NCBI GenBank assembly: GCA_044226015.1 | Contig: JBGAHS010000001.1 | Span: forward strand, 1-64,000 | From: Candidatus Obscuribacteraceae bacterium | Lineage (GTDB): Bacteria > Cyanobacteriota > Vampirovibrionia > Obscuribacterales > Obscuribacteraceae | Reading direction: 5' to 3' | DNA: 64,000 nucleotides | Shown: in pieces, positions 1 through 64,000 of the stretch | How positions within the stretch are numbered: position 1 is the stretch's first letter | How the letters are laid out: the number at the start of each line of letters is the position of its first letter | The notes under the pieces: model-generated | What the model saw: the letters and a program-made list of their open reading frames with translations, nothing else | Databases searched by the model: none | Told to the model about the DNA's origin: nothing | Program-made: the position numbers and the translations under genes

Positions 1-420
1 GGATGCAAGCACGAACATGAGCACAAGCACGAAGAGCATGTGCATGGACCGGGATGCAATCATGAGCACGAACATAAGCACGAAGACCATGTGCATGGAC
101 CCGGATGCAAGCACGAACATGAGCATGAGCACAAGCACGAAGAGCATGTGCACGGACCGGGATGCAATCATGAGCACGAACATGAACACAAGCACGAAGA
201 GCATGTGCACGGACCGGGATGCAAGCACGAACACGAGCATAAGCACGAAGAGCATGTGCATGGACCAGGATGCAAGCACGAACATGAGCACAAGCACGAA
301 GAGCATGTGCATGGACCGGGATGCAATCATGAGCATGAACATAAGCACGGAGGCTCATGTAACCATGACCACGGGCACGAACATGGACCCGGGTGCAGTC
401 ACGATCACGGACATGATCAC
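1..420 (+). repeat. Coding tandem repeat [10 protein letters not shown](K/N)HEHE(HE)HK, 48-54 bp unit
   Basis: Six full HVHGPGC units, one partial unit at the window edge and two degenerate units. Confidence 0.95.
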
Positions 421-2835
421 GGCAAGAAGAAAGAACTGCGCGTAACAAATCGCTCTGCTGAGAATGGTGGCACCGCATGTCAGTTAGAACTCGATGCTGT
501 GTTGCCAGGTGAAAATGATGAATTTGGAAGATTCGAAAAGCTAGAACAAGTCATTGAATCGAAGACCGGCGTGATTGATGTTCACGTCAGACGAGATGGC
601 TCCTACACGGAACTCTGTGTCCACTACAACCCAGTTGAAGTGACTGTGACCCAGCTTCTAACGTTAGTGCGTTCCGTAGGGAAGGACGTTTCGAAGCGTT
701 ATCGCATGCAAACTTGGTTCTTGCGGGGCATGGAATCTGCTCAGTGTGCGTACCTTGTAGAGTATTCGCTGGAACGAATTGGTGGCATTTTGACAGTTAA
801 CGTGGCATATGCTGCAGAGCGCGTAGTCGTCGAATATGACAGCGAGGTTGTTAATCTTAAACAGATCGAAAACAGAGTCAAGGCGCTTGGATATGAGCTT
901 GAAGAGCTTGATCCCGGACATGGCTCGTGCTGCCATCATGACCACGGTGGTCTTGGAGCCAAGCTCGAAATGCCACTAGTTATAGCCGCTGGTGTGCTGA
1001 TTGCAGGTGGTGTCGCAATGGATCTTTCCATGGCCAATGTGCCATTGGGCGATCCATTGAAATTGGTTCCCCAGATTGCTTACGGCATTGCGATGGTCTG
1101 TGGAGGATTCTTTGCGTGTAAAGGTGCATTCAAATCTTTGCGGCAAGGAGTATGTGATATTGAAACCCTGATGCTTCTTGCTGGTATTGGCGCAGCTTTT
1201 CTAGGTGCGATTTTTGAAGGGGCCTTCCTGCTCTTCCTGTTTAGTCTGGGTCATGCGCTGGAGCATCGCGCCATGGAGAAAGCCCGCCATGCAATAGATT
1301 CGTTGGGAGCACTGCGACCACAGAATGCACGTGTGCGTCGTGAGGGATCCATTCTGGAAGTTCCGGTCGCCGAGGTCTTGCGCAACGAAATTGTTCTCAT
1401 TCGTCCTGGCGACCGTGTGCCATTGGATGGAAAAATTGTTTCTGGGCAAACCTCTCTCGATGAAGCCACCATTACTGGTGAATCCGTGCCAGTTGCGAAG
1501 AAAGCCGGCGATGCAGTTTATGCTAGTACTGTGAATATCGATGGCGCTATTGAGGTTGAAGTAACCAAACTTTCAAACGAGTCAGTGCTAGCACGAATCA
1601 TAGATATGGTTGCTGAGTCTGAGGCGCATAAGAGCCCGACGCAACGACTGGCAAAGAGAATCGAGAAAATTTTGGTGCCTTCTGTGCTCATCGGGGCGCC
1701 AATTTTGGTATGTGCCCTTGTTTTGTTGGGAACGCCGATCAAAGATGCCGTTTTGCGTGGGGTGTCTCTTCTCGTAGCCGCTTCTCCCTGCGCACTCGCA
1801 ATCGCGACACCAGCTGCGGTGCTCTCTGCCGCAGGACGGGCCGCCCGTGGAGGCGTTCTTATCAAAGGCGGTGCGTATCTCGAAATTCTCGGAAACGTCT
1901 CGTCTATCGCTTTCGACAAAACCGGCACTCTCACCCAAGGGTTGCCCGAAGTTAAGTCAGTATTACCTTCTGAATCATCCAACTTGAAGGAGTTGTTGAG
2001 CATAGCTGCTTGCGCTGAATCTGCATCGTCGCATCCTCTTGCCTCGTCTGTAGTGCGGCATGCGAAGGAGCAAGGACTACAAATCGAACATTGCGAGTCG
2101 TCTCAAATTGTTCATGGCAAAGGAATCATTTCCACAGTTAAAGGGCAGTCTGTAAAAGCTGGAAACATGGAACTGTTTCAGGCAGATCTAGTTCCAGAAA
2201 AAATTGTTAGTGCAGCCTCTGATTTGGAAAAGCAAGGACAAACAACGGTAATAGTAAAGGCGGGCGAGCGCTTTCTCGGTGTGATTGGTATAGCTGATCG
2301 CATCAGACCAGAGTCCAACGAAGTCCTTAACAAGCTCAAGCAGATTGGTATCAAGCGTAATATCATGCTATCTGGCGATAATCAAAGAGTTGCAGATAGC
2401 ATTGGGAAAGAAGCCGGAGTTGACGAGGCTCGAGGGCAACTCTTGCCGGAAGAAAAAGTAAAAGAGTTGCGCACCCTCTCTCATGAGGATGGTGGCGTAG
2501 CGATGGTCGGTGATGGTGTCAATGATGCACCCGCTCTGGCTGCTGCTTCCGTTGGCATCGCCATGGGTGGCACAGGTTCTGATGTAGCATTAGAAACCGC
2601 TGACCTTGTGCTTATGAGCGATGGATTGAGTCGCTTGCCGTTTGCTGTAAAACTGTCTCGGTCTGCATCTTTGATCATCAAGCAGAACATGTTTATCGCT
2701 GTTGGCGTAAGCGTAGTCCTGATTATCGCAACTGTAATGGGATGGGTTCAGATCGCACATGCCGTTGTTTTGCATGAGGGAAGCACTCTGGTGGTTCTAC
2801 TTAACGGCTTGCGCTTGCTTCGCTTTGAAGAGTAA
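1..2835 (+). CDS. Heavy-metal P1B-type ATPase (P1B-4-like; Zn/Co/Cd) with a His-rich N-terminal repeat region; 5' end lies upstream of the window
   Basis: Motifs TGES, SPC ([11 protein letters not shown]), [17 protein letters not shown] and HEGST. Frame +1 is open from base 1 ([14 protein letters not shown]), so the listed start at 40 is internal. Confidence 0.93.
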
Positions 2836-3035
2836 GCTAGAGCATAAAGAATGAAAGACAGGTTTAAAAGCTGTTATAGGTTCCGCCCGAAATTGTTTGG
2901 ACTAACCCGAAATCCGATGCCGGAGGCTGCGCCCGACACGCTTAGCTGTTCAAAGACCTACATAGCAATCGGCAATGGAAATTAGCGTGTGAACTGCTAG
3001 CAAGTTACAAAAATCCGAGCGCCTCTGGGTCGACG

Positions 3036-3725
3036 TTAATGTACTTGAGGAGGCTCTGGCGTAGCCAATTCAGGGTTGGTATCTGGCTTCTGCGCGTCTT
3101 CTACTTTCAAAACACGACTGAGGTACATTCGGGCGGTGGGCCAAATGTATGGTGAACGTCCAGTCAATTCTTGCAGATGTTTTGCTGCCAGGCTAATGAT
3201 TTCAGGCTGTTCTGATTGCTTGTATAGAAAATACCACTGTTTAACGCAGCGATTGAACAAATAGGGGTCGCCTGTTGCCTGTCCTTTGTATTTCCGCTCT
3301 AGAGCGTCGGCGTAAAGTTGCCGCGCCTCCATATCTTCTGGTGTTTTCTCAATTACGGCTTCTGTCAGTTTGATAGCAAGCTCGTAATTTCCTTTTTTCA
3401 AATGCTCGGTCGCGTGAGAGCGCATGCTCACTGGGCTGTAAACATCAAGCGTGCCATAAGCGTTCTCTTCACCGTGTTCGCTGGGCTCGTCACTCGGAAT
3501 CGTGTTCAGCGCTCTTCGGGGACGCGCGGGCTCCTTGATAGACTTGAGCCAGTCGTGCGGGTCTCCGGTCGGCTGCGCGGCGAAGGCACTATCGGCAGCT
3601 GTAACGGGTTCGTTCCCAGATATTCTGCTTGGCTCTGCCTCCGTTTCATCTGCATAACAAGTCGGCACTGTTAGAGCCAGTGCGCTGAGGACTAGTGTGA
3701 GTTGTTTCTTCATCTCTGAAAGCAT
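3036..3725 (-). CDS. Secreted hypothetical protein with a TPR-like helical segment
   Basis: N-terminal signal-like stretch; HLKKGNYELAIKLTEAVIEKTPED resembles a TPR. Confidence 0.65.
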   Translation of the reverse strand: MLSEMKKQLTLVLSALALTVPTCYADETEAEPSRISGNEPVTAADSAFAAQPTGDPHDWLKSIKEPARPRRALNTIPSDEPSEHGEENAYGTLDVYSPVSMRSHATEHLKKGNYELAIKLTEAVIEKTPEDMEARQLYADALERKYKGQATGDPYLFNRCVKQWYFLYKQSEQPEIISLAAKHLQELTGRSPYIWPTARMYLSRVLKVEDAQKPDTNPELATPEPPQVH

Positions 3726-3900
3726 GGTGAAAGATCCGCGAGCCGACTATGCGGCTTCATTTTCGGTTATTGACATCGTTGCGTGATGAGAGGAAATCAA
3801 GGTTCGCTTGAAAATCGTTAGCTGTCACGGAGGAATTGAGAAAAAAGAGTTAATGCGGCGACGAACTCTCGTGGCGACGAACTTCCTGAAAAAGATGGCA

Positions 3901-5055
3901 TCACTTTGGTTTTGAGTATGTGATTCGATAAATTGCACCGGCGTAGTCGTCAGAAATCAGCATTGAGCCATCTGGCATGACGAGAGAGTCGACTGGACGT
4001 CCCCAGGCGCCGGTTGCTTGCAGCCAGCCTCCGCAAAAGACCTCGTATTTAGTTGGTTTGTTGTTTTCAAATCGAATAAGTGAGACGCGGTAGCCATTTG
4101 GAACAGTGCGATTCCATGAACCGTGTTCGCAAATGAATGCGCAATTTTTGTATTCGGCTGGAAACATACTGCCTGTGTAGAAGTGAATTCCAAGATTGGC
4201 TATGTGTGCAGGCAGCTTCCATTGTGGTGGAGTGAATTCTGAGCAAGAGCGCTTCTTTCCAAACTCGGGGTCAGCTATGGTTCCACCGTGGCAGTAGGGA
4301 AATCCAAAATGCATGTCTTTATGAGGAGCGCAATTCAACTCTTCTGGTGGCAGATCATCGCCAAGCATGTCTCTTCCATTGTCGGTGAACCACAGCTCTT
4401 TTGTCACTGGGTGCCAGTCGAAACCAACTGTATTCCGAATTCCTTTTGCAAAGATTTCAAAGCCAGTTCCGTCTGCTTTCATTCTGCATATGGTGGCAAA
4501 GCGCGGGTCTTTTTCTTCGCACACATTGCATGGTGCACCTATAGGAACATAGAGCATTCCGTCTGGGCCAAACCGAATGTACTTTTGACCGTGGTGCAAT
4601 TTTGTCGGCAACGTGTTGTTGACTATAACGGGCTTGGGCAGCGAGTTTAAGTGAGAGTCAATTTTATCGAACCGGAGTATGCGGTTGATTTCACCAACAT
4701 AAAGTGAACCATCTCTATATTCGACACCATTTGGTTGGTTCATGTTGCTGGCTAATGTGATGACTGTGTCTCCCTTCTTGTCACGGTCTGCATCGGGAAT
4801 TGCGTACAGCTTTCCAGGCTCTCTTGAACCTACGTAGAGAATTCCGCGTGGGCTCAGTGTCATAGAGCGAGCACCTGGAATGTCTCGAGCGTAGATGTCG
4901 ATTTTAAAACCAGGAGGCAGGCGCAGCTTCTGAAGCGGCAATGGCTCATCGTCTTGCGCCCACCCACTTTTGCAACACCAAAGAAATACACTTGAAAGTA
5001 ATGCCACCATAAACAGTGGCGCCCATATGGGCTTGAAAATATTTCTTTGGGTCAC
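3901..5055 (-). CDS. PQQ-dependent sugar/sorbosone dehydrogenase family beta-propeller protein
   Basis: Signal peptide; LRLPPGFKIDIYA, GIRNTVGFDWHP, EHGSWNR, WGRPVD and DGSMLISDD. Confidence 0.9.
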   Translation of the reverse strand: MTQRNIFKPIWAPLFMVALLSSVFLWCCKSGWAQDDEPLPLQKLRLPPGFKIDIYARDIPGARSMTLSPRGILYVGSREPGKLYAIPDADRDKKGDTVITLASNMNQPNGVEYRDGSLYVGEINRILRFDKIDSHLNSLPKPVIVNNTLPTKLHHGQKYIRFGPDGMLYVPIGAPCNVCEEKDPRFATICRMKADGTGFEIFAKGIRNTVGFDWHPVTKELWFTDNGRDMLGDDLPPEELNCAPHKDMHFGFPYCHGGTIADPEFGKKRSCSEFTPPQWKLPAHIANLGIHFYTGSMFPAEYKNCAFICEHGSWNRTVPNGYRVSLIRFENNKPTKYEVFCGGWLQATGAWGRPVDSLVMPDGSMLISDDYAGAIYRITYSKPK

Positions 5056-5077
5056 CGGTTGCTTCCTTTCGTGTGAA

Positions 5078-6187
5078 TCACCTGGCTGCGGCTAAAGGAC
5101 CTTCGTAGACTTCCTTCTCTGATTTTGGCTGCAGTTCCATCGGAGCATAACTTTCTCCATTGATGGTCGTTCCGCCGGAACGGAAAGAGCCAGAGCGCTG
5201 CAGAAAATCATGTGGAAAGTTGAGTTTTACATGAGAGAGTTCGTCAAGTCTCTCTATTTGCTCGCGCGTTAGACGGAGATCTAGTGCCGCGACGTTGTCT
5301 TCGAGTTGCTCAAGTGTTCTGGCGCCAATGATTGAAGATGTCACTCCTGGGCGTGCTTGTAACCATGCAAGCGCTATTCGGGCTGGCGTGGTGTTAAGTT
5401 CTTTCGAAGTTCTGATCAACTCATCTATGATGGCATAGGCTTTGTCAGTCAGGTGTTCTTTTACCCAATCGCCTCTACCGGGGTCATGCTTACCATGCTG
5501 GTCGCGAGTGAACTTCCCGCTGAGCACACCATATTTGAGGGGTGACCAGGGGGTGATGCCGAGCCCCATTTCTTTTGCCATGGGAACTAACTCGCCTTCC
5601 ACTGTTCGTTCAAGCAAAGAGTACTCGATTTGTAGTGCCACCAGTGGTGCCCAGCCGCGGAAATGACTTATCATTTGCGCTTGCGCTGTTTTCCATGCAG
5701 GGGTATCGGAAAAGCCGATGTAGCGAATCTTGCCGTCTCTGACGAGATCATTTAGAGCGCTCATCGTCTCCTCGATGGGGGTAAACTTGTCCCAGCAGTG
5801 CATCCAATAAAGGTCAATGTAGTCTGTTTGCAAGCGCTTGAGTGATTTTTCACAAGCAGCGTAGATGCTCTTGCGGTTGGCACCGCCTGCGTTCGGGTCG
5901 CCAGGGTAGAGGCTTCCGAAAAATTTTGTGGCAACAACCAGTTTGTCTCTGCGTTGTTTTTTTCTTGCGATGTAGTCGCCAATGATTAGCTCAGAATGAC
6001 CTTTTGTGTACAAATTCGCGGTGTCTAAAAAGTTTCCGCCGAGCTCAAGAAATCTGTCTAAAATCGCATGGCTCTCGTCCTCTGTCGAACCCCAGCCCCA
6101 TTCTTTTCCGAATGTCATAGTACCCAAACAAAAGGGGCTGACTCTCAAACCCGAGTTTCCAAGCGTGACATAATGATCCAATGGCAT
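5078..6187 (-). CDS. Aldo/keto reductase
   Basis: LGNSGLRVSPFCLGTMTFG, DTANLY, SLKRLQTDYIDLYWMH and PWSPL. Confidence 0.95.
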   Translation of the reverse strand: MPLDHYVTLGNSGLRVSPFCLGTMTFGKEWGWGSTEDESHAILDRFLELGGNFLDTANLYTKGHSELIIGDYIARKKQRRDKLVVATKFFGSLYPGDPNAGGANRKSIYAACEKSLKRLQTDYIDLYWMHCWDKFTPIEETMSALNDLVRDGKIRYIGFSDTPAWKTAQAQMISHFRGWAPLVALQIEYSLLERTVEGELVPMAKEMGLGITPWSPLKYGVLSGKFTRDQHGKHDPGRGDWVKEHLTDKAYAIIDELIRTSKELNTTPARIALAWLQARPGVTSSIIGARTLEQLEDNVAALDLRLTREQIERLDELSHVKLNFPHDFLQRSGSFRSGGTTINGESYAPMELQPKSEKEVYEGPLAAAR

Positions 6188-6322
6188 AAAAACGTCCTCT
6201 CGATGCGGGGAGGTTTATTTTAGATCCAAGTTCGGTCGGCTGATCGTCCTGGTTTTTGTTTACTCCATTAAATCGTCAAGATCTCGATTTATCAGTAGAA
6301 ATGAGTAAACTTTGGTGATGAA

Positions 6323-8374
6323 TTGCCGCATTCTCCGGGGAATAATGCAGGTGTGCCATCTGGTGACCTAATGGATACCGAACCCGATTTTGCGCAGAAG
6401 CTGCCCCCGAAATTGACTGCGGGCGCTTTAGTCGATCGAAGGTTTTCTATAATCGAAGAAATTGGCAGTGGCGGAATGTCGGTTGTCTACAAGGCAAAAG
6501 ACCTTACTTTAGATAGACTTGTGGCTCTGAAAGTGTTGCCGGCTGTCAGTGATCCGGCAAAGATGAAACGATTTAAGACAGAGGTTCAAGCATACGCCAT
6601 GCTTGATCATCCGAATATCGTAAGGGTTTTGGCATCTGGAATTGGTGATGATGGAACGCCATTTTTCGTGATGGAACTGCTTTCTGGGCACACGCTAGAG
6701 GAAAAGTTCAATGAAAAAAGGAAATTCACAATGAGTGAATTTGCTGATTTATTCTTGCCGTTGCTCGCAGCATTCAAGGAATGTCATGCCCGAGGCATAG
6801 TGCACCGTGACATAAAGCCCGGCAACATTATGATATGCAGCAGCGATGATGGAACCCAAATTCCAAAGATTCTTGATTTTGGAATCGCCAAATTTATTAC
6901 GCCATCTGCGCAATCTCTTTCGCAAAGTGTTACAGCTGCTGCTCTCGGGAGTCCCCTCTACATGAGCCCTGAGCAGGTCTCTGGCAAGCCTGTTGATGAA
7001 CGCTCTGATATTTATTCACTTGCCTGCGTCATGTATCAGTCTCTTACGACCAAACCTCCATTTGCCGGTGACACACCACTCGAGACCATGTATGAGCATC
7101 TTCGGAAAAGCCTGCCAAAAATTGAAGAGGTCTCAACTTCAATCACCATATCCAAAGAATTAGTAAATTCGCTGATCAAGGCTCTTGCTAAAGATTCAAG
7201 TAAGCGGCAGCGGACAATGGGCGAGTTTGAGTCGGAGATTAAAGCTGCCCTGAGTTCTACCAATCTGAAATCTGGCAAGAGATTTGTGATACCGCAGGCG
7301 GTGTTAGTGCTTGTCTGTATGGCGCCAGCAGTGTTGCTGATGAGTTTCTGGTTGAAGGGAAGAAATCATGAAGAATGGCGTCCAGCAAGGATTTCTCATG
7401 CTGAGTCTGGCTTGTCGCCTAAATCAATGTTTGAGACTGGTCTACTTGAAGAGAAAAGAAAAAACATGCCTGCTGCAATTAGCATGTATGAAAAGGTGTG
7501 GTCTGTAAGTGCTAACTTAGACCCGAAATTCTCTCTAGAAGTTTGCAAGCACCTGGCATTTCTATATGATTCGCAGCAGGATTTTGAGAAAGCCAATCGC
7601 GTCAGATTGAAAGCTATGCAGCGCTTAAATAAGGGCAGCGAGTTATATATTGGACTCGGGAACACAGTAGTTCAAAATTACAACAGCGCTGGCTTCAAAG
7701 AGCAAGCCTCTAGTCTTTTAGCTGATCTGGAAAAGTCCGTAATTCCGGAAGCAAAAAACACCAGGTGTTATGCTGAGTTGATGCAGACAAAGGGGAAAAT
7801 GCTATTGCTGGAGGGAAAGGTTGAAGAAGCCATTTTAGCCTTCAAAGAGTCCGAGCGAGTTGAAGAATTGAACAGCCGTGGCTTTCCAACTGAATTCAGT
7901 GTAACTAACAGCTGGCTACTTCATGACGCGTACAAAGCTTTGAAAAAAAACAAAGAAGCAGATTTGCAGCTTGCAAAAACGAAAAATGTTCTGCTTTTGT
8001 ACAAGCGAGATTTAAATCAGATGGGCACTGGCATTGCAGGGCTAGTTTATAACCAGCGAAGTGTTTCACCCGCGTTCATCGCCTATGTCAGAGATGCCCT
8101 GCGATCGAGAGATTATAAGGATGTCAGACTACTTTTGCAAATGGCGGCGGATCATGCTCGCGCAATTCCGAATGACAAGCGTACGGTTATCTCAGAGCAG
8201 ATATTGGCTTTAGCTGACGCTTACAGCAATCGCTGTGGTTTGTGCCAAATAGAGAGAGCTAAACTGAAACAAGAGCTCATTGCAGAACGCAAGCCCGTAC
8301 TGGCTCCTCGAAAACCAAATAGCCCAAATGTTGAGACAATAACACGTCTTTTGCATCCTACCTCAGAAGAATAG
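6323..8374 (+). CDS. Hanks-type Ser/Thr kinase with one TM helix and a C-terminal TPR-like domain (likely start ATG 6371)
   Basis: GSGGMSVVY, VALK, HRDIKPGN, DFG and YMSPEQ. Confidence 0.92.
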   Translation: MPHSPGNNAGVPSGDLMDTEPDFAQKLPPKLTAGALVDRRFSIIEEIGSGGMSVVYKAKDLTLDRLVALKVLPAVSDPAKMKRFKTEVQAYAMLDHPNIVRVLASGIGDDGTPFFVMELLSGHTLEEKFNEKRKFTMSEFADLFLPLLAAFKECHARGIVHRDIKPGNIMICSSDDGTQIPKILDFGIAKFITPSAQSLSQSVTAAALGSPLYMSPEQVSGKPVDERSDIYSLACVMYQSLTTKPPFAGDTPLETMYEHLRKSLPKIEEVSTSITISKELVNSLIKALAKDSSKRQRTMGEFESEIKAALSSTNLKSGKRFVIPQAVLVLVCMAPAVLLMSFWLKGRNHEEWRPARISHAESGLSPKSMFETGLLEEKRKNMPAAISMYEKVWSVSANLDPKFSLEVCKHLAFLYDSQQDFEKANRVRLKAMQRLNKGSELYIGLGNTVVQNYNSAGFKEQASSLLADLEKSVIPEAKNTRCYAELMQTKGKMLLLEGKVEEAILAFKESERVEELNSRGFPTEFSVTNSWLLHDAYKALKKNKEADLQLAKTKNVLLLYKRDLNQMGTGIAGLVYNQRSVSPAFIAYVRDALRSRDYKDVRLLLQMAADHARAIPNDKRTVISEQILALADAYSNRCGLCQIERAKLKQELIAERKPVLAPRKPNSPNVETITRLLHPTSEE

Positions 8375-8410
8375 TAAAAAACGCATGACGAACTTCGTCA
8401 TGCGTTTTTA
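8375..8410. terminator. Bidirectional intrinsic terminator
   Basis: Inverted repeat aaaaacgcatgacgaa / ttcgtcatgcgttttt between convergent genes. Confidence 0.88.
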
Positions 8411-8429
8411 TCTATCATTTGCCGGACAG

Positions 8430-9020
8430 TTATTGAGTGCGCATCAGTCTGCCGCTGACATTGCGGCTGCTGCTGTAAGAGTCGTCTGATGGAATTAGCG
8501 AACCATTCAGGTAGTTTACGTTGTAAGACTTCGCTGCAACTGTTGCCGCTGCAATTTGATTGTTATGCGGAAGGCGAAGCTTCGCAGAAACATTTGCGTT
8601 GGCGTTGTTGTTTCCAACCACAATCACTCCGGGCTGCACTCTTTTCTTTGCATAAGTCTCGGGCGAGATTTGAATTGGTTTGACATAAATGCTTCCAGTT
8701 GGCTTGAGATCATCAACTCTGTTGTTGTTGATTTTTTTTGCGAATGCGCCTGCTGGAACTTTGTTGTAGCAGCTCTGAGTGTAGGTAGTCATTGCCGACC
8801 AGTTCCATCTTCTAAGATTTGGATCTCCGTCAGTCAATGATTTTTCCCAGCCAGCTGTCGTCACTGCACCGGTTGTATAACGGATTCCTGGGCGCATTCC
8901 AGCTGGTGGCTGGTTGCTCATTTCTGAAACTTCTTGTGCACCTGCAGCCGGATTGAATGCCAGAAGGGCTCCGAATGCTGCTGAGCTCAGGAAGAAAGTT
9001 TTTAGTAAAGTGGACTTCAT
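8430..9020 (-). CDS. Secreted hypothetical protein; apparent paralog of 14140-14727
   Basis: ATG at 9020 (MKSTLLK) with GGAGG upstream; signal peptide ending AGA-Q. Confidence 0.75.
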   Translation of the reverse strand: MKSTLLKTFFLSSAAFGALLAFNPAAGAQEVSEMSNQPPAGMRPGIRYTTGAVTTAGWEKSLTDGDPNLRRWNWSAMTTYTQSCYNKVPAGAFAKKINNNRVDDLKPTGSIYVKPIQISPETYAKKRVQPGVIVVGNNNANANVSAKLRLPHNNQIAAATVAAKSYNVNYLNGSLIPSDDSYSSSRNVSGRLMRTQ

Positions 9021-9072
9021 TTTTAGTTTGGCTCCTCCGTCCCACATCGGCTAGCTCAAACAACCTGATCAG

Positions 9073-9104
9073 AGAATAGGAGCTTCCCGTGACAATTTCG
9101 TGGC
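9073..9104 (-). promoter_or_regulatory. Putative activator-dependent promoter GCCAC-N6-GTCAC-N10-TATTCT; predicted TSS about 9066
   Basis: Same tandem-box/-10 geometry as the promoters at 52-56 kb. Confidence 0.6.
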
Positions 9105-9253
9105 ATTACGTATTGACATTATTAAATTCTGTCTAGGTAAGCTTTCTGAGCGAAAGTTAAGCCACAAATCGTACTGGTAATGGGGAGTTCCCGCATTCCT
9201 ATAATCTTACCAAAACGGCACAATTGCAATAATCATTTTCGCGTACACCGTAT

Positions 9254-10726
9254 ATGAACGAACTGGCAGAAAGTACTGTGTATAAGAGTTCTGACGTGAA
9301 GCCCTCAGGTTTTTACGAGGCATCGCGTCAACTTTTTTCAAAAGAAGCATACTCAGAATCGTGTACTCAGTCTTCCCTACGCAAATGTGAAAATATTGGG
9401 GCAGGCATTAAAAAGGCTGCCGACGAGCTGCTTCTGCAGAATATCGAATACGCGCATTTCAAGTATTTTGTTGATCAAAGTGATCCTAATACTGGTCTGA
9501 TAAAAGACCGCTCAACTCCAGATGCAAAATGCAGCATTGCTGCTGTAGGTTTTGCTCTAACCTCTTACCCTATTGCTGTGGAACGAGGATGGGTGAGCAA
9601 AGACGATGCTGCAAAATATACGTTGAAAGTTTTGCATACTTTATCAGATACACCACAAGGAACCGATGCGCAAGGAACCTCTGGCTACAAGGGGTTCTTC
9701 TATCATTTCCTTGACATGAAGACGGGAGAGAGAGCTTGGAATTGTGAGCTGTCTACCATTGATACCGCACTGTTGATGGCGGGAGTATTGTGTTCAAAGA
9801 ATTACTTTGACGGCAATACTGAGCAAGAAAAAGAAATCCGTGAACTTGCCGATAAGCTATATAAACGAGTGGATTGGGCTTGGGCTGCCAATGCTGACGA
9901 TCGTGTGAGTCTCGGCTGGAATCCAGAATCGGGGTTTTTGCCCTATCACTGGGGCGGCTACAACGAAGCCATGATATTGCTGCTTTTAGGCATGGGCTCC
10001 CCGACGCATCCATTAAAGCCAGAGTCCTGGAAAAAATATACAGAATCTGATCAGGTCTACAATTACAAAGGCAGGGACTATATAGATTTCAAGCCGCTCT
10101 TTGGGCACGAATATAGTCATTCCTGGGTTGATTTCCGTGGAATAAAAGACGACAAAAATCGTAATTTGGGATGGGACTATTTTGAAAATTCGCGGCGTGC
10201 AACGCTTGCGCAATATCACTATGGAATTGATAATCCGCAGGGGTTCAAGGGGTACAGCAAGCTCGATTGGGGTTGGACTGCCTGTGATGGACCCGGAGGT
10301 TCGTTCAATAAAGTAGCCGATGGAGTGCCGCGTTCATTTCATACCTACATAGCCAGGGGCGCCCCAGCTGGAATAGATGACGGTACGATTGCTCCTACAG
10401 CAGCTGCAGCAGCAATTGCATTTGCACCAGATGTGGTATTGCCTACTTTGTATCATTGGCGTTTGAAGCGGCCAGAGATTTGGACGCCTAATGGCTTTAG
10501 CGACGCATTCAACCCAACTGCAGAGCCGGGCAAGCCATCAGGCTGGGTGGATGCTGAAACGCTTGGAATTGACCAGGGGCCCATTGTTTTGATGACCGAA
10601 AACTATCGCTCAGGAATGGTTTGGGACTTAATGAAGAAAGACGTTTATTTGAGGGCTGGTCTCAAGCAAGCGGGCTTCACTGGCGGTTGGCTCGACAAAT
10701 TGAATGGCGCGTCCTCGAAGCCCTGA
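9254..10726 (+). CDS. Glucoamylase-family / GH144-like glycoside hydrolase
   Basis: SIAAVGFAL, GFFYHF, STIDTALL, GYNEAM, PLFGHEYSH and GIDQGP. Confidence 0.85.
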   Translation: MNELAESTVYKSSDVKPSGFYEASRQLFSKEAYSESCTQSSLRKCENIGAGIKKAADELLLQNIEYAHFKYFVDQSDPNTGLIKDRSTPDAKCSIAAVGFALTSYPIAVERGWVSKDDAAKYTLKVLHTLSDTPQGTDAQGTSGYKGFFYHFLDMKTGERAWNCELSTIDTALLMAGVLCSKNYFDGNTEQEKEIRELADKLYKRVDWAWAANADDRVSLGWNPESGFLPYHWGGYNEAMILLLLGMGSPTHPLKPESWKKYTESDQVYNYKGRDYIDFKPLFGHEYSHSWVDFRGIKDDKNRNLGWDYFENSRRATLAQYHYGIDNPQGFKGYSKLDWGWTACDGPGGSFNKVADGVPRSFHTYIARGAPAGIDDGTIAPTAAAAAIAFAPDVVLPTLYHWRLKRPEIWTPNGFSDAFNPTAEPGKPSGWVDAETLGIDQGPIVLMTENYRSGMVWDLMKKDVYLRAGLKQAGFTGGWLDKLNGASSKP

Positions 10727-10872
10727 GCTGCAAGCGTATAACAGAAACTAGATGCTTCGGCTTTACTGATCCTTTACAAAAAGCGCGTTCTTAACGCAGG
10801 TGCGTAAATGACAAGTCGTCTGAAGAGCAAAAAAGTAAATGAGAGATAGGCCGTTTGAGCGATAAATTATTG

Positions 10873-13827
10873 CTAGCTTTCTATAAAGGTGCAGCTGAAT
10901 GTTGTGCCAGTCTCTGAGCTTGCTTCGAGTCGCAATTCTGCGGCTTGTGCATTCATAAGCCTGAATGCTAAAGGCAGTCCCATTCCTGCCAGAGCCTGTC
11001 CTTCGACACTTCGGAATCTGTTGAATATTTGGTTTTGTAATTCGGCTGCAATTCCGTTTGCGTGGTCCTCAATCTTCAGTATGATTTTGCCTGAGTCTCT
11101 AGTAAGGGTGGTGTCGATACAAGAGTTTTCTTTTGATGCTTGAATGGCGTTATCTAGAAGCGCTTGAATTGCCCGCCTGAGCAGGAATAACTCTGCCCTT
11201 ATTTCGTAGGAATTTTCATCTGCTGCATGAATTTCAATGCGTGAGTTCTTTTGTCGCAGAACTTTCTTATACTCGTTGGCGAGATCTTCCAATAGTTCCT
11301 TCAAATCTAGCCTTGCCATGTCAGGCTGAAGTGCGCCTTGTTCTGCTTGTTCCAGTGTGAGTAGGTTGTTAAGTTGGTTTAGTAATCGTGATAATTCCAT
11401 CTCACATGATTCTAGAGCGACCGCGTTTTGCGGGTCGAGTTCACCAAACCTACCGCTGGAAATCAGTTCTATTGTTGTTAAGACTGAGGCTAGCGGGGTG
11501 CGAAGATCGTGATTTATAACTGAGAGCAATTCTTGTCTCTGTGTTTCTGCTTCTCGCACTAGCGCGGCGACTTCGCAAAAAGAGTGGTCTAATCGGCTCA
11601 GTTCGTCATTTCCAGAAATGTCTGCGCTGGGGCATCCACCGCTAGCAAAATCGTGTGTTTTGCTTACCAGAGCGCTCATTTTTTTCAAGATGCTAGCCGT
11701 GTATATTGTTAGCGCAACAATCAAGCCAATATTTGTTATGGCGCAAACGGCTAACATGCTTATTACTCTGGCTCTGAGCTCGGTCCCGAGATTGTAGGAA
11801 ACGTCTAGATCTCTGTTCTCCAGGTCTAGTACTCGGAATAGCAAATCTTCTAAGATCATGCCAATTTCGTCGCCGCGTTTGAATGCTGCTTCCAAATATT
11901 CATGGCTTATATCAGGGTACTGTGAAATCGCATCCTTTGCTTCCTTCTGCATAATAACGAGTTGCTCGTCTATTTTGTCCAGCGCCGATTTAAGCTCGCT
12001 GTTAGGTTTTGACCTGTGTGAAAGTTCTCTAGTAAGCTCAAGTTGTTTTTGCAGTAGTGGGTATACCGAAATGAATGCTTTGAAGTTTTGTTTTTTGAAT
12101 GCTGACTGCACGAGCTTTCTGAAATCCATGAAGAATGAAGTTAGCTGCTGGCATTTTATTAAAGTGTGTTTTTCTCTTGAGTAATCTCTCGCTTTGCTGG
12201 AAGCCTCATTCAAAGTTACTCCCAGAGTCGCAGATACAGCAAGCTGTGTCAGCAAAAACACAGTGAGCAAGGCTCCAAATACATTACGAATGCTGCCGCC
12301 CTTTTTTGTTATTGTGCTAAGCGCGGACTTGTCGGTAGATTTGACTTCGTTTTGCTGCGCTGTTTTGGGAATCTCGAAAATGAATGATGTGCCTGCTCCG
12401 AGTTCGCTGTTGCAGCAAATTGTGCCACCGTGGGCCTCGACAATCTGCTTGCAGATCATTAGTCCTAAACCGCTTCCGGCTCGTTTATTTGACGACTCAA
12501 GTTGGCTGAACTTTTTAAAGAGCTTTGCAGCATTTTCTTGAGATATACCAGGTCCTCTATCTTTTACTTCGCATTTCACGCGATCGTTTAGCGAGCTTAT
12601 GAAAAAATCAATTTCAGAATTTTGAGGGGAAAATTTGCAGGCATTTGAAAGAAGATTTATAACGACCCTGCTAAGCAGATGAAGATCCGCCTCAATTTTC
12701 AGCGCCTCGCAGTTGCTATTCAATCGAATTTTCTTCTGTTGAAGCATCGCTCCAACTGCCAATTCGGCTGTTTCAGCAAGCGTGCTTGTGTCCATTTCTG
12801 CATAATTGACTTTGAGTTGTTCGTGCTCGTTGAAGCTTAATCCTTCTCGCATAGATTCGAGCAGCTGGCTCATTGAGTCAAGGTTGAGTGTGATTTGTCT
12901 GAGCTTTTTCTTGCCCTGTTCTGTCACTGAGTCTGACTGGAAAAGCGCGTTCATGCTTGCGTTGGTTCGCTCTAGAGACTGAGATTGCATAGCTTTGAGC
13001 AATCTCAAGTAACCTTTGCGGTTTTGTTCTGTTGCTGCTATGTCGGCAGACATTTTGTGGAAGACCAGGCGTAAAGAGTCAACATCGGACTTCAGGCAGG
13101 CAGGTGCCGCTATCGCTTCGCCTTTTGCTAGTTCTTTGCATTCGTTTGAGAGCTTGGCTATCGGCATTGCTATCTTTCTATCAATCCAGAAAACGGCAAG
13201 GAGTGCGAGAATGAAGTTGCTGATGCTGGCAATTATGAGTATAGGAAGAGGCGATTGTTTTCTCTTCTTTTTATTTCGGGAGTCTTCTTTCTCCATCGAC
13301 TCATTTATCTGGTCCATTAGCACTCGTGCTCTCGGATAGAGTTCTTTCGTGTGCATAATTGAAAGCTTGTAGAGCTTCTCTATTTGCTTTTCATTGCTGC
13401 AGTTCAGGCAATTACTAGTATCTGCCATGACGGTTTGATAGCCCTCAGTTAGAGGGACTAGATCATCTGTATTTTGTCCAGCCTCACGCCATCGATCTGC
13501 AAGCGCCTTTAAACGGTCTTCTACTTTTTTGACGCTCTGTTCATGACGTTTTCTTTTCTCGTCTGTGTGTTCCTCGAGAATCCAGTCGTCGGCGACGCGG
13601 CGGTGCTGTCGCATCAGGTCGGCTACTATTGATAGCTCTTCTGATGCTTTGATGAGTTTGTATTCGTGTGCAGCTAAATGTTCAGTTTCTAAAATGTTAG
13701 CGACTAGAATTGAAATTGAGCCTATTTCGAAAACAATCAGAACCAGTGCGCCCAGCAAGAGCGCGCGAAAAAGAGAGGACGAACTCGCGTCTTGCGTTGT
13801 TAGTGAGTTCTGTTTGGTGTTAGGCAA
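10873..13827 (-). CDS. Membrane sensor histidine kinase with two tandem sensor-HAMP-DHp-CA modules
   Basis: Four TM segments. Module 1 has NLLSNACKFS, DRGPGI and GSGLGL. Module 2 has NHDLRTPL, LLDNAI and AGMGL. Confidence 0.88.
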   Translation of the reverse strand: MPNTKQNSLTTQDASSSSLFRALLLGALVLIVFEIGSISILVANILETEHLAAHEYKLIKASEELSIVADLMRQHRRVADDWILEEHTDEKRKRHEQSVKKVEDRLKALADRWREAGQNTDDLVPLTEGYQTVMADTSNCLNCSNEKQIEKLYKLSIMHTKELYPRARVLMDQINESMEKEDSRNKKKRKQSPLPILIIASISNFILALLAVFWIDRKIAMPIAKLSNECKELAKGEAIAAPACLKSDVDSLRLVFHKMSADIAATEQNRKGYLRLLKAMQSQSLERTNASMNALFQSDSVTEQGKKKLRQITLNLDSMSQLLESMREGLSFNEHEQLKVNYAEMDTSTLAETAELAVGAMLQQKKIRLNSNCEALKIEADLHLLSRVVINLLSNACKFSPQNSEIDFFISSLNDRVKCEVKDRGPGISQENAAKLFKKFSQLESSNKRAGSGLGLMICKQIVEAHGGTICCNSELGAGTSFIFEIPKTAQQNEVKSTDKSALSTITKKGGSIRNVFGALLTVFLLTQLAVSATLGVTLNEASSKARDYSREKHTLIKCQQLTSFFMDFRKLVQSAFKKQNFKAFISVYPLLQKQLELTRELSHRSKPNSELKSALDKIDEQLVIMQKEAKDAISQYPDISHEYLEAAFKRGDEIGMILEDLLFRVLDLENRDLDVSYNLGTELRARVISMLAVCAITNIGLIVALTIYTASILKKMSALVSKTHDFASGGCPSADISGNDELSRLDHSFCEVAALVREAETQRQELLSVINHDLRTPLASVLTTIELISSGRFGELDPQNAVALESCEMELSRLLNQLNNLLTLEQAEQGALQPDMARLDLKELLEDLANEYKKVLRQKNSRIEIHAADENSYEIRAELFLLRRAIQALLDNAIQASKENSCIDTTLTRDSGKIILKIEDHANGIAAELQNQIFNRFRSVEGQALAGMGLPLAFRLMNAQAAELRLEASSETGTTFSCTFIES

Positions 13828-14139
13828 GAACCCTTCTGACCCTTAGTAATTCAAGTTTGCCGAGATTGCTGAAGGCGAATTCTCAGGCACTACCTCTGGC
13901 TCTGACTGCTCGCTCCATTGTAGAAGAGAATTCTCTTATTGCTCAAGCTTTGCCGAATCGGCGAGCTTCACGATTTGAGTGCTGAGCCATTCTCTTGCGC
14001 CTGGTTTTGGCAGCTGAGCTTGGCACCCTCAAAATGTGGTTTTAGGCACAATAAAAATGCCGTTTATGTGGAAAACCGGGGTGCCATTTTTCATCAGATT
14101 GGATAAATTTCATGTATGGATAATCTGGACGGTCACTAA

Positions 14140-14727
14140 ATGTTGAAGTTCTTGGCTAAAGCTATTTCTCTTCTAGGTTTTGCGGCATTACTTGCTTCGC
14201 CTGCAATGGCGCAAGATGCTGCTTTCGATGTTCAGGCACCGAGCAGCAACGCTCCGATGCAGCCCAAAGTTGCAGGACCTATGGCGGGCGGGGCGGAGAA
14301 TCAAAACAACATGCGTCACTGGAGCCGATTTTCATCATCTACAGCGCGTCCGATGTTTGTCAGAGTGCCTGCAGGTACAAAAGTTGAGGCTTCTGCTCCA
14401 ACTCATTATGTTCGGCCAAATTGGGTGCAGCCGGGAAAAGCACCCGTTGATGCAGCCGCACAGAACAAGGGTCCGGTAAAGCGCTATCTAGCCTTCAACA
14501 TCCCAGCTGGTGCATACGCCAAGAAAAGCGGCTCATCGAGTACTAGCACACCGACACAGGTCATTGGTAGTGCCAAAAAAGTCGCAATTTCGGCTAAGCG
14601 CACGCCCACTCATGTGCAGATTCTCGGATATGGAAAAAAGACCGGTGAGATAACCAGCACCTACATTCCGGCTAATCATCACAGCGCTCGGGCGGCGGCA
14701 ATCGCTTGCTATCCACGCTATCAATAA
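14140..14727 (+). CDS. Secreted hypothetical protein; apparent paralog of 8430-9020
   Basis: Signal peptide ending AMA-Q; shares VPAG, YVxP and PAGAxAKK motifs with 8430-9020. Confidence 0.75.
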   Translation: MLKFLAKAISLLGFAALLASPAMAQDAAFDVQAPSSNAPMQPKVAGPMAGGAENQNNMRHWSRFSSSTARPMFVRVPAGTKVEASAPTHYVRPNWVQPGKAPVDAAAQNKGPVKRYLAFNIPAGAYAKKSGSSSTSTPTQVIGSAKKVAISAKRTPTHVQILGYGKKTGEITSTYIPANHHSARAAAIACYPRYQ

Positions 14728-14846
14728 GCCGCAAAACATCGACATCGGCTTGTCTATTTCTGTGACGTTTCTGGGCAGCTTCGCCTGTTCATGGCGTCTC
14801 CTTTGAAACCATTCTGTAAAATAGATGGTCTCTCGGAGGCTAAGCA

Positions 14847-17800
14847 GTGAAATCATTTCTTGAAGCTTTGAAAGAACGCGTAATCATATTTGATGGAGCG
14901 ATGGGGACATCGGTTCACAAATACAACCTGACTCTAGATGATTATCAAGGCTGCGAAAATTGCCCGGAAATTTTAGTCGAGAGTCGTCCTGATGTTATTT
15001 CGGAAATTCATGCCAGCTATTATGAGGCGGGCTGCGACGTTGTTGAAACCTGCACTTTTGGCGGATCTCCGGTTGTTTTAGCTGAGTTTGATCTCGCGAA
15101 GCGTGCCTACGAATTGAACAAAAAAGCCGCAGAACTCGCCAGAGGTGTTGCCGCAGACTATTCCAAGAATGGGCATCAGCGCTATGTTTCGGGGTCAATA
15201 GGACCTACAACGAAGTTGCCTTCGCTTGGACATATCAGTTTTAAGGATATGAAAGAGGCTTACTACCAGCAGGTTGCCGGGCTAGTTGACGGCGGTGTTG
15301 ATGTTCTGCAATTTGAAACAGGGCAAGATCTCCTGCAAGCTAAGTCTTGTCTTGTGGCTATTGAAGAGTATTTCAAGGCTTCAGGAAAGTCTGTTCCAGT
15401 GATTGCACAAATCACAATTGAAGCGCCACCTCTCGGCACCATGTTGACTGGTTCTGATATTTCAGCCGCATTAACAGCCCTTTCACCTTTCAGCGTTCTG
15501 GATGTTATAGGTATGAATTGTGCAACAGGTCCATTAGAGATGATGGATTCCATTCATTTCCTCTGTGAGAATTCCAGAGAGTATGTTTCGGTTCTACCTA
15601 ATGCAGGTTTACCCGAAAACGTAAACGGCGAGACTGTGTATAAATTGACGCCGGACGAGCTTGCTGATTCACTCAAGATTTTTGCCACTAAATTTGGTGT
15701 CAATATTGTAGGTGGATGCTGTGGTACCACGCCAGCCCACATGAAGAGAGTCGTAGAAGTGCTTGGTGGAATGGAACCCGTGAAACGAAATGTTCCAGCA
15801 AGTGGGCAGGTCGCGAGCCTTTATACTTCATTGCCACTGGACATCGATATTCCGCCACTGTTTGTCGGCGAGCGCACTAACACAAACGGCAGCAAGAAGT
15901 TCAAAGAGTTGCTGGAAAAAGAAGATTGGGATGCTATGGTGTCTATGGCAAGAGAGCAAGAGCGCGAGGGCGCTCACATGCTTGATGTCTGTACTGCTTA
16001 CGTTGGTCGTGATGAAAACCGCGACATGAGCATATTTATTCAGCGACTCAATACAGAAGCACAGACACCGCTTGTTATTGATACTACTGAGTACCCAGTT
16101 TTAGAGAAGTCGCTTCAACTTATAGCCGGTAAACCGATAGTCAATTCCATAAATCTGGAAGATGGTGAAGAGAAGATGCTTGCGAAGGTCGCTTTGATTC
16201 GCAAGTATGGTGCTGCTAGTGTTGCGCTCACGATTGACGAAAAAGGGATGGCGCGTAAGGCAGAGCATAAGCTTGAAATCGCTCGGAGAATCTATGACCT
16301 TGCTTTGTCTGCGGGTATGCAAGCTGAGGATTTGATTTTTGACGCTCTCACATTTACGCTCTCGACTGGAAATGATGAGGACCGTCGCCTTGGAATTGAG
16401 ACGCTGGAAGGTATTAAGCTGATTAAGAAGAATCTGCCTGGAGTAAAGACAATTCTCGGGGTGAGCAATATTTCTTTCGGCTTCAATCCGTCCATAAGGA
16501 AGATTTTGAATTCGGTATTCTTGCATTATGCTGTGGAGGCAGGCTTGGATATGGCAATTGTTCATGCTTCCAAAATCCTCCCCTTGTTCAAAATAAATGA
16601 GCAGGAACGCCAGCTTCACGAGAAACTCGTATTTGACAGGCGCGAAGAAGGTTATGACCCCCTATTCGCACTTCTAGACTTTTATAAAGACAAGAAGAAG
16701 TCTGATACTACTGGCGGTGTTAAGGTCAAGCGCTCAGTTGAGGAGACGCTGAAGCAGCGCATTATTGATGGCGACCGAGTGGGCTTGGAGAGCGATCTGG
16801 AAGAGGCTTTGCAGGCTCACCCGCCTCTAAGTATCATCAATAATATTTTGTTGGATGGAATGAAGGTAGTCGGAGAGCTTTTTGGCGCCGGAAAAATGCA
16901 GCTTCCATTCGTTCTGCAATCAGCTGAAACGATGAAAGCTGCGGTTGCTTATCTTGAGCCTCATATGGAGAAGATTGAGGGAAGCAGTCGGGGCTCGTGT
17001 GTCCTTGCAACAGTCAAAGGTGATGTGCACGACATTGGCAAAAATCTCGTGGATATCATCCTCAGCAACAACGGCTATAAGGTCTACAATTTAGGTATCA
17101 AACAACCAATCGACAATATTATCAACGCAGCAGTAGAGCACAGAGCTGATTTCATTGGTATGAGTGGCTTGCTTGTGAAATCAACTGTTATCATGAAAGA
17201 AAATCTGGAAATCTTGAATCAACAACACATTGATATTCCTGTAATTCTCGGTGGGGCAGCTCTCACACGCAGATATGTTGAAGAAGATTGCCGCAACACC
17301 TACAAAGGCGTTGTCCTCTATGGACAGGATGCTTTCGATAATCTCCGCTATATGGAGGCTTTTGCGAACGGAGGGCGTGCAGCCCTTCAGCAGTTCATTA
17401 AAGCGCCGGTGGCGTCTTCGGTCACCGCAGCTGGTGGCAATGGTAAGTCGGAGCAATCTGATGCGGTGAAGTCTTCTTCCAGCTCGTTGCAATCTGGCGG
17501 TACTAACACAACACGTTCGGATGTCGCGAACAATATTGCGCCGCCAAAACCGCCATTTCTTGGCTCGAAAGTTCTCGACGACATTCCACTTTCGGAAGTG
17601 TTCAAATACTTAAACGAGAATGTTTTGATTCGCGGACAATGGCGAGTTAGACAACAAGAAATGTCTGATGCGGAATATCAAAGCATGTTGGATGAGAAAA
17701 TCCTTCCAACCCTGCGTCGGCTTCAAGAAGAGTGTCTTGAGCAAAAACTGCTTGTTCCAAAAGCTATCTATGGCTATTTTCCTTGTCGTTCGAAAAACAA

Positions 17801-18356
17801 TGAATTGATAATTTATCGTGATGACCTGAAAACCGAATGGCTCCGATTTGACTTCCCTCGGCAGGATCATGGGCGACATTTGTGTATTTCTGATTTCTTT
17901 CTTTCTGATGAGCAGGAATTGATGGACGTTATTGGCTTGCAAGTTGTGACTATGGGAAGACAAGCCAGTGAACACAGTCAGAGCTTATTCGAAAGCAACA
18001 AATACAGCGATTATTTGTATTTCCATGGTTTGTCTGTGGAGTGTGCCGAGGCTCTGTCTGAGCTCGTTCACAAGCGTATGCGTACAGAGTTGGGCATCGC
18101 TAATGCAGATGCTGATGACATGAAGAAGTTGATCAACCAGGGATATCGCGGCTCGAGATACAGCTTTGGCTATCCTGCTTGTCCAAATCTTGAAGATCAA
18201 AAGTTGCTGTTTGATTTATTACGTCCTGAGCGAATTGATGTTGAGCTGACCGAGGAGTTTCATCTGGTTCCAGAGCAGAGCACCACCGCAATTGTGGTCC
18301 ATCATCCCGAGGCTAAGTACTTCAACATCAAACCGACAGCAGTTGCTGTCGAGTAG
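14847..18356 (+). CDS. metH: Cobalamin-dependent methionine synthase
   Basis: DGAMGT, GGCCGTTP, pterin domain GERTN, B12 motif DVHDIGKN, and reactivation domain RYSFGYPACP. Confidence 0.97.
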   Translation: MKSFLEALKERVIIFDGAMGTSVHKYNLTLDDYQGCENCPEILVESRPDVISEIHASYYEAGCDVVETCTFGGSPVVLAEFDLAKRAYELNKKAAELARGVAADYSKNGHQRYVSGSIGPTTKLPSLGHISFKDMKEAYYQQVAGLVDGGVDVLQFETGQDLLQAKSCLVAIEEYFKASGKSVPVIAQITIEAPPLGTMLTGSDISAALTALSPFSVLDVIGMNCATGPLEMMDSIHFLCENSREYVSVLPNAGLPENVNGETVYKLTPDELADSLKIFATKFGVNIVGGCCGTTPAHMKRVVEVLGGMEPVKRNVPASGQVASLYTSLPLDIDIPPLFVGERTNTNGSKKFKELLEKEDWDAMVSMAREQEREGAHMLDVCTAYVGRDENRDMSIFIQRLNTEAQTPLVIDTTEYPVLEKSLQLIAGKPIVNSINLEDGEEKMLAKVALIRKYGAASVALTIDEKGMARKAEHKLEIARRIYDLALSAGMQAEDLIFDALTFTLSTGNDEDRRLGIETLEGIKLIKKNLPGVKTILGVSNISFGFNPSIRKILNSVFLHYAVEAGLDMAIVHASKILPLFKINEQERQLHEKLVFDRREEGYDPLFALLDFYKDKKKSDTTGGVKVKRSVEETLKQRIIDGDRVGLESDLEEALQAHPPLSIINNILLDGMKVVGELFGAGKMQLPFVLQSAETMKAAVAYLEPHMEKIEGSSRGSCVLATVKGDVHDIGKNLVDIILSNNGYKVYNLGIKQPIDNIINAAVEHRADFIGMSGLLVKSTVIMKENLEILNQQHIDIPVILGGAALTRRYVEEDCRNTYKGVVLYGQDAFDNLRYMEAFANGGRAALQQFIKAPVASSVTAAGGNGKSEQSDAVKSSSSSLQSGGTNTTRSDVANNIAPPKPPFLGSKVLDDIPLSEVFKYLNENVLIRGQWRVRQQEMSDAEYQSMLDEKILPTLRRLQEECLEQKLLVPKAIYGYFPCRSKNNELIIYRDDLKTEWLRFDFPRQDHGRHLCISDFFLSDEQELMDVIGLQVVTMGRQASEHSQSLFESNKYSDYLYFHGLSVECAEALSELVHKRMRTELGIANADADDMKKLINQGYRGSRYSFGYPACPNLEDQKLLFDLLRPERIDVELTEEFHLVPEQSTTAIVVHHPEAKYFNIKPTAVAVE

Positions 18357-18546
18357 ATTTGTTTTAGAAGTGCCCAAATTTTTTCGATTCAAACGGATCG
18401 TTTTTGCTGATTTTGCCCACCCTGTCTTGATTTAGTGAAAGTTCCGCCAACGCTTGGAGCGCGGGCTGATTGTCGCGCTTGACAACGGGCGCTTGGACCG
18501 GATGACTGTTACGCCCGCGGGCGCCGGGGCATAAAGTCTGAAGAGC

Positions 18547-21402
18547 GTGTCTGTGCAGCAGGCGGCAGAGATAACGAAGCAAGATTCTGGGAATTCTAGC
18601 GAAACCATGAGTGACGAAGAAGAGCAAGAAGTGCACCAAGAAGACTTAGTTGCTCCTACTTTTGAGGAGCAAATCAAGTTCCTTCGAAAGGCGCGTAAAG
18701 CTGGCACCACAAGGTTTCAAAAAACTACTGAGTTCAACGTTTCGAGAAAACTCAGAAGAGAAGGTTCAGATGATTTCTTTGACCAAAAGATTGTTGATGA
18801 CCGCCTTCAGGAGTCTTTGAATCGCGAAGCTCATCGTGATTTTTTTCAAGATAGTTTGGGTGATGCAGTATTAGGCAAGTCATCCACTTCCAATCATAGT
18901 CTGCGTTCGTTGTTCGCTGACGACGATATGATTGTCGGTAAACCAAAGACTTACAGTGAAGATGAGACATCTGCCGCTTCCGCAGTGCGCAAAGTGACTG
19001 CATCTTATAGCTCTGATGACTTTTATGCACCACAGGCGGTGCGTCATGAAGGTCCTCGGTATTTAGCTGACGATGATGACGAGGTTGCAGGTCCAGAGCC
19101 GGAAACTGAAGAAGAATCAGAAAACGGTTTTTACCATTTGGAAACTTCCAACCGGGTCTCAGACTTTTTTGCGAGCACTCAGCAGGTTGAAGCTCCACGA
19201 GCGGCTTCGGGCAATGATTCACAAGGGGATGCTCAGCCAGCGCCGGCGGACAGTCACCATGCAGTTGATTCGAATCCTGCTGATGCGAATCCTGGTGATT
19301 CGAATCCTGCTGATGCGAATCCTGGTGGTGGGAATCCTGGTGGTGGGAATCCTCGTGGTGGGAATCCTGCTGATGGGAAACCTGCTGGTGCGAATCCTGG
19401 TGATGGGAAACCTGCTGGTGCGAATCCTGCTGATGCGAATCTTGCTGGTGCAAATCATGGTGATGCGAGTCCTGCTGATGCATCTTCGCCAGGTCCGAAA
19501 AAGGGCAAAGCTACTGAATACACCATCAAGTTGCATCGACCTCTGAAGGTCGAGCGCAAGGAAAAAGCGCCCGCGTTCAATTCCAAAACCGAAGCACTTG
19601 ATGCCCGGTCTCAGGAATCGTTACTGGACTCACCCCGGTTGGCTCCAGTTCAATCAAGCATACCTGGTGAATCGTCAGTTGCATCTGACATCCCGGCGGA
19701 CATGAAGGAATGCCCCAGGTGTGCTGAACTAATAAAGAAAAAGGCAATCTATTGCAGATTTTGTCACATGGATTTGCCGGCAAATGAGCCTACGCAAGCG
19801 AGTTCGCCAGTTGTTTCTGTTCCGACCTTGTCTTCAGATCTCGAAGAAGACCAAGAGCGTTTTTCAGAGCAAGTCCCGGAAATAAATCCAGAACAAGTCC
19901 AAGACCCAGAGCAAGACGAATCAATAACTAGTTCTGAACCACAGCCAGAGCTCAAGCCAGAACCTCATCTGGAAGCAAAAGCAGAACCCGAAGCTGCTGC
20001 CGTGCAGGATTCTGCTGAGAATCTTGAGTTCGAGTATTTCATGCCTTCTGTTGAGTCCAGTTCGACTGCTGATTCAACTGCTGATTCAACAGAGGATATG
20101 AGTTTCTCGCGAAATGAATTGGACACGACAGAAAGTCGGGATTTGAGGACAGCTTCTGCAAAGGAAGCGCAAAATGCTATGTCGGCTGAGAAGCATGTCG
20201 AACAAGAATCGAGTAACGACAATGAGGAGAATGAAAAGCGAATACGTTTTGATGAACTGGTTTCGAAGTTCCCATTGATCGCTGCGGACTTTAAGTTTTT
20301 GACCGGCTTCGATTTAGCCCTTAACGAAAACTCTAGTTTGAATCTCTGGCTTAATGCCTGTGGCGACCGAATGAATTTGTTTGCAACAGAATTGAGTGAT
20401 CAGGGAATGCAAGAGTGTTTTGTATTTGCACAGACCTTGATCGAGCAGTATGTTCATTCTCTCTCTAACGAATTCGGGTTGGAATTCAGCCGCAGCAATG
20501 AGTTGGTTGTGAGACAACTCACGTACGATGAAGAGGGAATGCTAAAGCCAGGCGAGTCCTTGAGGGCGAGGTTTCCTCGAATTGATGAACTGAAAGCCTT
20601 GCACCTTGCAATAGAGTGCTCATGGCCGGCGACTTATCAACTTGCTGACCAGTTTCCTTTGAAAGTCGTGTTCCTAACGGAAACGCTAGTCAGAGATGAA
20701 GATGTGGGTGCGCGCATCAAGTTTTTCGAAGATGGGCGGCCGGTTCTCTTTATCAGTTCTACTCTTGCAAGTCGAGGCTGTCCGACAGACCTTGATGATT
20801 CAATCGACGGTCATGAGTCATGGCAAGCAAGTCTTATGCGTGAGTTTGCTTGGAAAACTGCCGTCGACTGCAATAAGTTTCCTTTGAACCCAGATGAATA
20901 TGAGTCCATTGGTTGGGTTTCCGTTGGTGATGGGTTCTATGCTCTGAAAACCTGGGACGGTCGGCTCTACCTGCCATACGGCGGCGCCGAGTCGCCTGAG
21001 CAAGCCTGGGCATTGTGTGATGAGAATGGAGAGCCGATTGATCTTGTTGGAAATCCAGTCTCGCAGCCGTCGGACCTTGTGTTTATTAGTGATGCTGAGC
21101 TGCTCAAAGTCGCAGCCCATAAGCCTTGCGGAGACCACTTCGACACAGTCGAGGATTATTTCGTAGACGGTTTGAAGGCATTCCGTCAGGGGGCTAAGCG
21201 TCGTGCTGAGTTGGGCAAAATAAATCCGGCGCTTTATCAAATGGTAAAAGCCTTAGATCAGATGGGAATTAATCGATGCTACTCACCAATTAAGACTTTT
21301 ACTGGAATGATTCGCTCATCGACCGGAGCGCTAGTTGAGAACAATATCGCAAATCAAAAGGAGGTAAGCAGGTTTGAATCAGGCTTTGCCGTAAAAAAGT
21401 GA
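18547..21402 (+). CDS. Acidic low-complexity protein with a zinc ribbon and a C-terminal degenerate zincin-like domain
   Basis: Long ORF; CPRC...CRFC motif; C-terminal SLMREFAW and EDYFVDGL...PALY. Confidence 0.7.
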   Translation: MSVQQAAEITKQDSGNSSETMSDEEEQEVHQEDLVAPTFEEQIKFLRKARKAGTTRFQKTTEFNVSRKLRREGSDDFFDQKIVDDRLQESLNREAHRDFFQDSLGDAVLGKSSTSNHSLRSLFADDDMIVGKPKTYSEDETSAASAVRKVTASYSSDDFYAPQAVRHEGPRYLADDDDEVAGPEPETEEESENGFYHLETSNRVSDFFASTQQVEAPRAASGNDSQGDAQPAPADSHHAVDSNPADANPGDSNPADANPGGGNPGGGNPRGGNPADGKPAGANPGDGKPAGANPADANLAGANHGDASPADASSPGPKKGKATEYTIKLHRPLKVERKEKAPAFNSKTEALDARSQESLLDSPRLAPVQSSIPGESSVASDIPADMKECPRCAELIKKKAIYCRFCHMDLPANEPTQASSPVVSVPTLSSDLEEDQERFSEQVPEINPEQVQDPEQDESITSSEPQPELKPEPHLEAKAEPEAAAVQDSAENLEFEYFMPSVESSSTADSTADSTEDMSFSRNELDTTESRDLRTASAKEAQNAMSAEKHVEQESSNDNEENEKRIRFDELVSKFPLIAADFKFLTGFDLALNENSSLNLWLNACGDRMNLFATELSDQGMQECFVFAQTLIEQYVHSLSNEFGLEFSRSNELVVRQLTYDEEGMLKPGESLRARFPRIDELKALHLAIECSWPATYQLADQFPLKVVFLTETLVRDEDVGARIKFFEDGRPVLFISSTLASRGCPTDLDDSIDGHESWQASLMREFAWKTAVDCNKFPLNPDEYESIGWVSVGDGFYALKTWDGRLYLPYGGAESPEQAWALCDENGEPIDLVGNPVSQPSDLVFISDAELLKVAAHKPCGDHFDTVEDYFVDGLKAFRQGAKRRAELGKINPALYQMVKALDQMGINRCYSPIKTFTGMIRSSTGALVENNIANQKEVSRFESGFAVKK
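19267..19481 (+). repeat. 15-bp coding tandem repeat, about 14 units, encoding (D/G)(A/S/G)(N/K)P(A/G)
   Basis: gatgcgaatcctgct-like units are directly visible. Confidence 0.92.
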
Positions 21403-21540
21403 ACTGTGCAATTATGCAGTCGGTTTACGCTAACTCGCATAAATGGCTTTATTCCATTAAATCGCTTCGTAAAGTTGCGAATTCTAAATAGCTTTGGATA
21501 GATTCAGCAGGGGGCTGGCGTAAAAAAAGAGACGCCAATT

Positions 21541-24500
21541 ATGACTCAAGAAACTTCAAACGAAAAAGACAGCAAAAAGAAAACGTCAGACGACGACGTT
21601 GAGCACCGTGATGTTGATGCTGGTCAGGAAGCGTCAAACCGCCTTGCTGCTGATGCCTGGTCTCGTCCTTCGGATGCAGCGAACAAAAGTTCGCCAAGCA
21701 CTGCTGAGCGCGTGGAGCAAAACAAGCCTTTTGCTGCCAAGGAAGATGCTGCTGTCCGCGAAAATGTTGAAAAGCTTGCTGCTTTGAGTGCGAAGTCGAA
21801 TCCTTCGGATTTGAGTCAATTGCGCAAGTTCGAAAGCTTCATTCCAAACATCAATAATCTCATCAAAATATCTAATGAGCAGAATGGCGAAAAGACAACT
21901 GAGCTCGATAGAGAAAGATTTAGCAAAGTTGTTGGCGTTATCGAAAAGTATAAGGGCAATCAGAACGCCTTAGACGAAGCCATTAAAAAAGATGATAAAG
22001 TCGAGATCGAAAAGCTTCTGAAAGAACAAGCTGAGATCAAAAAGCAGATGGAGTCAAAAGAGTTTAGAGCTGAACTCGACAAAACTGTTGAGGATTTTAG
22101 CCGTGGTTTTAACGCGTTGCGTGGTGGATTGGGCACCACATATGATGGCTTGCTGAAGAGCTTGGTCGAGTTTGGCAGAAAAATGCCATTAGAACAGTTG
22201 CCGCAAGATTTACCAACAGGTTTGAAGGGTTTTGCTGTCAGCAATGAACAGTTCAAAAGCATGGTTGAGCAAGGACAGTTCAAACTTCCTGAGAGAAAAC
22301 TCGCAGCAACAGAGCTGCCCACTGATAAGGATTTTCAAGAAATCGGTCGCCTCTTGCGCTTTACTGATGCGGCTCAAACTGAAGTTAATCGTGGCAAGTT
22401 AGAGCAACAGTGGAATCTCGCGAAAGATCGTTTGGGTCAGCTTGATGCAAGTGGCGAGAAAGCAAAGAACTGGTTTCCTGAAGACGTCAGTAAATTGACT
22501 GACGAACAAATAGAAAAGCGCCTGGCAGCGGCGACTCCGTGGATTCAAAAAGGACTGGAGGTTCAACGTTATGCTGAACTTCATCATCGTCTCAATAAAA
22601 TGATCAGCGACCAATTTAACTGGCCGAGCTGGTTGGGCGGAATTCCATCGAAATGGGATTCAAGCGCACTGGAGACGAATAAGGACCTTGTTTCAGTAAA
22701 CAAGGATGCGAAAACGGGCAAGGTCGACATCACGATCAAACTACCTGATTCGCTTGATAGAAACGACAGTAATACTGAAACCATTCGCCGAATGGATGAT
22801 TGGTTGGCGAAATATAAAGGGCCCGTTGACCAGGTGCTTGGTCAAATTGACAAAGCCAAAGGCGAAAACAACATAGTTTATTGGGGCGACATCAAGACTG
22901 ATGTTCGTGTCGATAAAGATGGAAACATGGTCGAGAAAGGTTGGAAAGACTCCGCCGGACGCCAGGTGTTTCAGGAGGCTGATGGACGCAAGTTCAGATT
23001 TACTGAAGATGGCACCAAGCAATCCGTTCCAAGCAGCGAAAAATTGACTGAGCAGGAATTTCGCCTCATCAATGGAAAGACTGTTTGGGTCGAAAAAGGT
23101 GAAGAAATCAACGACGTAAACGTGATGAGCTTCCGCACCGATGCTAAGGAAGTCAAAGGACCAAATGGCGAGCCTCTAATTGAGATCAAACAAGTTCAAA
23201 CAATGGAATATGCTCACTTGCTTTCTTACCAGGGAATCGGATGGGTAAGCGAAGTGAAAACCATGGGTGGTGACATCAAAGCTGAGAAACTGAAAGCTGA
23301 TGCCACCATTGCTGCTGAGAAGGGTGCCGTTGGTGGACGTAGAGAAGGCAAAGCAGGAGATTACCTGGTAACACTTTCGGATGGCAGACAGCAATTTGTT
23401 GATGCTACCAGTTTCGAAAAACTGTATCGTGCGAAGGATGGTAAGCCTGGCGAATTTGAAGAGAAGCCGAAAACCTACAAGCCTGATGATTGGGTTGTAG
23501 TTTATAGAACTGACAGCGGTATGCCGCAGCCCACATTAATGCAAGCTAAAGATGTTCCATCATTTTGCTCATCTCAAGCAAAATGGCACTACGGATCCAA
23601 GATAGTCACAGCAGCTGTTGATGCTGCGATGTTGATTAGCGGAGTAGCTGAAGTTAGAGCTGCCATGGTCGGAGTGGAAGCTGCTGCTGGCACAGCTGCT
23701 AAGCTCACAACCATGCAGGTTTTAGGCAAGGCTCTTTTGACCAATCAAGGCGCTTTTGGCGCGTTTCATGCGGGGCTCGGTGCAACCGGATTCCTCGGAC
23801 AGGGCATTGAAAACATTGGACCAGTCGGTAAAACCTTTATGCAAGTGCGTGCATTTGCGATGATAGCTGACCTCGGTTACACTGCAATTGGAAGACCATT
23901 TACACCGGCGCCATTCGCACCGACTGCTGAACAGATAGCTGGTACTGGTTCATTTTCCAGAGCATTGTTGAACTTCAATCGTGCGTTTAACGAAGTTCCA
24001 ATGACACAGCTTTTGCGCCTCGACAAGGCCGCGGATTATCTCGGTAAGTTCCAGGCAGTTCAAAAAGTTGGCTCATATCTTTCACCGTTTGGAACCGCGG
24101 TTGGCAAAATACCGTTCGCCAATAAAGTTGGTAACTTTGCAGCTGAAGCTTCTTTAGGAAGAGTACAGTCGCTCGGCGCTGATGTGTTTTTCTTGACCGA
24201 CATCGGTATGCGCCAGATTCCTGGAATCTACAATCGCGCAGCTGGAGTTGATAAGCAAGCAGTTCAGCAAAATGCTGCACTTGAGCGTCGCTGGGTGCAG
24301 GCTAGTTTGCCGGAAAATCAGAAGACACCAAGTTCTTTTGATAAACAAACGATGCTTCGCATTGATGCATTCAAATCTGAACTTGCTGATGTGTCCAAGC
24401 TGCCCGCTGCAGATGCTAGCCGTGTTGCTTTCAACAAGAAGCTTATTGATACAGTGAAAAATGAAAACGCAGATGCTAAAGATCGCTTTGCGGCGGCTTT

Positions 24501-27500
24501 TGCGCTAGTAGAATTGAATGCAAATGCTGATGGCAAGTTGCCGGAAAAAATTTCGGCTGCAGACTCTAGCATTGATAGAACCGCTCTGCACAAGTTCGTG
24601 GATTCGCAACGCTATTTGCAGGCTAAGGAAGTTCTCGCTGGCTATCAACAGAACTTGAAGGTTCATGTAAGCCCAGAAGTACAGGCAAAGCTAGACAAGG
24701 TTGGCGAACAATCTAAAGCTGCCTTCAGTGACAACGCAGCAGATCGTGACAAGGCAATGTCTGAGTTGATTTCAACTTTCAATTCAAGCAGTGCCAGCCC
24801 GGAAGAGAAGCTGATGGCTGCTTCTGCAATTCTGTTCGCTCGTCGTCGCGATCAGGAAGGCAAGCTAAGCGAAACTGTCACCGCTAATGGTGCCTCGTTG
24901 AAAGCTCAGGCGCTCGTTGATTTCCTTTATGCTAACTCACAATCAAAGCAGGGCTCTGGTTCTGATATCCGTGACAACGCTGGGCATATGAGGCTTTACG
25001 CGGGCGACATGCTTCTGCGTCTCGACACTGATAAGTTTAGTGCAGCGGATATGAGCCAAATATGCTTGAGCATAGTGAATGACACCAAAGCACCTGCTGA
25101 CCCAGCTGCAAAAGAAAAGTGGATGCAACTGAAAATGCAAGCCATGGTTGATGCCAACGGCATGCGCCTCGGTGATCTCTACGAATTGATGAAGACTCGA
25201 ATTGAGCCCGAAATTGCTGGTATGTCGGACGGCGATCTCGCCAGTCAGCAAGCAAAAGGTAAAGCGCTTGGCTCTCTGCAAGGACGCGACTCAGAAGCTA
25301 TTAGGAGTACGCTGGAAGGACTTCGCAACACTAGCGACCCTCGCCTTGCTGCTTTAGCTTCTTACATGTTGTACGCTGCTAACTCTCCTCGTCCAACTGA
25401 AAGAATTGAAGATTTGGCACGTTTGCAAAAGAGTGCTGACAGCTTGAAGTGGCCTCAGAGTTTTGATAAGCAAGAACAAGAGCGCTGGGCTCAAGCCGCT
25501 ATGGCTGACATTCAGCAAAAGTTATCGGCCGATTTGCCGGGCGCTTCTGGAGAAGCGTTTGATAAAGCAAGCTGGAATAAATTCAGAGCAGCTGAGCAAC
25601 TCATCGCTAAGAATACTGACTTGAAGGCTAACCCCCAAGTTCAAGCTGAAATCAACAAAGCGCTCATGACGCTCATCTCTGGAGACAACCCGGCACTGGC
25701 CGCTCGCGTGCTTCCAATTTTGATGGGACGAATGCAAGCTTATCAATCTATCTTCAAGCAAATGAAGCCTGAAGAAATGACTGAACAAATGAAGACCTTA
25801 AGAGATGGAATGTTCGCCTCCGGAGCTATTCTTGACACAATTCGAGAAAATTCGATCGACTTGCTCAAGGATTCCTCCAATTATTCAACCTACACTTCTC
25901 GCGTCGATAACCTTTCTGCTGATCTTCAAAAGATGAAAGAAGGGTACGAAGGGGCGCGCGCAAAGATGACCGAAAACGAGCGTGCCGAAGTCGAAGCTCA
26001 AATCGCCGAGCTTTCACGTGCACACTCTGAAGCCAGTGCCGCTCCGGTTGCTCTGAAGAAAGCTCTGCTAGCAAGTTTGTCCGATATGAACAGTCTTGCT
26101 CAGACAAATCCACTCGGTGCTGCAGAAGTTGATCGAACCACCTTGCAAAAGACGGTTCAAGATTTGGCTCTGGTAAGTGCTGAGCGTCCTGAGACAATTT
26201 CGCCTGAATTGCGCGCCCAAGCGATTAAGACATTGGGTGCTCTAGCTACTGATCGCAGTTCTGCAGGCAACGTGTTGGCGAAAGCGCTGGCTGACGACCC
26301 GAGCCCGATGGTGCGCAAGGCGGCTGTTGATGCGTTGAAGAAGGTCGCGCCAGATAATCTGCAAGCGCTTTGCTTGAAACAATTAACTGTTGAAAAACAT
26401 CCTGAAGTTGCGAAAGCTCTTCGTGAGGTTGAGTTCCAAAACCGTCGTCCTGATGTTAACAGCAAGGAATATCAGGACAAGTTCAATGAAGCAAAGATTG
26501 CTTTGATCAATCAAGCTGCTCATCCAATTACGGGGTCAGAAGCCTATCTCAAAGCCAATGAGGATCTGAAGTTTCTCGATGGCAATGTCCTTCGCGGTCA
26601 AGCGTACAATGATTTGAAGGACCTTTATTTCAATAGTGTTGGTGGATTTTTCCGTTTCGCCTGGGAAGGTGAGTCTGGCGTCGACAAAGACCATGCTGCG
26701 CTGTTGGAAAAATACGCCGGGTACATGCGTAAGTCTATGGATGCGCTTGGAACTAAGGCTGCAACGGACGACCAGGCGCTCAACGCGCTGGTATATATCG
26801 CACTTTCTAATGGACGTCCTTTGCTCAAGGACGATCGTTCGTGGGGTACTGAAGCAGCTACCCAGAAGTTGAAGGAAATTTGCCAGAACGCCAGCCCGGA
26901 AAGAGCTAAGCAAATCGCATGGTCTGTGGAGCAGCTGCTCTTGCATCAACCTTCAATGAGTGCAAAAGGTCGTCAGAATGTACTCGATGCATTGAAATCC
27001 GTTGTCGCCAAGCCTGGACAAGGTGGCTTGAGTGATGATCAGGTTTCAACATTACTTGCGACTGCTCTTCAACGCGAGTTGAGGAATACTCCAGCGCCAG
27101 GTGCAAAAGATTTTGCTGAACGTGAGAAGTTGCAGCTTGATCTGGTAAATACGCTTTCAGAGCCACGCTTCAGAAACAAGAATGCTCTTCCAATATTGGA
27201 AGCAATTGCAAGTGGAACTCCTAAATTCACCGTTAACCGCGGTGATGATGGAAACGTCAACAAAGTTCAATACTCTAATGGAACGTCGAGAGAGCTTGTT
27301 ACTCGTAATGGCGTGCCTGTGAGATACGTGTTCCGCGATAGTGCGGGCAAGGAAGATGGATGGACGCCCGATGCTAGCAAGCCTAACACCTGGTATCGCG
27401 AATCTGACAAGGAAAGGAAAGCCCCCTGGACTGGCACCATCAGATTTGATAATAAGACAGGCGATTATATTACCGAGAGTGGTAATTACAAGTCAGTGCT

Positions 27501-29250
27501 CAAACCAAGTGGTGGCACTGTTGAGACCGTTGATGGCAAGGTTTCAAAAGTTACCTACCCCGATGGCAGCAACCGCTTATTCGAGCCACCTGGTGAGAAT
27601 TTTGCAAAGGTAACCTTTACCGAAAAAGATGGTAAGACGAAGCAAGTTCTCAATCGTGAGGGCAATACCAATACTTTCTTTGCCGCAGAAGATTCAGCAA
27701 AGAAGACACCTCTGCAAATGCAAAGTCAGGTCGATGCGAACACTGGCGATTACGTTACTGTAGTTAATGGTGTCAGAACTGTCGAGCGGATGGATGGATC
27801 TAAATCGCAGATCAAAGATGGCGTAATGTCTGACACCAGAGCAACATCGAGCATTGCTTATAGCACGAGCTTGGATAGTGTTCGCGCTAAAGCTCAGGCT
27901 CTCATCGCTCAAATGGCTGACCGTAGTGATTCTCTTCGTCTGCAAGCCGTAGCGCCAGATGGCTTTAATGCCGAGCGTTCCGCAAAGGCAATTGCCGATG
28001 AATTGATCAATCCTAATGCTAGCTCTGAGAGAGTTGGTCGTGCAATCGCACTGTCTGGAAAACTCCCAGCCATTGCTGACGACAATGACCCACGGCGCGC
28101 ACCGCTGGCGATGGCAGCACGCGATGGGCATGAACTCGTCCGTCTCATGGCTGCTAGAGAATTGGCTAGAAGCAGCAATGAGGAAGATCGCAAATTGGCT
28201 TATAGCGTTCTTTCGGGGCTCGAAAAGCAAGGCTCAAGGCAGGGATACGTTGCCGAGGCACATGAATTGATTGGACAGATCATGGCTGACACCAAGGTAT
28301 CAGCAACAGATAAGCAAGCCCTCGATGCAGCTCGTCAAACAGCAACATCTCTTGATGGTGCCACTTACAGAGCAGATCAAAGAACCTCAGACCTTTCATC
28401 AAATCTCGACTACCAGGATGCTTACGAACGCGCTGTTATAGATTTGAAAGAAAACGCGTTGAAATCTCGAAATCTCGCACAATATCAAGGCAGCGACAAC
28501 TGGTTTGCTAAGAGTGATAAGTACAAACTGCTCGACATCGACAAACTAGTTGAGGGCGTTAAGCAAGCTGTGCATGATGCCTACCCTGGTCCTATCGCGT
28601 GGGTATTCACGAGTCAAGCTACAATCGACCGCAAGTGCAAAGAAGCTGCCGATGGAGTTCGCGAAAATCAGCGAAGACAGTTCGCAGCACTAGGTGAGGA
28701 GGCAAAGCTTGCTGGAGACGCTGGAAAACAGGCTCGCGAAGCGCTTGCTTCAATCGTTATCTCGCAAGGTCAACCTTTTGCTGAGGGATATAGAAACTGG
28801 GCGATCGTAGAAGCGGCCGTTATGATGCAGAAATGCATTAAGGATGGTCATCCAGGCGCTCGCGATATGGTCTGGGCAGTGCAAGCTGCGTTGGTTGAAG
28901 AACCATCTCTAAATCCTGTCGCTCGTTCTTACCTGATTAGTGCTATCGACTATGCTAAAGAGCGTGGCATCCTTGACTCTAAGCAAGCCAGCATCACTGT
29001 GGCGGCTGGGTTGGAAAGCGAGTTCCAGGGAATGCCACCGAAGACCAACGCGAAGGCTTATGCTGACAGTATTTCAAATCAGAAGTATGCAATTGCGCTA
29101 ATAAGCAACTGGGGTAATGTAGAAGCTACGCCTGTTTTGGATGCGATGGCTAAGCATCATCCGGATGCTGAAGTAAGAAGAGCTGCTTCTGATGCGATCA
29201 CCTACTTCAAGCTTCGTGAAGAGGCGTCAAAGCTTAGAGGACGCAGGTAG
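21541..29250 (+). CDS. Giant 2569-aa protein with HEAT-like repeats, a hydrophobic central segment and YD-like beta repeats
   Basis: Uninterrupted ORF. HEAT-like LADDPSPMVRKAAVDAL and HHPDAEVRRAASDAI; beta-repeat-like VQYSNGTSR and VTYPDGSNR. Confidence 0.85.
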   Translation: MTQETSNEKDSKKKTSDDDVEHRDVDAGQEASNRLAADAWSRPSDAANKSSPSTAERVEQNKPFAAKEDAAVRENVEKLAALSAKSNPSDLSQLRKFESFIPNINNLIKISNEQNGEKTTELDRERFSKVVGVIEKYKGNQNALDEAIKKDDKVEIEKLLKEQAEIKKQMESKEFRAELDKTVEDFSRGFNALRGGLGTTYDGLLKSLVEFGRKMPLEQLPQDLPTGLKGFAVSNEQFKSMVEQGQFKLPERKLAATELPTDKDFQEIGRLLRFTDAAQTEVNRGKLEQQWNLAKDRLGQLDASGEKAKNWFPEDVSKLTDEQIEKRLAAATPWIQKGLEVQRYAELHHRLNKMISDQFNWPSWLGGIPSKWDSSALETNKDLVSVNKDAKTGKVDITIKLPDSLDRNDSNTETIRRMDDWLAKYKGPVDQVLGQIDKAKGENNIVYWGDIKTDVRVDKDGNMVEKGWKDSAGRQVFQEADGRKFRFTEDGTKQSVPSSEKLTEQEFRLINGKTVWVEKGEEINDVNVMSFRTDAKEVKGPNGEPLIEIKQVQTMEYAHLLSYQGIGWVSEVKTMGGDIKAEKLKADATIAAEKGAVGGRREGKAGDYLVTLSDGRQQFVDATSFEKLYRAKDGKPGEFEEKPKTYKPDDWVVVYRTDSGMPQPTLMQAKDVPSFCSSQAKWHYGSKIVTAAVDAAMLISGVAEVRAAMVGVEAAAGTAAKLTTMQVLGKALLTNQGAFGAFHAGLGATGFLGQGIENIGPVGKTFMQVRAFAMIADLGYTAIGRPFTPAPFAPTAEQIAGTGSFSRALLNFNRAFNEVPMTQLLRLDKAADYLGKFQAVQKVGSYLSPFGTAVGKIPFANKVGNFAAEASLGRVQSLGADVFFLTDIGMRQIPGIYNRAAGVDKQAVQQNAALERRWVQASLPENQKTPSSFDKQTMLRIDAFKSELADVSKLPAADASRVAFNKKLIDTVKNENADAKDRFAAAFALVELNANADGKLPEKISAADSSIDRTALHKFVDSQRYLQAKEVLAGYQQNLKVHVSPEVQAKLDKVGEQSKAAFSDNAADRDKAMSELISTFNSSSASPEEKLMAASAILFARRRDQEGKLSETVTANGASLKAQALVDFLYANSQSKQGSGSDIRDNAGHMRLYAGDMLLRLDTDKFSAADMSQICLSIVNDTKAPADPAAKEKWMQLKMQAMVDANGMRLGDLYELMKTRIEPEIAGMSDGDLASQQAKGKALGSLQGRDSEAIRSTLEGLRNTSDPRLAALASYMLYAANSPRPTERIEDLARLQKSADSLKWPQSFDKQEQERWAQAAMADIQQKLSADLPGASGEAFDKASWNKFRAAEQLIAKNTDLKANPQVQAEINKALMTLISGDNPALAARVLPILMGRMQAYQSIFKQMKPEEMTEQMKTLRDGMFASGAILDTIRENSIDLLKDSSNYSTYTSRVDNLSADLQKMKEGYEGARAKMTENERAEVEAQIAELSRAHSEASAAPVALKKALLASLSDMNSLAQTNPLGAAEVDRTTLQKTVQDLALVSAERPETISPELRAQAIKTLGALATDRSSAGNVLAKALADDPSPMVRKAAVDALKKVAPDNLQALCLKQLTVEKHPEVAKALREVEFQNRRPDVNSKEYQDKFNEAKIALINQAAHPITGSEAYLKANEDLKFLDGNVLRGQAYNDLKDLYFNSVGGFFRFAWEGESGVDKDHAALLEKYAGYMRKSMDALGTKAATDDQALNALVYIALSNGRPLLKDDRSWGTEAATQKLKEICQNASPERAKQIAWSVEQLLLHQPSMSAKGRQNVLDALKSVVAKPGQGGLSDDQVSTLLATALQRELRNTPAPGAKDFAEREKLQLDLVNTLSEPRFRNKNALPILEAIASGTPKFTVNRGDDGNVNKVQYSNGTSRELVTRNGVPVRYVFRDSAGKEDGWTPDASKPNTWYRESDKERKAPWTGTIRFDNKTGDYITESGNYKSVLKPSGGTVETVDGKVSKVTYPDGSNRLFEPPGENFAKVTFTEKDGKTKQVLNREGNTNTFFAAEDSAKKTPLQMQSQVDANTGDYVTVVNGVRTVERMDGSKSQIKDGVMSDTRATSSIAYSTSLDSVRAKAQALIAQMADRSDSLRLQAVAPDGFNAERSAKAIADELINPNASSERVGRAIALSGKLPAIADDNDPRRAPLAMAARDGHELVRLMAARELARSSNEEDRKLAYSVLSGLEKQGSRQGYVAEAHELIGQIMADTKVSATDKQALDAARQTATSLDGATYRADQRTSDLSSNLDYQDAYERAVIDLKENALKSRNLAQYQGSDNWFAKSDKYKLLDIDKLVEGVKQAVHDAYPGPIAWVFTSQATIDRKCKEAADGVRENQRRQFAALGEEAKLAGDAGKQAREALASIVISQGQPFAEGYRNWAIVEAAVMMQKCIKDGHPGARDMVWAVQAALVEEPSLNPVARSYLISAIDYAKERGILDSKQASITVAAGLESEFQGMPPKTNAKAYADSISNQKYAIALISNWGNVEATPVLDAMAKHHPDAEVRRAASDAITYFKLREEASKLRGRR

Positions 29251-29387
29251 TAAATTGATTTTGAAGTAAGTGGGCAGGTAGCTTTCTCAGGTGCTGAAGC
29301 CAACTAGACTTGGGTGAATTCGCTTGCCGTGCTATTTCCAGCCGCTGTGCAAGATTTCGAATGCCGCCGCGCGTTATTCTCAATGCA

Positions 29388-29421
29388 AAAGAGTGCCGCG
29401 GTATATTTTGCGGCACTCTTT
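29388..29421. terminator. Bidirectional terminator hairpin
   Basis: aaagagtgccgc / gcggcactcttt between convergent genes. Confidence 0.8.
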
Positions 29422-29468
29422 GCTAGGGTTCACTTCTATCGTTGGTCGGAAACTGATCGGAATACGTT

Positions 29469-30236
29469 TTATGCAGGACGCAGCGAGGCGTTCATAAAGG
29501 TGACAATCTTTTCTACGTTGGCTTTGTTTCGTCCACCATCGACTGCAAGGGTGTAGCCGAATAGAAGGTCCTCAATGGCACTTAATCTAGGTTGGCTACT
29601 GACCGTTAACTGAGTGCGATTTGAAGCAATCTCTGTGACTTGCACTTTTACTTCCTGCGAACTCGCCTCTTTTCTTTTAGGAGCCAGGCAAGTGATTGTT
29701 CCTGATTGTTCGTCGGCATGAGTCAGGCTAGAACCAGCGATTGAAAGTGCGCCACCAAGAGCGAGTTCATACGATTCTTTAGCGCTCAAAGGAAGCTCGA
29801 TAATGCGTGCCTGATATGGAGTCTCTTGTTTATATCGAAAGACCCAGGCAAGAAGCATTGAGAATGGAGCCATTATGGTTGTGAAATATACAACAAAAAC
29901 CAGATTCGCCAATGCTCCCTGTAATGGTCCCCATCCATAGAGATGAACATTGAATGCGGTGAGAAGCGCATAGACGAACATTGTGCTTCCAGCCGCGTAT
30001 GTTAAAGATGCCAGACTTATTCTATTGAGCACCGTCAGTAGTGCCTTCTTGTCACCGAGTCCATCCAGGATAGAATCACTAATTTTGTGTACCTTGCTTT
30101 GCTTCATTGTGCCAATCGATTGAGTTTTGTTGCTTTCTTCGATTGCATTTTGTCTTGCTTCAACTAGATTCATCTCAGTAGATTCTTTTTGCATGATTCG
30201 TGTCCTCAGGTAGCTGTCATTCGCTTGTGAGTACAT
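29469..30236 (-). CDS. Hypothetical membrane protein (2 TM helices plus a soluble C-terminal domain); start uncertain
   Basis: ORF with two hydrophobic helices. Confidence 0.65.
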   Translation of the reverse strand: MYSQANDSYLRTRIMQKESTEMNLVEARQNAIEESNKTQSIGTMKQSKVHKISDSILDGLGDKKALLTVLNRISLASLTYAAGSTMFVYALLTAFNVHLYGWGPLQGALANLVFVVYFTTIMAPFSMLLAWVFRYKQETPYQARIIELPLSAKESYELALGGALSIAGSSLTHADEQSGTITCLAPKRKEASSQEVKVQVTEIASNRTQLTVSSQPRLSAIEDLLFGYTLAVDGGRNKANVEKIVTFMNASLRPA

Positions 30237-30393
30237 AATCTCATTTTGCTTGTGGCGAAAAACTCAGAGGATGCCTCAGGCGGTTTAGGGTTTTCCCTAA
30301 AGTGACTTGGTGAAAAGAGCTTGAATTTCCATAAAAGCAATGAGAACCGCAAATTGCGGGCACAATAGGTAGGACTAGACAGGCAACTGGTTA

Positions 30394-31491
30394 ATGCTAG
30401 GCAAATTGAACTCACGAATGCTAAATGTAGGTATTGGCGCTCTTGCAGGCGCTTTACTCTGGTTCATTTGGCAGGCAGCGACAACGACGCCACCTGAGAC
30501 ACAGTCGATTCTGGCAAGGTTCTTCCTGTCGAAGCTTCTCTTCGGTGCATCTTCGGCTGCCGAGACGTTTTTTACTCAGCATGGTCGTGACTGGACACGA
30601 ACGACCAATCCTATTGTATTTTTGCCAGTTAGCGTTTTCTTTGCCATAGCTTTTGCCGTTTTGGGACCATTGCATCGCATGATTCTCTGGTTCGTCACAG
30701 CTGCAGTTTGGACCATAACGGCTTTGGTGATTTTTGAAACGCAACGACTCATAATTCCATATGGTGGACCATTCATTTTGATCACTTTTCTCTACGTTAG
30801 CGGAACCCTGATTAACCTGGAGTCTGAGAAGATTGAAAGAAGCAGAAAGCTTGCTCGCGATCTCCAGATAGAGGCTGAAGAAGAACGAAAGCGAATTGCT
30901 AATGATTTGCACGACGAAGTATTGCCGTCACTCTCACGGGTGATGCGAATGGCAGATCAACTGCAAGAGGAAAATCAAGATAGCCAGATTCCGCAGGAAA
31001 TGAGAACAAGGCTAGAATCGACTGTGATGGAAATGCGTGCTGTAATAAATGATTTGCATCCTGCTATATTGGAGAATTTGGGTCTGGCTGCTGCGCTTCA
31101 ACATCTGGTCAACAGGTTAGGGCTAGATACAAACATTCAAGCGGAATTCGTTGATGGAAGTAGTGGTGTCACACTGCCACCATTCGAATCCTTGTGTGTA
31201 TTTCGAATAGCACAAGAAGCTCTCAACAATGTAGAGAAACACTCTGGTGCAACTCGTCTCATGGCTTCCCTTGAGAAAACTCAGTCTGGACTGTGCTTGC
31301 GCGTCTCTGATGATGGGCAGGGTGGCGTAAAGGAAAAAGCAGAGTCACACGGTCTTAAAAGTATTCAAGACAGAGCAAGGCTCATAGGAGGAAGAGTGGA
31401 GTGGAAAGCACCTGATAAATTCCCGAGTGGTACCATGTTAGTTCTTATTTTGCCGCTGTCGGTGGAGTCACCGAAGCAGAAAGGAGCCTGA
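30394..31491 (+). CDS. Membrane sensor histidine kinase (HisKA_3/NarX type)
   Basis: EERKRIANDLHDE, FRIAQEALNNVEKHS, DDGQG and GLKSIQDR. Confidence 0.93.
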   Translation: MLGKLNSRMLNVGIGALAGALLWFIWQAATTTPPETQSILARFFLSKLLFGASSAAETFFTQHGRDWTRTTNPIVFLPVSVFFAIAFAVLGPLHRMILWFVTAAVWTITALVIFETQRLIIPYGGPFILITFLYVSGTLINLESEKIERSRKLARDLQIEAEEERKRIANDLHDEVLPSLSRVMRMADQLQEENQDSQIPQEMRTRLESTVMEMRAVINDLHPAILENLGLAAALQHLVNRLGLDTNIQAEFVDGSSGVTLPPFESLCVFRIAQEALNNVEKHSGATRLMASLEKTQSGLCLRVSDDGQGGVKEKAESHGLKSIQDRARLIGGRVEWKAPDKFPSGTMLVLILPLSVESPKQKGA

Positions 31492-32192
31492 TGCCGCTAG
31501 TCGTTGCTGATGATCACGAACGTGAGCGCAGTTGGTTGCGAGAATTGCTCAGCAAGCACTTTCCAGCTCAGCTGCCGCTGTACGAAGCCAACAATGGGCA
31601 AGAGGCAGTGGACCTCGTGAAGCAGCACAAGCCTTCTGTGGTGTGCCTGGACATTGAAATGCCCATTCTGTCTGGAATGAGGGCTGCAGAGGCAATTCTA
31701 GAAGCTCTACCCCAGACTGGTGTCATCATTCTCTCAAATCATTCTGATGAAATATGGGTGCGACAGCTCTGGAAAATAATGCCGTCACATGGCGCGTTTG
31801 CTTATGTGCTGAAAGACGCTACAGATAAGCAGATTGTAGAAGCGATTGAAACGGTGCTTAGTGGCGATTGTTGGATTCATCCGCGAATTCAGCGTATCTT
31901 GTTGAAGACAAACTCGAAAGGCGACAATCTGACCGATGCAGAATTCGAGGTACTGGCTTACGTTTGTCTGGGCTTAACAGACAGAGCAATTGGAAAACGT
32001 CTCTACCTCACTGATAAAGCAATACAGGCAAGGCTGAAATCAGTTTATTTGAAATTGAACATTCCTTTAAAAGGAACTACCGAAGAGGACGAATTCAACC
32101 ACAGGTGTCGGGCAATAAATACAGCGCTGCGACGAGGTCTGGTGAACAAGACTCAGCTTGAAGAATGGGAACAGAAGGTTCACCTTTGCTGA
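31491..32192 (+). CDS. NarL/LuxR-family response regulator
   Basis: Receiver domain (ADDH, LDIEMP) and HTH (LTDAEFEVL...GLTDRAIG); overlaps the kinase stop (TGATG). Confidence 0.93.
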   Translation: MPLVVADDHERERSWLRELLSKHFPAQLPLYEANNGQEAVDLVKQHKPSVVCLDIEMPILSGMRAAEAILEALPQTGVIILSNHSDEIWVRQLWKIMPSHGAFAYVLKDATDKQIVEAIETVLSGDCWIHPRIQRILLKTNSKGDNLTDAEFEVLAYVCLGLTDRAIGKRLYLTDKAIQARLKSVYLKLNIPLKGTTEEDEFNHRCRAINTALRRGLVNKTQLEEWEQKVHLC

Positions 32193-32265
32193 TATTGTTT
32201 AAGGCTATTGGATACATAAAAAGTGCTGATATTGCTTAAGGCTATTGGATAAATAACAGGTGCTG
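32187..32265. repeat. 37-bp direct repeat, two copies plus the start of a third
   Basis: tgctgatattgyttaaggctattggatamataa at 32187 and 32224; tgctg again at 32261. Confidence 0.85.
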
Positions 32266-32447
32266 CGCAGGGGCACTGTCTGCTTGTGCGCTAATCACGT
32301 TTTGAAATACTCAGCGACAGATTACAGTCCTTAAGAATTGCCTATTCTTAGTGGGTGAAATACGAAGCAGATGAGCGCGCTTAAATCGTCACCTTTACAT
32401 CCTTAACTTATATTGGTGACAGGATTGCTAATTAAGGAAGAAGTGCG

Positions 32448-34682
32448 ATGGAAAGATTGACAGAATCTAACCTTCTGCAAGACCTGAGTAAAGATAACAG
32501 CACGTCGACATGGTTGGCAGAGAATGTTCTGCATCCATTCATTAATGGGACAGGTGCTGTTCAAATCTATAACAATTTTGCAAAGGAAAAAGTAGGACCG
32601 GCTTATGTGCCGACGGCAAAAACACTAAGTACCGATTGGGCAGTGCACACGCTCGCATCTGCAAGCGGTGCCGCAGTGACCTATGCCGTAGTTGGTAAAG
32701 TTGCTGGAGCTGGAATGGGGGCTCTTAGCTCAAATCTAGGCTTTGAAGGTACAGCTGCTAAATTCATGAACAGTCAGGCTGCCGCCAACATGGTAGGCGC
32801 TGGTCTCTTCGATTTAGCGAAAGCTCCGAATCCTGGTGAAACGAGAATCGGCAATGCCGCAGGTTCCGTTGCAGCATTCGGTGCTTTTGCTGTAGGAAAC
32901 AAAATGTTGGGCAGCTCGGCTATGTTTGCCGAGAACGCCTTGACGCGCGGTTTAGGTCGTGTAGCTGTAGGCGCAGCAGGCGGATTGACCGGGCTTGAAG
33001 TTGGTCATTTTGTATCTAGCAAACTAGGCGCAAATGATGCAGCTTTGACCTGGGATGACCGCTTCAGAGCTATGGCATCAGGTGGCTTCGTAAACTTTGC
33101 TTTGCCACCGATGCAACAAAAACTTGGAGAGATGGTTCAGGCTGCCAGAAATGCTAAGCCTTTCAGTATGACGATGTCTGCTGAGAGAGAAGCTGAGTTG
33201 ATGAAGCAGGCTGTCGAAGGCACCATCAGCGATGCTGATTTGCCTGCCCTGCAAGCGCGCAGTGACGCCAAGCAACTCGTGAGAATGGCTTTTGGCGGAA
33301 ACAAGGATGCCGCAGCGTTAGAAGCCAGTGGAGACTTGCCGAAGGTTATTCTTCTCAAGCAACAATTTGACCCGGCCGCCAGGCAAGCGCAGATGGAAAT
33401 GGTTGCTGGAGAACTCGCCCGATTCATGAATGGAGCGAAGCAATCATTACATGGAGCAGTCTACGATTTCAGATTGACGAATCCCAAAGTTGAGAAACTG
33501 GTATTGGATGCCTTGAACAGTCGTGCTGACAATAATGTCGACGTGAAACTTGCCTTCTTCAAGCCGAATGCAAAACCTGCCGATGCTGCTGCACAAGACG
33601 GTGGTGTAGCCAAGCCAAACAGCTCTGGTGCGGCGACAGACGCAACACCAAAGGCTAGCCCGAGAACTATGCCCGAAGTGCCAGCGCCTGAGTTAGATGC
33701 ACGGGGACCTTCTCCTGAGTTTCTTGCCAAGTTGAGTCCAAAGATTCAAACTATGACCCTGACTGAGGCTATTCCTGTTGCTAAGAATGGCTCAGCACCT
33801 GAACTTGCAGGCAATGACGGAATTAGCATTGCTAGCAATCTTCCGAAAAACGTCAACAAGGTAATTGATGTTCAAAAGGGAAATCTCGATGGACTTGGCA
33901 AAGATGTAGGTGTGAATGGTATTACAGGTGGTGGACACCTGATGCACAACAAATACTTTGTGCGTGATGCTGGAACCCCAGATGCGGCAATATGGACAGG
34001 CTCGACGAATATTACTGACTCTGCATTCGGTAACCAGGACAACAACATCATTCAGATTCGTTCTGAAAAATTGGCTGGAGTCTACGAGAAAAACTTCAAC
34101 GAACTCTGGACAAAAGGTGAAATCAAAGGAACAGGCAAAGATGGTCATGCTACTGTACAAGTTGGCGACAGCACTGTAACAGTCGCATTCTCGCCCGGTG
34201 ACGGGAAATTCATCGATGCACAGTTTGCCGATAGAATCAAAGGCATGGAACAGGTTCATATAGCCTCCATGGTAATCTCGTCGAAAGATATTCTTCAGGC
34301 GCTGGCCGACAAGATATCCGAAGGGCGGGTAGTAACAGGTGTTTATGATGGACCTCAGATGGCGAATGTAGCGCGCGCATGGGGCAATTCGCAAAATCCT
34401 GAGAGTGCTGAGAAATTGAAGTTATGGAATGAGGTAAAGGCGAATCTTGTGCGCAAGAACTCCCACCCATATTCTCCAGAAGGACCGCACGATTACATGC
34501 ATAACAAGACGGTTACCGACGGCAAGGTTGTTTTGACTGGCAGTTTCAACCTCTCTAGCAATGCACGTTCAAATGCCGAAAATATGCTGGTTGTTGAGAA
34601 TTCAACAGTGGCTACTCAGTACAAGAATTACATTGATGATCTGGTCAAGACTTATGGAAGCAGGAAGCTAGCGGAGAAATAA
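32448..34682 (+). CDS. Phospholipase D/nuclease (HKD) superfamily protein with an N-terminal Gly/Ala-rich hydrophobic domain
   Basis: HNKYFVRD...TGSTN and HNKTVTDG...TGSFN. Confidence 0.88.
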   Translation: MERLTESNLLQDLSKDNSTSTWLAENVLHPFINGTGAVQIYNNFAKEKVGPAYVPTAKTLSTDWAVHTLASASGAAVTYAVVGKVAGAGMGALSSNLGFEGTAAKFMNSQAAANMVGAGLFDLAKAPNPGETRIGNAAGSVAAFGAFAVGNKMLGSSAMFAENALTRGLGRVAVGAAGGLTGLEVGHFVSSKLGANDAALTWDDRFRAMASGGFVNFALPPMQQKLGEMVQAARNAKPFSMTMSAEREAELMKQAVEGTISDADLPALQARSDAKQLVRMAFGGNKDAAALEASGDLPKVILLKQQFDPAARQAQMEMVAGELARFMNGAKQSLHGAVYDFRLTNPKVEKLVLDALNSRADNNVDVKLAFFKPNAKPADAAAQDGGVAKPNSSGAATDATPKASPRTMPEVPAPELDARGPSPEFLAKLSPKIQTMTLTEAIPVAKNGSAPELAGNDGISIASNLPKNVNKVIDVQKGNLDGLGKDVGVNGITGGGHLMHNKYFVRDAGTPDAAIWTGSTNITDSAFGNQDNNIIQIRSEKLAGVYEKNFNELWTKGEIKGTGKDGHATVQVGDSTVTVAFSPGDGKFIDAQFADRIKGMEQVHIASMVISSKDILQALADKISEGRVVTGVYDGPQMANVARAWGNSQNPESAEKLKLWNEVKANLVRKNSHPYSPEGPHDYMHNKTVTDGKVVLTGSFNLSSNARSNAENMLVVENSTVATQYKNYIDDLVKTYGSRKLAEK

Positions 34683-34695
34683 ACCAGAGGCAATC

Positions 34696-36618
34696 TTGGA
34701 AAAACTCATTGGCGATTATAAGTTAGATCCGCCCAGCGACGACAATCGAAGCTGGTTGGTTGATAACGTCTTTCACCCATTCGCCAATGGAACTGGGCTG
34801 ATTCAAGTTTATGACACTATTGCGAATAAGCCTCTCGACTTATACAAAATTCCAGAGGCGAAAACTTTCAGTACCGATTGGTGCGTTCAAGCAGTTTCCT
34901 CTGCTGCGGGAGCGGTGGTCCCTTTTGTAGTGGCCGGTAAGGTTACAGGCTTAGGAATGCGTTCCTTAAGTGATAAATTTGCTGCTCAAGGTCTGACGGC
35001 AAAATTTCTCGCGAATGAATCTGCTGCACAAGTACTGGGTGCTGGCTTATACTCGTTTGCGCAAAAGCCAGCAGATGGGCAATCTCGATTGACTGCTGCG
35101 ACTACTACAATGGCCGGATTCGCTTTCTTTTCTGCTGGTAATGCGGTTATGGAAAGGGCTCTTCCTGCGTTAAGCAGCAACATTAGTGCTTCCCTTCTGA
35201 AAGGTGCAGGACGCTTTGCTGTGGGCGCTTCTGCGGGGCTTGGCTCCTATGAGATTGGAAACTATGTCAACGGTTTACAGGGCATTAAACACGAGTCAAA
35301 CTGGAACGAACGGTTTCAGGCAATGGCGAATGGTGGCTTTGTTAATGTGGCATTGCCTGTAATGCAAGAAAGAATTGGAAAGCTTATCGACAGTGCTGCA
35401 GAAGCACGCCAATCACGCACTGAGGAAGTTCATTTGAGCAAAGGTACGGGAGAACCGAATAAAGATCGCGTTGCCAGTCTTGCAATCTCTGAGCGCCAAC
35501 TTCGGCGCGCTATGCTCGATGCCACTGATTCTAAGGGCATTGTGGATGCAACAGCGAGCTATGAAAAGTGGGCGGCGAGCCAAATCAAACTATTGCCGGA
35601 AGACTTAGCTAAGAAGCATTCTGAAATGGCTGATAGCCCCTTCAAGTTTTTGCGTGGTTCTTATTACCGCTGGGCTGAGAAGTTTCCAGAACAATTGCCA
35701 GAATTGGCTCAAGCGCCAAAAGTAAATTCTATTGGAGATCTCCACATTGAGAATTTCGGAACATGGACCGATAAAAAGGGGCGCACTATTTGGGGTGTCA
35801 ACGATTTTGATGAAGCATACAAGCTTCCATACACAAATGATTTAGTGCGCTTGCTCACCAGCGCCAATCTGCTTAAACAATCAGGTGGAATGAAGCTCAG
35901 TCTGAAAGACGCTGCTGATGCTGTTCTTGATGGATACACACGCGCGATGAAGGATGGAGGCGAGGCTTTCGTTCTTTCTGGGAAAGACTCAAAATTGAGC
36001 GACCTGGCAAAGCAGCAGGCTCCGGACTCAGCAAAGTTCTGGCGTAAACTGGAAGAACAGGTCGCAAAACGCCCAGCTAGCGATGTTTCTGCACAAGCGA
36101 CAGCCGCGCTCAAATCAATATTGCCAGATGCACAATTGCATGATTTGCGAATTGGTCAACGGCAGGCTGGAGTTGGAAGTCTCGGGCGTGAACGATATGC
36201 GGCTCTTGCAACTGTTGATGCTAAGCCAGTTGCGGCTGAAGTGAAAGCACTGTTGCCCTCCGCCAATTCATTCGTTGCCGGCAAGAAGGAAGGCAGCTTT
36301 TACACGGAAATTTTGAGTCAAGCTGTTCGTGAGCCTGATCCACTTGTGAAGGTTAGCGATTCTTGGGTGGCACGTAGTCTGTCGCCAACAAGATATCGCA
36401 TCGAATTGTCAGAACTCACGCATGCAAAAGCGGAGTCCGATCTCTTATGGGCTATGGGTTACGAAGCTGGTAATATTCATCTGGGAAGCAAAGGCGCCGC
36501 GCCGACTATTCTTAGTGACCTTGCGAATCGAAATCCTGACTGGCTTGTTGATGCTGCAAAAGTAATGACAAAGAGTACAATTGATGACCAGTCTGCTTGG
36601 AAGGCAAATCAAAAATAA
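34696..36618 (+). CDS. DUF2252-like (kinase-fold) protein with the same N-terminal hydrophobic domain
   Basis: MADSPFKFLRGS, GDLHIENFG, WGVNDFDEA and GVGSLGR; TTG start after AGAGG. Confidence 0.82.
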   Translation: MEKLIGDYKLDPPSDDNRSWLVDNVFHPFANGTGLIQVYDTIANKPLDLYKIPEAKTFSTDWCVQAVSSAAGAVVPFVVAGKVTGLGMRSLSDKFAAQGLTAKFLANESAAQVLGAGLYSFAQKPADGQSRLTAATTTMAGFAFFSAGNAVMERALPALSSNISASLLKGAGRFAVGASAGLGSYEIGNYVNGLQGIKHESNWNERFQAMANGGFVNVALPVMQERIGKLIDSAAEARQSRTEEVHLSKGTGEPNKDRVASLAISERQLRRAMLDATDSKGIVDATASYEKWAASQIKLLPEDLAKKHSEMADSPFKFLRGSYYRWAEKFPEQLPELAQAPKVNSIGDLHIENFGTWTDKKGRTIWGVNDFDEAYKLPYTNDLVRLLTSANLLKQSGGMKLSLKDAADAVLDGYTRAMKDGGEAFVLSGKDSKLSDLAKQQAPDSAKFWRKLEEQVAKRPASDVSAQATAALKSILPDAQLHDLRIGQRQAGVGSLGRERYAALATVDAKPVAAEVKALLPSANSFVAGKKEGSFYTEILSQAVREPDPLVKVSDSWVARSLSPTRYRIELSELTHAKAESDLLWAMGYEAGNIHLGSKGAAPTILSDLANRNPDWLVDAAKVMTKSTIDDQSAWKANQK

Positions 36619-38598
36619 TTGATGCTGACAATCGGTTCAATCTTCGACGAACGCTATCAAATCGACTCATTTCTAGGTGCAGGTGGCTTCGGTTCTGTTT
36701 ACAAGGCTACTGAACTGGCACTGAATAGAACGGTTGCTATAAAGTTATTGCATGCTTGGGATGAACATGAAGTGCGTCCAGATTCTCTCGCTCGATTTCA
36801 GCGTGAGGCGCAAGCCTTATGTCAGCTAGAGTATCAGAACATTCTGAAGGTCTACCGGCTGGGGCTCGATGAACACACACCATTTCTGGTGCTCGAGTAC
36901 TTTCCAGGTATCTCATTAAGGCAATTGATTGTGGAGAAAGCTCCACTCAACTATCGGTTCGCCTGCAATATAGCACTGAAAATTGCAGAAGCGCTTAAAT
37001 ACTCTCACGCTGCTGGTGTCATTCATCGGGATTTGAAGCCTGAAAATGTCTTGTTGGTTCCTGATTTTGACAAAGACACTGCAGAACTAAAAATTATTGA
37101 TTTTGGTTTGTGTAAGCCTGAAATTGTTCCAACAGCTGGAGCCTCAACGTTAACAGGAACGGGCGAGCTTCTTGGTAGTCCTGATTACATGAGCCCTGAG
37201 CAGGCACTTGGAAAAAAAGTCGACAAGAAAACCGACCTTTATTCTTTCGCGCTGATGTTTTTTGAAATGATAACTGGTGAAAAGCCTTTCAAAGCCGCTT
37301 CTATAGCCGAACTCTTGATGCAAAGGCTCAGCGTCAAGGTGCCACGTATTTTAGATTTGAATCCGCGATGTCAATTTCCTGCGTCAATTGATGCACTTAT
37401 TCAATCTTGCGCTGCAATCAATGTGGATGATCGACCGGATAGTTTCGATGAGGTTGTGGAAGAGCTGCAAGAGGCAATAAAGACGGTTCCGCTTGCAAGT
37501 TATTCTGCTGGCGCTGGTGCGGCAAAAAGTGGGCGACAAGTTTTATGGAAGAATGCATCGCTAGGAATTTTGCTATTGCTGATTGTTTCGCTGGGAAGCT
37601 TTTTCGGGCTTACAATTTTTAAGAGCGCTACGGTAATAAAGCCCGAGGGGCTTCGAAGAAGTCTGGCAAACAAAATAGAATCGTCTATTCGCAACGGGAA
37701 ATTAGAGGAAGCCAGAAGCGAACTCAAAAACTTTATGACAGCGACGAAACTCGATGCTTGGACATCGATTCAACGTGCCGACTTTTATTATGAGATGTTT
37801 CATTTGTTTAGTGCTGCAGATGACCAGACAACAAGCAAGCAAATGGTTCTGGGTTATCTTAAAGCAAGGTTTGCTCCGCCGACAAACCCTGCTTATCTAG
37901 ATGAGCAAAGTGAAAAACAAGTCAGCGAAATTTATGCATGGATATTCAATCCGCAAACCCACCTGGACAGAAAATTCTGGGCTTCATTGTACGCAGACTT
38001 GTGTCGTTTGGACTTCAGGGATTTGCACTCTCGTGTGGCGATTTATATTGAGGAAATCGTGACTGAGGCACTTATTAACGGAAGGGCAAATCCTCAAGCT
38101 GAGCAGCGATATTATTATCTCAAAGAGCTTTCTTCACTCATAATGGCTGCTGACTTGCATGACTGTGAGGACTTATATAAGAGGTACTGCAAGAGAGCTT
38201 TAGCAGCCTGTCATTTTCCAGGTGTCTACAGATTTGAAGCAAGAATTCTTGGGCTAATGGTGAATCACGAACTCAAGAGAAAAAACTTGGAGTTGGCAGA
38301 GGAATATATGAAAAAGAGCAATGCTATCCAAGAGCGCTTACGTAGTAACGAAGACCAACTTGAACTCAAGACTTCTTATCAAGCCAGACTTTACGAAACC
38401 GAAATTGAGTTGTGTAATGCAAAAGCCGCAAAATTCAGAGAGCAAGGTCGTGAGGCTGAAGCTAAACAAGAAGAGCGGAAAGCGAAAAAGCTACATCAAA
38501 CATCTACTGCAATGTTGCACGATGTGCAGGAAGAAGAAGATGCATTGCATGCAACTTTTGACCCCATGTACATGGAAGACAAGTCCGCAAAAAATTGA
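36619..38598 (+). CDS. Hanks-type Ser/Thr kinase with a TM helix and a helical C-terminal domain
   Basis: GAGGFGSVY, HRDLKPEN, DFG and YMSPEQ; directly abuts the upstream stop. Confidence 0.92.
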   Translation: MMLTIGSIFDERYQIDSFLGAGGFGSVYKATELALNRTVAIKLLHAWDEHEVRPDSLARFQREAQALCQLEYQNILKVYRLGLDEHTPFLVLEYFPGISLRQLIVEKAPLNYRFACNIALKIAEALKYSHAAGVIHRDLKPENVLLVPDFDKDTAELKIIDFGLCKPEIVPTAGASTLTGTGELLGSPDYMSPEQALGKKVDKKTDLYSFALMFFEMITGEKPFKAASIAELLMQRLSVKVPRILDLNPRCQFPASIDALIQSCAAINVDDRPDSFDEVVEELQEAIKTVPLASYSAGAGAAKSGRQVLWKNASLGILLLLIVSLGSFFGLTIFKSATVIKPEGLRRSLANKIESSIRNGKLEEARSELKNFMTATKLDAWTSIQRADFYYEMFHLFSAADDQTTSKQMVLGYLKARFAPPTNPAYLDEQSEKQVSEIYAWIFNPQTHLDRKFWASLYADLCRLDFRDLHSRVAIYIEEIVTEALINGRANPQAEQRYYYLKELSSLIMAADLHDCEDLYKRYCKRALAACHFPGVYRFEARILGLMVNHELKRKNLELAEEYMKKSNAIQERLRSNEDQLELKTSYQARLYETEIELCNAKAAKFREQGREAEAKQEERKAKKLHQTSTAMLHDVQEEEDALHATFDPMYMEDKSAKN

Positions 38599-38778
38599 TT
38601 TTTTGTAAGCTCTGTTACAGGGTTGTTTGCCTGCGTGTCGCGAGATGTCTTACAAGTTAAGGCTTCTTTGAGCAAGGTGCATTTACCAGTTCAAGCTAAA
38701 GAGCCCAAATTCTTCGACACGGTGATTCGGCGTCGGCATTCAAACAGCTAGCGTTATCAAACTCCTTTTGGGATTGAG

Positions 38779-40035
38779 CTATGCCCGTATAATGTCGGAG
38801 AGGCTCTTATCGCCAAGCTTGAAACTTGGAAAAATGCTATCAAGCTGGGCTTGAGACAGATGCAAATGTTCTCCGATGATTGAGCCAACAACAGAGCGAA
38901 AATCAGTCGTCACTGGCAGGTCGCGTCCCTCATATAATTCGTTTTGCGCAACACCGTTCCATTTGCCGTACAGCTTGCCACCATTCACTTTGCCACCAAG
39001 TAGCCAGATAGCATTGCCGTGTCCGTGGTCGGTACCGCCGTTTCCATTCTCTTTCACGGTTCGACCAAATTCAGACATTACCATAATCATAGTTTTGTCG
39101 AAGCTCGGTCCGAGTCCTGTAGCTAACTCGGAGAGTCCTTTGCCGAGAACAGTAAGTTGATTTGCCAGTGAACCTTTGTCGTTGCCTTGGTTAACGTGCG
39201 TGTCGAATCCACCGAGAGCAACGAATGCTACTTGAACCTTGGGTTCTTGATTGATCAAGCGTCCGAGTTGTCTACCGAAGCCCCCAAATTTATTAGCTGG
39301 AATGGCGCCTCCGTTGGCTGCCTGCATTTCTCTGTCCATCTCGGAGGATGAGTTGAGCGCACTGCTTATGGTGGCTCGAGCTTCCAGTCCCTCTTCAAAA
39401 GCTTTCTCTAATTCATCTTTTCGCCCTATGTACATCTGTCTGAACTCTGAGGCGATTTCCTCGTGGTCCATTGCGGTCATTCTGCGATTTTTGCTTGGTG
39501 CATAGGTCGCAGGGGCTACTGGTCCCTGAAGAATTCTCGGTGTAGTTGCGCCAATGTTTATTGCGCGCACGGGTGAGCCATTGTTTGGCAATTGTGTAAG
39601 AAGTCGATCGAGCCACCCTGTACTGCAGACTTTGGTTCCGGGCATGCCGCTTTCCATGTAATCTTGGGCATCAAAATGCGAACGCGTAGGGTCTGGAGAG
39701 CCTGAATTCAGCACGAAAGCGAGGTTTTTGCTCTTCCAAAATGGCAACAATGGCTCAAGGACGGGATGCAAACCGAAATCGCTGTCGAGAGCAAGTGCAC
39801 CGCCAGCGGTGCCTGGTTTGGGTATGGCGATTTTGTTTCTTACTGAGTAATATTTGTCATCTCCGTAAGGCACAACAGCACTTAGACCGTCGAGCGCTCC
39901 TCGCAAAAATACCACCACAAGCTTATTGCCATTGTTCTTCTCAGTGCCAGAGTTGGCAGCCCATGCCCCGAATTCGGGTAGAAGATAGGAGAGTGATGCC
40001 ATAGAAGCTGCTTTCAAAAACTCACGTCTGTCCAT
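38779..40035 (-). CDS. DUF1501 family protein with a Tat signal
   Basis: DRREFLK, LRGALDGL, RSHFDAQ, GGFDTH, SEFGRT and GTDHG. Confidence 0.92.
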   Translation of the reverse strand: MDRREFLKAASMASLSYLLPEFGAWAANSGTEKNNGNKLVVVFLRGALDGLSAVVPYGDDKYYSVRNKIAIPKPGTAGGALALDSDFGLHPVLEPLLPFWKSKNLAFVLNSGSPDPTRSHFDAQDYMESGMPGTKVCSTGWLDRLLTQLPNNGSPVRAINIGATTPRILQGPVAPATYAPSKNRRMTAMDHEEIASEFRQMYIGRKDELEKAFEEGLEARATISSALNSSSEMDREMQAANGGAIPANKFGGFGRQLGRLINQEPKVQVAFVALGGFDTHVNQGNDKGSLANQLTVLGKGLSELATGLGPSFDKTMIMVMSEFGRTVKENGNGGTDHGHGNAIWLLGGKVNGGKLYGKWNGVAQNELYEGRDLPVTTDFRSVVGSIIGEHLHLSQAQLDSIFPSFKLGDKSLSDIIRA

Positions 40036-40045
40036 GTCTGTCTCC

Positions 40046-41920
40046 TTAGTACTTCATGAATTCAGGGCTGCCTAGCAGGAGTGAAATCCGCAAGCGCTCT
40101 GGCGATTTCATCACAGCGTCAATGGTTCGGTCTGATAGTGACGGTCCAATGCAATCAGCAAGTTTTGTTGGGTCACTCAGTGCTGGTCTAACCCCTGGGA
40201 ATCGTCCGGCACCATAAGCGGTGGCGAAATTGAGTCGGTTTATTAGATTGTCCGGGTTCAGCCATGCATCTTTTGTGTTTTTGTATCCATCGGGAGTAAG
40301 GCATTTGTACAGAGGCATTCCTAGCTGTGCAAGAAGCCCAGTGCTTGGTTGCAGGTTCTCTATTTCGGCGTCAGTTGCTCGAAGGCTTGAGATTAGATAT
40401 CTGTATGGAGATTTAAATTTCGCATTCAGGGCTTTTGCATCCCAGAACTCTGGGCTATGCAGAAGCGTCCCCATAAGCTCAGCAATATCTCCATCAGTCT
40501 GTGTGAATTTTTGGCTGAGTCTATCCACCAGGGACGCCGGAGGGTTATCGCTCACGAAGTATTGCGCTAATTGATAGCTGATGTGACGAGCTGTAGATGG
40601 ATGTTTTGCGAGAATGTCGAGGACTTCTTCAATTTCAACAGCACCTTTTCCCTCAATCTTGTGACCTACCACAACTTTCTCGCCGAAATCGTGTCTGCTT
40701 TGATCAAAATATGAACCAAATCGGTCATTCAAGATTGTTGCGGGAAGAGGACCGTTTTGTGCCTGCATCATCATTTTGGGTTCATCGTTTTGCATAGCGT
40801 TGTTAGCGTGAAACTCGCCAGCACCACTGGTACTTTGTCCGTCTTGCCTTCGACCACCTCTTAATTGGTTTCTGCCAGCAAGACCGCCGCCAGCAAGCCC
40901 TCTAACAGCCCGGCCCTGTGCACCAGCAAATTGGCGCTGGCTTAGTTGACGCTGCATCATAGCCAGTCGCTGGGCCTTATTGTTATTGCCGAAACCGCCC
41001 CCGGCTCCGGGCGGTAAACCAAGCCCTGTCAGAACCCGAGCTAATTCCTGCACATCCTTTTGAGTGTAGCCTCCATCAACTCCGAGAGTATGCAGTTCCA
41101 TCAGCTCTCTGGCGTAGTTTTCGTTGATACCCTTGAACTTTGCAGCATTTTTGTTTTTGTCTGGTGCGGCGTTGGCTGCTTCACCGGTTCTGCTGTGGGG
41201 GGCCGTGTTCTGCCAGTTGTCTAGATAAAACATCATTGCTGCGTGATGGGCTGTTGCGCCGAGCAAATCTCTAAACTTACCTAATGCGTAAGGGCGAATT
41301 GACTGTTCTTCGAATGAGCCCACCCAGAGATGGTCGAGATTTTTCTCTACTGAAATATTGAAATGGTTGTACCAGAAGTCTGTCATCACCTCTTGCAGTT
41401 GTGCGGGGCTTTCCACCGCTCGCCCTAATCTTGCACTTGAGGTTTCTTCGTACAGTTTGAAGTAATTGTCGTGCAAGGCCTTTTGGACCGCTTTTTTATC
41501 TTCTTGCTTATCACTCTGACCCTTTTCGGCAATCGCTTTGAGTGCTGGGCGCCCGTATGTTAAAAAGAGTCGCGCAGGTGTTTCTTGCAGTGCTGAAACC
41601 TGGCTGAGTCGTTTGACCTTATCTGGCAGCGTAATTGATTGAGGATGGAGCTGCTCGTTGATGTAGGCTTCCACTCCTTCCGATTTGAGTTTCTCAAGGT
41701 CGCCTGGTGCAGGTCCGAAGCTTATTCGATTTAATAGATGAAGGAGTTGTTGATTTGAGTAAGTCTTGTTCTGTGTCTGTTCTGAACTTGCCAGCTTCGT
41801 TTTTTGTTCATGCTGCTTCGTTCCTGGGGTAGCGTTGACGCATTGGAGGCATAGAATGGGAGAGATAGACAAAGATAGAGCACTAACGGCCAGTCCAAAT
41901 TTCTTAAATTGGGAATTCAT
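40046..41920 (-). CDS. DUF1800 family protein (likely start MNSQFKK at 41920)
   Basis: HLLNRISFG, FWYNHFN, YLDN, NENYARELMELHTLG and SPEF. Confidence 0.92.
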   Translation of the reverse strand: MNSQFKKFGLAVSALSLSISPILCLQCVNATPGTKQHEQKTKLASSEQTQNKTYSNQQLLHLLNRISFGPAPGDLEKLKSEGVEAYINEQLHPQSITLPDKVKRLSQVSALQETPARLFLTYGRPALKAIAEKGQSDKQEDKKAVQKALHDNYFKLYEETSSARLGRAVESPAQLQEVMTDFWYNHFNISVEKNLDHLWVGSFEEQSIRPYALGKFRDLLGATAHHAAMMFYLDNWQNTAPHSRTGEAANAAPDKNKNAAKFKGINENYARELMELHTLGVDGGYTQKDVQELARVLTGLGLPPGAGGGFGNNNKAQRLAMMQRQLSQRQFAGAQGRAVRGLAGGGLAGRNQLRGGRRQDGQSTSGAGEFHANNAMQNDEPKMMMQAQNGPLPATILNDRFGSYFDQSRHDFGEKVVVGHKIEGKGAVEIEEVLDILAKHPSTARHISYQLAQYFVSDNPPASLVDRLSQKFTQTDGDIAELMGTLLHSPEFWDAKALNAKFKSPYRYLISSLRATDAEIENLQPSTGLLAQLGMPLYKCLTPDGYKNTKDAWLNPDNLINRLNFATAYGAGRFPGVRPALSDPTKLADCIGPSLSDRTIDAVMKSPERLRISLLLGSPEFMKY

Positions 41921-42217
41921 ATTAAATGGGCACCTGCTGTTACCTGCTTCTAAGACGTCAATGGGAACAAAAAAGTTCAAAAATCTTACCGCAGTTTTAG
42001 TTAAAAGTTAGGACGAACGGCCATTTTTTGATCACGAGTTCTCTCAGATTAGCTTGCCTAGATGCTCGCCTGGGGAGAGCAACATTATGCGGCTTTGTTT
42101 CTTGCTTATTTTGTTAAATGTGGTGAAATGTTGAGAGTCGTCATTTCCATTTGGGAATTTGGTCGGTCGCAAGTCTTGATTGCTCTATAGGACACAAGAA
42201 TTCAGAGGTCATAGACA

Positions 42218-43069
42218 GTGTGTTGCAATCTTCCTTCCGTTAATCGGCTTCTGCTAGTCATTTTAGCTTTCGCATTAGCGCTTTCCTGCTCTAGCGCAAA
42301 ATCAGCTGAGGAAAATTTGAACGAGGCGAAGCAATCATCTAATAGTAGTTTGCAAAACAAAGACTCCGATATGAAGCTCGTTTTTGATTGCGAGTTTGAC
42401 AGCCCTGATGATCTAAATTTGTGGAACATTGACTCGCAATGGCAGAATTACAACAATGAGCAGCAAGCCTATGTCCCAGAGGCGTGCAAGGTAAAGGATG
42501 GCTGTTTGCATATCACTGCCGAAAAGCGTGATGTTGCAAATGACGGTAAAGTGAAGCCTTATGCCTCGGGCAAGATCACTACAAAGGCGAAATTTGAAAT
42601 TCAATATGGGCGCTTTGACATTCGTTTTAAGGTGCCTGCTGGGAAGGGGTATTGGCCTGCATTTTGGCTTTTGCCCGCCGCCGGAAACTGGCCCCCTGAA
42701 ATTGATTGGATGGAAATTCTTGGTGACAATCCAAACAAGATTTACACCACCCTGCACTATGGAGTCGTGAAGAAAGGAAAGCACAAGTCATTTGGACGCA
42801 GCTTCAAAGCTAGTTCTGACTTCGCATCTGAGTTTCATCAATTGTCTGGATTTTGGACAGAGCATAAAATTACTTGTTTTGTGGATAGCAAGAAAATCTT
42901 CGAAAGCAGGAGAAATGTGCCTCGTGAAAAAATGTACGTTATTGTGAATCTTGCGGTCGGTGGCGATTGGCCTGGAAATCCTGACGAGACCACTAAATTT
43001 CCCGGCGAGATGCTTGTTGATTATGTTCGTGTATATGGAATTGATCCTGCAACGAACGAGAAGCCTTAG
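42218..43069 (+). CDS. GH16 glycoside hydrolase (beta-glucanase/laminarinase-like)
   Basis: WPAFWLL, catalytic EIDWME, NLAVGGDWPG and VDYVRVY. Confidence 0.92.
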   Translation: MCCNLPSVNRLLLVILAFALALSCSSAKSAEENLNEAKQSSNSSLQNKDSDMKLVFDCEFDSPDDLNLWNIDSQWQNYNNEQQAYVPEACKVKDGCLHITAEKRDVANDGKVKPYASGKITTKAKFEIQYGRFDIRFKVPAGKGYWPAFWLLPAAGNWPPEIDWMEILGDNPNKIYTTLHYGVVKKGKHKSFGRSFKASSDFASEFHQLSGFWTEHKITCFVDSKKIFESRRNVPREKMYVIVNLAVGGDWPGNPDETTKFPGEMLVDYVRVYGIDPATNEKP

Positions 43070-43181
43070 GCAATGCAGTGCAATAAGTCAGGACCAGGGG
43101 ATGACGAAGGTGTGATGACAGTGCGATTAATTCGCAACATAATGTCTGTATTCTCGATTCTTACTAGGCTTTTCTTTCCAA

Positions 43182-44219
43182 ATGCTAATTTCTGGATTCT
43201 TCTCATTCTTCAAGATGTTGTGTTTTAGCGTTTGCGTTCTGGCAATTGTTGCCATTGCAATGTTGTGTCAGGTGCATCTCGCTGCAGATTTTTCTTTTTC
43301 AAAGGATCTACCTTTGCCGCCTGAGCAATTCTCTTCAGGAAGCCTTTTGGGGAATGGTCCGCAAAGGGCGAAAAGAGAGTTTCCTGGATTTCCGTTGCCC
43401 CGGCACGGATCTTTTGCTGTGTATCAAAATGGTTTGGGTGCCGTTTTGAATGCTGCGATTGACTCGGCACGCAGTGGAAATGCTGAGTCCGAATATGTAA
43501 TGGGCTGGATGTGGGCTTGCGGCTATGGCAGAGACGTTGTTGCGCAAAAAGAATTTCGACGGTTGAACGGTCTTTCAGCAGGAGAGTTTGCCATTGCAAC
43601 AAGTGCATATGTTCGAATCGCATGCTCTGATGAGGAAAATCTCGAAGCTGCGTTCAGGTTCGCACGTAACTGGTACAAGTTAGCAGCTTCCCACGGTTGT
43701 GCGAAAGCCGCAGAGGAGTTAGGGTTTCTTTCGGAATTCGGCAGGGGCGGACCCAGCGACCCGCAAGCTGCACTATACTGGTACGGAAAAGCCGCTGCGG
43801 AAGGCGATGATTCTGCGAAAATGGATCTTGCATTCATGTACGAGAACGGCAAGGGCTGCAAAGCTGACTATAACGAGGCAATGCGCTGGTATGAGCAAGC
43901 CTATAAATCTTCTGCAACTTCAGAATGGGCGTTGGAGAATATTCTGCGCTTATGGGCGACAGATCGCGCTCATCCCTCGTTAAGCTGCCGAAATGGTGCA
44001 AAAAACCTGAAAGAGTTTCTGGCGCAAATTCGCTATTATGATAATACTGGAAAGATAAGCACGACGGTAAATGACCCAGAACTATTAATCCGTGGCATTC
44101 TCGGAGGGCGCTGTATTGGTGCGTCTAAAGAGGTTGATCTTCTAAAGCATCAACATAATATCGATTTTGCACAATATTTGGGTAAAGCGGAGGCGCTCTC
44201 TCAGGAGTGTTTTCAGTAA
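43182..44219 (+). CDS. Sel1-repeat protein with an N-terminal membrane anchor
   Basis: AALYWYGKAAAEGDDSAKMDLAFMYENGKG and related repeats. Confidence 0.85.
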   Translation: MLISGFFSFFKMLCFSVCVLAIVAIAMLCQVHLAADFSFSKDLPLPPEQFSSGSLLGNGPQRAKREFPGFPLPRHGSFAVYQNGLGAVLNAAIDSARSGNAESEYVMGWMWACGYGRDVVAQKEFRRLNGLSAGEFAIATSAYVRIACSDEENLEAAFRFARNWYKLAASHGCAKAAEELGFLSEFGRGGPSDPQAALYWYGKAAAEGDDSAKMDLAFMYENGKGCKADYNEAMRWYEQAYKSSATSEWALENILRLWATDRAHPSLSCRNGAKNLKEFLAQIRYYDNTGKISTTVNDPELLIRGILGGRCIGASKEVDLLKHQHNIDFAQYLGKAEALSQECFQ

Positions 44220-44456
44220 CATAGGGCGCGCGTAGTGCTCTTCTCCTACATAAATCGCCTCGGAGCAGGGTCTGAACTTGTACCCTATTTGGCATTTGAA
44301 CCCAAGTTTTCGCACGTTACTTGCACGTGAAGGCTTGTATATTCTAAACATCCCGAGTAAATGCCAATTCGCAAGTCGTCGGGGACGTGCCCTCCAAATT
44401 CCTTGCCTAAAACAATCCGGCGACTTGCGAAAATCCAATTTACATACGGAAAATGT

Positions 44457-44750
44457 TTGACCTGATGCCCAGCAGCATAAGGTGTCGGAGCAAACATCAG
44501 TCAGCAACCAAACCTCAAACAACCTACCAACTGACTGGTGTTTCCCAACAAAAATTGACCTGATGCCCAGCAGCATAAGGTATCGGAGCAAACACCAGTC
44601 AGCAACCAAACCCTCAAACAACCTACCAACTGACTGGTGTTTGTCTTCCAATTTAAGTTTGACCTGATGCCTAGAAGCATAAGGTATCGGAGCAAACGCC
44701 AGTCATACCAAACCCTCAAACAACCTACCAACTGACTGGTGTTTGTCCTC
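44457..44750 (+). repeat. Three tandem units of about 100 bp (starts 44457, 44555, 44659), each with a small palindrome and a 13-14 bp stem with a C/A-rich loop; candidate ncRNA array
   Basis: Unit ttgacctgatgc-N6-gcataaggtrtcggagcaaacaccagtcag-loop-ctgactggtgttt. Stem variants give G-U pairs only on the + strand. Confidence 0.85.
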
Positions 44751-44774
44751 CAAAAATCATTGACAGGGCTGGAC

Positions 44775-44816
44775 GGAGGAGAGTGATGCAGAGTCATTCT
44801 CCTCCTTGGGGTTTTT
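44775..44816. terminator. Terminator-like hairpin between the array and the 3' end of yitJ
   Basis: ggaggagagtga / tcattctcctcc followed by ttggggttttt. Confidence 0.6.
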
Positions 44817-44819
44817 AGA

Positions 44820-46763
44820 TTACTTACTAGACACTTTCGCTGGTTTTAATTTGCGAACAAACTGGCAAATGTCGTCATATCTTCCAAAAGAAGGCACCAG
44901 ATAAACACCTGCAATGAGTGGGCGAAGCTCTTCGAGGAGTTCTTCGCTGAGTCTCAACCCGACTTCGGCGCCTTTGTCTCCAGCTTCTGCCATTTCCTTT
45001 CTTACATTGTCAGGAATGGTAATGCCTGGAACTTCGTTGTGAAGATATTCGCAGTGTTTATGACTATTCAGCGGCATTATTCCAGCTACTATTGGAATTG
45101 GGCAATCACCGAAATCTTTCAAAAAGTCCGTAAGGTCGCTCAACTGATATAGCGGTTGCGTCATCACGTAATGAGCCCCGGCTTCAATTTTTGCTGCGAA
45201 GCGTTTCATCTCGAGTGCGCGATCAACAGCTGTTGGATTAAGCGCGCAAGAAATGGAAAGTGATGTGGGAGAGCCGATGGTATTACCAGCGATATCATGT
45301 CCTTTGTTGAGTTCGCTGATTATCTTAATTAGCCCAATCGAATCCACGTCGTAAACCGCTGTAGCATGTGCATAGTTGCCAATGCTGGGTGGGTCACCAG
45401 TAAGTGCTAGCACATTTCTTACGCCGAGACCCTGGCATCCCAGCAAGTCCGCCTGTATTCCCATCAAGTTGCGGTCTCTTGTGGTGAAGTGAATGATGGT
45501 GTCGATGCCGACTTGTTGTTGGATAATCAAACAAGTCGCCATGCTGGACATGCGCACTTTAGCCATTGGACTGTCGCCAACGTTGATTGTGTCAGCGCCA
45601 GCTTCTTTCACCTGCTTAGCTGCTTGAAGCAACTTCTTATATACTGCGCCCTTCGGCGGGTCTAATTCAACACTCACGAAGAAGTTATCGCGCTCGTTAG
45701 TTTTTAATTTCTGTCCTACGCCTACTTTTTGACCCTTTTGCGCAGGCTCAGCGGGTTCTTCGTTCTCTTGAACATCTACTCTACCGACACTGATTTTAGT
45801 TGGGAAATTTGCTGGTGCTTTTGCTCCATCAGTATGGTCTGCGTTGAATTTATCCAACGCTTCTCTCATTGCTTTGGTATGTTCTGGTGTTGTACCACAA
45901 CAGCCGCCGATGAGTCTTGCTCCGGCCTCAATGAAAGGTTGGACGAAACTCGCACAATATTCCGGTCGGCTGATGTACATGAAACCATTTCCGACACGAC
46001 CCGGCATACCAGCGTTCGGCTGGCAAGCTAGTGAAATCTTGTCTGGTGTAATCTTCAACTCTGCCAGTGCGGTAGAAAGCTTTTGTAAAGTCTCCAGTGA
46101 TGGTCCTGGTCCGGCACCGCAGTTGATACCAAGTAAATCAGGTCTGTCATCTCCTAGCTCTTTCACCAGGCGTGCAAGGTCGGCAGGAGTAGCGCCGAAA
46201 ACCGTGTGTCCATCTGTCGTGAAACTGAACTGCGCGACTACCGGAAGTTTTGAAATCTTTCGGGCAGCTCTAATTGCTATTGCTGTCTCGATGAGATTTC
46301 CCATAGACTCAATCATGAAGAGATCGACTCCGCCAGCGAGCAATCCTTCCATTTGTTCGCGGAAAGCTGCATCTAGTTCGTTTTTGCTCGTGTCTCCAAT
46401 CGGCGCCAATAATTTGCCTGTTGGTCCGACTGAGCCTGCGATGAAAACTGGCATGCCCGCAATTTCTCGAGCATTCCTTGCCACCTTAGCTGCCCAAACG
46501 TTAAGCTGCCAAACATCCTTTTCTAAACCGTAAGTGGCAAGGCGAAATCTGTTGCCACTGAAAGAGTTTGTTTCAATAACCTGAGCGCCTGCATTGATAT
46601 AGTCAACGTGGACTTGCTGCACTAGCTCTTGTTTGCTTACGTTGAGCTTTTCGAAACCAGCTTCAGCTGATGCTCCTCGAGCGTACAAAAGTGTACCCAT
46701 CGCACCGTCGCCCAGAAGTGGCGATTTCTTTATTGCTTCGAGAAAAGGATGTTGAGTTTCCAT
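44820..46763 (-). CDS. yitJ: Bifunctional homocysteine S-methyltransferase / methylenetetrahydrofolate reductase (likely start METQHPF)
   Basis: DGAMGT and GGCCGTTP, followed by an MTHFR domain (VELDPPKG, RDRNLMG, TGDPP, TQP, LHNEVPGI). Confidence 0.92.
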   Translation of the reverse strand: METQHPFLEAIKKSPLLGDGAMGTLLYARGASAEAGFEKLNVSKQELVQQVHVDYINAGAQVIETNSFSGNRFRLATYGLEKDVWQLNVWAAKVARNAREIAGMPVFIAGSVGPTGKLLAPIGDTSKNELDAAFREQMEGLLAGGVDLFMIESMGNLIETAIAIRAARKISKLPVVAQFSFTTDGHTVFGATPADLARLVKELGDDRPDLLGINCGAGPGPSLETLQKLSTALAELKITPDKISLACQPNAGMPGRVGNGFMYISRPEYCASFVQPFIEAGARLIGGCCGTTPEHTKAMREALDKFNADHTDGAKAPANFPTKISVGRVDVQENEEPAEPAQKGQKVGVGQKLKTNERDNFFVSVELDPPKGAVYKKLLQAAKQVKEAGADTINVGDSPMAKVRMSSMATCLIIQQQVGIDTIIHFTTRDRNLMGIQADLLGCQGLGVRNVLALTGDPPSIGNYAHATAVYDVDSIGLIKIISELNKGHDIAGNTIGSPTSLSISCALNPTAVDRALEMKRFAAKIEAGAHYVMTQPLYQLSDLTDFLKDFGDCPIPIVAGIMPLNSHKHCEYLHNEVPGITIPDNVRKEMAEAGDKGAEVGLRLSEELLEELRPLIAGVYLVPSFGRYDDICQFVRKLKPAKVSSK

Positions 46764-47109
46764 TTGAAGTCTCCAGAACTTGATCAAATTATGGGGCAGC
46801 ATTGTGAAGAAGCTTACACTTTGACATCCAATCCTTACATATGAGACAAATATCGACTGCAATATTCAGCCGCAGTTTCTGGCGAAACAGCTTGAACTGA
46901 AGTCTTGAAAGCTCCTCGATATAAGGACTTTGCGCTGACTAAGGCTGTATTTGATCAGAAGCTGAAATTTCTCTAGCTTCTCGAATTTGCAAACATTCTT
47001 CCGTCTTAAGTTCGCTCAGGAAGGCAATTTCCGCTATCCCTGTTATTATGTCTATGTCTGCCGGCATGTGTCGGCGGCGGTGCAATTGCCTTAGAACGGG
47101 TTAAGACTG

Positions 47110-48912
47110 GTGCCTACGCCTCCAAAATTCATTCGAAACTTCTCGATTATCGCGCACATCGATCACGGTAAATCTACTCTTGCTGACCGGCTTTTGGAGT
47201 ACACCGGAACGATCACAAAGCGCGAGATGCAAGATCAAATTCTCGACTCAATGGATATTGAGAGAGAGCGCGGAATTACCATCAAGGCTCAGGCTGCGCG
47301 AATGGAGTACAAAGCGAAAGATGGGCAAACCTATGTGCTCAATCTTATCGACACTCCGGGGCACGTAGACTTCGGATACGAAGTGTCTAGAAGTCTTGCA
47401 GCGTGCGAAGGCGCACTGCTGGTAGTTGATGCCAGCCAGGGGGTCGAGGCTCAAACTCTAGCGAATGTGCAATTGGCGTTGGACAATAAACTGGAAATCG
47501 TTCCTGTTCTCAATAAAATCGATTTGCCCAGTGCTGAACCAGAGCGCATTCTCAAGGAAATTGAGGATGTATTGCTAATTCCAGCGGACTCTCCTGTTTT
47601 GGTAAGCGCGAAGGCTGGTATTGGTATTCAGGACGTACTCGAAGCTCTAGTCGAACAGGTGCCGCCTCCTCAGGACACCGCTGATAAACCTTTTAGAGCG
47701 CTAGTGTTCGATTCCTATTTCGATAGTTATCGTGGCATTATTGTTTACTTCAGAGTAGTTGATGGCTCGGTAAAAGAGGGCACGAAAATTCGCTTTATGG
47801 CTAACGCCAAAGACTTTGAAGTCACCGAAATCGGAGTTTTGAAACCGAAGCAAGTCAAAGTCACAGAGTTAGGTCCTGGCGAAGTAGGTTATCTTGCGGC
47901 TGCCATTAAAGATGTGGAAGTCCTTGTTGGCGACACAATAACCGATGCCAATGCTCCTGCTGCAGACGCACTTCCCGGATATAGACCAGCCAAACCAATG
48001 GTGTACGCTGGCATTTATCCTGTGGATAACGATCAATACCCTGATTTGCGTGATGCTCTCGATAAACTCAAACTTAACGATGCGTCTTTGTTTTTCGAGC
48101 CAGAAACTTCTGATGCACTCGGTTTCGGCTTCCGATGCGGCTTCCTTGGTTTGCTGCACATGGAAATCGTTCAGGAAAGATTAGAGCGCGAATACAAATT
48201 GTTATTGATTACAACGGCACCATCTGTGGTGTATCGCGTAACCAAAACTGACGGCACCATCTTGATGGTGGAAAACCCTGCTAAATTGCCACCACCGACA
48301 TACAGGGAAATGATAGAAGAGCCCTTTGTTAGCGCGAGTATTATGGTGCCTAACGAGTTCGTTGGAGCTATTATGGAACTTGCTCAGGGGCGACGCGGGG
48401 TGTTTGTAGATATGAAATATCTTGACCCGCGCAGAGCTATGTTGCACTACGATATACCGCTTTCTGAAATCATCACTGATTTCTTTGATCAACTCAAGTC
48501 TCGCTCAAGAGGTTATGCGAGCCTCGACTATCATTTCAAAGAGTATGTCGAGTCACGTCTGGTCAAGCTGGATATTCTATTGAATGGCGAACCAGTTGAT
48601 GCTCTTTCTGCGATCGTGCACCATGAGAGAGCTGCTCAGTATGGTCGAATGCTTGCCGAAAAGCTCAAGAAGTTAATTCCTCGCCAGATGTTCGAAGTAC
48701 CTATTCAGGCTGCTATCGGCGGAAAGGTCATAGCTCGCGAGACCCTTTCCGCGCAACGGAAAAATGTTTTGGCGAAGTGTTATGGTGGAGACATCTCTCG
48801 AAAACGCAAACTGCTCGATAAGCAGAAAGAGGGTAAGAAGAGAATGAAATCTGTCGGACGTATTGAAATTCCGCAAGAAGCCTTTATGGCTCTTCTAAAG
48901 CTCGACGAATAA
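47110..48912 (+). CDS. lepA: Translation elongation factor 4
   Basis: [31 protein letters not shown] and [14 protein letters not shown]. Confidence 0.98.
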
Positions 48913-49680
48913 GTGATGGGCGGAACAGAAGCAGCGAATTTGCTCAAGAGAGCGTGGCATGAGCGAGACAGGCTTTATCACGAGCTTTTCGGACCGCATA
49001 AATATAGTCTTCCAAAAAAATATGAGCCGCCCACCGATGTGGAGGCAGCTGAAGTTTCTACGCCGTCTGAAATCGCCGCACTCTCGGGGAAGACTTTGAG
49101 CGAGAAAGATGTCAGCATTCTTGCTTTCGAGCCTAACAGCTTAAGACCTTATTGGATATTTGCTACATCTGGACTGAGCAATCCCTGGTTTGGTCAAAAT
49201 GAGGACGTGTCAGGTTTTGCCTGTGAGCTAGTGATGAAAACGACAACCCCTGGAAGATGGGCTGTTCGTCTTATGCGCCGGTTGATTTATTACATAACAA
49301 GTTATAGTGGAACCCTCAGCCCAGGAGTGTCTTTGCAATTTGATGCTCCATTGATTCGCGATGGATCTTCTGAGCTAGGTGGTGTCATAGTTTGGTACGT
49401 AGATGAGGCTCCTGATACCATCTATAACCTCTCTAGTGGACAGTTTGGTATTTTTTCGATTATGGGTGTTACTCAAGACGAAGGCGACTTTATCGAAACA
49501 ATTGATCAATATGGATGCTGGTTTGTTCAGCAGATGCTTCGTGAAACAGGCTTTGAACAAAACACGGAACCCAAACGTCAGTCGCTTTTGAAACGAGAAG
49601 ATTTCGCTTCAAAGGTAAATGGATTGAAGAACTATCTCTCCAATTTTGGATTCAATTCGGTCAACGATACCGACATTTAG
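48913..49680 (+). CDS. Suppressor-of-fused (SUFU)-like domain protein
   Basis: WIFATSGLSNPW...GFACEL and GVTQDE patterns; abuts the lepA stop. Confidence 0.65.
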   Translation: MMGGTEAANLLKRAWHERDRLYHELFGPHKYSLPKKYEPPTDVEAAEVSTPSEIAALSGKTLSEKDVSILAFEPNSLRPYWIFATSGLSNPWFGQNEDVSGFACELVMKTTTPGRWAVRLMRRLIYYITSYSGTLSPGVSLQFDAPLIRDGSSELGGVIVWYVDEAPDTIYNLSSGQFGIFSIMGVTQDEGDFIETIDQYGCWFVQQMLRETGFEQNTEPKRQSLLKREDFASKVNGLKNYLSNFGFNSVNDTDI

Positions 49681-50031
49681 TACTCACTGTTCGTTACTTT
49701 TCGTCGAATTGCGATTTCCTGATAAGTTTTTTGCCAAACGAATGTCTCATAAATTTATGACATCTTCAGGCGCTCTGCGTTTGAAAAACTTCTGATAAAA
49801 AATCGAAGAACTATTAGATCTGAAAAATTCCTGAAATGCCTTCGATAAAGTTTTGTGGGCGAAAACGCTTCGTGTATTTATGTTTTGGGGCGCCCTTGTC
49901 TTATGATTTCGCTCTATGAGTGCGGTAATTCTGAAATCCAATTACTTTGTTGTACATAGCGGTGTCATAATGCTGGTATCAAATGTGATGACATTCGATT
50001 TCATTCTTCATTACTAGATTGGATTACGGAA

Positions 50032-52032
50032 ATGACGACTTTAGATTCCGGCGACCAGAGTGGTATCAAAAGAGTTGGAGATTTGTCCAAGCCTGCTGTT
50101 CCTGCCGCATCAAAAGAAATCAAGTCGAAAGACATTTCAGGAACTGTTCCATCGGATGCCATGACTGCATCTTCTGGAATGAGAGCCGCGAATCTAGATG
50201 CTCGATTGCCTGAGCCGGTATTGTCTGAGACTAATAATGCGGCGGTTTCTCTCGATTGCGCTGGGCTGATAGGAAAAGTCTTGGACGGACGCTTCCGCAT
50301 AATTTCTCGACTTGGGCAGGGTGGAATGTGTGAGGTCTTCAAGGCTGAGCATCTGATCTTGCAGAAGCATCTTGCAATAAAGGTCATGCATGCTGGTGAA
50401 AAGGCTAAAGTGAATGGAATTGAACGTTTTCAGCAAGAGGCGAAAGCGATTAGTACTCTTGATCATCCTTCTATCGTCAAAATTCACGCCTTCGGCTGTT
50501 ACGAAGACAGCAATTTGTATCTTGCAATGGACTATCTTCAAGGAATTGGGCTTGACTGTATTCTTAAAGAGCAGGGTTCATTGTCCTGGCAGGATGCTAA
50601 AAGTATTGCCAGGCAGCTAGCAGAGGGACTTGCTCATGCGCATTCGAGAGGTGTGATTCATCGTGATCTTAAGCCAAGCAATGTTATTGTGCTTGATGGT
50701 GATGGCGCCGCATATGGTGGCAGGGTGAAGATCGTCGATTTTGGGGTTGCCCGTTTGACGGAGAATGCTGGTAAGGAATTGAAGCAACTCACTCTGGCCG
50801 GCAACACATGTGGAAGTCCTCCCTACATGAGTCCTGAACAATGCATGGGGCAGCCAGTAGATGCCCGTTCTGATGTATATTCTCTCGGTGTGATGCTGTA
50901 TGAATTACTTTCAGGAAAACGACCATTTCATGGCAATACCAATTTCGAGATAATGCAAAAGCACATCGAGCAATCTCCCAAGAGGTTCAAGTCACTTGTT
51001 CCAAAGATAAGCATTCCTTCTGACTTGGAAGCTGTGGTGCGTAAATGTCTTGACAAAAATCCCGATTTTCGCTACCAAAATATGAACGAGCTTTTGCAAG
51101 ACCTCGACCAGGTCAAGCCTGAAGCTGCGCCTTCATCGCCAGAGCCCCGCAGTGCTGAGAGTGCTAAAGCTGAGCTATTGAGTTTTGTACGCAGTAACAG
51201 TGCTTTTCTCAGGAATCTGTTACTTTCGATGGTATTGCTTGCTGTGGCTGGTGGTTTTGTCATCAATTACTTGCATAGCCCTGAGTACAAAATCAGTCAA
51301 TTGAAGAGCCAGTATCATGCGATTCCATCGTCTGAGCCCGATCGAATTCAGAAGTCCATATCTTTGCTCGGACAATTAGGTTCACTCGAATTGAAAAACG
51401 GCAACGCTCAGACTGCAGTTTTGAATTTGCAAGATCTCGAAGCTGAACTCAAGAGGCAAACAAGTTCAGTTGCGCAGTGCCACAGTCTTGTTTTGATTGC
51501 AAGGCAGTATAAAAGATTCGGTAAAGGTGCTGATGCGCAAAGACTCTTTGATGAAACCATAAAGTTGCTTGAGGATTTTGTTAATCAATCACATCAGCAG
51601 AGAAATTTCGATCAGCTCGAGGAAGCATCGTTTGAAATACTTCGAATTTGTAGAGATGATGACATGCGAATCGACAGAATGCTCGGTCAGTTTAACGTTC
51701 TGATTCCGCTGTATATTTTCAGAAAAGAATTTTCCAAGGCAGAGACTATGGCCAACCGTTCATTGCAGATTATTCGCTCTCATCCACGAGCAAACAGTAC
51801 CAGTGAAATTGTGGCACTCATGAATCTTGCGTGCGCTCTTGAAGAACAGTCGAAGCTTTTTCAGGCTGAGCGAACCTTAAAATCGGCGTGGGAACTTTGT
51901 ACCAGGAGTTGGTCTGAAGACAGCCCTCTTGCGCGTAATGTTGGTTCGAAACTAATTCAGATTTATCGCGCAGAGGGCAAGCAAAACGAAGCAGATGATA
52001 TTGCTGTGAGAATTGGTTCTCAGTCTAAATAG
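50032..52032 (+). CDS. Hanks-type Ser/Thr kinase with a TM helix and a TPR-like C-terminus
   Basis: GQGGMCEVF, HRDLKPSN, DFG and YMSPEQ. Confidence 0.93.
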   Translation: MTTLDSGDQSGIKRVGDLSKPAVPAASKEIKSKDISGTVPSDAMTASSGMRAANLDARLPEPVLSETNNAAVSLDCAGLIGKVLDGRFRIISRLGQGGMCEVFKAEHLILQKHLAIKVMHAGEKAKVNGIERFQQEAKAISTLDHPSIVKIHAFGCYEDSNLYLAMDYLQGIGLDCILKEQGSLSWQDAKSIARQLAEGLAHAHSRGVIHRDLKPSNVIVLDGDGAAYGGRVKIVDFGVARLTENAGKELKQLTLAGNTCGSPPYMSPEQCMGQPVDARSDVYSLGVMLYELLSGKRPFHGNTNFEIMQKHIEQSPKRFKSLVPKISIPSDLEAVVRKCLDKNPDFRYQNMNELLQDLDQVKPEAAPSSPEPRSAESAKAELLSFVRSNSAFLRNLLLSMVLLAVAGGFVINYLHSPEYKISQLKSQYHAIPSSEPDRIQKSISLLGQLGSLELKNGNAQTAVLNLQDLEAELKRQTSSVAQCHSLVLIARQYKRFGKGADAQRLFDETIKLLEDFVNQSHQQRNFDQLEEASFEILRICRDDDMRIDRMLGQFNVLIPLYIFRKEFSKAETMANRSLQIIRSHPRANSTSEIVALMNLACALEEQSKLFQAERTLKSAWELCTRSWSEDSPLARNVGSKLIQIYRAEGKQNEADDIAVRIGSQSK

Positions 52033-52109
52033 CTTTGTATTGATTCTCTGAGTCCAATTTTTTTTCTTTTTTTTTCTGTGTATTCGTTTTGCAGGAAACC
52101 TTTATGGAG

Positions 52110-52168
52110 AAAGCAAAAACGCACCGGCGACTGCCAGTGCGTTTTTACATCGGGTTGGTTGGGCTGGT
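52110..52168 (-). ncRNA. Candidate sibling sRNA copy 1
   Basis: ACCAGCCCAACCAACCCGAT, hairpin and U tract; promoter at 52175-52206. Confidence 0.65.
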
Positions 52169-52174
52169 GATTAG

Positions 52175-52206
52175 ACTATAGATATTGGAACTGACAAAAT
52201 TGTGAC
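52175..52206 (-). promoter_or_regulatory. GTCAC-N6-GTCAG-N10-TATAGT promoter (also at 52309-52340, 52445-52476, 52664-52695 and 56098-56129)
   Basis: Pentamers and spacing are invariant in five copies while the spacer bases differ; the -10 lies 6 nt before the conserved core. Confidence 0.7.
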
Positions 52207-52243
52207 CTGGAAGAAGAAGTGAATGAGGGGAAGTTTGGAGGAG

Positions 52244-52302
52244 AAAGCAAAAACGCACCGGCGACTGCCAGTGCGTTTTTACATCGGGTTGGTTGGGCTG
52301 GT
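52244..52302 (-). ncRNA. Candidate sibling sRNA copy 2
   Basis: Identical to copy 1; promoter at 52309-52340. Confidence 0.65.
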
Positions 52303-52379
52303 GATTAGACTATAGATATTGGAACTGACAAAATTGTGACCTGGAAGAAGAAGTGAATGCGGGGAAGTTTGGGGGAGAG

Positions 52380-52438
52380 AAAGCAAAAACGCACCGGCGA
52401 CTGCCAGTGCGTTTTTACATCGGGTTGGTTGGGCTGGT
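52380..52438 (-). ncRNA. Candidate sibling sRNA copy 3
   Basis: Identical to copy 1; promoter at 52445-52476. Confidence 0.65.
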
Positions 52439-52596
52439 GATTAGACTATAGATATTGAAGCTGACAAAATTGTGACGTGCTAAGAGATTTGGAAGTGCAA
52501 GAGAACCGCATGTCTTGTGGCAAATAAACTGACCAGATAAAACGGATTCTCTGTGTCCAATTTTCTGTGGATTCGTTTTGCAGGATACCTTTATGG

Positions 52597-52657
52597 AAAA
52601 AGCAAAAACGCACCGGCGACTGCCAGTGCGCTTTTACATCGGGTTGGTTGGGCTGGT
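52597..52657 (-). ncRNA. Candidate sibling sRNA copy 4
   Basis: One stem change (A-U to G-U on the minus strand); promoter at 52664-52695. Confidence 0.65.
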
Positions 52658-52800
52658 GATTAGACTGTAGCTTTTGAAACTGACACAAACGTGACTCGCT
52701 TGGATCAAAATGTTTTGGAAAGAACAACGCACCAGCTTGAGCCGGTGCGCATTTCTACAAGTTTCCACAAAACGATCAATTGAACCGGTAAAATACCATC

Positions 52801-53700
52801 ATGAATTCATTCTGGAAAATTGTCGCTACTCTTCTTTATGCTCTGTTTTTTCCGTCAATGACTTTGGCAGATCAAATCGTAGGGCAACATTACACTCTTC
52901 CTGGAACCCAAGTTCGGGAACTTCATTCTGAAATTGTGGGCATTGATTATCGGCTATACATCAGTCTTCCGAGAGATTACGACAAAGCAAATTCTTCAAA
53001 TTATCCGGTCGTTTTTCTCCTGGATGCGAACTATACTTTTGCGATGTATCAGAGTATAGTCACATTTCTTGCTGATGAAGACGAGCTACCCCCAATGATT
53101 TTAGTGGGAATTGGCTATCGTGATGTCGAGGATGAAAAGCATGGTGCTTTGTTCAAAACGAATCGAACACGGGACTACACGCCATTTCACGTTGCCGCTG
53201 GAGGGTATGGTCCGGAGTTCGATAAGCAATCAGGTGGTGCTAACCGCTTTCTTGATTTTATCGAACAAGAACTCAAGCCATTTCTTGTGGCCAATTTTCG
53301 AATCAAGAAGGATGATTTCACATTGGCAGGCAATTCATTTGGAGGATTGCTAGGTAGTTATGCTTTGCTATCTCGCCCAGGTCAGTTTCAGAGGTTCCTC
53401 ATAGTTAGCCCTTCCCTTTGGTACGATAAACGCAAGATGTTTTCGGTGGAAAACAGTTTTCTTCTAAGCCACAGGGATTTGCCTGCACGTGTTTTCTTTT
53501 GCGTCGGGGGTGACGAACGAGCCAGTCGAGGATTTACCGAGATGGTGGGCGACCTGAAGTCGTTCGTTGGCAAATTGCAAGCACAGAAGTATCCCAAATT
53601 TCGAAGTCAGCTTTGGATAGCGCCAGATGAAGGGCACCACAGCGTATTTGCGCCCGCAGCGATGCGAGGGATGCGTTGGCTGTTCTCAAACTCAAAATGA
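52801..53700 (+). CDS. Secreted alpha/beta hydrolase (IroE/Fes-like esterase)
   Basis: YPVVFLLDAN, RTRDYTP, nucleophile elbow GNSFGG and SPSLW. Confidence 0.9.
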   Translation: MNSFWKIVATLLYALFFPSMTLADQIVGQHYTLPGTQVRELHSEIVGIDYRLYISLPRDYDKANSSNYPVVFLLDANYTFAMYQSIVTFLADEDELPPMILVGIGYRDVEDEKHGALFKTNRTRDYTPFHVAAGGYGPEFDKQSGGANRFLDFIEQELKPFLVANFRIKKDDFTLAGNSFGGLLGSYALLSRPGQFQRFLIVSPSLWYDKRKMFSVENSFLLSHRDLPARVFFCVGGDERASRGFTEMVGDLKSFVGKLQAQKYPKFRSQLWIAPDEGHHSVFAPAAMRGMRWLFSNSK

Positions 53701-53779
53701 ATGAATACGCCGCAGTCGAGGCTTGTTCTTCTCAGAAGCCTGCGCTGCGGCGTATTCACATCGGGTTGGTTGGGCTGGT
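53693..53779 (-). ncRNA. Candidate sibling sRNA copy 5 (type B hairpin and promoter)
   Basis: Same 20-nt core at 53760-53779; 13-bp stem gaatacgccgcag/ctgcggcgtattc; promoter CGCAC-N6-TCCAC-N10-TAGTAT at 53786-53817. Confidence 0.6.
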
Positions 53780-53959
53780 AAGAAGATACTATTGCCAATT
53801 TGTGGAATTTTTGTGCGCAAGAATGTGGGTTACACGTACACAAATCTGTATTGACTTAGCTAGGTTCGCGCTAAATTTAATCTCCGTGACGTACAAAGGT
53901 ACAATTCTGTAATATCTTGTTTTTATTCTCGTTTGTGGATGGCGAGCGAGGGGACGGTA

Positions 53960-55672
53960 ATGGCTGAGGGCGAGAAGGACAAATTGGTTCTTGCGGTTGC
54001 GCCGGAAGATAGCGCTAATTCCTCATCTACGCAACTTAGAAATGAGGCAGATAATGCGTTTAATGAAGCCTATTTCTCAGCCAGGCGCCTCCGCAATGAT
54101 ATTTCTGGCTTACCCCCTGAAGACAGACGCAAGTGGCTGAACGTGGAGATAGAGCTGGTTGAGAGCCAAAACCCAAAATCGCGTGAAGCAACACTTGCGA
54201 AGAGAAAAGAACAGTTTCCTGAATTGGATTTGAAGGCTAGCCAGCTTCTAGACACACTTAAAACGGCAGAAGACTTGCAAGCCCGTTCAGAAGACAAGGC
54301 TCGCAAAGAATACGCTATGAAAAAGTTTGGAACTGAGCTGGTGGCGGACTACTTGCAAGGTGTGCGTTTCCTCGGAATTAGTGAAGGTAAGAAGGACTAT
54401 TTTTCAGGTCTCTTGTCGCCGACAAAGGCAAAGTCCAGCTTGTTTCTCGATTTACCTTCGGATATGAAACTCGGCAATTCTTTGTTTTCTGGCGCAAGAA
54501 CGGATGTATCGTTAACTTCTGTTTGGGCAAAAAGAGAAGCCAGCGAGTTCTCTGCTTACCCCACCTCAGTTGACCGACTGAAACTCCACCAGGACGAGAT
54601 AGTTTCGCGATTTGATGCTATTCTAATGGGCGAATTCGGAAAATTCTTGCGGGACGATATGGCTGCTCTTTTCGGCAGCAAGTATGCTTCTGCTGACGAA
54701 AAAACTGCGTTTGTCAAACAAGTGGCAAGGCTCATGGATGGTACTGACCCTAAATCACCAACCGCACATGCCAATTATTTGCTTGCGTTGCTGATGATCA
54801 GGAATGCGGGAAGTATCGACAGGATAGATCAAGGTAGTAATGGAACATGCGCCATTCAATCGTTGGAAAAGCGATTGATCGCGCGTAACCCAGGGCTTTT
54901 GTCAGAAAAAATGGTAGACCTGATGCTAAATGATAAGTTCGAGTTTGGTACCGCAGGTAGTACTGTCTCGTTGAAGCCTGAGTGGAAGTATTCGTCAAAT
55001 CCTAATTCCTATGCATACCCACCAATAGATGGGGAACGGAATTTCGCCAGTCATGTGGCAACAATGGTATTAGCAAATGCGCGATTTGAGCTGCACAATA
55101 AAAGCTATGGCACACAACTCCGCTATGGTCAGCATGAGGGTAAAGATGCTCTTTTCGATTGTTCAGGGAAAGAACCAAAGCTGGTCTACGGAGTTTCGGG
55201 CAAGAAAGTTGACCTTGAGCCTGTTGCAATAAGGAATACGTGGAAAGGAACAGAGAAGCTGCACAAAAAGCCGGTCTCTGATCCAATGGTTAGTTTGTCA
55301 AATGTGCTCGATACTTATGAGGCTTTCACTGGGCAGAGCGCTTCGAAGATTTCGCTGCAGTCCTATGATGCGGCGCGTCTTCCAGGGTCTTTGTATCAAC
55401 TACTGACGGCAACCGAAGATGTTCGAGATAAGAGAGCTCTGGTATACAGGAACCCAGGAGAGCTAGAGGAGCAGTTATTGCAAGCAAAACAGAGAGACGC
55501 TTACCCACTTCTTTTTCAGCAGCCGGGACATTTGACCACGGTCAATTACTACGATAGTACAAGAAGACGAGCGGGTTACGACAATCAATGGGGGAAAGCG
55601 AATGACGCGAAAGGAGGGCTTTCGCCTGAGTCTTTAAATAAGTTTGGCGACATGATCGTAGTCTTTAAATGA
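53960..55672 (+). CDS. Orphan protein with papain/calpain-like Cys-His-Asn motifs
   Basis: IDQGSNGTC, GHLTTV and DNQWG; ATG at 53960 after GAGGGG. Confidence 0.7.
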   Translation: MAEGEKDKLVLAVAPEDSANSSSTQLRNEADNAFNEAYFSARRLRNDISGLPPEDRRKWLNVEIELVESQNPKSREATLAKRKEQFPELDLKASQLLDTLKTAEDLQARSEDKARKEYAMKKFGTELVADYLQGVRFLGISEGKKDYFSGLLSPTKAKSSLFLDLPSDMKLGNSLFSGARTDVSLTSVWAKREASEFSAYPTSVDRLKLHQDEIVSRFDAILMGEFGKFLRDDMAALFGSKYASADEKTAFVKQVARLMDGTDPKSPTAHANYLLALLMIRNAGSIDRIDQGSNGTCAIQSLEKRLIARNPGLLSEKMVDLMLNDKFEFGTAGSTVSLKPEWKYSSNPNSYAYPPIDGERNFASHVATMVLANARFELHNKSYGTQLRYGQHEGKDALFDCSGKEPKLVYGVSGKKVDLEPVAIRNTWKGTEKLHKKPVSDPMVSLSNVLDTYEAFTGQSASKISLQSYDAARLPGSLYQLLTATEDVRDKRALVYRNPGELEEQLLQAKQRDAYPLLFQQPGHLTTVNYYDSTRRRAGYDNQWGKANDAKGGLSPESLNKFGDMIVVFK

Positions 55673-55693
55673 GGCGATGATCAGAAAAATTGG

Positions 55694-55765
55694 AAATGAA
55701 AACGCCACAGACAGGCTTTAAGAGCCATTACTGCGGCGTATTCATATCGGGTTGGTTGGGCTGGT
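55694..55765 (-). ncRNA. Candidate sibling sRNA copy 6 (type B)
   Basis: Core at 55746-55765; stem has a G-U pair on the minus strand; promoter at 55773-55804. Confidence 0.6.
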
Positions 55766-56032
55766 AAGTAAGATACTATTGCCAAATTGTGGAATTTTTG
55801 TGCGCAAAAAAGTTGCTTCCACGTACAGCAAATCTGATTTGCCCTCGCAAGGTTCGCGCTAAATCTAATCAGAGTGTTCGCCGCACCAAGGCGAACGTAA
55901 CTTTGCCAATTTGTTCTGAAATTGATGCAGTCGCTGTTCGGGTCAAGCAGTTGGAAGTAGCTCTGGAATAGGATGTATGTTTTTCGCTGAATCTTAGCGC
56001 GAAGTTGAAAATCAAAGCATCAATTCTTGCTC

Positions 56033-56091
56033 AAAGCAAAAACGCACCGGCAGATGCCAGTGCGTTTTTACATCGGGTTGGTTGGGCTGGT
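56033..56091 (-). ncRNA. Candidate sibling sRNA copy 7 (type A)
   Basis: Core at 56072-56091; same stem with a different loop; promoter GTCAC-gaagat-GTCAG-N10-TATATT. Confidence 0.65.
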
Positions 56092-56294
56092 GAATTAAAT
56101 ATAAGATCGTTAGCTGACATCTTCGTGACATTGAGGTACCACCTGCCAGATCTTCCGAAAGTTCTATCATGAGGCTGATTCTGGGCTTTTTTTTCTTTTC
56201 AAAGAATTAGTTGGGCAGGGAAGACTAAACGAGATCTCTTGCTAACTTCCCGGCGCTGTGAAATGATGCTCAGCCTGCGTTTAGAGCTAATTGT

Positions 56295-57428
56295 ATGCAA
56301 CTCGGTTCCGCAGTTCTGGAAAAAACGTCAGCTTCCACGTCGGAGGCTACTGTTGCATCGCCAATTTCATACCTTCCTTTTCTTGATGGATTGCGTGCAA
56401 TTTCAATTCTCCTGGTGTTGGGTTTTCACCAGCTTGGACCTGTTACGGGGTGGATTGGTGGGCAATTGAATGGATGGGTTGGCGTAGACCTGTTCTTTAT
56501 TATCAGTGGCTATCTGATCAGTTCAATATTGCTTAAAGAGCAAGAAAAAAAAGGAACTTTCAGTCTAAAGAACTTCTATGTGCGCCGTTGGCTGAGGATT
56601 TGTCCTGCATACTATACGTTTTTGCTTTTTATGCTGGGTTTTATGTTATTCCGTGGTGGTTCTGATTTCTCAGCCTTCGCGATGGCAGGGCTTTATTTAA
56701 CTAACATTGATATGTGCGCGTCATGGGGGCTGATTCCTGCTACGACTGGATTGTTGCATTCGTGGTCTCTTAGCGTGGAAGAACAGTTTTACCTGTTGTG
56801 GCCAGGCGCTATGAAATTGTCTGGTAAACGAGCATTCGCCGTCTGTATGTTCGTTCTGGTTGCGGCCTATTTGTGGAGATTTTATCTAGCCAGTACAGGT
56901 GCCTCATGGCTTCGCCTGTCGGTTGGTCTTGATACCAAGCTCGATTCGATTATGTTGGGTGTTGCAGTTGCTTTCCTCTGGCGTAGTGAGATGTGGCGCA
57001 ACAAATTGATGCTGATCAAATCGTCTCTCGCTCAGTGTTTTATCGGGGTGGCGTTGCTTGTGGCATGCCATTTCTTGGGTCACCCAGCAACAGAGACTAA
57101 TCAGGTGTTGTTTTGGGGTGTGAAACTACCAGTGGTGCTGATGCTCATGGTGGCATTGTTGGTCAGCTTGCTCGCTAATCAGACTAGCAGGCTTGCAGCG
57201 GTTCTATCTAGCAAGCCCATGATTTGGGTTGGACGCTTGTCCTACAGCCTCTATCTCTGGCATGTAATCGTGAATTTCCCTTGTACAGACGGAATATTTC
57301 AGGCGCTTTGCCACCATAAGCGGTATCTTGTTGAATTGGCAAAATATGCAACTTGCATTGGCTTCGCTTCTGCTTCGTATTACTGGGTTGAGCAACCCTT
57401 TCTTAAGCTAAAAGGAAAGTTCTCATAG
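56295..57428 (+). CDS. Acyltransferase family 3 (OafA-like O-acetyltransferase)
   Basis: LDGLRAISILLV, GVDLFFIISGYLI, HSWSLSVEEQFY and SYSLYLWH. Confidence 0.93.
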   Translation: MQLGSAVLEKTSASTSEATVASPISYLPFLDGLRAISILLVLGFHQLGPVTGWIGGQLNGWVGVDLFFIISGYLISSILLKEQEKKGTFSLKNFYVRRWLRICPAYYTFLLFMLGFMLFRGGSDFSAFAMAGLYLTNIDMCASWGLIPATTGLLHSWSLSVEEQFYLLWPGAMKLSGKRAFAVCMFVLVAAYLWRFYLASTGASWLRLSVGLDTKLDSIMLGVAVAFLWRSEMWRNKLMLIKSSLAQCFIGVALLVACHFLGHPATETNQVLFWGVKLPVVLMLMVALLVSLLANQTSRLAAVLSSKPMIWVGRLSYSLYLWHVIVNFPCTDGIFQALCHHKRYLVELAKYATCIGFASASYYWVEQPFLKLKGKFS

Positions 57429-57514
57429 CTTTTTCGAGCTAGTGGCTGCAATCTCATATCTGCGAAAAATATTCCTGATGATCTCTACGCTTTGTTTGAA
57501 ATCAACGTTTGCAG

Positions 57515-60016
57515 CTATAAGGCGCCAGCTGCCTGGTTCTTCGCGTTTTCGCTAAAGTTGTGCAAATTACTTGCATAACGTGGGTTGTCCGGATACAACG
57601 TTACCGCTCGCTTCTCGTACTGCACAGCTTCTTTATATTTGGCTTGTTTGTTTAGCTGCACTGCATAAGAGTTGAGTGCGTAAGCGTACATTTGGTTGAT
57701 TTCCATGTTGTTCGGATTTAATTTGTAGGCTTGTTCGTACTTCTGGCAGGCTGCCGCCCACTGCTTGCTTTCGCAAAGTTGAGTACCCTCTTTAGAGAGC
57801 GCCGCTTGCTGGTCAAGTACATTGTTGCCACCGGGCGCGCCACCACCGTTCATGCCGCTGTTTTGATTTCCTGATGATGGTGGAATGGTTCCGCCTGATT
57901 GTGATGCTATAAAGTCTTGGATCTTTGCCAGCAAGCCACCGCCATGTCCACCTGAGGCACCGCCCATGCCGCCCATTGGACCGCCAGCGCCAATGCCGCC
58001 CATCGGACCGCCGCCGCCCATGCCGCCCATTGGACCACCGCCGCCCATACCTCCCATGGGTCCGCCCATGCCACCCATCGGACCGCCCATGCCTCCCATG
58101 GGTCCACCCATGCCTCCCATAGGTCCACCGCCGCCCATCTGTCCGTTGGGCATGCCCGACGAGAAGGGAGTGCGACGAAGCACTGGCATCGGGCGCGCCG
58201 GAGGCATGTGTCTGCCTGCTTTCAGGTGGTATTGACGAAAGAACTGATTGGCTGGTGCGCTGCCATGTGCCTGCTTCGATTTAGCAGAGACCGGATGCGA
58301 GGGCACTTGCTCGACGATTGAGTTGAATCGCCCTTGCGAGCCATCTGCGGAATCAAGCAAATTATTCATCTGATTGAAAGATAACGATTGCTGCGGTTTG
58401 GGCTGGGACGAAGAAGGCTTTGGAGACGGTTGCTTTGCCGATGCTTGGGCTGAGGGTAGCTTGGCTGCAGCCAACGCATTCGCTTTGTCTAAGAGCCCAG
58501 GTGCTTCCGTGACCGGCGCATTAGCAACATCGGGTTCAACAAATGCAGAAGGCTTCGGAGCCGGATTTGCCGATGGCGTGTCTTTTGAATTGTTGTTGGT
58601 TTGACTGCCGGGTTGGTTGCTGCTAGATGATGATACTGCTGGTGGTGCTTGGGTCGTCTTTAAAAGGAAAAAAGCAAAAACCGACCCGAATCCAAAAAAC
58701 ACCAGTGCCATGCTGGCAAGTAAACCAAGTGTCTTCGGGTTGAGGCTGTCCAGCCCCAACGCAGCCAGCTTGCTTCCAATACCTTTGTCTTTGTCATCGG
58801 ATTTTTTGCCGGCTATCTTTTTCGATTTTGCTCCCTTTGCGGGGGCTTCATGTCCGCGGACGGCTGCCTCTGAAGGCGCTGCTGCTTTCTTGGGCGTTCT
58901 ATTATTTCGGACTTCTGCTTCGTCGCTCTGTTCAGACTGAACATCTTGCTTGCCAGAGGTCTTACCGGACTCTCTGTTCAAAGGTCGTTCTGCTGGTTCT
59001 CGTTCTTGTCTGGCTCCTGCGCCTGTGCCGGCACCTGGTGGTTCTGGAGGGCGCTTTGGAGCAGCAGTGCCTCCCGAGAATAATTGCTCTGGAGGTAAAA
59101 CCTTGATTCCTGATTCTGCAGCTGATGAAGGTTTCAGTGAATCAAGAAGCTCCTTCTTCAGGTGAATCATTGTGTCGTATCGATCTTTTGGCTGCTTAGC
59201 CAAACATCGTAGAACAACATCTTCAAGGCGCTTAGGTATATCAGGATTGACAGCAACCTGGTGAAAAGGTCTTGGAGTGTCATGCACATGCATGTAGATG
59301 GTGTCATATACGGTGGCGCCACGCAGAGGTGGCGTTCCAGTCAAGCACTCGTATAAGCAAACTCCGAGCGAATAGATATCAGTTCGTGCATCAAGTTCCT
59401 GATACATACATTGCTCAGGACTCAAATAGATGGGACTGCCGCAAACCTCTCCCGTCATGGTGATGGCTTCTGCTTCTTCGTCTTCGCTACCATGCACGAT
59501 TTTTGCGACGCCGAGGTCCACAATCTTCACCGTTTCGGTTCCGTCGTCATTTTTGACGACCAGCATATTCGCCGGCTTCAGATCTCTGTGAATGACTCCG
59601 CGCTGATGCGCATGGTACAGTCCGTCTGCCACCTGTGAGAACAGGGCAACAGCTCTTTCCGGAATAAGATAGCGCTCGCGCTTCATGATTTCGTACAGAG
59701 ACTGACCGCTAACAAATTCCATAACAAGATATGGATCATTGTTAGCCATATTTCCAAAGTCAACCAGCCCAATCAGGTTTGGGTGGTTAAGTCTGTTGGC
59801 CATCTGTGCTTCGCGCACAAAGCGCTTTTGTGTACGATCGTCAGTAGTGCGTTGCAGTCTTAACGTCTTGATAGCGACTATTCTGCCCAACACGTCGTGG
59901 CGACATTTGTAGACCATTCCCATGCTGCCGGAACCGAGAACCGACAAGATTTCGTAGCGACCAATGCGGTCACCAATCTTGAGTTCTTCGTTGTACGAAT
60001 TCGCCATTACCCTCAC
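57515..60016 (-). CDS. Hanks-type Ser/Thr kinase with a TM helix, a Gly/Met/Pro low-complexity region and a C-terminal TPR
   Basis: GSGSMGMVY, HRDLKPAN, DLG and YLSPEQ; TPR YEQAYKLNPNN. Confidence 0.92.
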   Translation of the reverse strand: MRVMANSYNEELKIGDRIGRYEILSVLGSGSMGMVYKCRHDVLGRIVAIKTLRLQRTTDDRTQKRFVREAQMANRLNHPNLIGLVDFGNMANNDPYLVMEFVSGQSLYEIMKRERYLIPERAVALFSQVADGLYHAHQRGVIHRDLKPANMLVVKNDDGTETVKIVDLGVAKIVHGSEDEEAEAITMTGEVCGSPIYLSPEQCMYQELDARTDIYSLGVCLYECLTGTPPLRGATVYDTIYMHVHDTPRPFHQVAVNPDIPKRLEDVVLRCLAKQPKDRYDTMIHLKKELLDSLKPSSAAESGIKVLPPEQLFSGGTAAPKRPPEPPGAGTGAGARQEREPAERPLNRESGKTSGKQDVQSEQSDEAEVRNNRTPKKAAAPSEAAVRGHEAPAKGAKSKKIAGKKSDDKDKGIGSKLAALGLDSLNPKTLGLLASMALVFFGFGSVFAFFLLKTTQAPPAVSSSSSNQPGSQTNNNSKDTPSANPAPKPSAFVEPDVANAPVTEAPGLLDKANALAAAKLPSAQASAKQPSPKPSSSQPKPQQSLSFNQMNNLLDSADGSQGRFNSIVEQVPSHPVSAKSKQAHGSAPANQFFRQYHLKAGRHMPPARPMPVLRRTPFSSGMPNGQMGGGGPMGGMGGPMGGMGGPMGGMGGPMGGMGGGGPMGGMGGGGPMGGIGAGGPMGGMGGASGGHGGGLLAKIQDFIASQSGGTIPPSSGNQNSGMNGGGAPGGNNVLDQQAALSKEGTQLCESKQWAAACQKYEQAYKLNPNNMEINQMYAYALNSYAVQLNKQAKYKEAVQYEKRAVTLYPDNPRYASNLHNFSENAKNQAAGAL
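57960..58140 (-). repeat. Coding repeat (GGPMGGM)n, about 7 units
   Basis: Visible in both the translation and the DNA. Confidence 0.9.
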
Positions 60017-60147
60017 CGCGCATAGTCTGAGTGACTTGCGAAAAATTCAATGAATATGGCCGCTGGGCGACCATCTTTAATATGCGCTTTTCTTTAGTAA
60101 TTCTAACGGCATAGCGTACCCGTAGCAAATCGGCATGTCAAGATAAA

Positions 60148-61635
60148 TTAACCTTGTGGTGAGCCGGTTTTCGGCTTATTCTTGCTGGCCCAGAAGTAGT
60201 AGATTGGCAGACCGGCAAGAATTATCAGAAGCCCGAAGCCTGCCCAGTCCGGCTGTTTATACATTTGCCCCAACATAACTAACGCTGCAGAAACTATGTA
60301 AAAGACAGGCAAAAAAGGGTAAAAGATGACTTTATACGGCCTTGGTAAGTTCGGCTCACGAACACGGAGAACCATTACTGCACCGACAGTCAGAATGTAG
60401 AAGAGGAGTGCGGCAAACACAACGAAGTTGAGTAAATCGCCGTAAGTGCCTGAAGTGGCAAGTATTGCCGACCATATTCCTTGAACCACCAGTCCAAAAG
60501 TCGGAACGCCCGTTTGCGGGTGTAAAATACCTGCTTTTTTGAAGAAAAGCCCATCCTTAGACATCGCATAATAGACTCTTGCGCCCGCAAGTATCAGTCC
60601 GTTCAAGCAGCCAAAGGTTGAAACCATGATGGCAGCCGCCATAATGCTTTTACCCATAGGACCGAATATGACTTCTGCGGCTGCTGTTCCGACTCTGTCT
60701 TCTAGGGCGTGTTGAATGCCCCTTGCTGCTACAGTGGCACCGTCTGCGGTGCCATGCAAGGGTAGCAGGCACAGGTATACGATGTTCGCAAGAATGTATA
60801 AAGTTACGACGATTAGCGTTCCAATAGCCAGGCTCTTCGGCAGTACTTTCTCTGGTTCTTTTACTTCTTCGCCAGCGAAAGTGATATTGTTCCATGCGTC
60901 GCAAGAAAACAAAGTTCCCACCATTGCTAATCCTAACGTCAACATCAGGTCAATGCCTTCAATCGGCACACCCTTCTCTGTAACTGCGCTGAACATGTTG
61001 GTGAAATTAACCGAGGCGCCAGCGAATTTGTCTACCGAAAGAAAACCTAGGACGATAATTGCGGCAAGTGCAAAAACTTTTGCTGCTGTGAAAGTTGTTT
61101 GAATTACTTTTGCGGCTTCAATTCCGCGGCAATTGACTGCTGTTAGTAGCGCGATTAGAGACACCGCTACACACTGCAATACGCTCACATGCCAGTTGCC
61201 CACGCTGAATATGACGTTTTGGTTGCTGACAAAAGGAACAAAGACACCAAGAAATTTTGCAAAGCCCACTCCGACTGCTGCGATGGTGCCCGACTGAATC
61301 ACACTAAACAAGGTCCAGCCGTAGAGGAAAGCAGCCAACGGACCATATGTTTTTCGCAGAAAGACATACTGACCTCCTGCGTGTGGAAACATCGCAGCTA
61401 GTTCGCTGTAAGCGAGTGCAGCAGCCATAGTCAAAACACCAGCGAAGCCCCAGCAAAAAAGAAGCCAACCGCTAGAGCCCACATTTCGGGCAGTTTCAGC
61501 TGATACTAGAAATATGCCAGAGCCTATCATAGAGCCGACAACAACGGCGACAGAGTCAACAAGCCCAAGCGCGCGTTTGAATTGTCCACCTTCTTGCGGT
61601 GATGGTGCTGATGCGTCAGCGATTTCGGATGTCAT
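60148..61635 (-). CDS. APC-family amino acid permease
   Basis: GSMIGSGIF, YSELAAMFPHAGGQY, GEEVKEP and ARVYYAMSKDG; multiple TM helices. Confidence 0.93.
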   Translation of the reverse strand: MTSEIADASAPSPQEGGQFKRALGLVDSVAVVVGSMIGSGIFLVSAETARNVGSSGWLLFCWGFAGVLTMAAALAYSELAAMFPHAGGQYVFLRKTYGPLAAFLYGWTLFSVIQSGTIAAVGVGFAKFLGVFVPFVSNQNVIFSVGNWHVSVLQCVAVSLIALLTAVNCRGIEAAKVIQTTFTAAKVFALAAIIVLGFLSVDKFAGASVNFTNMFSAVTEKGVPIEGIDLMLTLGLAMVGTLFSCDAWNNITFAGEEVKEPEKVLPKSLAIGTLIVVTLYILANIVYLCLLPLHGTADGATVAARGIQHALEDRVGTAAAEVIFGPMGKSIMAAAIMVSTFGCLNGLILAGARVYYAMSKDGLFFKKAGILHPQTGVPTFGLVVQGIWSAILATSGTYGDLLNFVVFAALLFYILTVGAVMVLRVREPNLPRPYKVIFYPFLPVFYIVSAALVMLGQMYKQPDWAGFGLLIILAGLPIYYFWASKNKPKTGSPQG

Positions 61636-61770
61636 GAAACTCCTCCAGAGGCTGCGTATTATTGTAGTGGGTTAGGACTGAATTATTGGTATTGCTGGAA
61701 AATATGAGGGTGGTTTCAGTTTCTGAAATCCGTCTTTTGGTGTGTTGTTGATTCTCTAGACGAGGAGAAC

Positions 61771-63990
61771 TTGCCGAAGCTTGAAGCCCCCAACGTGGTA
61801 GGATGCAGTAAGAGTCGGGATTCAGTTGTGGCAAAAAACAACCTCAAATTAAGCACCCTTGACCTTAAGCGACGAATTTTCATTCGTACATTGGGTGTTA
61901 CTTATCCCTACTGGGGATTAGCCTGTGTTGGTATGATAAATGACCTGTTCAATAGGATTGCATCCCGCCAACTCTTCGGAGATTGGAAAGACATCTTTTT
62001 GATTTTCGCCCCAATTTGTTTGTTAGCTGGCTACACATTTTCTTTCCGCTTGCTTTTTTCTGCGCTCGAATTGACTCCGGAAAAATTGATATTTCCAGGT
62101 TGGCTGAAGAAAGCTTATCCTGGCAAATTTTTGAATTCTCTGGTTTGTGTTGATTCTGGCAGCAGCTCAATGCTCGAATTTAATTTTCAGGATGAGAATG
62201 CACAAACCAGCACTGAGCGCGTTCCACTACAGCGCCTGAGCTATTCTGATCGACTGGCTCTTCTAAATTTCATCGAGAAGCATTTTCCAAACACGAAAAT
62301 TGATGGTGAATCGCGGCAGCTGATCGAAAAGCCTGAGCAAGTAGAGTTTATTGCTGGGTCCGAGCTTTCTGTTCCCTACAATGGACATTTTCGGTTCAAG
62401 TCATTTCTGCAAACCTGTCTAGAAGTTGAGCGCCATTTCTGGACTGCCTGGTTGCTTGTCTGCATTCCTATTGCGATTTTCTTGATGCCGCTTCTTGCGC
62501 TGGGTCCTGTGAACCTGTTTCTTAAGTCATCTAATAAAAGTACGATGGCAGTCGATCAGCTTTGGAGTCAATGGAGCATGATTTGGGTTAACCATTTCGG
62601 TGAACTTTTGAGAGTCTTTGAAAGAGGGGTCATGGCCTGGGGCGATGTCTTTAACCGAAATGAAGCACTTGCATTAACTGTTGATTTAATTGCTTTTGGC
62701 ATTTTTGCAAAGTGGATAGTTTCTGCTATTAAACCTGCATTCATTACGGTTGGACCTTCCGAATTCAGGCTTGTTTTCTTGCAGATTGGTGGGTATCGCC
62801 TGTGTCGCAAGGTTGCTCTGAAAGATTGCAAGAAAGCAAAAATTGAGAGCGATACTAAATCAGTTGCCAAATCAAAGCTTAGATTGGAAGATGAAAAAGG
62901 CGCAGAACTTATTTCGTTTGAACTTGCTGGCATCGATAAGCAAAAGCATCGTGCTGAAATTTACAAAGCCCTGGAATTCTATGCGCCTCACGTGGAGCTT
63001 GACCCAAACTTCATTGAGTCTGTACAGCGAAATCAAAATCAAAGCTGTACTGAGCTCTGGTTGCAATCGTTGAGCACTCCGCCAAAACGCGATAGATTGA
63101 GTCCGTTGAAGGGTGGCGATCATCTTCAGGGTGGAAATTTTAGAATACTGGACATAGTTGGCTCTGGAGGGCAGGGAATAGCTTATCTCTCAGAGCAAGA
63201 GGGACAAGCAGAAACCGTCGTCGTGAAGGAATTTATACTTCCGGTTTTTGTGGATAGGCGTGCAAGGCAGCAGGCTCTTGAGCGATTTGAGAACGAGGCA
63301 AAATTGCTATATTCAATCTGCCATCCAAATGTAGTTTCATTGAAAGCTCATTTCATAGAGGACCATAGGGCTTATCTTGTACTGGAAAGGGTGAACGGAA
63401 AATCACTGCGCAAGCTTTTTAGTGAAAGTCCGATTCGCGATGAAAAGGCTTTGAATAATATTGTGAATCAGATGGTTGAGATTTTACGCTATCTTCATTC
63501 ACTTGCACCGCCCTTAGTGCATCGTGACTTTACTCCGGATAATTTGATATTGGATGAATCAGGCGTTCTTAAATTGATTGACTTCAATGTTGCAAGACAG
63601 TCTGAAGGCAAATCAAGAACGGCGGTTGTTGGAAAACATGCTTACATGCCCCCGGAACAGTTTGCAGGCAAGCCACGTCCACAAAGCGACCTTTATGCTC
63701 TAGGTGCGACGCTTTTTTTCTGCTTGAGGGGGGAAGATCCCGAACCGTTTACCCAATCTTTGCTTCCTGATTTAGGAAGCGATTTCTCGGGGCTCTGGCA
63801 TGAAATTGTTTGGAATTGCACTGCCCTGGCGCTGGCAGATAGGGTAGCTAGTGCGGCAGATTTAGCGCAATTGCTAGAAAGTTATTCGACAAAAACAGAT
63901 ATGGATACCTCTAACTCTTCTTCCAACGATCTTGATGAACCAGAGTCAATTAGTATTGCCATTGAAGAGATTGAACAAATTCATGGCTGA
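61771..63990 (+). CDS. Membrane protein with a C-terminal Ser/Thr kinase domain; start uncertain (possibly GTG 61828)
   Basis: N-terminal TM pairs; GSGGQGIAY, VVKE, HRDFTPDN, DFN and YMPPEQ. Confidence 0.88.
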   Translation: MPKLEAPNVVGCSKSRDSVVAKNNLKLSTLDLKRRIFIRTLGVTYPYWGLACVGMINDLFNRIASRQLFGDWKDIFLIFAPICLLAGYTFSFRLLFSALELTPEKLIFPGWLKKAYPGKFLNSLVCVDSGSSSMLEFNFQDENAQTSTERVPLQRLSYSDRLALLNFIEKHFPNTKIDGESRQLIEKPEQVEFIAGSELSVPYNGHFRFKSFLQTCLEVERHFWTAWLLVCIPIAIFLMPLLALGPVNLFLKSSNKSTMAVDQLWSQWSMIWVNHFGELLRVFERGVMAWGDVFNRNEALALTVDLIAFGIFAKWIVSAIKPAFITVGPSEFRLVFLQIGGYRLCRKVALKDCKKAKIESDTKSVAKSKLRLEDEKGAELISFELAGIDKQKHRAEIYKALEFYAPHVELDPNFIESVQRNQNQSCTELWLQSLSTPPKRDRLSPLKGGDHLQGGNFRILDIVGSGGQGIAYLSEQEGQAETVVVKEFILPVFVDRRARQQALERFENEAKLLYSICHPNVVSLKAHFIEDHRAYLVLERVNGKSLRKLFSESPIRDEKALNNIVNQMVEILRYLHSLAPPLVHRDFTPDNLILDESGVLKLIDFNVARQSEGKSRTAVVGKHAYMPPEQFAGKPRPQSDLYALGATLFFCLRGEDPEPFTQSLLPDLGSDFSGLWHEIVWNCTALALADRVASAADLAQLLESYSTKTDMDTSNSSSNDLDEPESISIAIEEIEQIHG

Positions 63991-64000
63991 TATTGTTGTA

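Follow-up and report, generated by a model that had tools for sequence, protein, structure and literature searches.

The cuckoo RNAs of alphaproteobacteria (RSs0680/CcsR1-4), RNAIII of Staphylococcus aureus and the sponge RNA CrfA of Caulobacter are the described systems closest to the locus presented here. According to the parts of the cuckoo RNA reports available to us (PMC4615179, PMC8034643), these RNAs consist of modular hairpins in variable number with compensatory changes in the stems and a C-rich loop that resembles an anti-Shine-Dalgarno (anti-SD) sequence. The repeated module is the anti-SD hairpin itself, and the RNA lies in the 3' UTR of a DUF1127 gene. RNAIII, as portrayed in the available part of PMC2837412, is a long multi-hairpin RNA that pairs several C-rich loops with ribosome-binding sites. 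CrfA (PMC12559287, in part) carries in a stem-loop a G-rich site that can pair with the invariant seed shared by the multicopy sibling sRNAs SisA-D, and this site depends on Hfq. The tandem array of NsiR1 in Nostoc (PMC9045159, in part) is made of separate gene copies with individual promoters; LhrC of Listeria (PMC4132741, in part) is a multicopy sRNA with redundant CU-rich sites, again encoded by separate genes.

The element described in this report would work like cuckoo/CcsR RNAs and RNAIII with a CrfA-like sponge site, but it is a member of none of these groups. Cuckoo RNAs have two to four similar modules with compensatory stems; the element has similar modules with compensatory stems, one or three per genome, each made of two hairpins. 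Unlike in cuckoo RNAs, this repeated two-hairpin unit is not the anti-SD hairpin (H0, see below), the CCUCCUCCC loop motif is absent (the loops hold CCCUCC, UCCUU and CCCUCA only), stems and loops are much longer, and the element has its own predicted promoter. We found no match to the cuckoo family in Rfam, the host belongs to another phylum, and there is no DUF1127 gene next to the locus. With RNAIII there is no match in sequence or in Rfam either; H0 does expose a conserved anti-SD loop of the RNAIII/LhrC kind, but the element contains an expandable module, lacks a conserved internal ORF, and its targets are predictions. A conserved and accessible complement to the seed of an sRNA family is found computationally at 44760-72, yet it sits in a linker before the 3' hairpin of an RNA much larger than CrfA. 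Finally, no promoter and terminator of its own was found for each copy of the array; the NsiR1 organization fits a second family at 52-56 kb of the same DNA, not the array, and the array also differs from the separate gene copies of LhrC.

Results and Discussion

The window is a stretch of 64,000 nucleotides from the genome of a Candidatus Obscuribacteraceae bacterium (G000; 8.19 Mb, 92% complete), a non-photosynthetic relative of cyanobacteria. For comparison we used congeners, among them G007 and G006, and an independent DNA run (X2). A sequence-only reading of the window had flagged positions 44457..44750 as three tandem RNA-like units with periods of 98 and 104 in a convergent intergenic region. 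This description holds: the units start at 44457, 44555 and 44659, are 95% identical along their full length, and are recognized by TRF as 3.0 copies with a period of 98 and an 89% match. Each unit is a module of two hairpins.

44457..44554, plus strand: module copy 1, with hairpin A at 44460-83 (loop CCAGCA) and hairpin B at 44492-44543 (26-nt G-free loop)
44555..44658, plus strand: module copy 2, with hairpin A at 44558-81 and hairpin B at 44590-44642 (27-nt G-free loop)
44659..44753, plus strand: module copy 3, with hairpin A at 44662-85 (diverged loop) and hairpin B at 44694-44744

Hairpin A contains eight standard pairs and a fixed G.A mismatch. Its loop had been described as variable between fixed arms; in fact CCAGCA occurs in copies 1 and 2 as well as in G007, and only copy 3 deviates, with one of its two differences reverted in X2 (44675 A>C). 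Hairpin B has 12-13 pairs that close a 26-27 nt loop which is, as stated before, free of G in all copies. The observation that the stem substitutions pair on the plus strand only is also correct (U-G in copy 1, G-U in copy 3). The modules are separated by A/U-rich single-stranded linkers. Folding of the array gives z-scores of -7.3 for the plus and -4.1 for the minus strand, and none of 100 shuffles was as stable on either strand.

A genome-wide copy count, proposed in the sequence-only reading, returned a single locus and no dispersed mobile repeat: the 8.19 Mb, 92%-complete genome of G000 contains no second copy of the array. Among the 12 hairpins with G-free C-rich loops in this 8.2 Mb genome, three come from the array. 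We rejected a dispersed MITE/REP repeat on the grounds of the single locus and the plus-strand-only wobbles. The earlier conclusion that the array is not CRISPR stands as well, given near-identical units in place of unique spacers, no other repeat copy and no cas genes as neighbours. Contigs of X2 span both unit junctions, and therefore the array is no assembly artefact. The genome holds 133 tandem arrays with periods of 50-200, 47 of them mostly outside called ORFs. Since intergenic tandem duplication is this common, triplication by itself is not evidence of function. As a separate observation, contigs C1, C4, C6, C7 and C10-C12 of G000 carry dozens of intergenic tandem arrays (period ~55-85), built around the palindrome CGGTACCG or else around GCGATAGC. 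They resemble a system of protein-bound DNA repeats that spans the genome, with clusters on particular contigs.

The array is the internal triplication of a two-hairpin module (A + B), which belongs to one larger conserved plus-strand element; this element extends beyond the flagged span by ~110 nt on the upstream side and by 65 nt on the downstream side. Its best-conserved functional candidates, a 5' anti-SD hairpin and a 3' anti-seed motif, lie outside 44457..44750.

43182..44219, plus strand: Sel1-repeat gene, upstream; not kept as neighbour in G007, where another gene stands
44310..44343, plus strand: predicted promoter with a CAC direct-repeat box (44310-44327) and a -10 hexamer (44338-44343); architecture as in the promoters of the 52-56 kb sRNAs
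44350..44815, plus strand: predicted full RNA, ~465 nt in G000 and ~248 nt in G007, both ends putative
44368..44431, plus strand: hairpin H0, a 16-bp stem with a conserved loop containing the anti-SD motifs CCCUCC (44390-95) and UCCUU (44400-04)
44760..44772, plus strand: anti-seed motif UUGA-CA-GGGCUGG, which can form 7+4 bp with the 5' seed of a multicopy sRNA family
44775..44816, plus strand: 3' hairpin (44775-44805, 13 bp) followed by a GGGGUUUUU tail, probably the terminator region
44820..46862, minus strand: homocysteine S-methyltransferase/MTHFR gene, convergent neighbour, the same in G007

The convergent neighbour is a gene that we take to be YitJ-like. G007 is the only congener with a match (2 of 41 genomes, G000 included). 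It contains one module in the same place downstream of the same gene, with another upstream gene that appears channel-like by eye. Because the upstream neighbour differs, the element is not the 3' UTR of the Sel1-repeat gene. Conservation between G000 and G007 spans ~44310 to 44815 and includes the promoter (44310..44343); the order is CAC direct-repeat box, -10, 5' segment, H0, module, 13-nt motif, 3' hairpin and GGGGUUU. At the 4-fold sites of the adjacent gene 66 of 258 positions are identical (25.6%), which means saturation. The element keeps 12 exact blocks of 7-16 nt each (115 nt in total) although these synonymous sites are saturated, and this points to selection on the element.

The structural covariation with a homologue that the sequence-only reading had called for is present. 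In an alignment of the four modules, pairing holds in 81 of 82 cells, and 5 of the 21 pairs are changed on both sides, a result matched by 0 of 500 shuffles; this alignment was fitted to the model, and all five double changes come from the single congener G007. The upper stem of H0 shows one double and one single change. Since MAFFT misaligned the stems of G007, a script was used to count those H0 pairs that lie outside the upper stem. Two strain variants in X2 (44379, 44424) both retain H0 pairs on the plus strand, and every wobble change favours this strand. Hairpin A keeps 16 identical nucleotides in G007, the G.A mismatch among them. The B loop is kept more in composition than in sequence. 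The 3' hairpin has another sequence in G007 and equal structure (15 bp); in a consensus scan of the window it does not qualify as a canonical hairpin-then-U terminator.

The full element folds with z-scores of -10.5 (plus) versus -4.3 (minus) in G000 and -8.1 versus -3.5 in G007 (60 shuffles each). We rejected a minus-strand RNA or a minus-strand G-quadruplex in view of folding and wobble bias. The 5' end (44350-44357) can pair with the 3' end (44805-44812) at -10.8 / -13.8 kcal, with a change from G-U to G-C between the two genomes; the probability of this pairing is high in G000 and only ~0.4 in G007. No small ORF inside the element is conserved between G000 and G007. The two genomes share a structure that is conserved under covariation on one strand and that differs by one versus three modules. 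We consider it very probable that this element is a plus-strand structured RNA under selection.

The range of the element is narrow, with 2 of 107 genomes of the order (G000 and G007). Pattern searches, BLAST and the covariance models R2 and R3 revealed no other homologue among these 107 genomes, many of which are incomplete, the models being built from two species. A DNA search with the G007 copy gave matches in 13 of 107 genomes at E<=0.1, strong in G000 and G007 only; 13 weak loci were inspected and none is homologous. R2 and R3 were likewise strong in these two genomes only, and four weak matches of each model were rejected after inspection. Further matches of R3 among 40 relatives were weak (E>=0.048). 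The B-loop pattern, exact or with mismatch, occurred in 1 of 107 order genomes; matches of the H0-loop and hairpin A patterns beyond G000 and G007 were inside ORFs or without structure. Syntenic stretches (100 kb unfiltered, 484 kb filtered) contained no element besides that of G007. Metagenome scans produced 0 and 1 match, the latter inside an ORF, viral scans 0 matches and 1 chance match, and a genome pattern scan 35 matches, of which 34 fall in other phyla and 1 in Obscuribacterales. The Rfam search that had been proposed gave no match at gathering score, neither in the window nor in two related loci, and in E-value mode returned eukaryotic or viral noise alone.

Several known classes were discarded. 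No 6S RNA or RNase P RNA model matches the array; RNase P RNA is found at C6:773337 and a 6S-like RNA at C6:800553. The latter (C6:800553-800757, minus strand of G000) is a divergent RNA missed by Rfam here, which we located by way of sub-threshold matches in congeners (27-42 bits vs a cut-off of 46). Retron ncRNAs and type III antitoxins are followed immediately, on their own strand, by a gene for a reverse transcriptase or a toxin. At this locus the next gene is the convergent methionine-synthesis gene in both genomes, and we rejected both classes. Another conserved intergenic hairpin, which begins TTTCGGTGCAGAAGCC, occurs downstream of the yitJ-like gene in five genomes of a different genus, g48 (L021, L024, L026, L030, L032).

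We then turn to transcription. A promoter matrix trained solely on 44 promoters of the 52-56 kb sRNA family places the best site of the region, on either strand, at a start near 44350 (score 14.4; 12-13.5 at the aligned position of G007), and 0 of 3863 sampled intergenic positions score as high. This promoter class is common (141 intergenic positions at 12 or more in G000), and the result therefore supports the start site, not co-regulation with the sRNA family. The architecture of a CAC direct repeat, 10-11 nt and TAnnnT heads many genes and sRNAs of G000 (one at ~9073 of the window, minus strand); it is possibly the main promoter type of the lineage or the mark of a large regulon.

The sequence-only reading had offered two options, three sibling sRNAs that start at the stem base with TAAGGT as -10, or one multi-hairpin RNA. 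In the first case each unit would be a gene with a TTGACC/TAAGGT promoter and the palindrome an operator. Tandem sibling sRNAs with their own promoters do occur, at 52 kb of the window and, as far as the available part of PMC9045159 describes NsiR1, in cyanobacteria. However, the two hexamers are spaced by 15 nt and are not recognized as a promoter in a consensus scan. G007 retains neither of them, having TAAGGC and no upstream TTGACC. Starts at the stem bases do not rise above background in the promoter matrix, where 20-74% of 3863 random intergenic positions reach their scores. None of the units has a conserved terminator of its own, and the palindrome shows the covariation of an RNA stem that encloses a conserved loop. 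The idea of three sibling genes is largely refuted, and we give it hardly any weight. The second option, one multi-hairpin RNA on the plus strand, is supported by covariation, strand bias, the single promoter and the one-unit orthologue, and a single transcript is likely.

Two metatranscriptome runs of one study each contain one contig over the array (44476-44618 and 44514-44642, >99% alike) and nothing on either flanking gene or elsewhere within the 4 kb examined. Both contigs run through palindromes and across the linker between units 1 and 2, which disfavours separate RNAs for each stem. The contigs are unstranded, 129-153 nt long, have a depth of 4-5 and were chosen by their match to the array stretch; they miss H0 and the 3' motif and could be DNA or favoured by collapsed repeats. 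As support for transcription they are weak. These contigs also bear on a variant that is compatible with a single transcript, namely that one precursor is cut in the linkers to release hairpin sRNAs, with the modules as active species. Such processing has a precedent in CcsR1-4, according to the available part of PMC8034643. The linkers are indeed A/U-rich and single-stranded, and the contigs cover modules 1-2 only. Nevertheless, their continuity across the linker of units 1 and 2, together with the pairing of the 5' and 3' ends that suggests a single folded molecule, make processing of this kind improbable in our judgement.

What could a single long RNA do? The anti-SD motifs of H0 are 67-83% unpaired in the predicted fold, and both CCCUCC and UCCUU match the 16S tail found in G000, a genome with strong SD usage (AGGAG 8x, GGAGG 7x upstream of starts). 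We searched 5764 rough initiation regions, with gene starts taken from a crude ORF caller. The best site for the H0 loop (-36.4 kcal) covers the SD of a gene for an 825-aa Pro-kumamolisin-domain protease. This energy was reached by 0 of 300 dinucleotide shuffles and by 1 of 300 with both anti-SD cores fixed; part of the site is also the mRNA's own hairpin. The orthologous site scores -21 in G007 and -23 to -25 in G006, a genome in which no copy of the RNA was found. Two sites at small-protein genes fall from -29 and -26 in G000 to -14 and ~-17 in G007. The H0 site of G007 (-30.5) covers the SD of a 224-aa ORF and is the strongest at a plausible start among 19 pattern matches outside G000. Strong sites are predicted in each genome, but they are not orthologous, and the two genomes with the RNA show no enrichment of the H0-complement pattern (4 and 5 vs 0-4). 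The protease gene (C5:257234-259711 in G000, minus strand) and its paralogues form a Pro-kumamolisin-domain (S53-like) family that has expanded and whose proteins carry long N-terminal extensions; G000 has at least 8 such genes, and each congener gives 5-16 matches.

The function of the module is the least settled part of the explanation. Outside the array, the central 14-mer of the B loop finds a perfect complement at just one place, over the SD of a macro-domain gene (C1:292337, minus strand); 7 of 300 shuffles reached a complement of 14 nt. A 12-nt complement lies at the predicted +1 of a 196-aa gene in the window (9020-8430). Neither target is kept or compensated in G007 with its own loop (-13 for the macro-domain gene, -9 for the 196-aa gene). 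B-loop duplex energies are no better than those of shuffles (15-48%), and 31 candidate 5' UTRs show no excess of B-loop complements over composition. Several loops and statistics were tried, so that single p-values near 0.02 are weak.

An alternative is that the RNA is a protein decoy, in which the repeated A and B loops would bind an RNA-binding protein and the triplication would raise the capacity for titration. The amplified part of the element is the module, and its G-free loops are fully exposed in the predicted fold (86-100% unpaired). The B loop is conserved in composition over sequence, the mRNA targets are not conserved, and hairpin A maintains its identical stretch with the mismatch. 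On the other hand, neither CsrA nor Rho was found in the 92%-complete genome, the G-free loops offer no GGA, which led us to reject a CsrB/RsmZ-type decoy, and no candidate protein gene is linked to the locus. We regard a protein decoy as a rather unlikely main function. In the same genome, a 79-aa Hfq-like ORF (L158:1459-1698) scores 25.6 bits, just below the Pfam cut-off of 27.

The 52-56 kb repeats form a separate sRNA family with 12 copies in G000, seven of them in the window and five at further loci. Each copy has an invariant 20-nt 5' seed, its own promoter and a terminator.

52100..52660, minus strand: four of the seven window copies, predicted partner of the anti-seed motif
Starts 53779, 55765 and 56091: the other window copies

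The family is found in 8 of 107 order genomes from two genera, often clustered near the array locus, and has no Rfam match in the window. The loop of hairpin B had been likened to its seed. This likeness is no greater than composition would produce: 7 nt are identical in G000, a length reached by 23% of 2000 loop shuffles. An identity of 11 nt requires a seed variant from G006 (0.7%, noted post hoc).

The link to this family is complementarity at 44760-72, where the motif is identical in G007. The duplex of anti-seed and seed has -18.2 kcal with the U variant (6 of 20000 random genomic 15-mers are as good) and -16.0 kcal with the C variant (27 of 20000), and a net energy of -12 to -14 kcal after opening costs in both genomes. 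No other conserved block pairs with the seed at less than -8 kcal, and 8-22 of 2000 controls match it. The motif was noticed post hoc and then tested on other loci. A generalized form has 40 sites in G000, of which 12 are the siblings' own antisense and five others are intergenic. Three of these five directly precede a terminator-like hairpin (background 26 of 400), namely the array locus, C3:336843 and C7:577037. Letters that vary at the other loci oppose the unpaired AA of the seed. G007 has a second site (L308) that resembles a small-RNA gene; judged by eye, it lies between the same pair of genes that surrounds the C3 site. A DNA search for this second anti-seed RNA found it in 0 of 5 congeners, and twenty further pattern sites in congeners are mostly within ORFs. 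Alternatively, GCUGG could pair with the A loop as a 5-bp pseudoknot. TTGACA within the 3' motif was also considered as a -35 and dropped by eye, with no properly spaced -10 in either genome.

The surroundings of these sites deserve a separate description. At C3:336500-336900 (L344, G000) and L308:1210-1560 (G007), several small genes of RNA-like appearance are clustered, and each is accompanied by a sequence that resembles a CAC-box promoter. The cluster combines RNAs with C/A-rich seeds and one RNA with the anti-seed before a terminator. Relative to the two shared flanking genes this cassette appears inverted between the genomes. At C7:576950-577050 (minus strand, G000) a 155-aa gene carries the anti-seed in its 3' UTR, immediately ahead of a terminator, which makes this a candidate for a 3'-UTR-derived sponge or a target site.

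The invariance of the anti-seed in both genomes, its standing as the sole conserved block with strong pairing to the seed, its recurrence before terminators and the placement of its variable letters elsewhere opposite unpaired seed positions raise the question as to whether the RNA is chiefly a sponge for the sRNA family, or the precursor of a short 3' sponge RNA, with the upstream hairpins as scaffold or for stability. We regard this as unlikely, albeit the foremost competitor to our preferred reading: the anti-seed is a single site and not the amplified part, the conserved anti-SD loop is left unexplained, and six other genomes carry the sRNA family with no detected copy of the RNA.

Conclusions

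The reading we prefer, and to which we assign about an even chance, is one RNA that acts in trans by base-pairing and combines an anti-SD loop with an expandable module of auxiliary C/A seeds and with an anti-seed directed at a sibling family. One promoter would give one transcript from 44350 to ~44815. The H0 loop with its two anti-SD motifs would pair over the ribosome-binding sites of selected mRNAs and block initiation. The G-free C/A loop of each module would offer additional seeds that suit initiation regions rich in G/U; triplication would provide more sites with no new specificity, or may be neutral slippage. The 3' motif would pair with the invariant seed of the 12-copy family, so that either the RNA titrates the sRNAs or the sRNAs turn the RNA over.

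A broader proposal, more tentative than this reading, is that the element is the hub RNA of an sRNA-sponge network in Melainabacteria, to which the order Obscuribacterales belongs. It would combine an anti-ribosome-site hairpin, a copy-variable seed module and a 3' anti-seed that titrates the 12-copy family, with the anti-seed-plus-terminator element reused in other small RNAs and 3' UTRs of a lineage whose Hfq would be highly diverged and for which neither CsrA nor Rho was found. In the open-access literature we found no account of regulatory RNAs of Obscuribacterales or Melainabacteria; supplements of RNA-motif surveys could list the element. Its general importance is limited by the narrow range of two genomes and by the predicted status of its targets. 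If the reading is true, the locus would be part of an RNA-RNA circuit that links a multicopy sRNA, an anti-seed RNA and ribosome-site seeds. This circuit would operate in the sister lineage of cyanobacteria that does not photosynthesize, and the difference of one versus three modules would be a natural dosage experiment.

Follow-up and report, generated by a model that had tools for sequence, protein, structure and literature searches.

The sibling small RNAs (sRNAs) OmrA and OmrB of enterobacteria are encoded in tandem, are 82 to 88 nt long, and share a nearly identical first 21 nt to which the cited account ascribes all of their known regulation; they are placed under an OmpR-family two-component system and feed back on their regulator (PMC4211561). 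In heterocyst-forming cyanobacteria, NsiR1 is described as an RNA of about 60 nt with 12 copies in tandem, every one of which has a separate promoter that bears a regulator motif (PMC9045159), and the multicopy sRNAs LhrC1-5 of Listeria depend, according to the portions cited, on the response regulator LisR (PMC4132741, PMC5880928). Control of an sRNA by an OmpR-family direct-repeat box is exemplified by the cyanobacterial RpaB/HLR1-PsrR1 system, in which HLR1 is given as 8-nt repeats with a 2-nt spacer, hence a 10-bp period, located near -51 or -5 (PMC6525291, 10.1101/443713). Protection of mRNA 5' ends is reported for the pairs RoxS/yflS and FasX/ska, which in the cited account are single targets of single-copy sRNAs (PMC5419742). 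Searches of the open-access literature, supplements aside, turned up no description of a regulatory RNA or regulon for Obscuribacterales or Melainabacteria.

The window analysed here, a 64,000-nt stretch of an Obscuribacterales genome, contains seven copies of a compact unit that would constitute a new sibling-sRNA family of this already known, OmrA/OmrB- or NsiR1-like kind. Set against the cited accounts, the unit resembles OmrA/OmrB in its tandem siblings, its conserved 5' end, and its presumed OmpR-family control, but shares no sequence similarity with them, reaches up to 14 copies, and keeps its 3' end as structure. Feedback on the regulator is not supported here. The best single predicted target, the response regulator gene C4:388336, combines a box with a seed site and was considered as an OmrA/B-like feedback point, but was rejected on finding the seed site absent in 6/6 genus orthologs. 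The likeness to NsiR1, from the same phylum-level lineage, lies in a short multicopy RNA with a promoter and a regulator motif for each copy; the sequence is, however, another one, the NsiR1 promoter is described as DIF1/HetR whereas here an 11-bp direct repeat is found, the host does not photosynthesize, and the units do not overlap a hetF-like leader in antisense. LhrC RNAs are likewise multicopy and C-rich in their pairing motifs; they have several UCCC motifs, spread over loops and linkers, whereas the present RNAs would have one 5' single-stranded seed and one hairpin, with no Rfam match. As with RoxS and FasX, RNase J is encoded here and own-genus pairing sites are predicted at +1 to +30; these sites would, in contrast, concern many co-regulated transcripts, are predictions, and were not replicated in the sister genus. 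The box, with its 11-bp period at -39 to -22, departs from the HLR1 layout as described.

The first-pass annotation had proposed seven sibling sRNAs with an invariant 5' seed, and the window search returned the exact 20-mer at 52149, 52283, 52419, 52638, 53760, 55746, and 56072, all on one strand. No additional match was found in the window with up to 3 mismatches, and 0/100 dinucleotide shuffles contained a match. The copies lie between the plus-strand ORFs 50032-52032, 52801-53700, 53960-55672, and 56295-57428, in agreement with their reported intergenic placement. The whole genome holds 12 seed copies; the five outside the window array had escaped the annotation. The features of the array are as follows.

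52104-52168, minus: predicted sRNA copy 1, type A hairpin, predicted +1 at 52168; 73.4 bits with covariance model R1, which was built from the window copies it scores
52169-52207, minus: putative promoter of copy 1, box 52190-52207, -10 TATAGT 52175-52180
52238-52302, minus: predicted sRNA copy 2, type A, within a 134-136-bp tandem duplication (fold and model R1)
52303-52341, minus: putative promoter of copy 2, box 52324-52341, -10 52309-52314
52374-52438, minus: predicted sRNA copy 3, type A (fold, duplication comparison, and model R1)
52439-52477, minus: putative promoter of copy 3, box 52460-52477, -10 52445-52450
52593-52657, minus: predicted sRNA copy 4, type A (fold and model R1)
52658-52696, minus: putative promoter of copy 4, box 52679-52696, -10 TACAGT 52664-52669
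52727-52750, minus: seedless type-A-like hairpin (terminator scan and sequence), likely a decayed sRNA copy
52801-53700, plus: putative esterase gene inside the array (PF00756, E 1.4e-20), ending at the copy 5 hairpin
53692-53779, minus: predicted sRNA copy 5, type B, long hairpin (fold and model R1)
53780-53818, minus: putative promoter of copy 5, box 53801-53818, -10 TAGTAT 53786-53791
53960-55672, plus: gene for a 570-aa hypothetical protein between the duplicated copies 5 and 6, no family assigned
55687-55765, minus: predicted sRNA copy 6, type B (fold and model R1)
55766-55805, minus: putative promoter of copy 6, box 55788-55805, -10 TAGTAT 55773-55778
56027-56091, minus: predicted sRNA copy 7, type A (fold and model R1)
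56092-56130, minus: putative promoter of copy 7, box 56113-56130, -10 TATATT 56098-56103

Copies 1 to 3 are 134-bp duplications, 84-99% identical, and the DNA upstream of copy 6 (55770-55870) duplicates that upstream of copy 5 (53783-53882). The 570-aa protein belongs to a lineage-specific class whose members have a polar N-terminus and share the motif A(S)xxLxxE/DA, and it matches Melainabacteria hypothetical clusters.

Each unit is composed, in order, of an 18-nt direct-repeat box, 9 nt, a -10 hexamer, 6-7 nt, the 20-nt seed, a hairpin, and a U-rich end. The -10 element noted earlier was found on the minus strand as TANNNT, separated from the downstream seed by 6 nt in six copies and by 7 nt in one, and, by sequence alone, every copy has a promoter-like sequence and an intrinsic terminator of its own. 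The box, an 18-nt direct repeat of 11-bp period at -39 to -22, had been overlooked. Its 9-nt spacing from the -10 element is kept in 64/69 distinct promoters, and a -35 element is absent (best match to TTGACA no more than 3/6 in 63/63 promoters), so that a generic sigma-70 scan detected 0/7 of the window promoters. Box and -10 together gave 32 matches in this genome versus 6 for the reversed control (27 versus 1 in intergenic DNA) and 668 versus 38 across the order, and the promoter motif was found in 101/103 other genomes of the family. As far as base patterns can tell, the combination of box and -10 is a genuine promoter motif, and the box, whose geometry we take to resemble that of the Pho box, appears to be of PhoB/OmpR type and to mark a family-wide regulon.

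The best candidate for the activator would be the orphan response regulator encoded at C1:605459-606130. A box lies within 600 nt downstream at 11/30 of its ortholog loci, compared with 0/30 for a control regulator, and its recognition helix is almost invariant among orthologs; at the threshold chosen, it was not found in several box-bearing genera, and its own gene has no seed site (-4.4 kcal/mol). The genome also encodes an RpaB ortholog, but RpaB is disfavored as the activator, since another family has it in 3/3 genomes with 0 matches to the box pattern, and since the box is unlike HLR1. As for the Pho regulon, in which the box would be expected ahead of phosphate-uptake genes (pstS, phoBR), a PF12849 gene was not found in this 92%-complete genome, and no box lies within 300 nt of the regulator gene in the probable phoB operon.

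The seed is C/A-rich and is predicted to form the unpaired 5' part of the RNA, with a mean unpaired probability of 0.92; in minus-strand folds of the window copies it is unpaired or weakly paired. In 49 aligned copies, positions 1-10, 12, 14, 16, and 17 are invariant, positions 1-10 and 12 being partly fixed by the seed pattern with which the copies were chosen, and position 11 alternates between C and U, either of which pairs with G. The hairpin behaves differently. The two types distinguished earlier, A in five window copies and B in two, were both recovered, and minus-strand folds gave z values of -5.25 to -6.76, with an equally stable fold in 0/200 shuffles. Changes on both sides of a stem were counted in 114 cells of a plain MAFFT alignment, versus 44±7 in shuffles (0/500), and exceeded all slid controls; in a model-fitted alignment, pairing amounted to 92.9% and compensatory change occurred in 13/13 pairs. 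RNAalifold gave no consensus structure from the raw alignment. In these alignments, the hairpin covaries while the seed stays fixed. The strand asymmetry that had been claimed holds for type A (plus-strand z -1.31) and fails for type B, the two strands of which are about equally stable (-40.6 versus -39.2 and -29.5 versus -28.2 kcal/mol). Among the 49 copies, drawn from many genomes, G-U pairs number 75 on the seed strand versus 33 on the other, and the seed strand is the stabler one in 31/49 copies and the other strand in 11/49. A generic terminator scan picked up 4/7 window hairpins.

All 8 genomes of this genus and 2 genomes of a sister genus carry the unit, with 1-14 copies each; in the sister genus, the identical seed is present in 5-9 copies. 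The seed was found in 7/7 genus relatives and 0/33 other genomes with up to 2 mismatches, and the covariance model found the unit at E<1e-6 in 10/107 genomes of the order. Most copies reside at one orthologous locus, between the lepA/SUFU and kinase-permease genes. Single diverged homologs with the same promoter and a terminator exist in three more genera (genomes G082, G087/G088, and G078), which are the next closest by regulator identity; in these distant homologs, the seed drifts and its C-rich character is kept. Another homolog pattern, which misses the own genus by design, gave matches at control level beyond four distant homologs, and for a loose pattern of promoter plus 8-mer, most matches outside the two carrier genera were noise. 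The absence of the family from Rfam, left to be checked by the annotation, was borne out by 0 matches at the gathering threshold (GA) in the whole window with Rfam 15, a comparison that covered Qrr, LhrC, cuckoo/CcsR, OmrA-B, Yfr1/Yfr2, and NsiR1 where curated; the best permissive scores, 25.3 bits versus GA 68 and 19.9 versus GA 40, were hairpin-only. Eight further loci, the three distant homologs included, also gave 0 Rfam matches.

The multicopy sibling sRNA reading is thus supported by the fixed promoter geometry, the unpaired invariant seed, the covarying hairpin, the copy number, and the lack of an Rfam match. Building on the observed anatomy, conservation, covariation, synteny, and copy number, we consider it likely that the repeats are stand-alone sRNA genes of 60-85 nt, the seeds of which pair with G/U-rich mRNA leaders, with activation of OmpR/PhoB type. 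An activator dimer would bind the 11-bp-period box, which would replace the -35 element; transcription would begin at the seed's A and be terminated by RNA polymerase at the hairpin and U-rich end. Tandem duplication at the locus may have raised the dose up to 14 copies, and the terminator may have drifted under structural constraint alone. The 20-nt 5' end, predicted to be single-stranded, would find its partners in G/U-rich stretches of mRNA leaders; in the own genus, mRNAs driven by the same box would likely be among the targets, paired within their first 30 nt, composing a feed-forward loop.

The targets are the least certain part of this explanation. The pairing with leaders that had been suggested is partly supported in the own genus and was not reproduced in the sister genus. 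With 67 box-driven leaders from six genus relatives, seed pairing beat shuffled leaders (z -5.4, 0/100), no excess was seen with 81 non-carrier leaders (z -0.27), and the top enriched leader 6-mer is the complement of seed positions 1-6. The signal is limited to +1 to +30 (-1.93±0.56 kcal/mol, p 0.0017, 42 ortholog clusters), an interval selected after viewing the data; with 60-nt leaders, dinucleotide shuffles, and ortholog clustering, it weakens to -0.78±0.48 (p 0.09; versus non-carriers, p 0.08). A pre-set replication in the sister genus gave no pairing signal (-0.13±0.48, p 0.48, 29 leaders), and the distant carriers (18, 10, and 12 leaders) showed no set-wide match to their own seeds, a fit being seen in only one or two anecdotal leaders. 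Genome-wide, the start-codon regions of 5768 roughly called genes showed no pairing excess over shuffled seeds, with 95 sites at or below -18 kcal/mol for the seed versus 34-130 for 6 shuffled seeds. For the 93 proteins of the polar-N-terminal-motif class, pairing at start codons was marginal (delta -1.9 versus -0.7 to -1.9 for 25 shuffled seeds) and the test is partly circular, as it was the target list that had first drawn attention to this class. An Hfq-like ORF is encoded (25.6 bits, below the Pfam cut-off of 27).

A bolder extension, tentative and on the whole doubtful, is a regulon-wide feed-forward system in which an orphan OmpR-type activator drives both the mRNAs and up to 14 sRNAs, and the sRNAs cap mRNA positions +1 to +30 against RNase J, which this genome encodes. 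The mRNAs concerned would encode proteins that are lineage-specific and probably exported; a search for their export route did not find a FlhA/T3SS export gate. If the extension is true, an sRNA family would act chiefly through 5'-end protection of many targets, with its copy number serving to tune the effect, and a mechanism so far known for a few single targets would extend to an entire regulon.

Other functions can be conceived for the same units. CsrB and RsmY titrate CsrA, and the present RNAs could likewise be transcribed decoys or sponges in which two ACC(A)RCCC-like units of the seed titrate an RNA-binding protein or another sRNA, extra copies raising the titration capacity. A seed that is unpaired, internally repeated, and near-invariant over its full length would suit such a role, as would the missing genome-wide target signal and the unreplicated pairing in the sister genus. 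We nevertheless judge it unlikely, because the C/U alternation at position 11 keeps a pair with G, distant seeds drift but stay C-rich, own-genus leaders carry complementary sites, and the RNA has no GGA loops and a single hairpin. Pairing of seed positions 3-12 with 23S rRNA, modulating ribosome assembly or activity, is very improbable: the 10-nt complement is present in the 23S gene of this genome, presumably at the helix-92 A-loop, and the variation at position 11 keeps the pair, but the match covers just 10 of the 19 or so conserved bases, C2 would mismatch although it is invariant, a chance 10-nt match in rRNAs has a roughly estimated probability of about 5%, and in the diverged homologs a change at position 5 abolishes the match.

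The units might instead make no functional RNA and be bidirectional terminators or duplicated promoter-terminator DNA, the seed hitchhiking on recent duplication or gene conversion. Copies 5 and 6 do adjoin convergent plus-strand genes at their 3' ends, the type B hairpin can form on either strand, and copies 1 to 3 are the 134-bp duplications with 84-99% identity; this is still quite improbable, considering that the seed is fixed across genera and contigs where hairpins and spacers have fully diverged, that the box/-10 spacing is kept, and that type A hairpins favor the seed strand. A MITE- or REP-like mobile repeat would explain multicopy, palindromic, partly dispersed elements, but it is largely refuted and scarcely plausible: there are 1-14 copies per genome rather than hundreds, mostly at the one syntenic locus, the ends of 5 window copies show neither terminal inverted repeats nor target duplications, and the 4 matches on viral contigs have no promoter and no hairpin. 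Hardly any credence is due, either, to a micro-ORF or start-stop element. An AUG occurs at +19 in 19/49 copies, with a stop codon next in all 19 and all three stops used, but it is missing in 30/49; the C-rich seed upstream cannot serve as a Shine-Dalgarno sequence, the stop triplet coincides with the purine-rich foot of the hairpin stem, and on the plus strand the C11-to-T variant creates a stop in the sole candidate frame.

With the sibling sRNA reading, uncultured non-photosynthetic relatives of cyanobacteria would gain a defined sRNA gene, a promoter motif, and a candidate master regulator, all of which could be tested in E. coli or cyanobacterial reporters without culture of the host. The family would also show sRNA amplification as a clean series in nature that runs from three genera with one diverged copy each up to 14 copies, the terminator being free to change and the seed frozen. 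Of 111 loci, the first 80 included 58 single matches outside Obscuribacterales, which had no promoter or terminator by eye and were set aside as chance. Nine of 10 metagenome stretches were viewed, and they comprised 6 true copies and 3 chance-like matches.

All seven window positions at which the first-pass annotation had placed the 20-nt C-rich seed hold the exact 20-mer, on a single strand, and 100 shuffles gave no chance match. The copies lie between genes, as had been proposed; the surrounding plus-strand ORFs encode a Ser/Thr kinase, an esterase, a hypothetical protein of 570 aa, and an acyltransferase. The host genome (8.19 Mb, 92% complete; the window is positions 1-64000 of its contig C11) carries nine exact copies and three with one mismatch, the latter having T instead of C at position 11 together with a third hairpin type, and no further copy was found in the whole genome at up to 3 mismatches.

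The proposal that each copy has its own promoter was supported by the upstream sequences. Of 78 seed matches, eight were set aside because they were cut short or had no hairpin; the rest gave 69 distinct upstream strings, in which the recurrent element is an 18-nt box composed of two half-sites 11 bp apart, with a consensus of about KKYCACR-N4-TKYCASR. The distance from the box to a TANNNT hexamer is exactly 9 nt in 64 of the 69 strings, and the hexamer stands 6 or 7 nt ahead of the A of the seed in 65; five outliers have negative box scores. A -35 hexamer was found in none of the promoters, the best match being 3 of 6 (63/63), which explains why a generic promoter scan missed them. The direct repeat instead occupies -39 to -22, the place of the -35, and this is the geometry of PhoB/OmpR-type activation. 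In the window, a type-A-like hairpin that lacks a seed (52727-52750, minus strand) adjoins the copy 4 promoter on its upstream side and is likely a decayed eighth copy. Ahead of the 570-aa gene lies a degenerate box (53895-53930, plus strand), at the normal spacing from a TANNNT and divergent from the copy 5 promoter.

On the minus strand, the seven copies of the window all fold with z scores of -5.25 to -6.76 relative to shuffles, leaving the seed open; over the copies of the family, the mean unpaired probability of the seed is 0.92. The claim that stem mismatches are rescued by G-U pairing on the minus strand alone held in part: G-U pairs favor the seed strand (75 versus 33 on the other), but type B hairpins fold on the plus strand too. 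That structure is kept while sequence changes was upheld, since changes on both sides of the hairpin numbered 114 in the plain alignment versus 44 ± 7 after shuffling (0/500 as high), also exceeding slid controls, although such shuffle-based figures are inflated by related sequences. An alignment fitted to the model (90 distinct rows), which is biased toward the structure, was 92.9% paired, with covariation in 13 of 13 pairs; RNAalifold on the raw alignment returned no consensus structure. A comparison of the window with Rfam, where a match would have removed novelty, gave none at gathering thresholds; the weak hits below them covered the hairpin only.

With up to 2 mismatches allowed, all genus relatives carry the motif (7/7), and none of 33 other genomes does. 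Among 185,579 genomes, 111 stretches matched; those with multiple copies all came from Candidatus Obscuribacterales or Obscuribacteraceae, and among the first 80 loci, neither a promoter nor a terminator accompanied the 58 other single matches. Viral matches were rejected as true copies. The search of related genomes that the first-pass annotation had called for used a covariance model trained on 49 copies; of the 107 genomes of the order, 10 gave E<1e-6, eight from the host genus and two from its sister genus g43. The main cluster is orthologous, lying between lepA-SUFU(-kinase) and kinase-permease genes in genomes G001, G002, and G007; in G003 and G006 it abuts the same genes where the contigs end, and in G084 and G085 it is close to the permease. 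Further arrays occur on metagenome contigs. Diverged homologs in single copy, with the same promoter plus a terminator, were found in G082, G087/G088, and G078; by identity of a conserved regulator, too, these genera come next. This fits a single origin in one clade with later amplification, as we infer for the family.

The box is not confined to the sRNAs. A relaxed box-plus-minus-10 pattern hit the host genome 32 times versus 6 for the reversed pattern used as control (intergenic, 27 versus 1), and the 27 intergenic hits comprise 10 sRNA copies and 17 other promoters, 14 of them with a gene at most 500 nt away. Most of the genes concerned encode hypothetical proteins whose N-termini are polar; some of the products are very large, and occasional matches are to FHA, thioredoxin, amidase, or, weakly, RHS. 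Across the order, a stricter pattern gave 668 hits versus 38 for the control, in 102 of 107 genomes, and none in the three genomes of the other family; a separate pattern run behaved similarly, with 154 versus 23. Judged from sequence, CACR-N4-TKYCACR-N9-TANNNT is a family-wide promoter motif of the activator type, predicted to drive many hypothetical genes besides the sRNAs, and apparently undescribed.

In at least four genera, leaders driven by the box also share another conserved motif, about 25 nt long and with a short hairpin and a purine run, which could be another ncRNA or a cis-element; five of its loci scanned against Rfam gave no match:

C11:499500-499800, plus strand, host genome: second leader motif; also in loci L351, L402, L408, L459, L550, L580, L659, and L681

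Several non-carrier genera have, in place of a separate C-rich sRNA, C-rich leaders, long and unstructured, at the start of their box-driven transcripts (loci L330, L331, L332, L333, L334, L336, and L338). Genome G048 has three box-promoters in tandem, spaced by about 188 bp (C163, 161-565), and G079 and G080 have unusually many boxes (27 and 24); these may mark further tandem arrays of sRNAs whose seed differs. About 90 other genes share the features of the product of window 53960-55672, namely a polar N-terminus, a helix motif, A(S)xxLxxE/DA, among the first 60 residues, and no hydrophobic signal peptide; this is possibly an export signal of unknown type, and a search for the export route did not find FlhA/T3SS.

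The host genome encodes 41 OmpR-family regulators, RpaB among them. RpaB is disfavored as the activator because its HLR1 motif has a 10-bp period and positions unlike those of the box (PMC6525291, 10.1101/443713), and because RpaB is also found where the box is absent. The best candidate for a master regulator of the box regulon is an orphan:

C1:605459-606130 (L225:1066-1737), host genome: orphan OmpR-family regulator

It is 86-97% identical within the genus, its recognition helix is nearly invariant across the family (30/30 loci), and 11 of 30 loci have a box just downstream, whereas a control regulator has one in 0 of 30. Since 49 of 107 genomes, many with the box, gave no match to it at E<=1e-88, the assignment is a lead.

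Pairing of the seed with G/U-rich leaders, as first proposed, found partial support within the host genus and none beyond it. A genome-wide scan of start regions showed no excess pairing. Box-driven leaders of the host genome paired at -12.9 versus -9.5 kcal/mol for ordinary upstream regions (p 0.003); 1 of 40 shuffled seeds did as well, and so did 3 of 200 shuffles of the leaders. For 67 intergenic leaders of six genus relatives, drawn from 86 non-sRNA hits among the matches listed (120 loci; 17 further matches without a locus), z was -5.4 against composition shuffles, and the top enriched 6-mer was the complement of seed positions 1-6; 81 leaders from genomes without a known copy, a subset of the box hits of that group, gave -0.27. 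When leaders were grouped into 43 ortholog clusters and shuffled by dinucleotide, the effect weakened to -0.78 ± 0.48 (p 0.09), and the C-variant seed outperformed 60 of 60 shuffled seeds. The signal at +1 to +30, a window picked after inspection, was -1.93 ± 0.56 (p 0.0017, 42 clusters); four other leader windows, and non-carriers, gave none. Two-part sites at the extreme 5' end are kept in several ortholog sets. Leaders with strong predicted pairing sites include C11:1031330+, C11:502270+, and C10:304419+ of the host genome, together with loci L460, L407, L358, and L401. A preset test in the sister genus, which has the same seed, was null (-0.13 ± 0.48, 29 leaders), and distant carriers showed no set-wide match of leaders to their own seeds, so the target model is supported in one genus only. 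One host regulator carries both a box and a seed site, but feedback of the OmrA/B kind was rejected because the site is missing in 6 of 6 genus orthologs.

We consider it fairly probable that an activator would bind the box, that sigma-70 polymerase would make 60-85-nt RNAs from each copy, and that their open C/A-rich 5' ends would pair with G/U-rich leader sequence. For sites at the very 5' terminus and far ahead of the start codon, the natural outcome would be protection of the mRNA from RNase J; in short leaders, the same seed pairing would block the ribosome. Two RNase J-like genes are encoded (C8:203100 and C5:100522), and one report shows 5'-end protection for RoxS/yflS and cites it for FasX/ska (PMC5419742). 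A short Hfq-like ORF, just under the Pfam cut-off, occurs at C7:624641-624775 (L251).

The RNA might instead be a decoy for a protein, which we regard as rather unlikely; that the units are passive terminators or duplicated DNA seems improbable, and pairing of the seed with rRNA still more so. Hardly any credence goes to a mobile repeat, for which hundreds of dispersed copies had been named as the mark: the 10 carrier genomes hold 1-14 each, with the main cluster orthologous. A functional micro-ORF is just as implausible; AUG occurs at +19 in 19 of 49 aligned copies, a stop codon follows in 19 of 19 with all three stops used, and this is probably a by-product of the hairpin base.

The units are a real and new family of putative sibling sRNAs, of a kind already known. 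The family would work like OmrA/B, tandem siblings under OmpR control with a conserved first 21 nt (PMC4211561), and is organized like NsiR1, with 12 tandem copies and individual promoters (PMC9045159); it belongs to neither. Searches of open-access literature turned up no relevant report on small RNAs, regulons, or secretion in Melainabacteria/Obscuribacterales, nor on the first ten letters of the seed. Elsewhere in the genome, 18 tRNA genes within about 2.3 kb (C10:356333-358584) suggest an acquired tRNA island, and a tRNA-Sec lies at C11:1300243.
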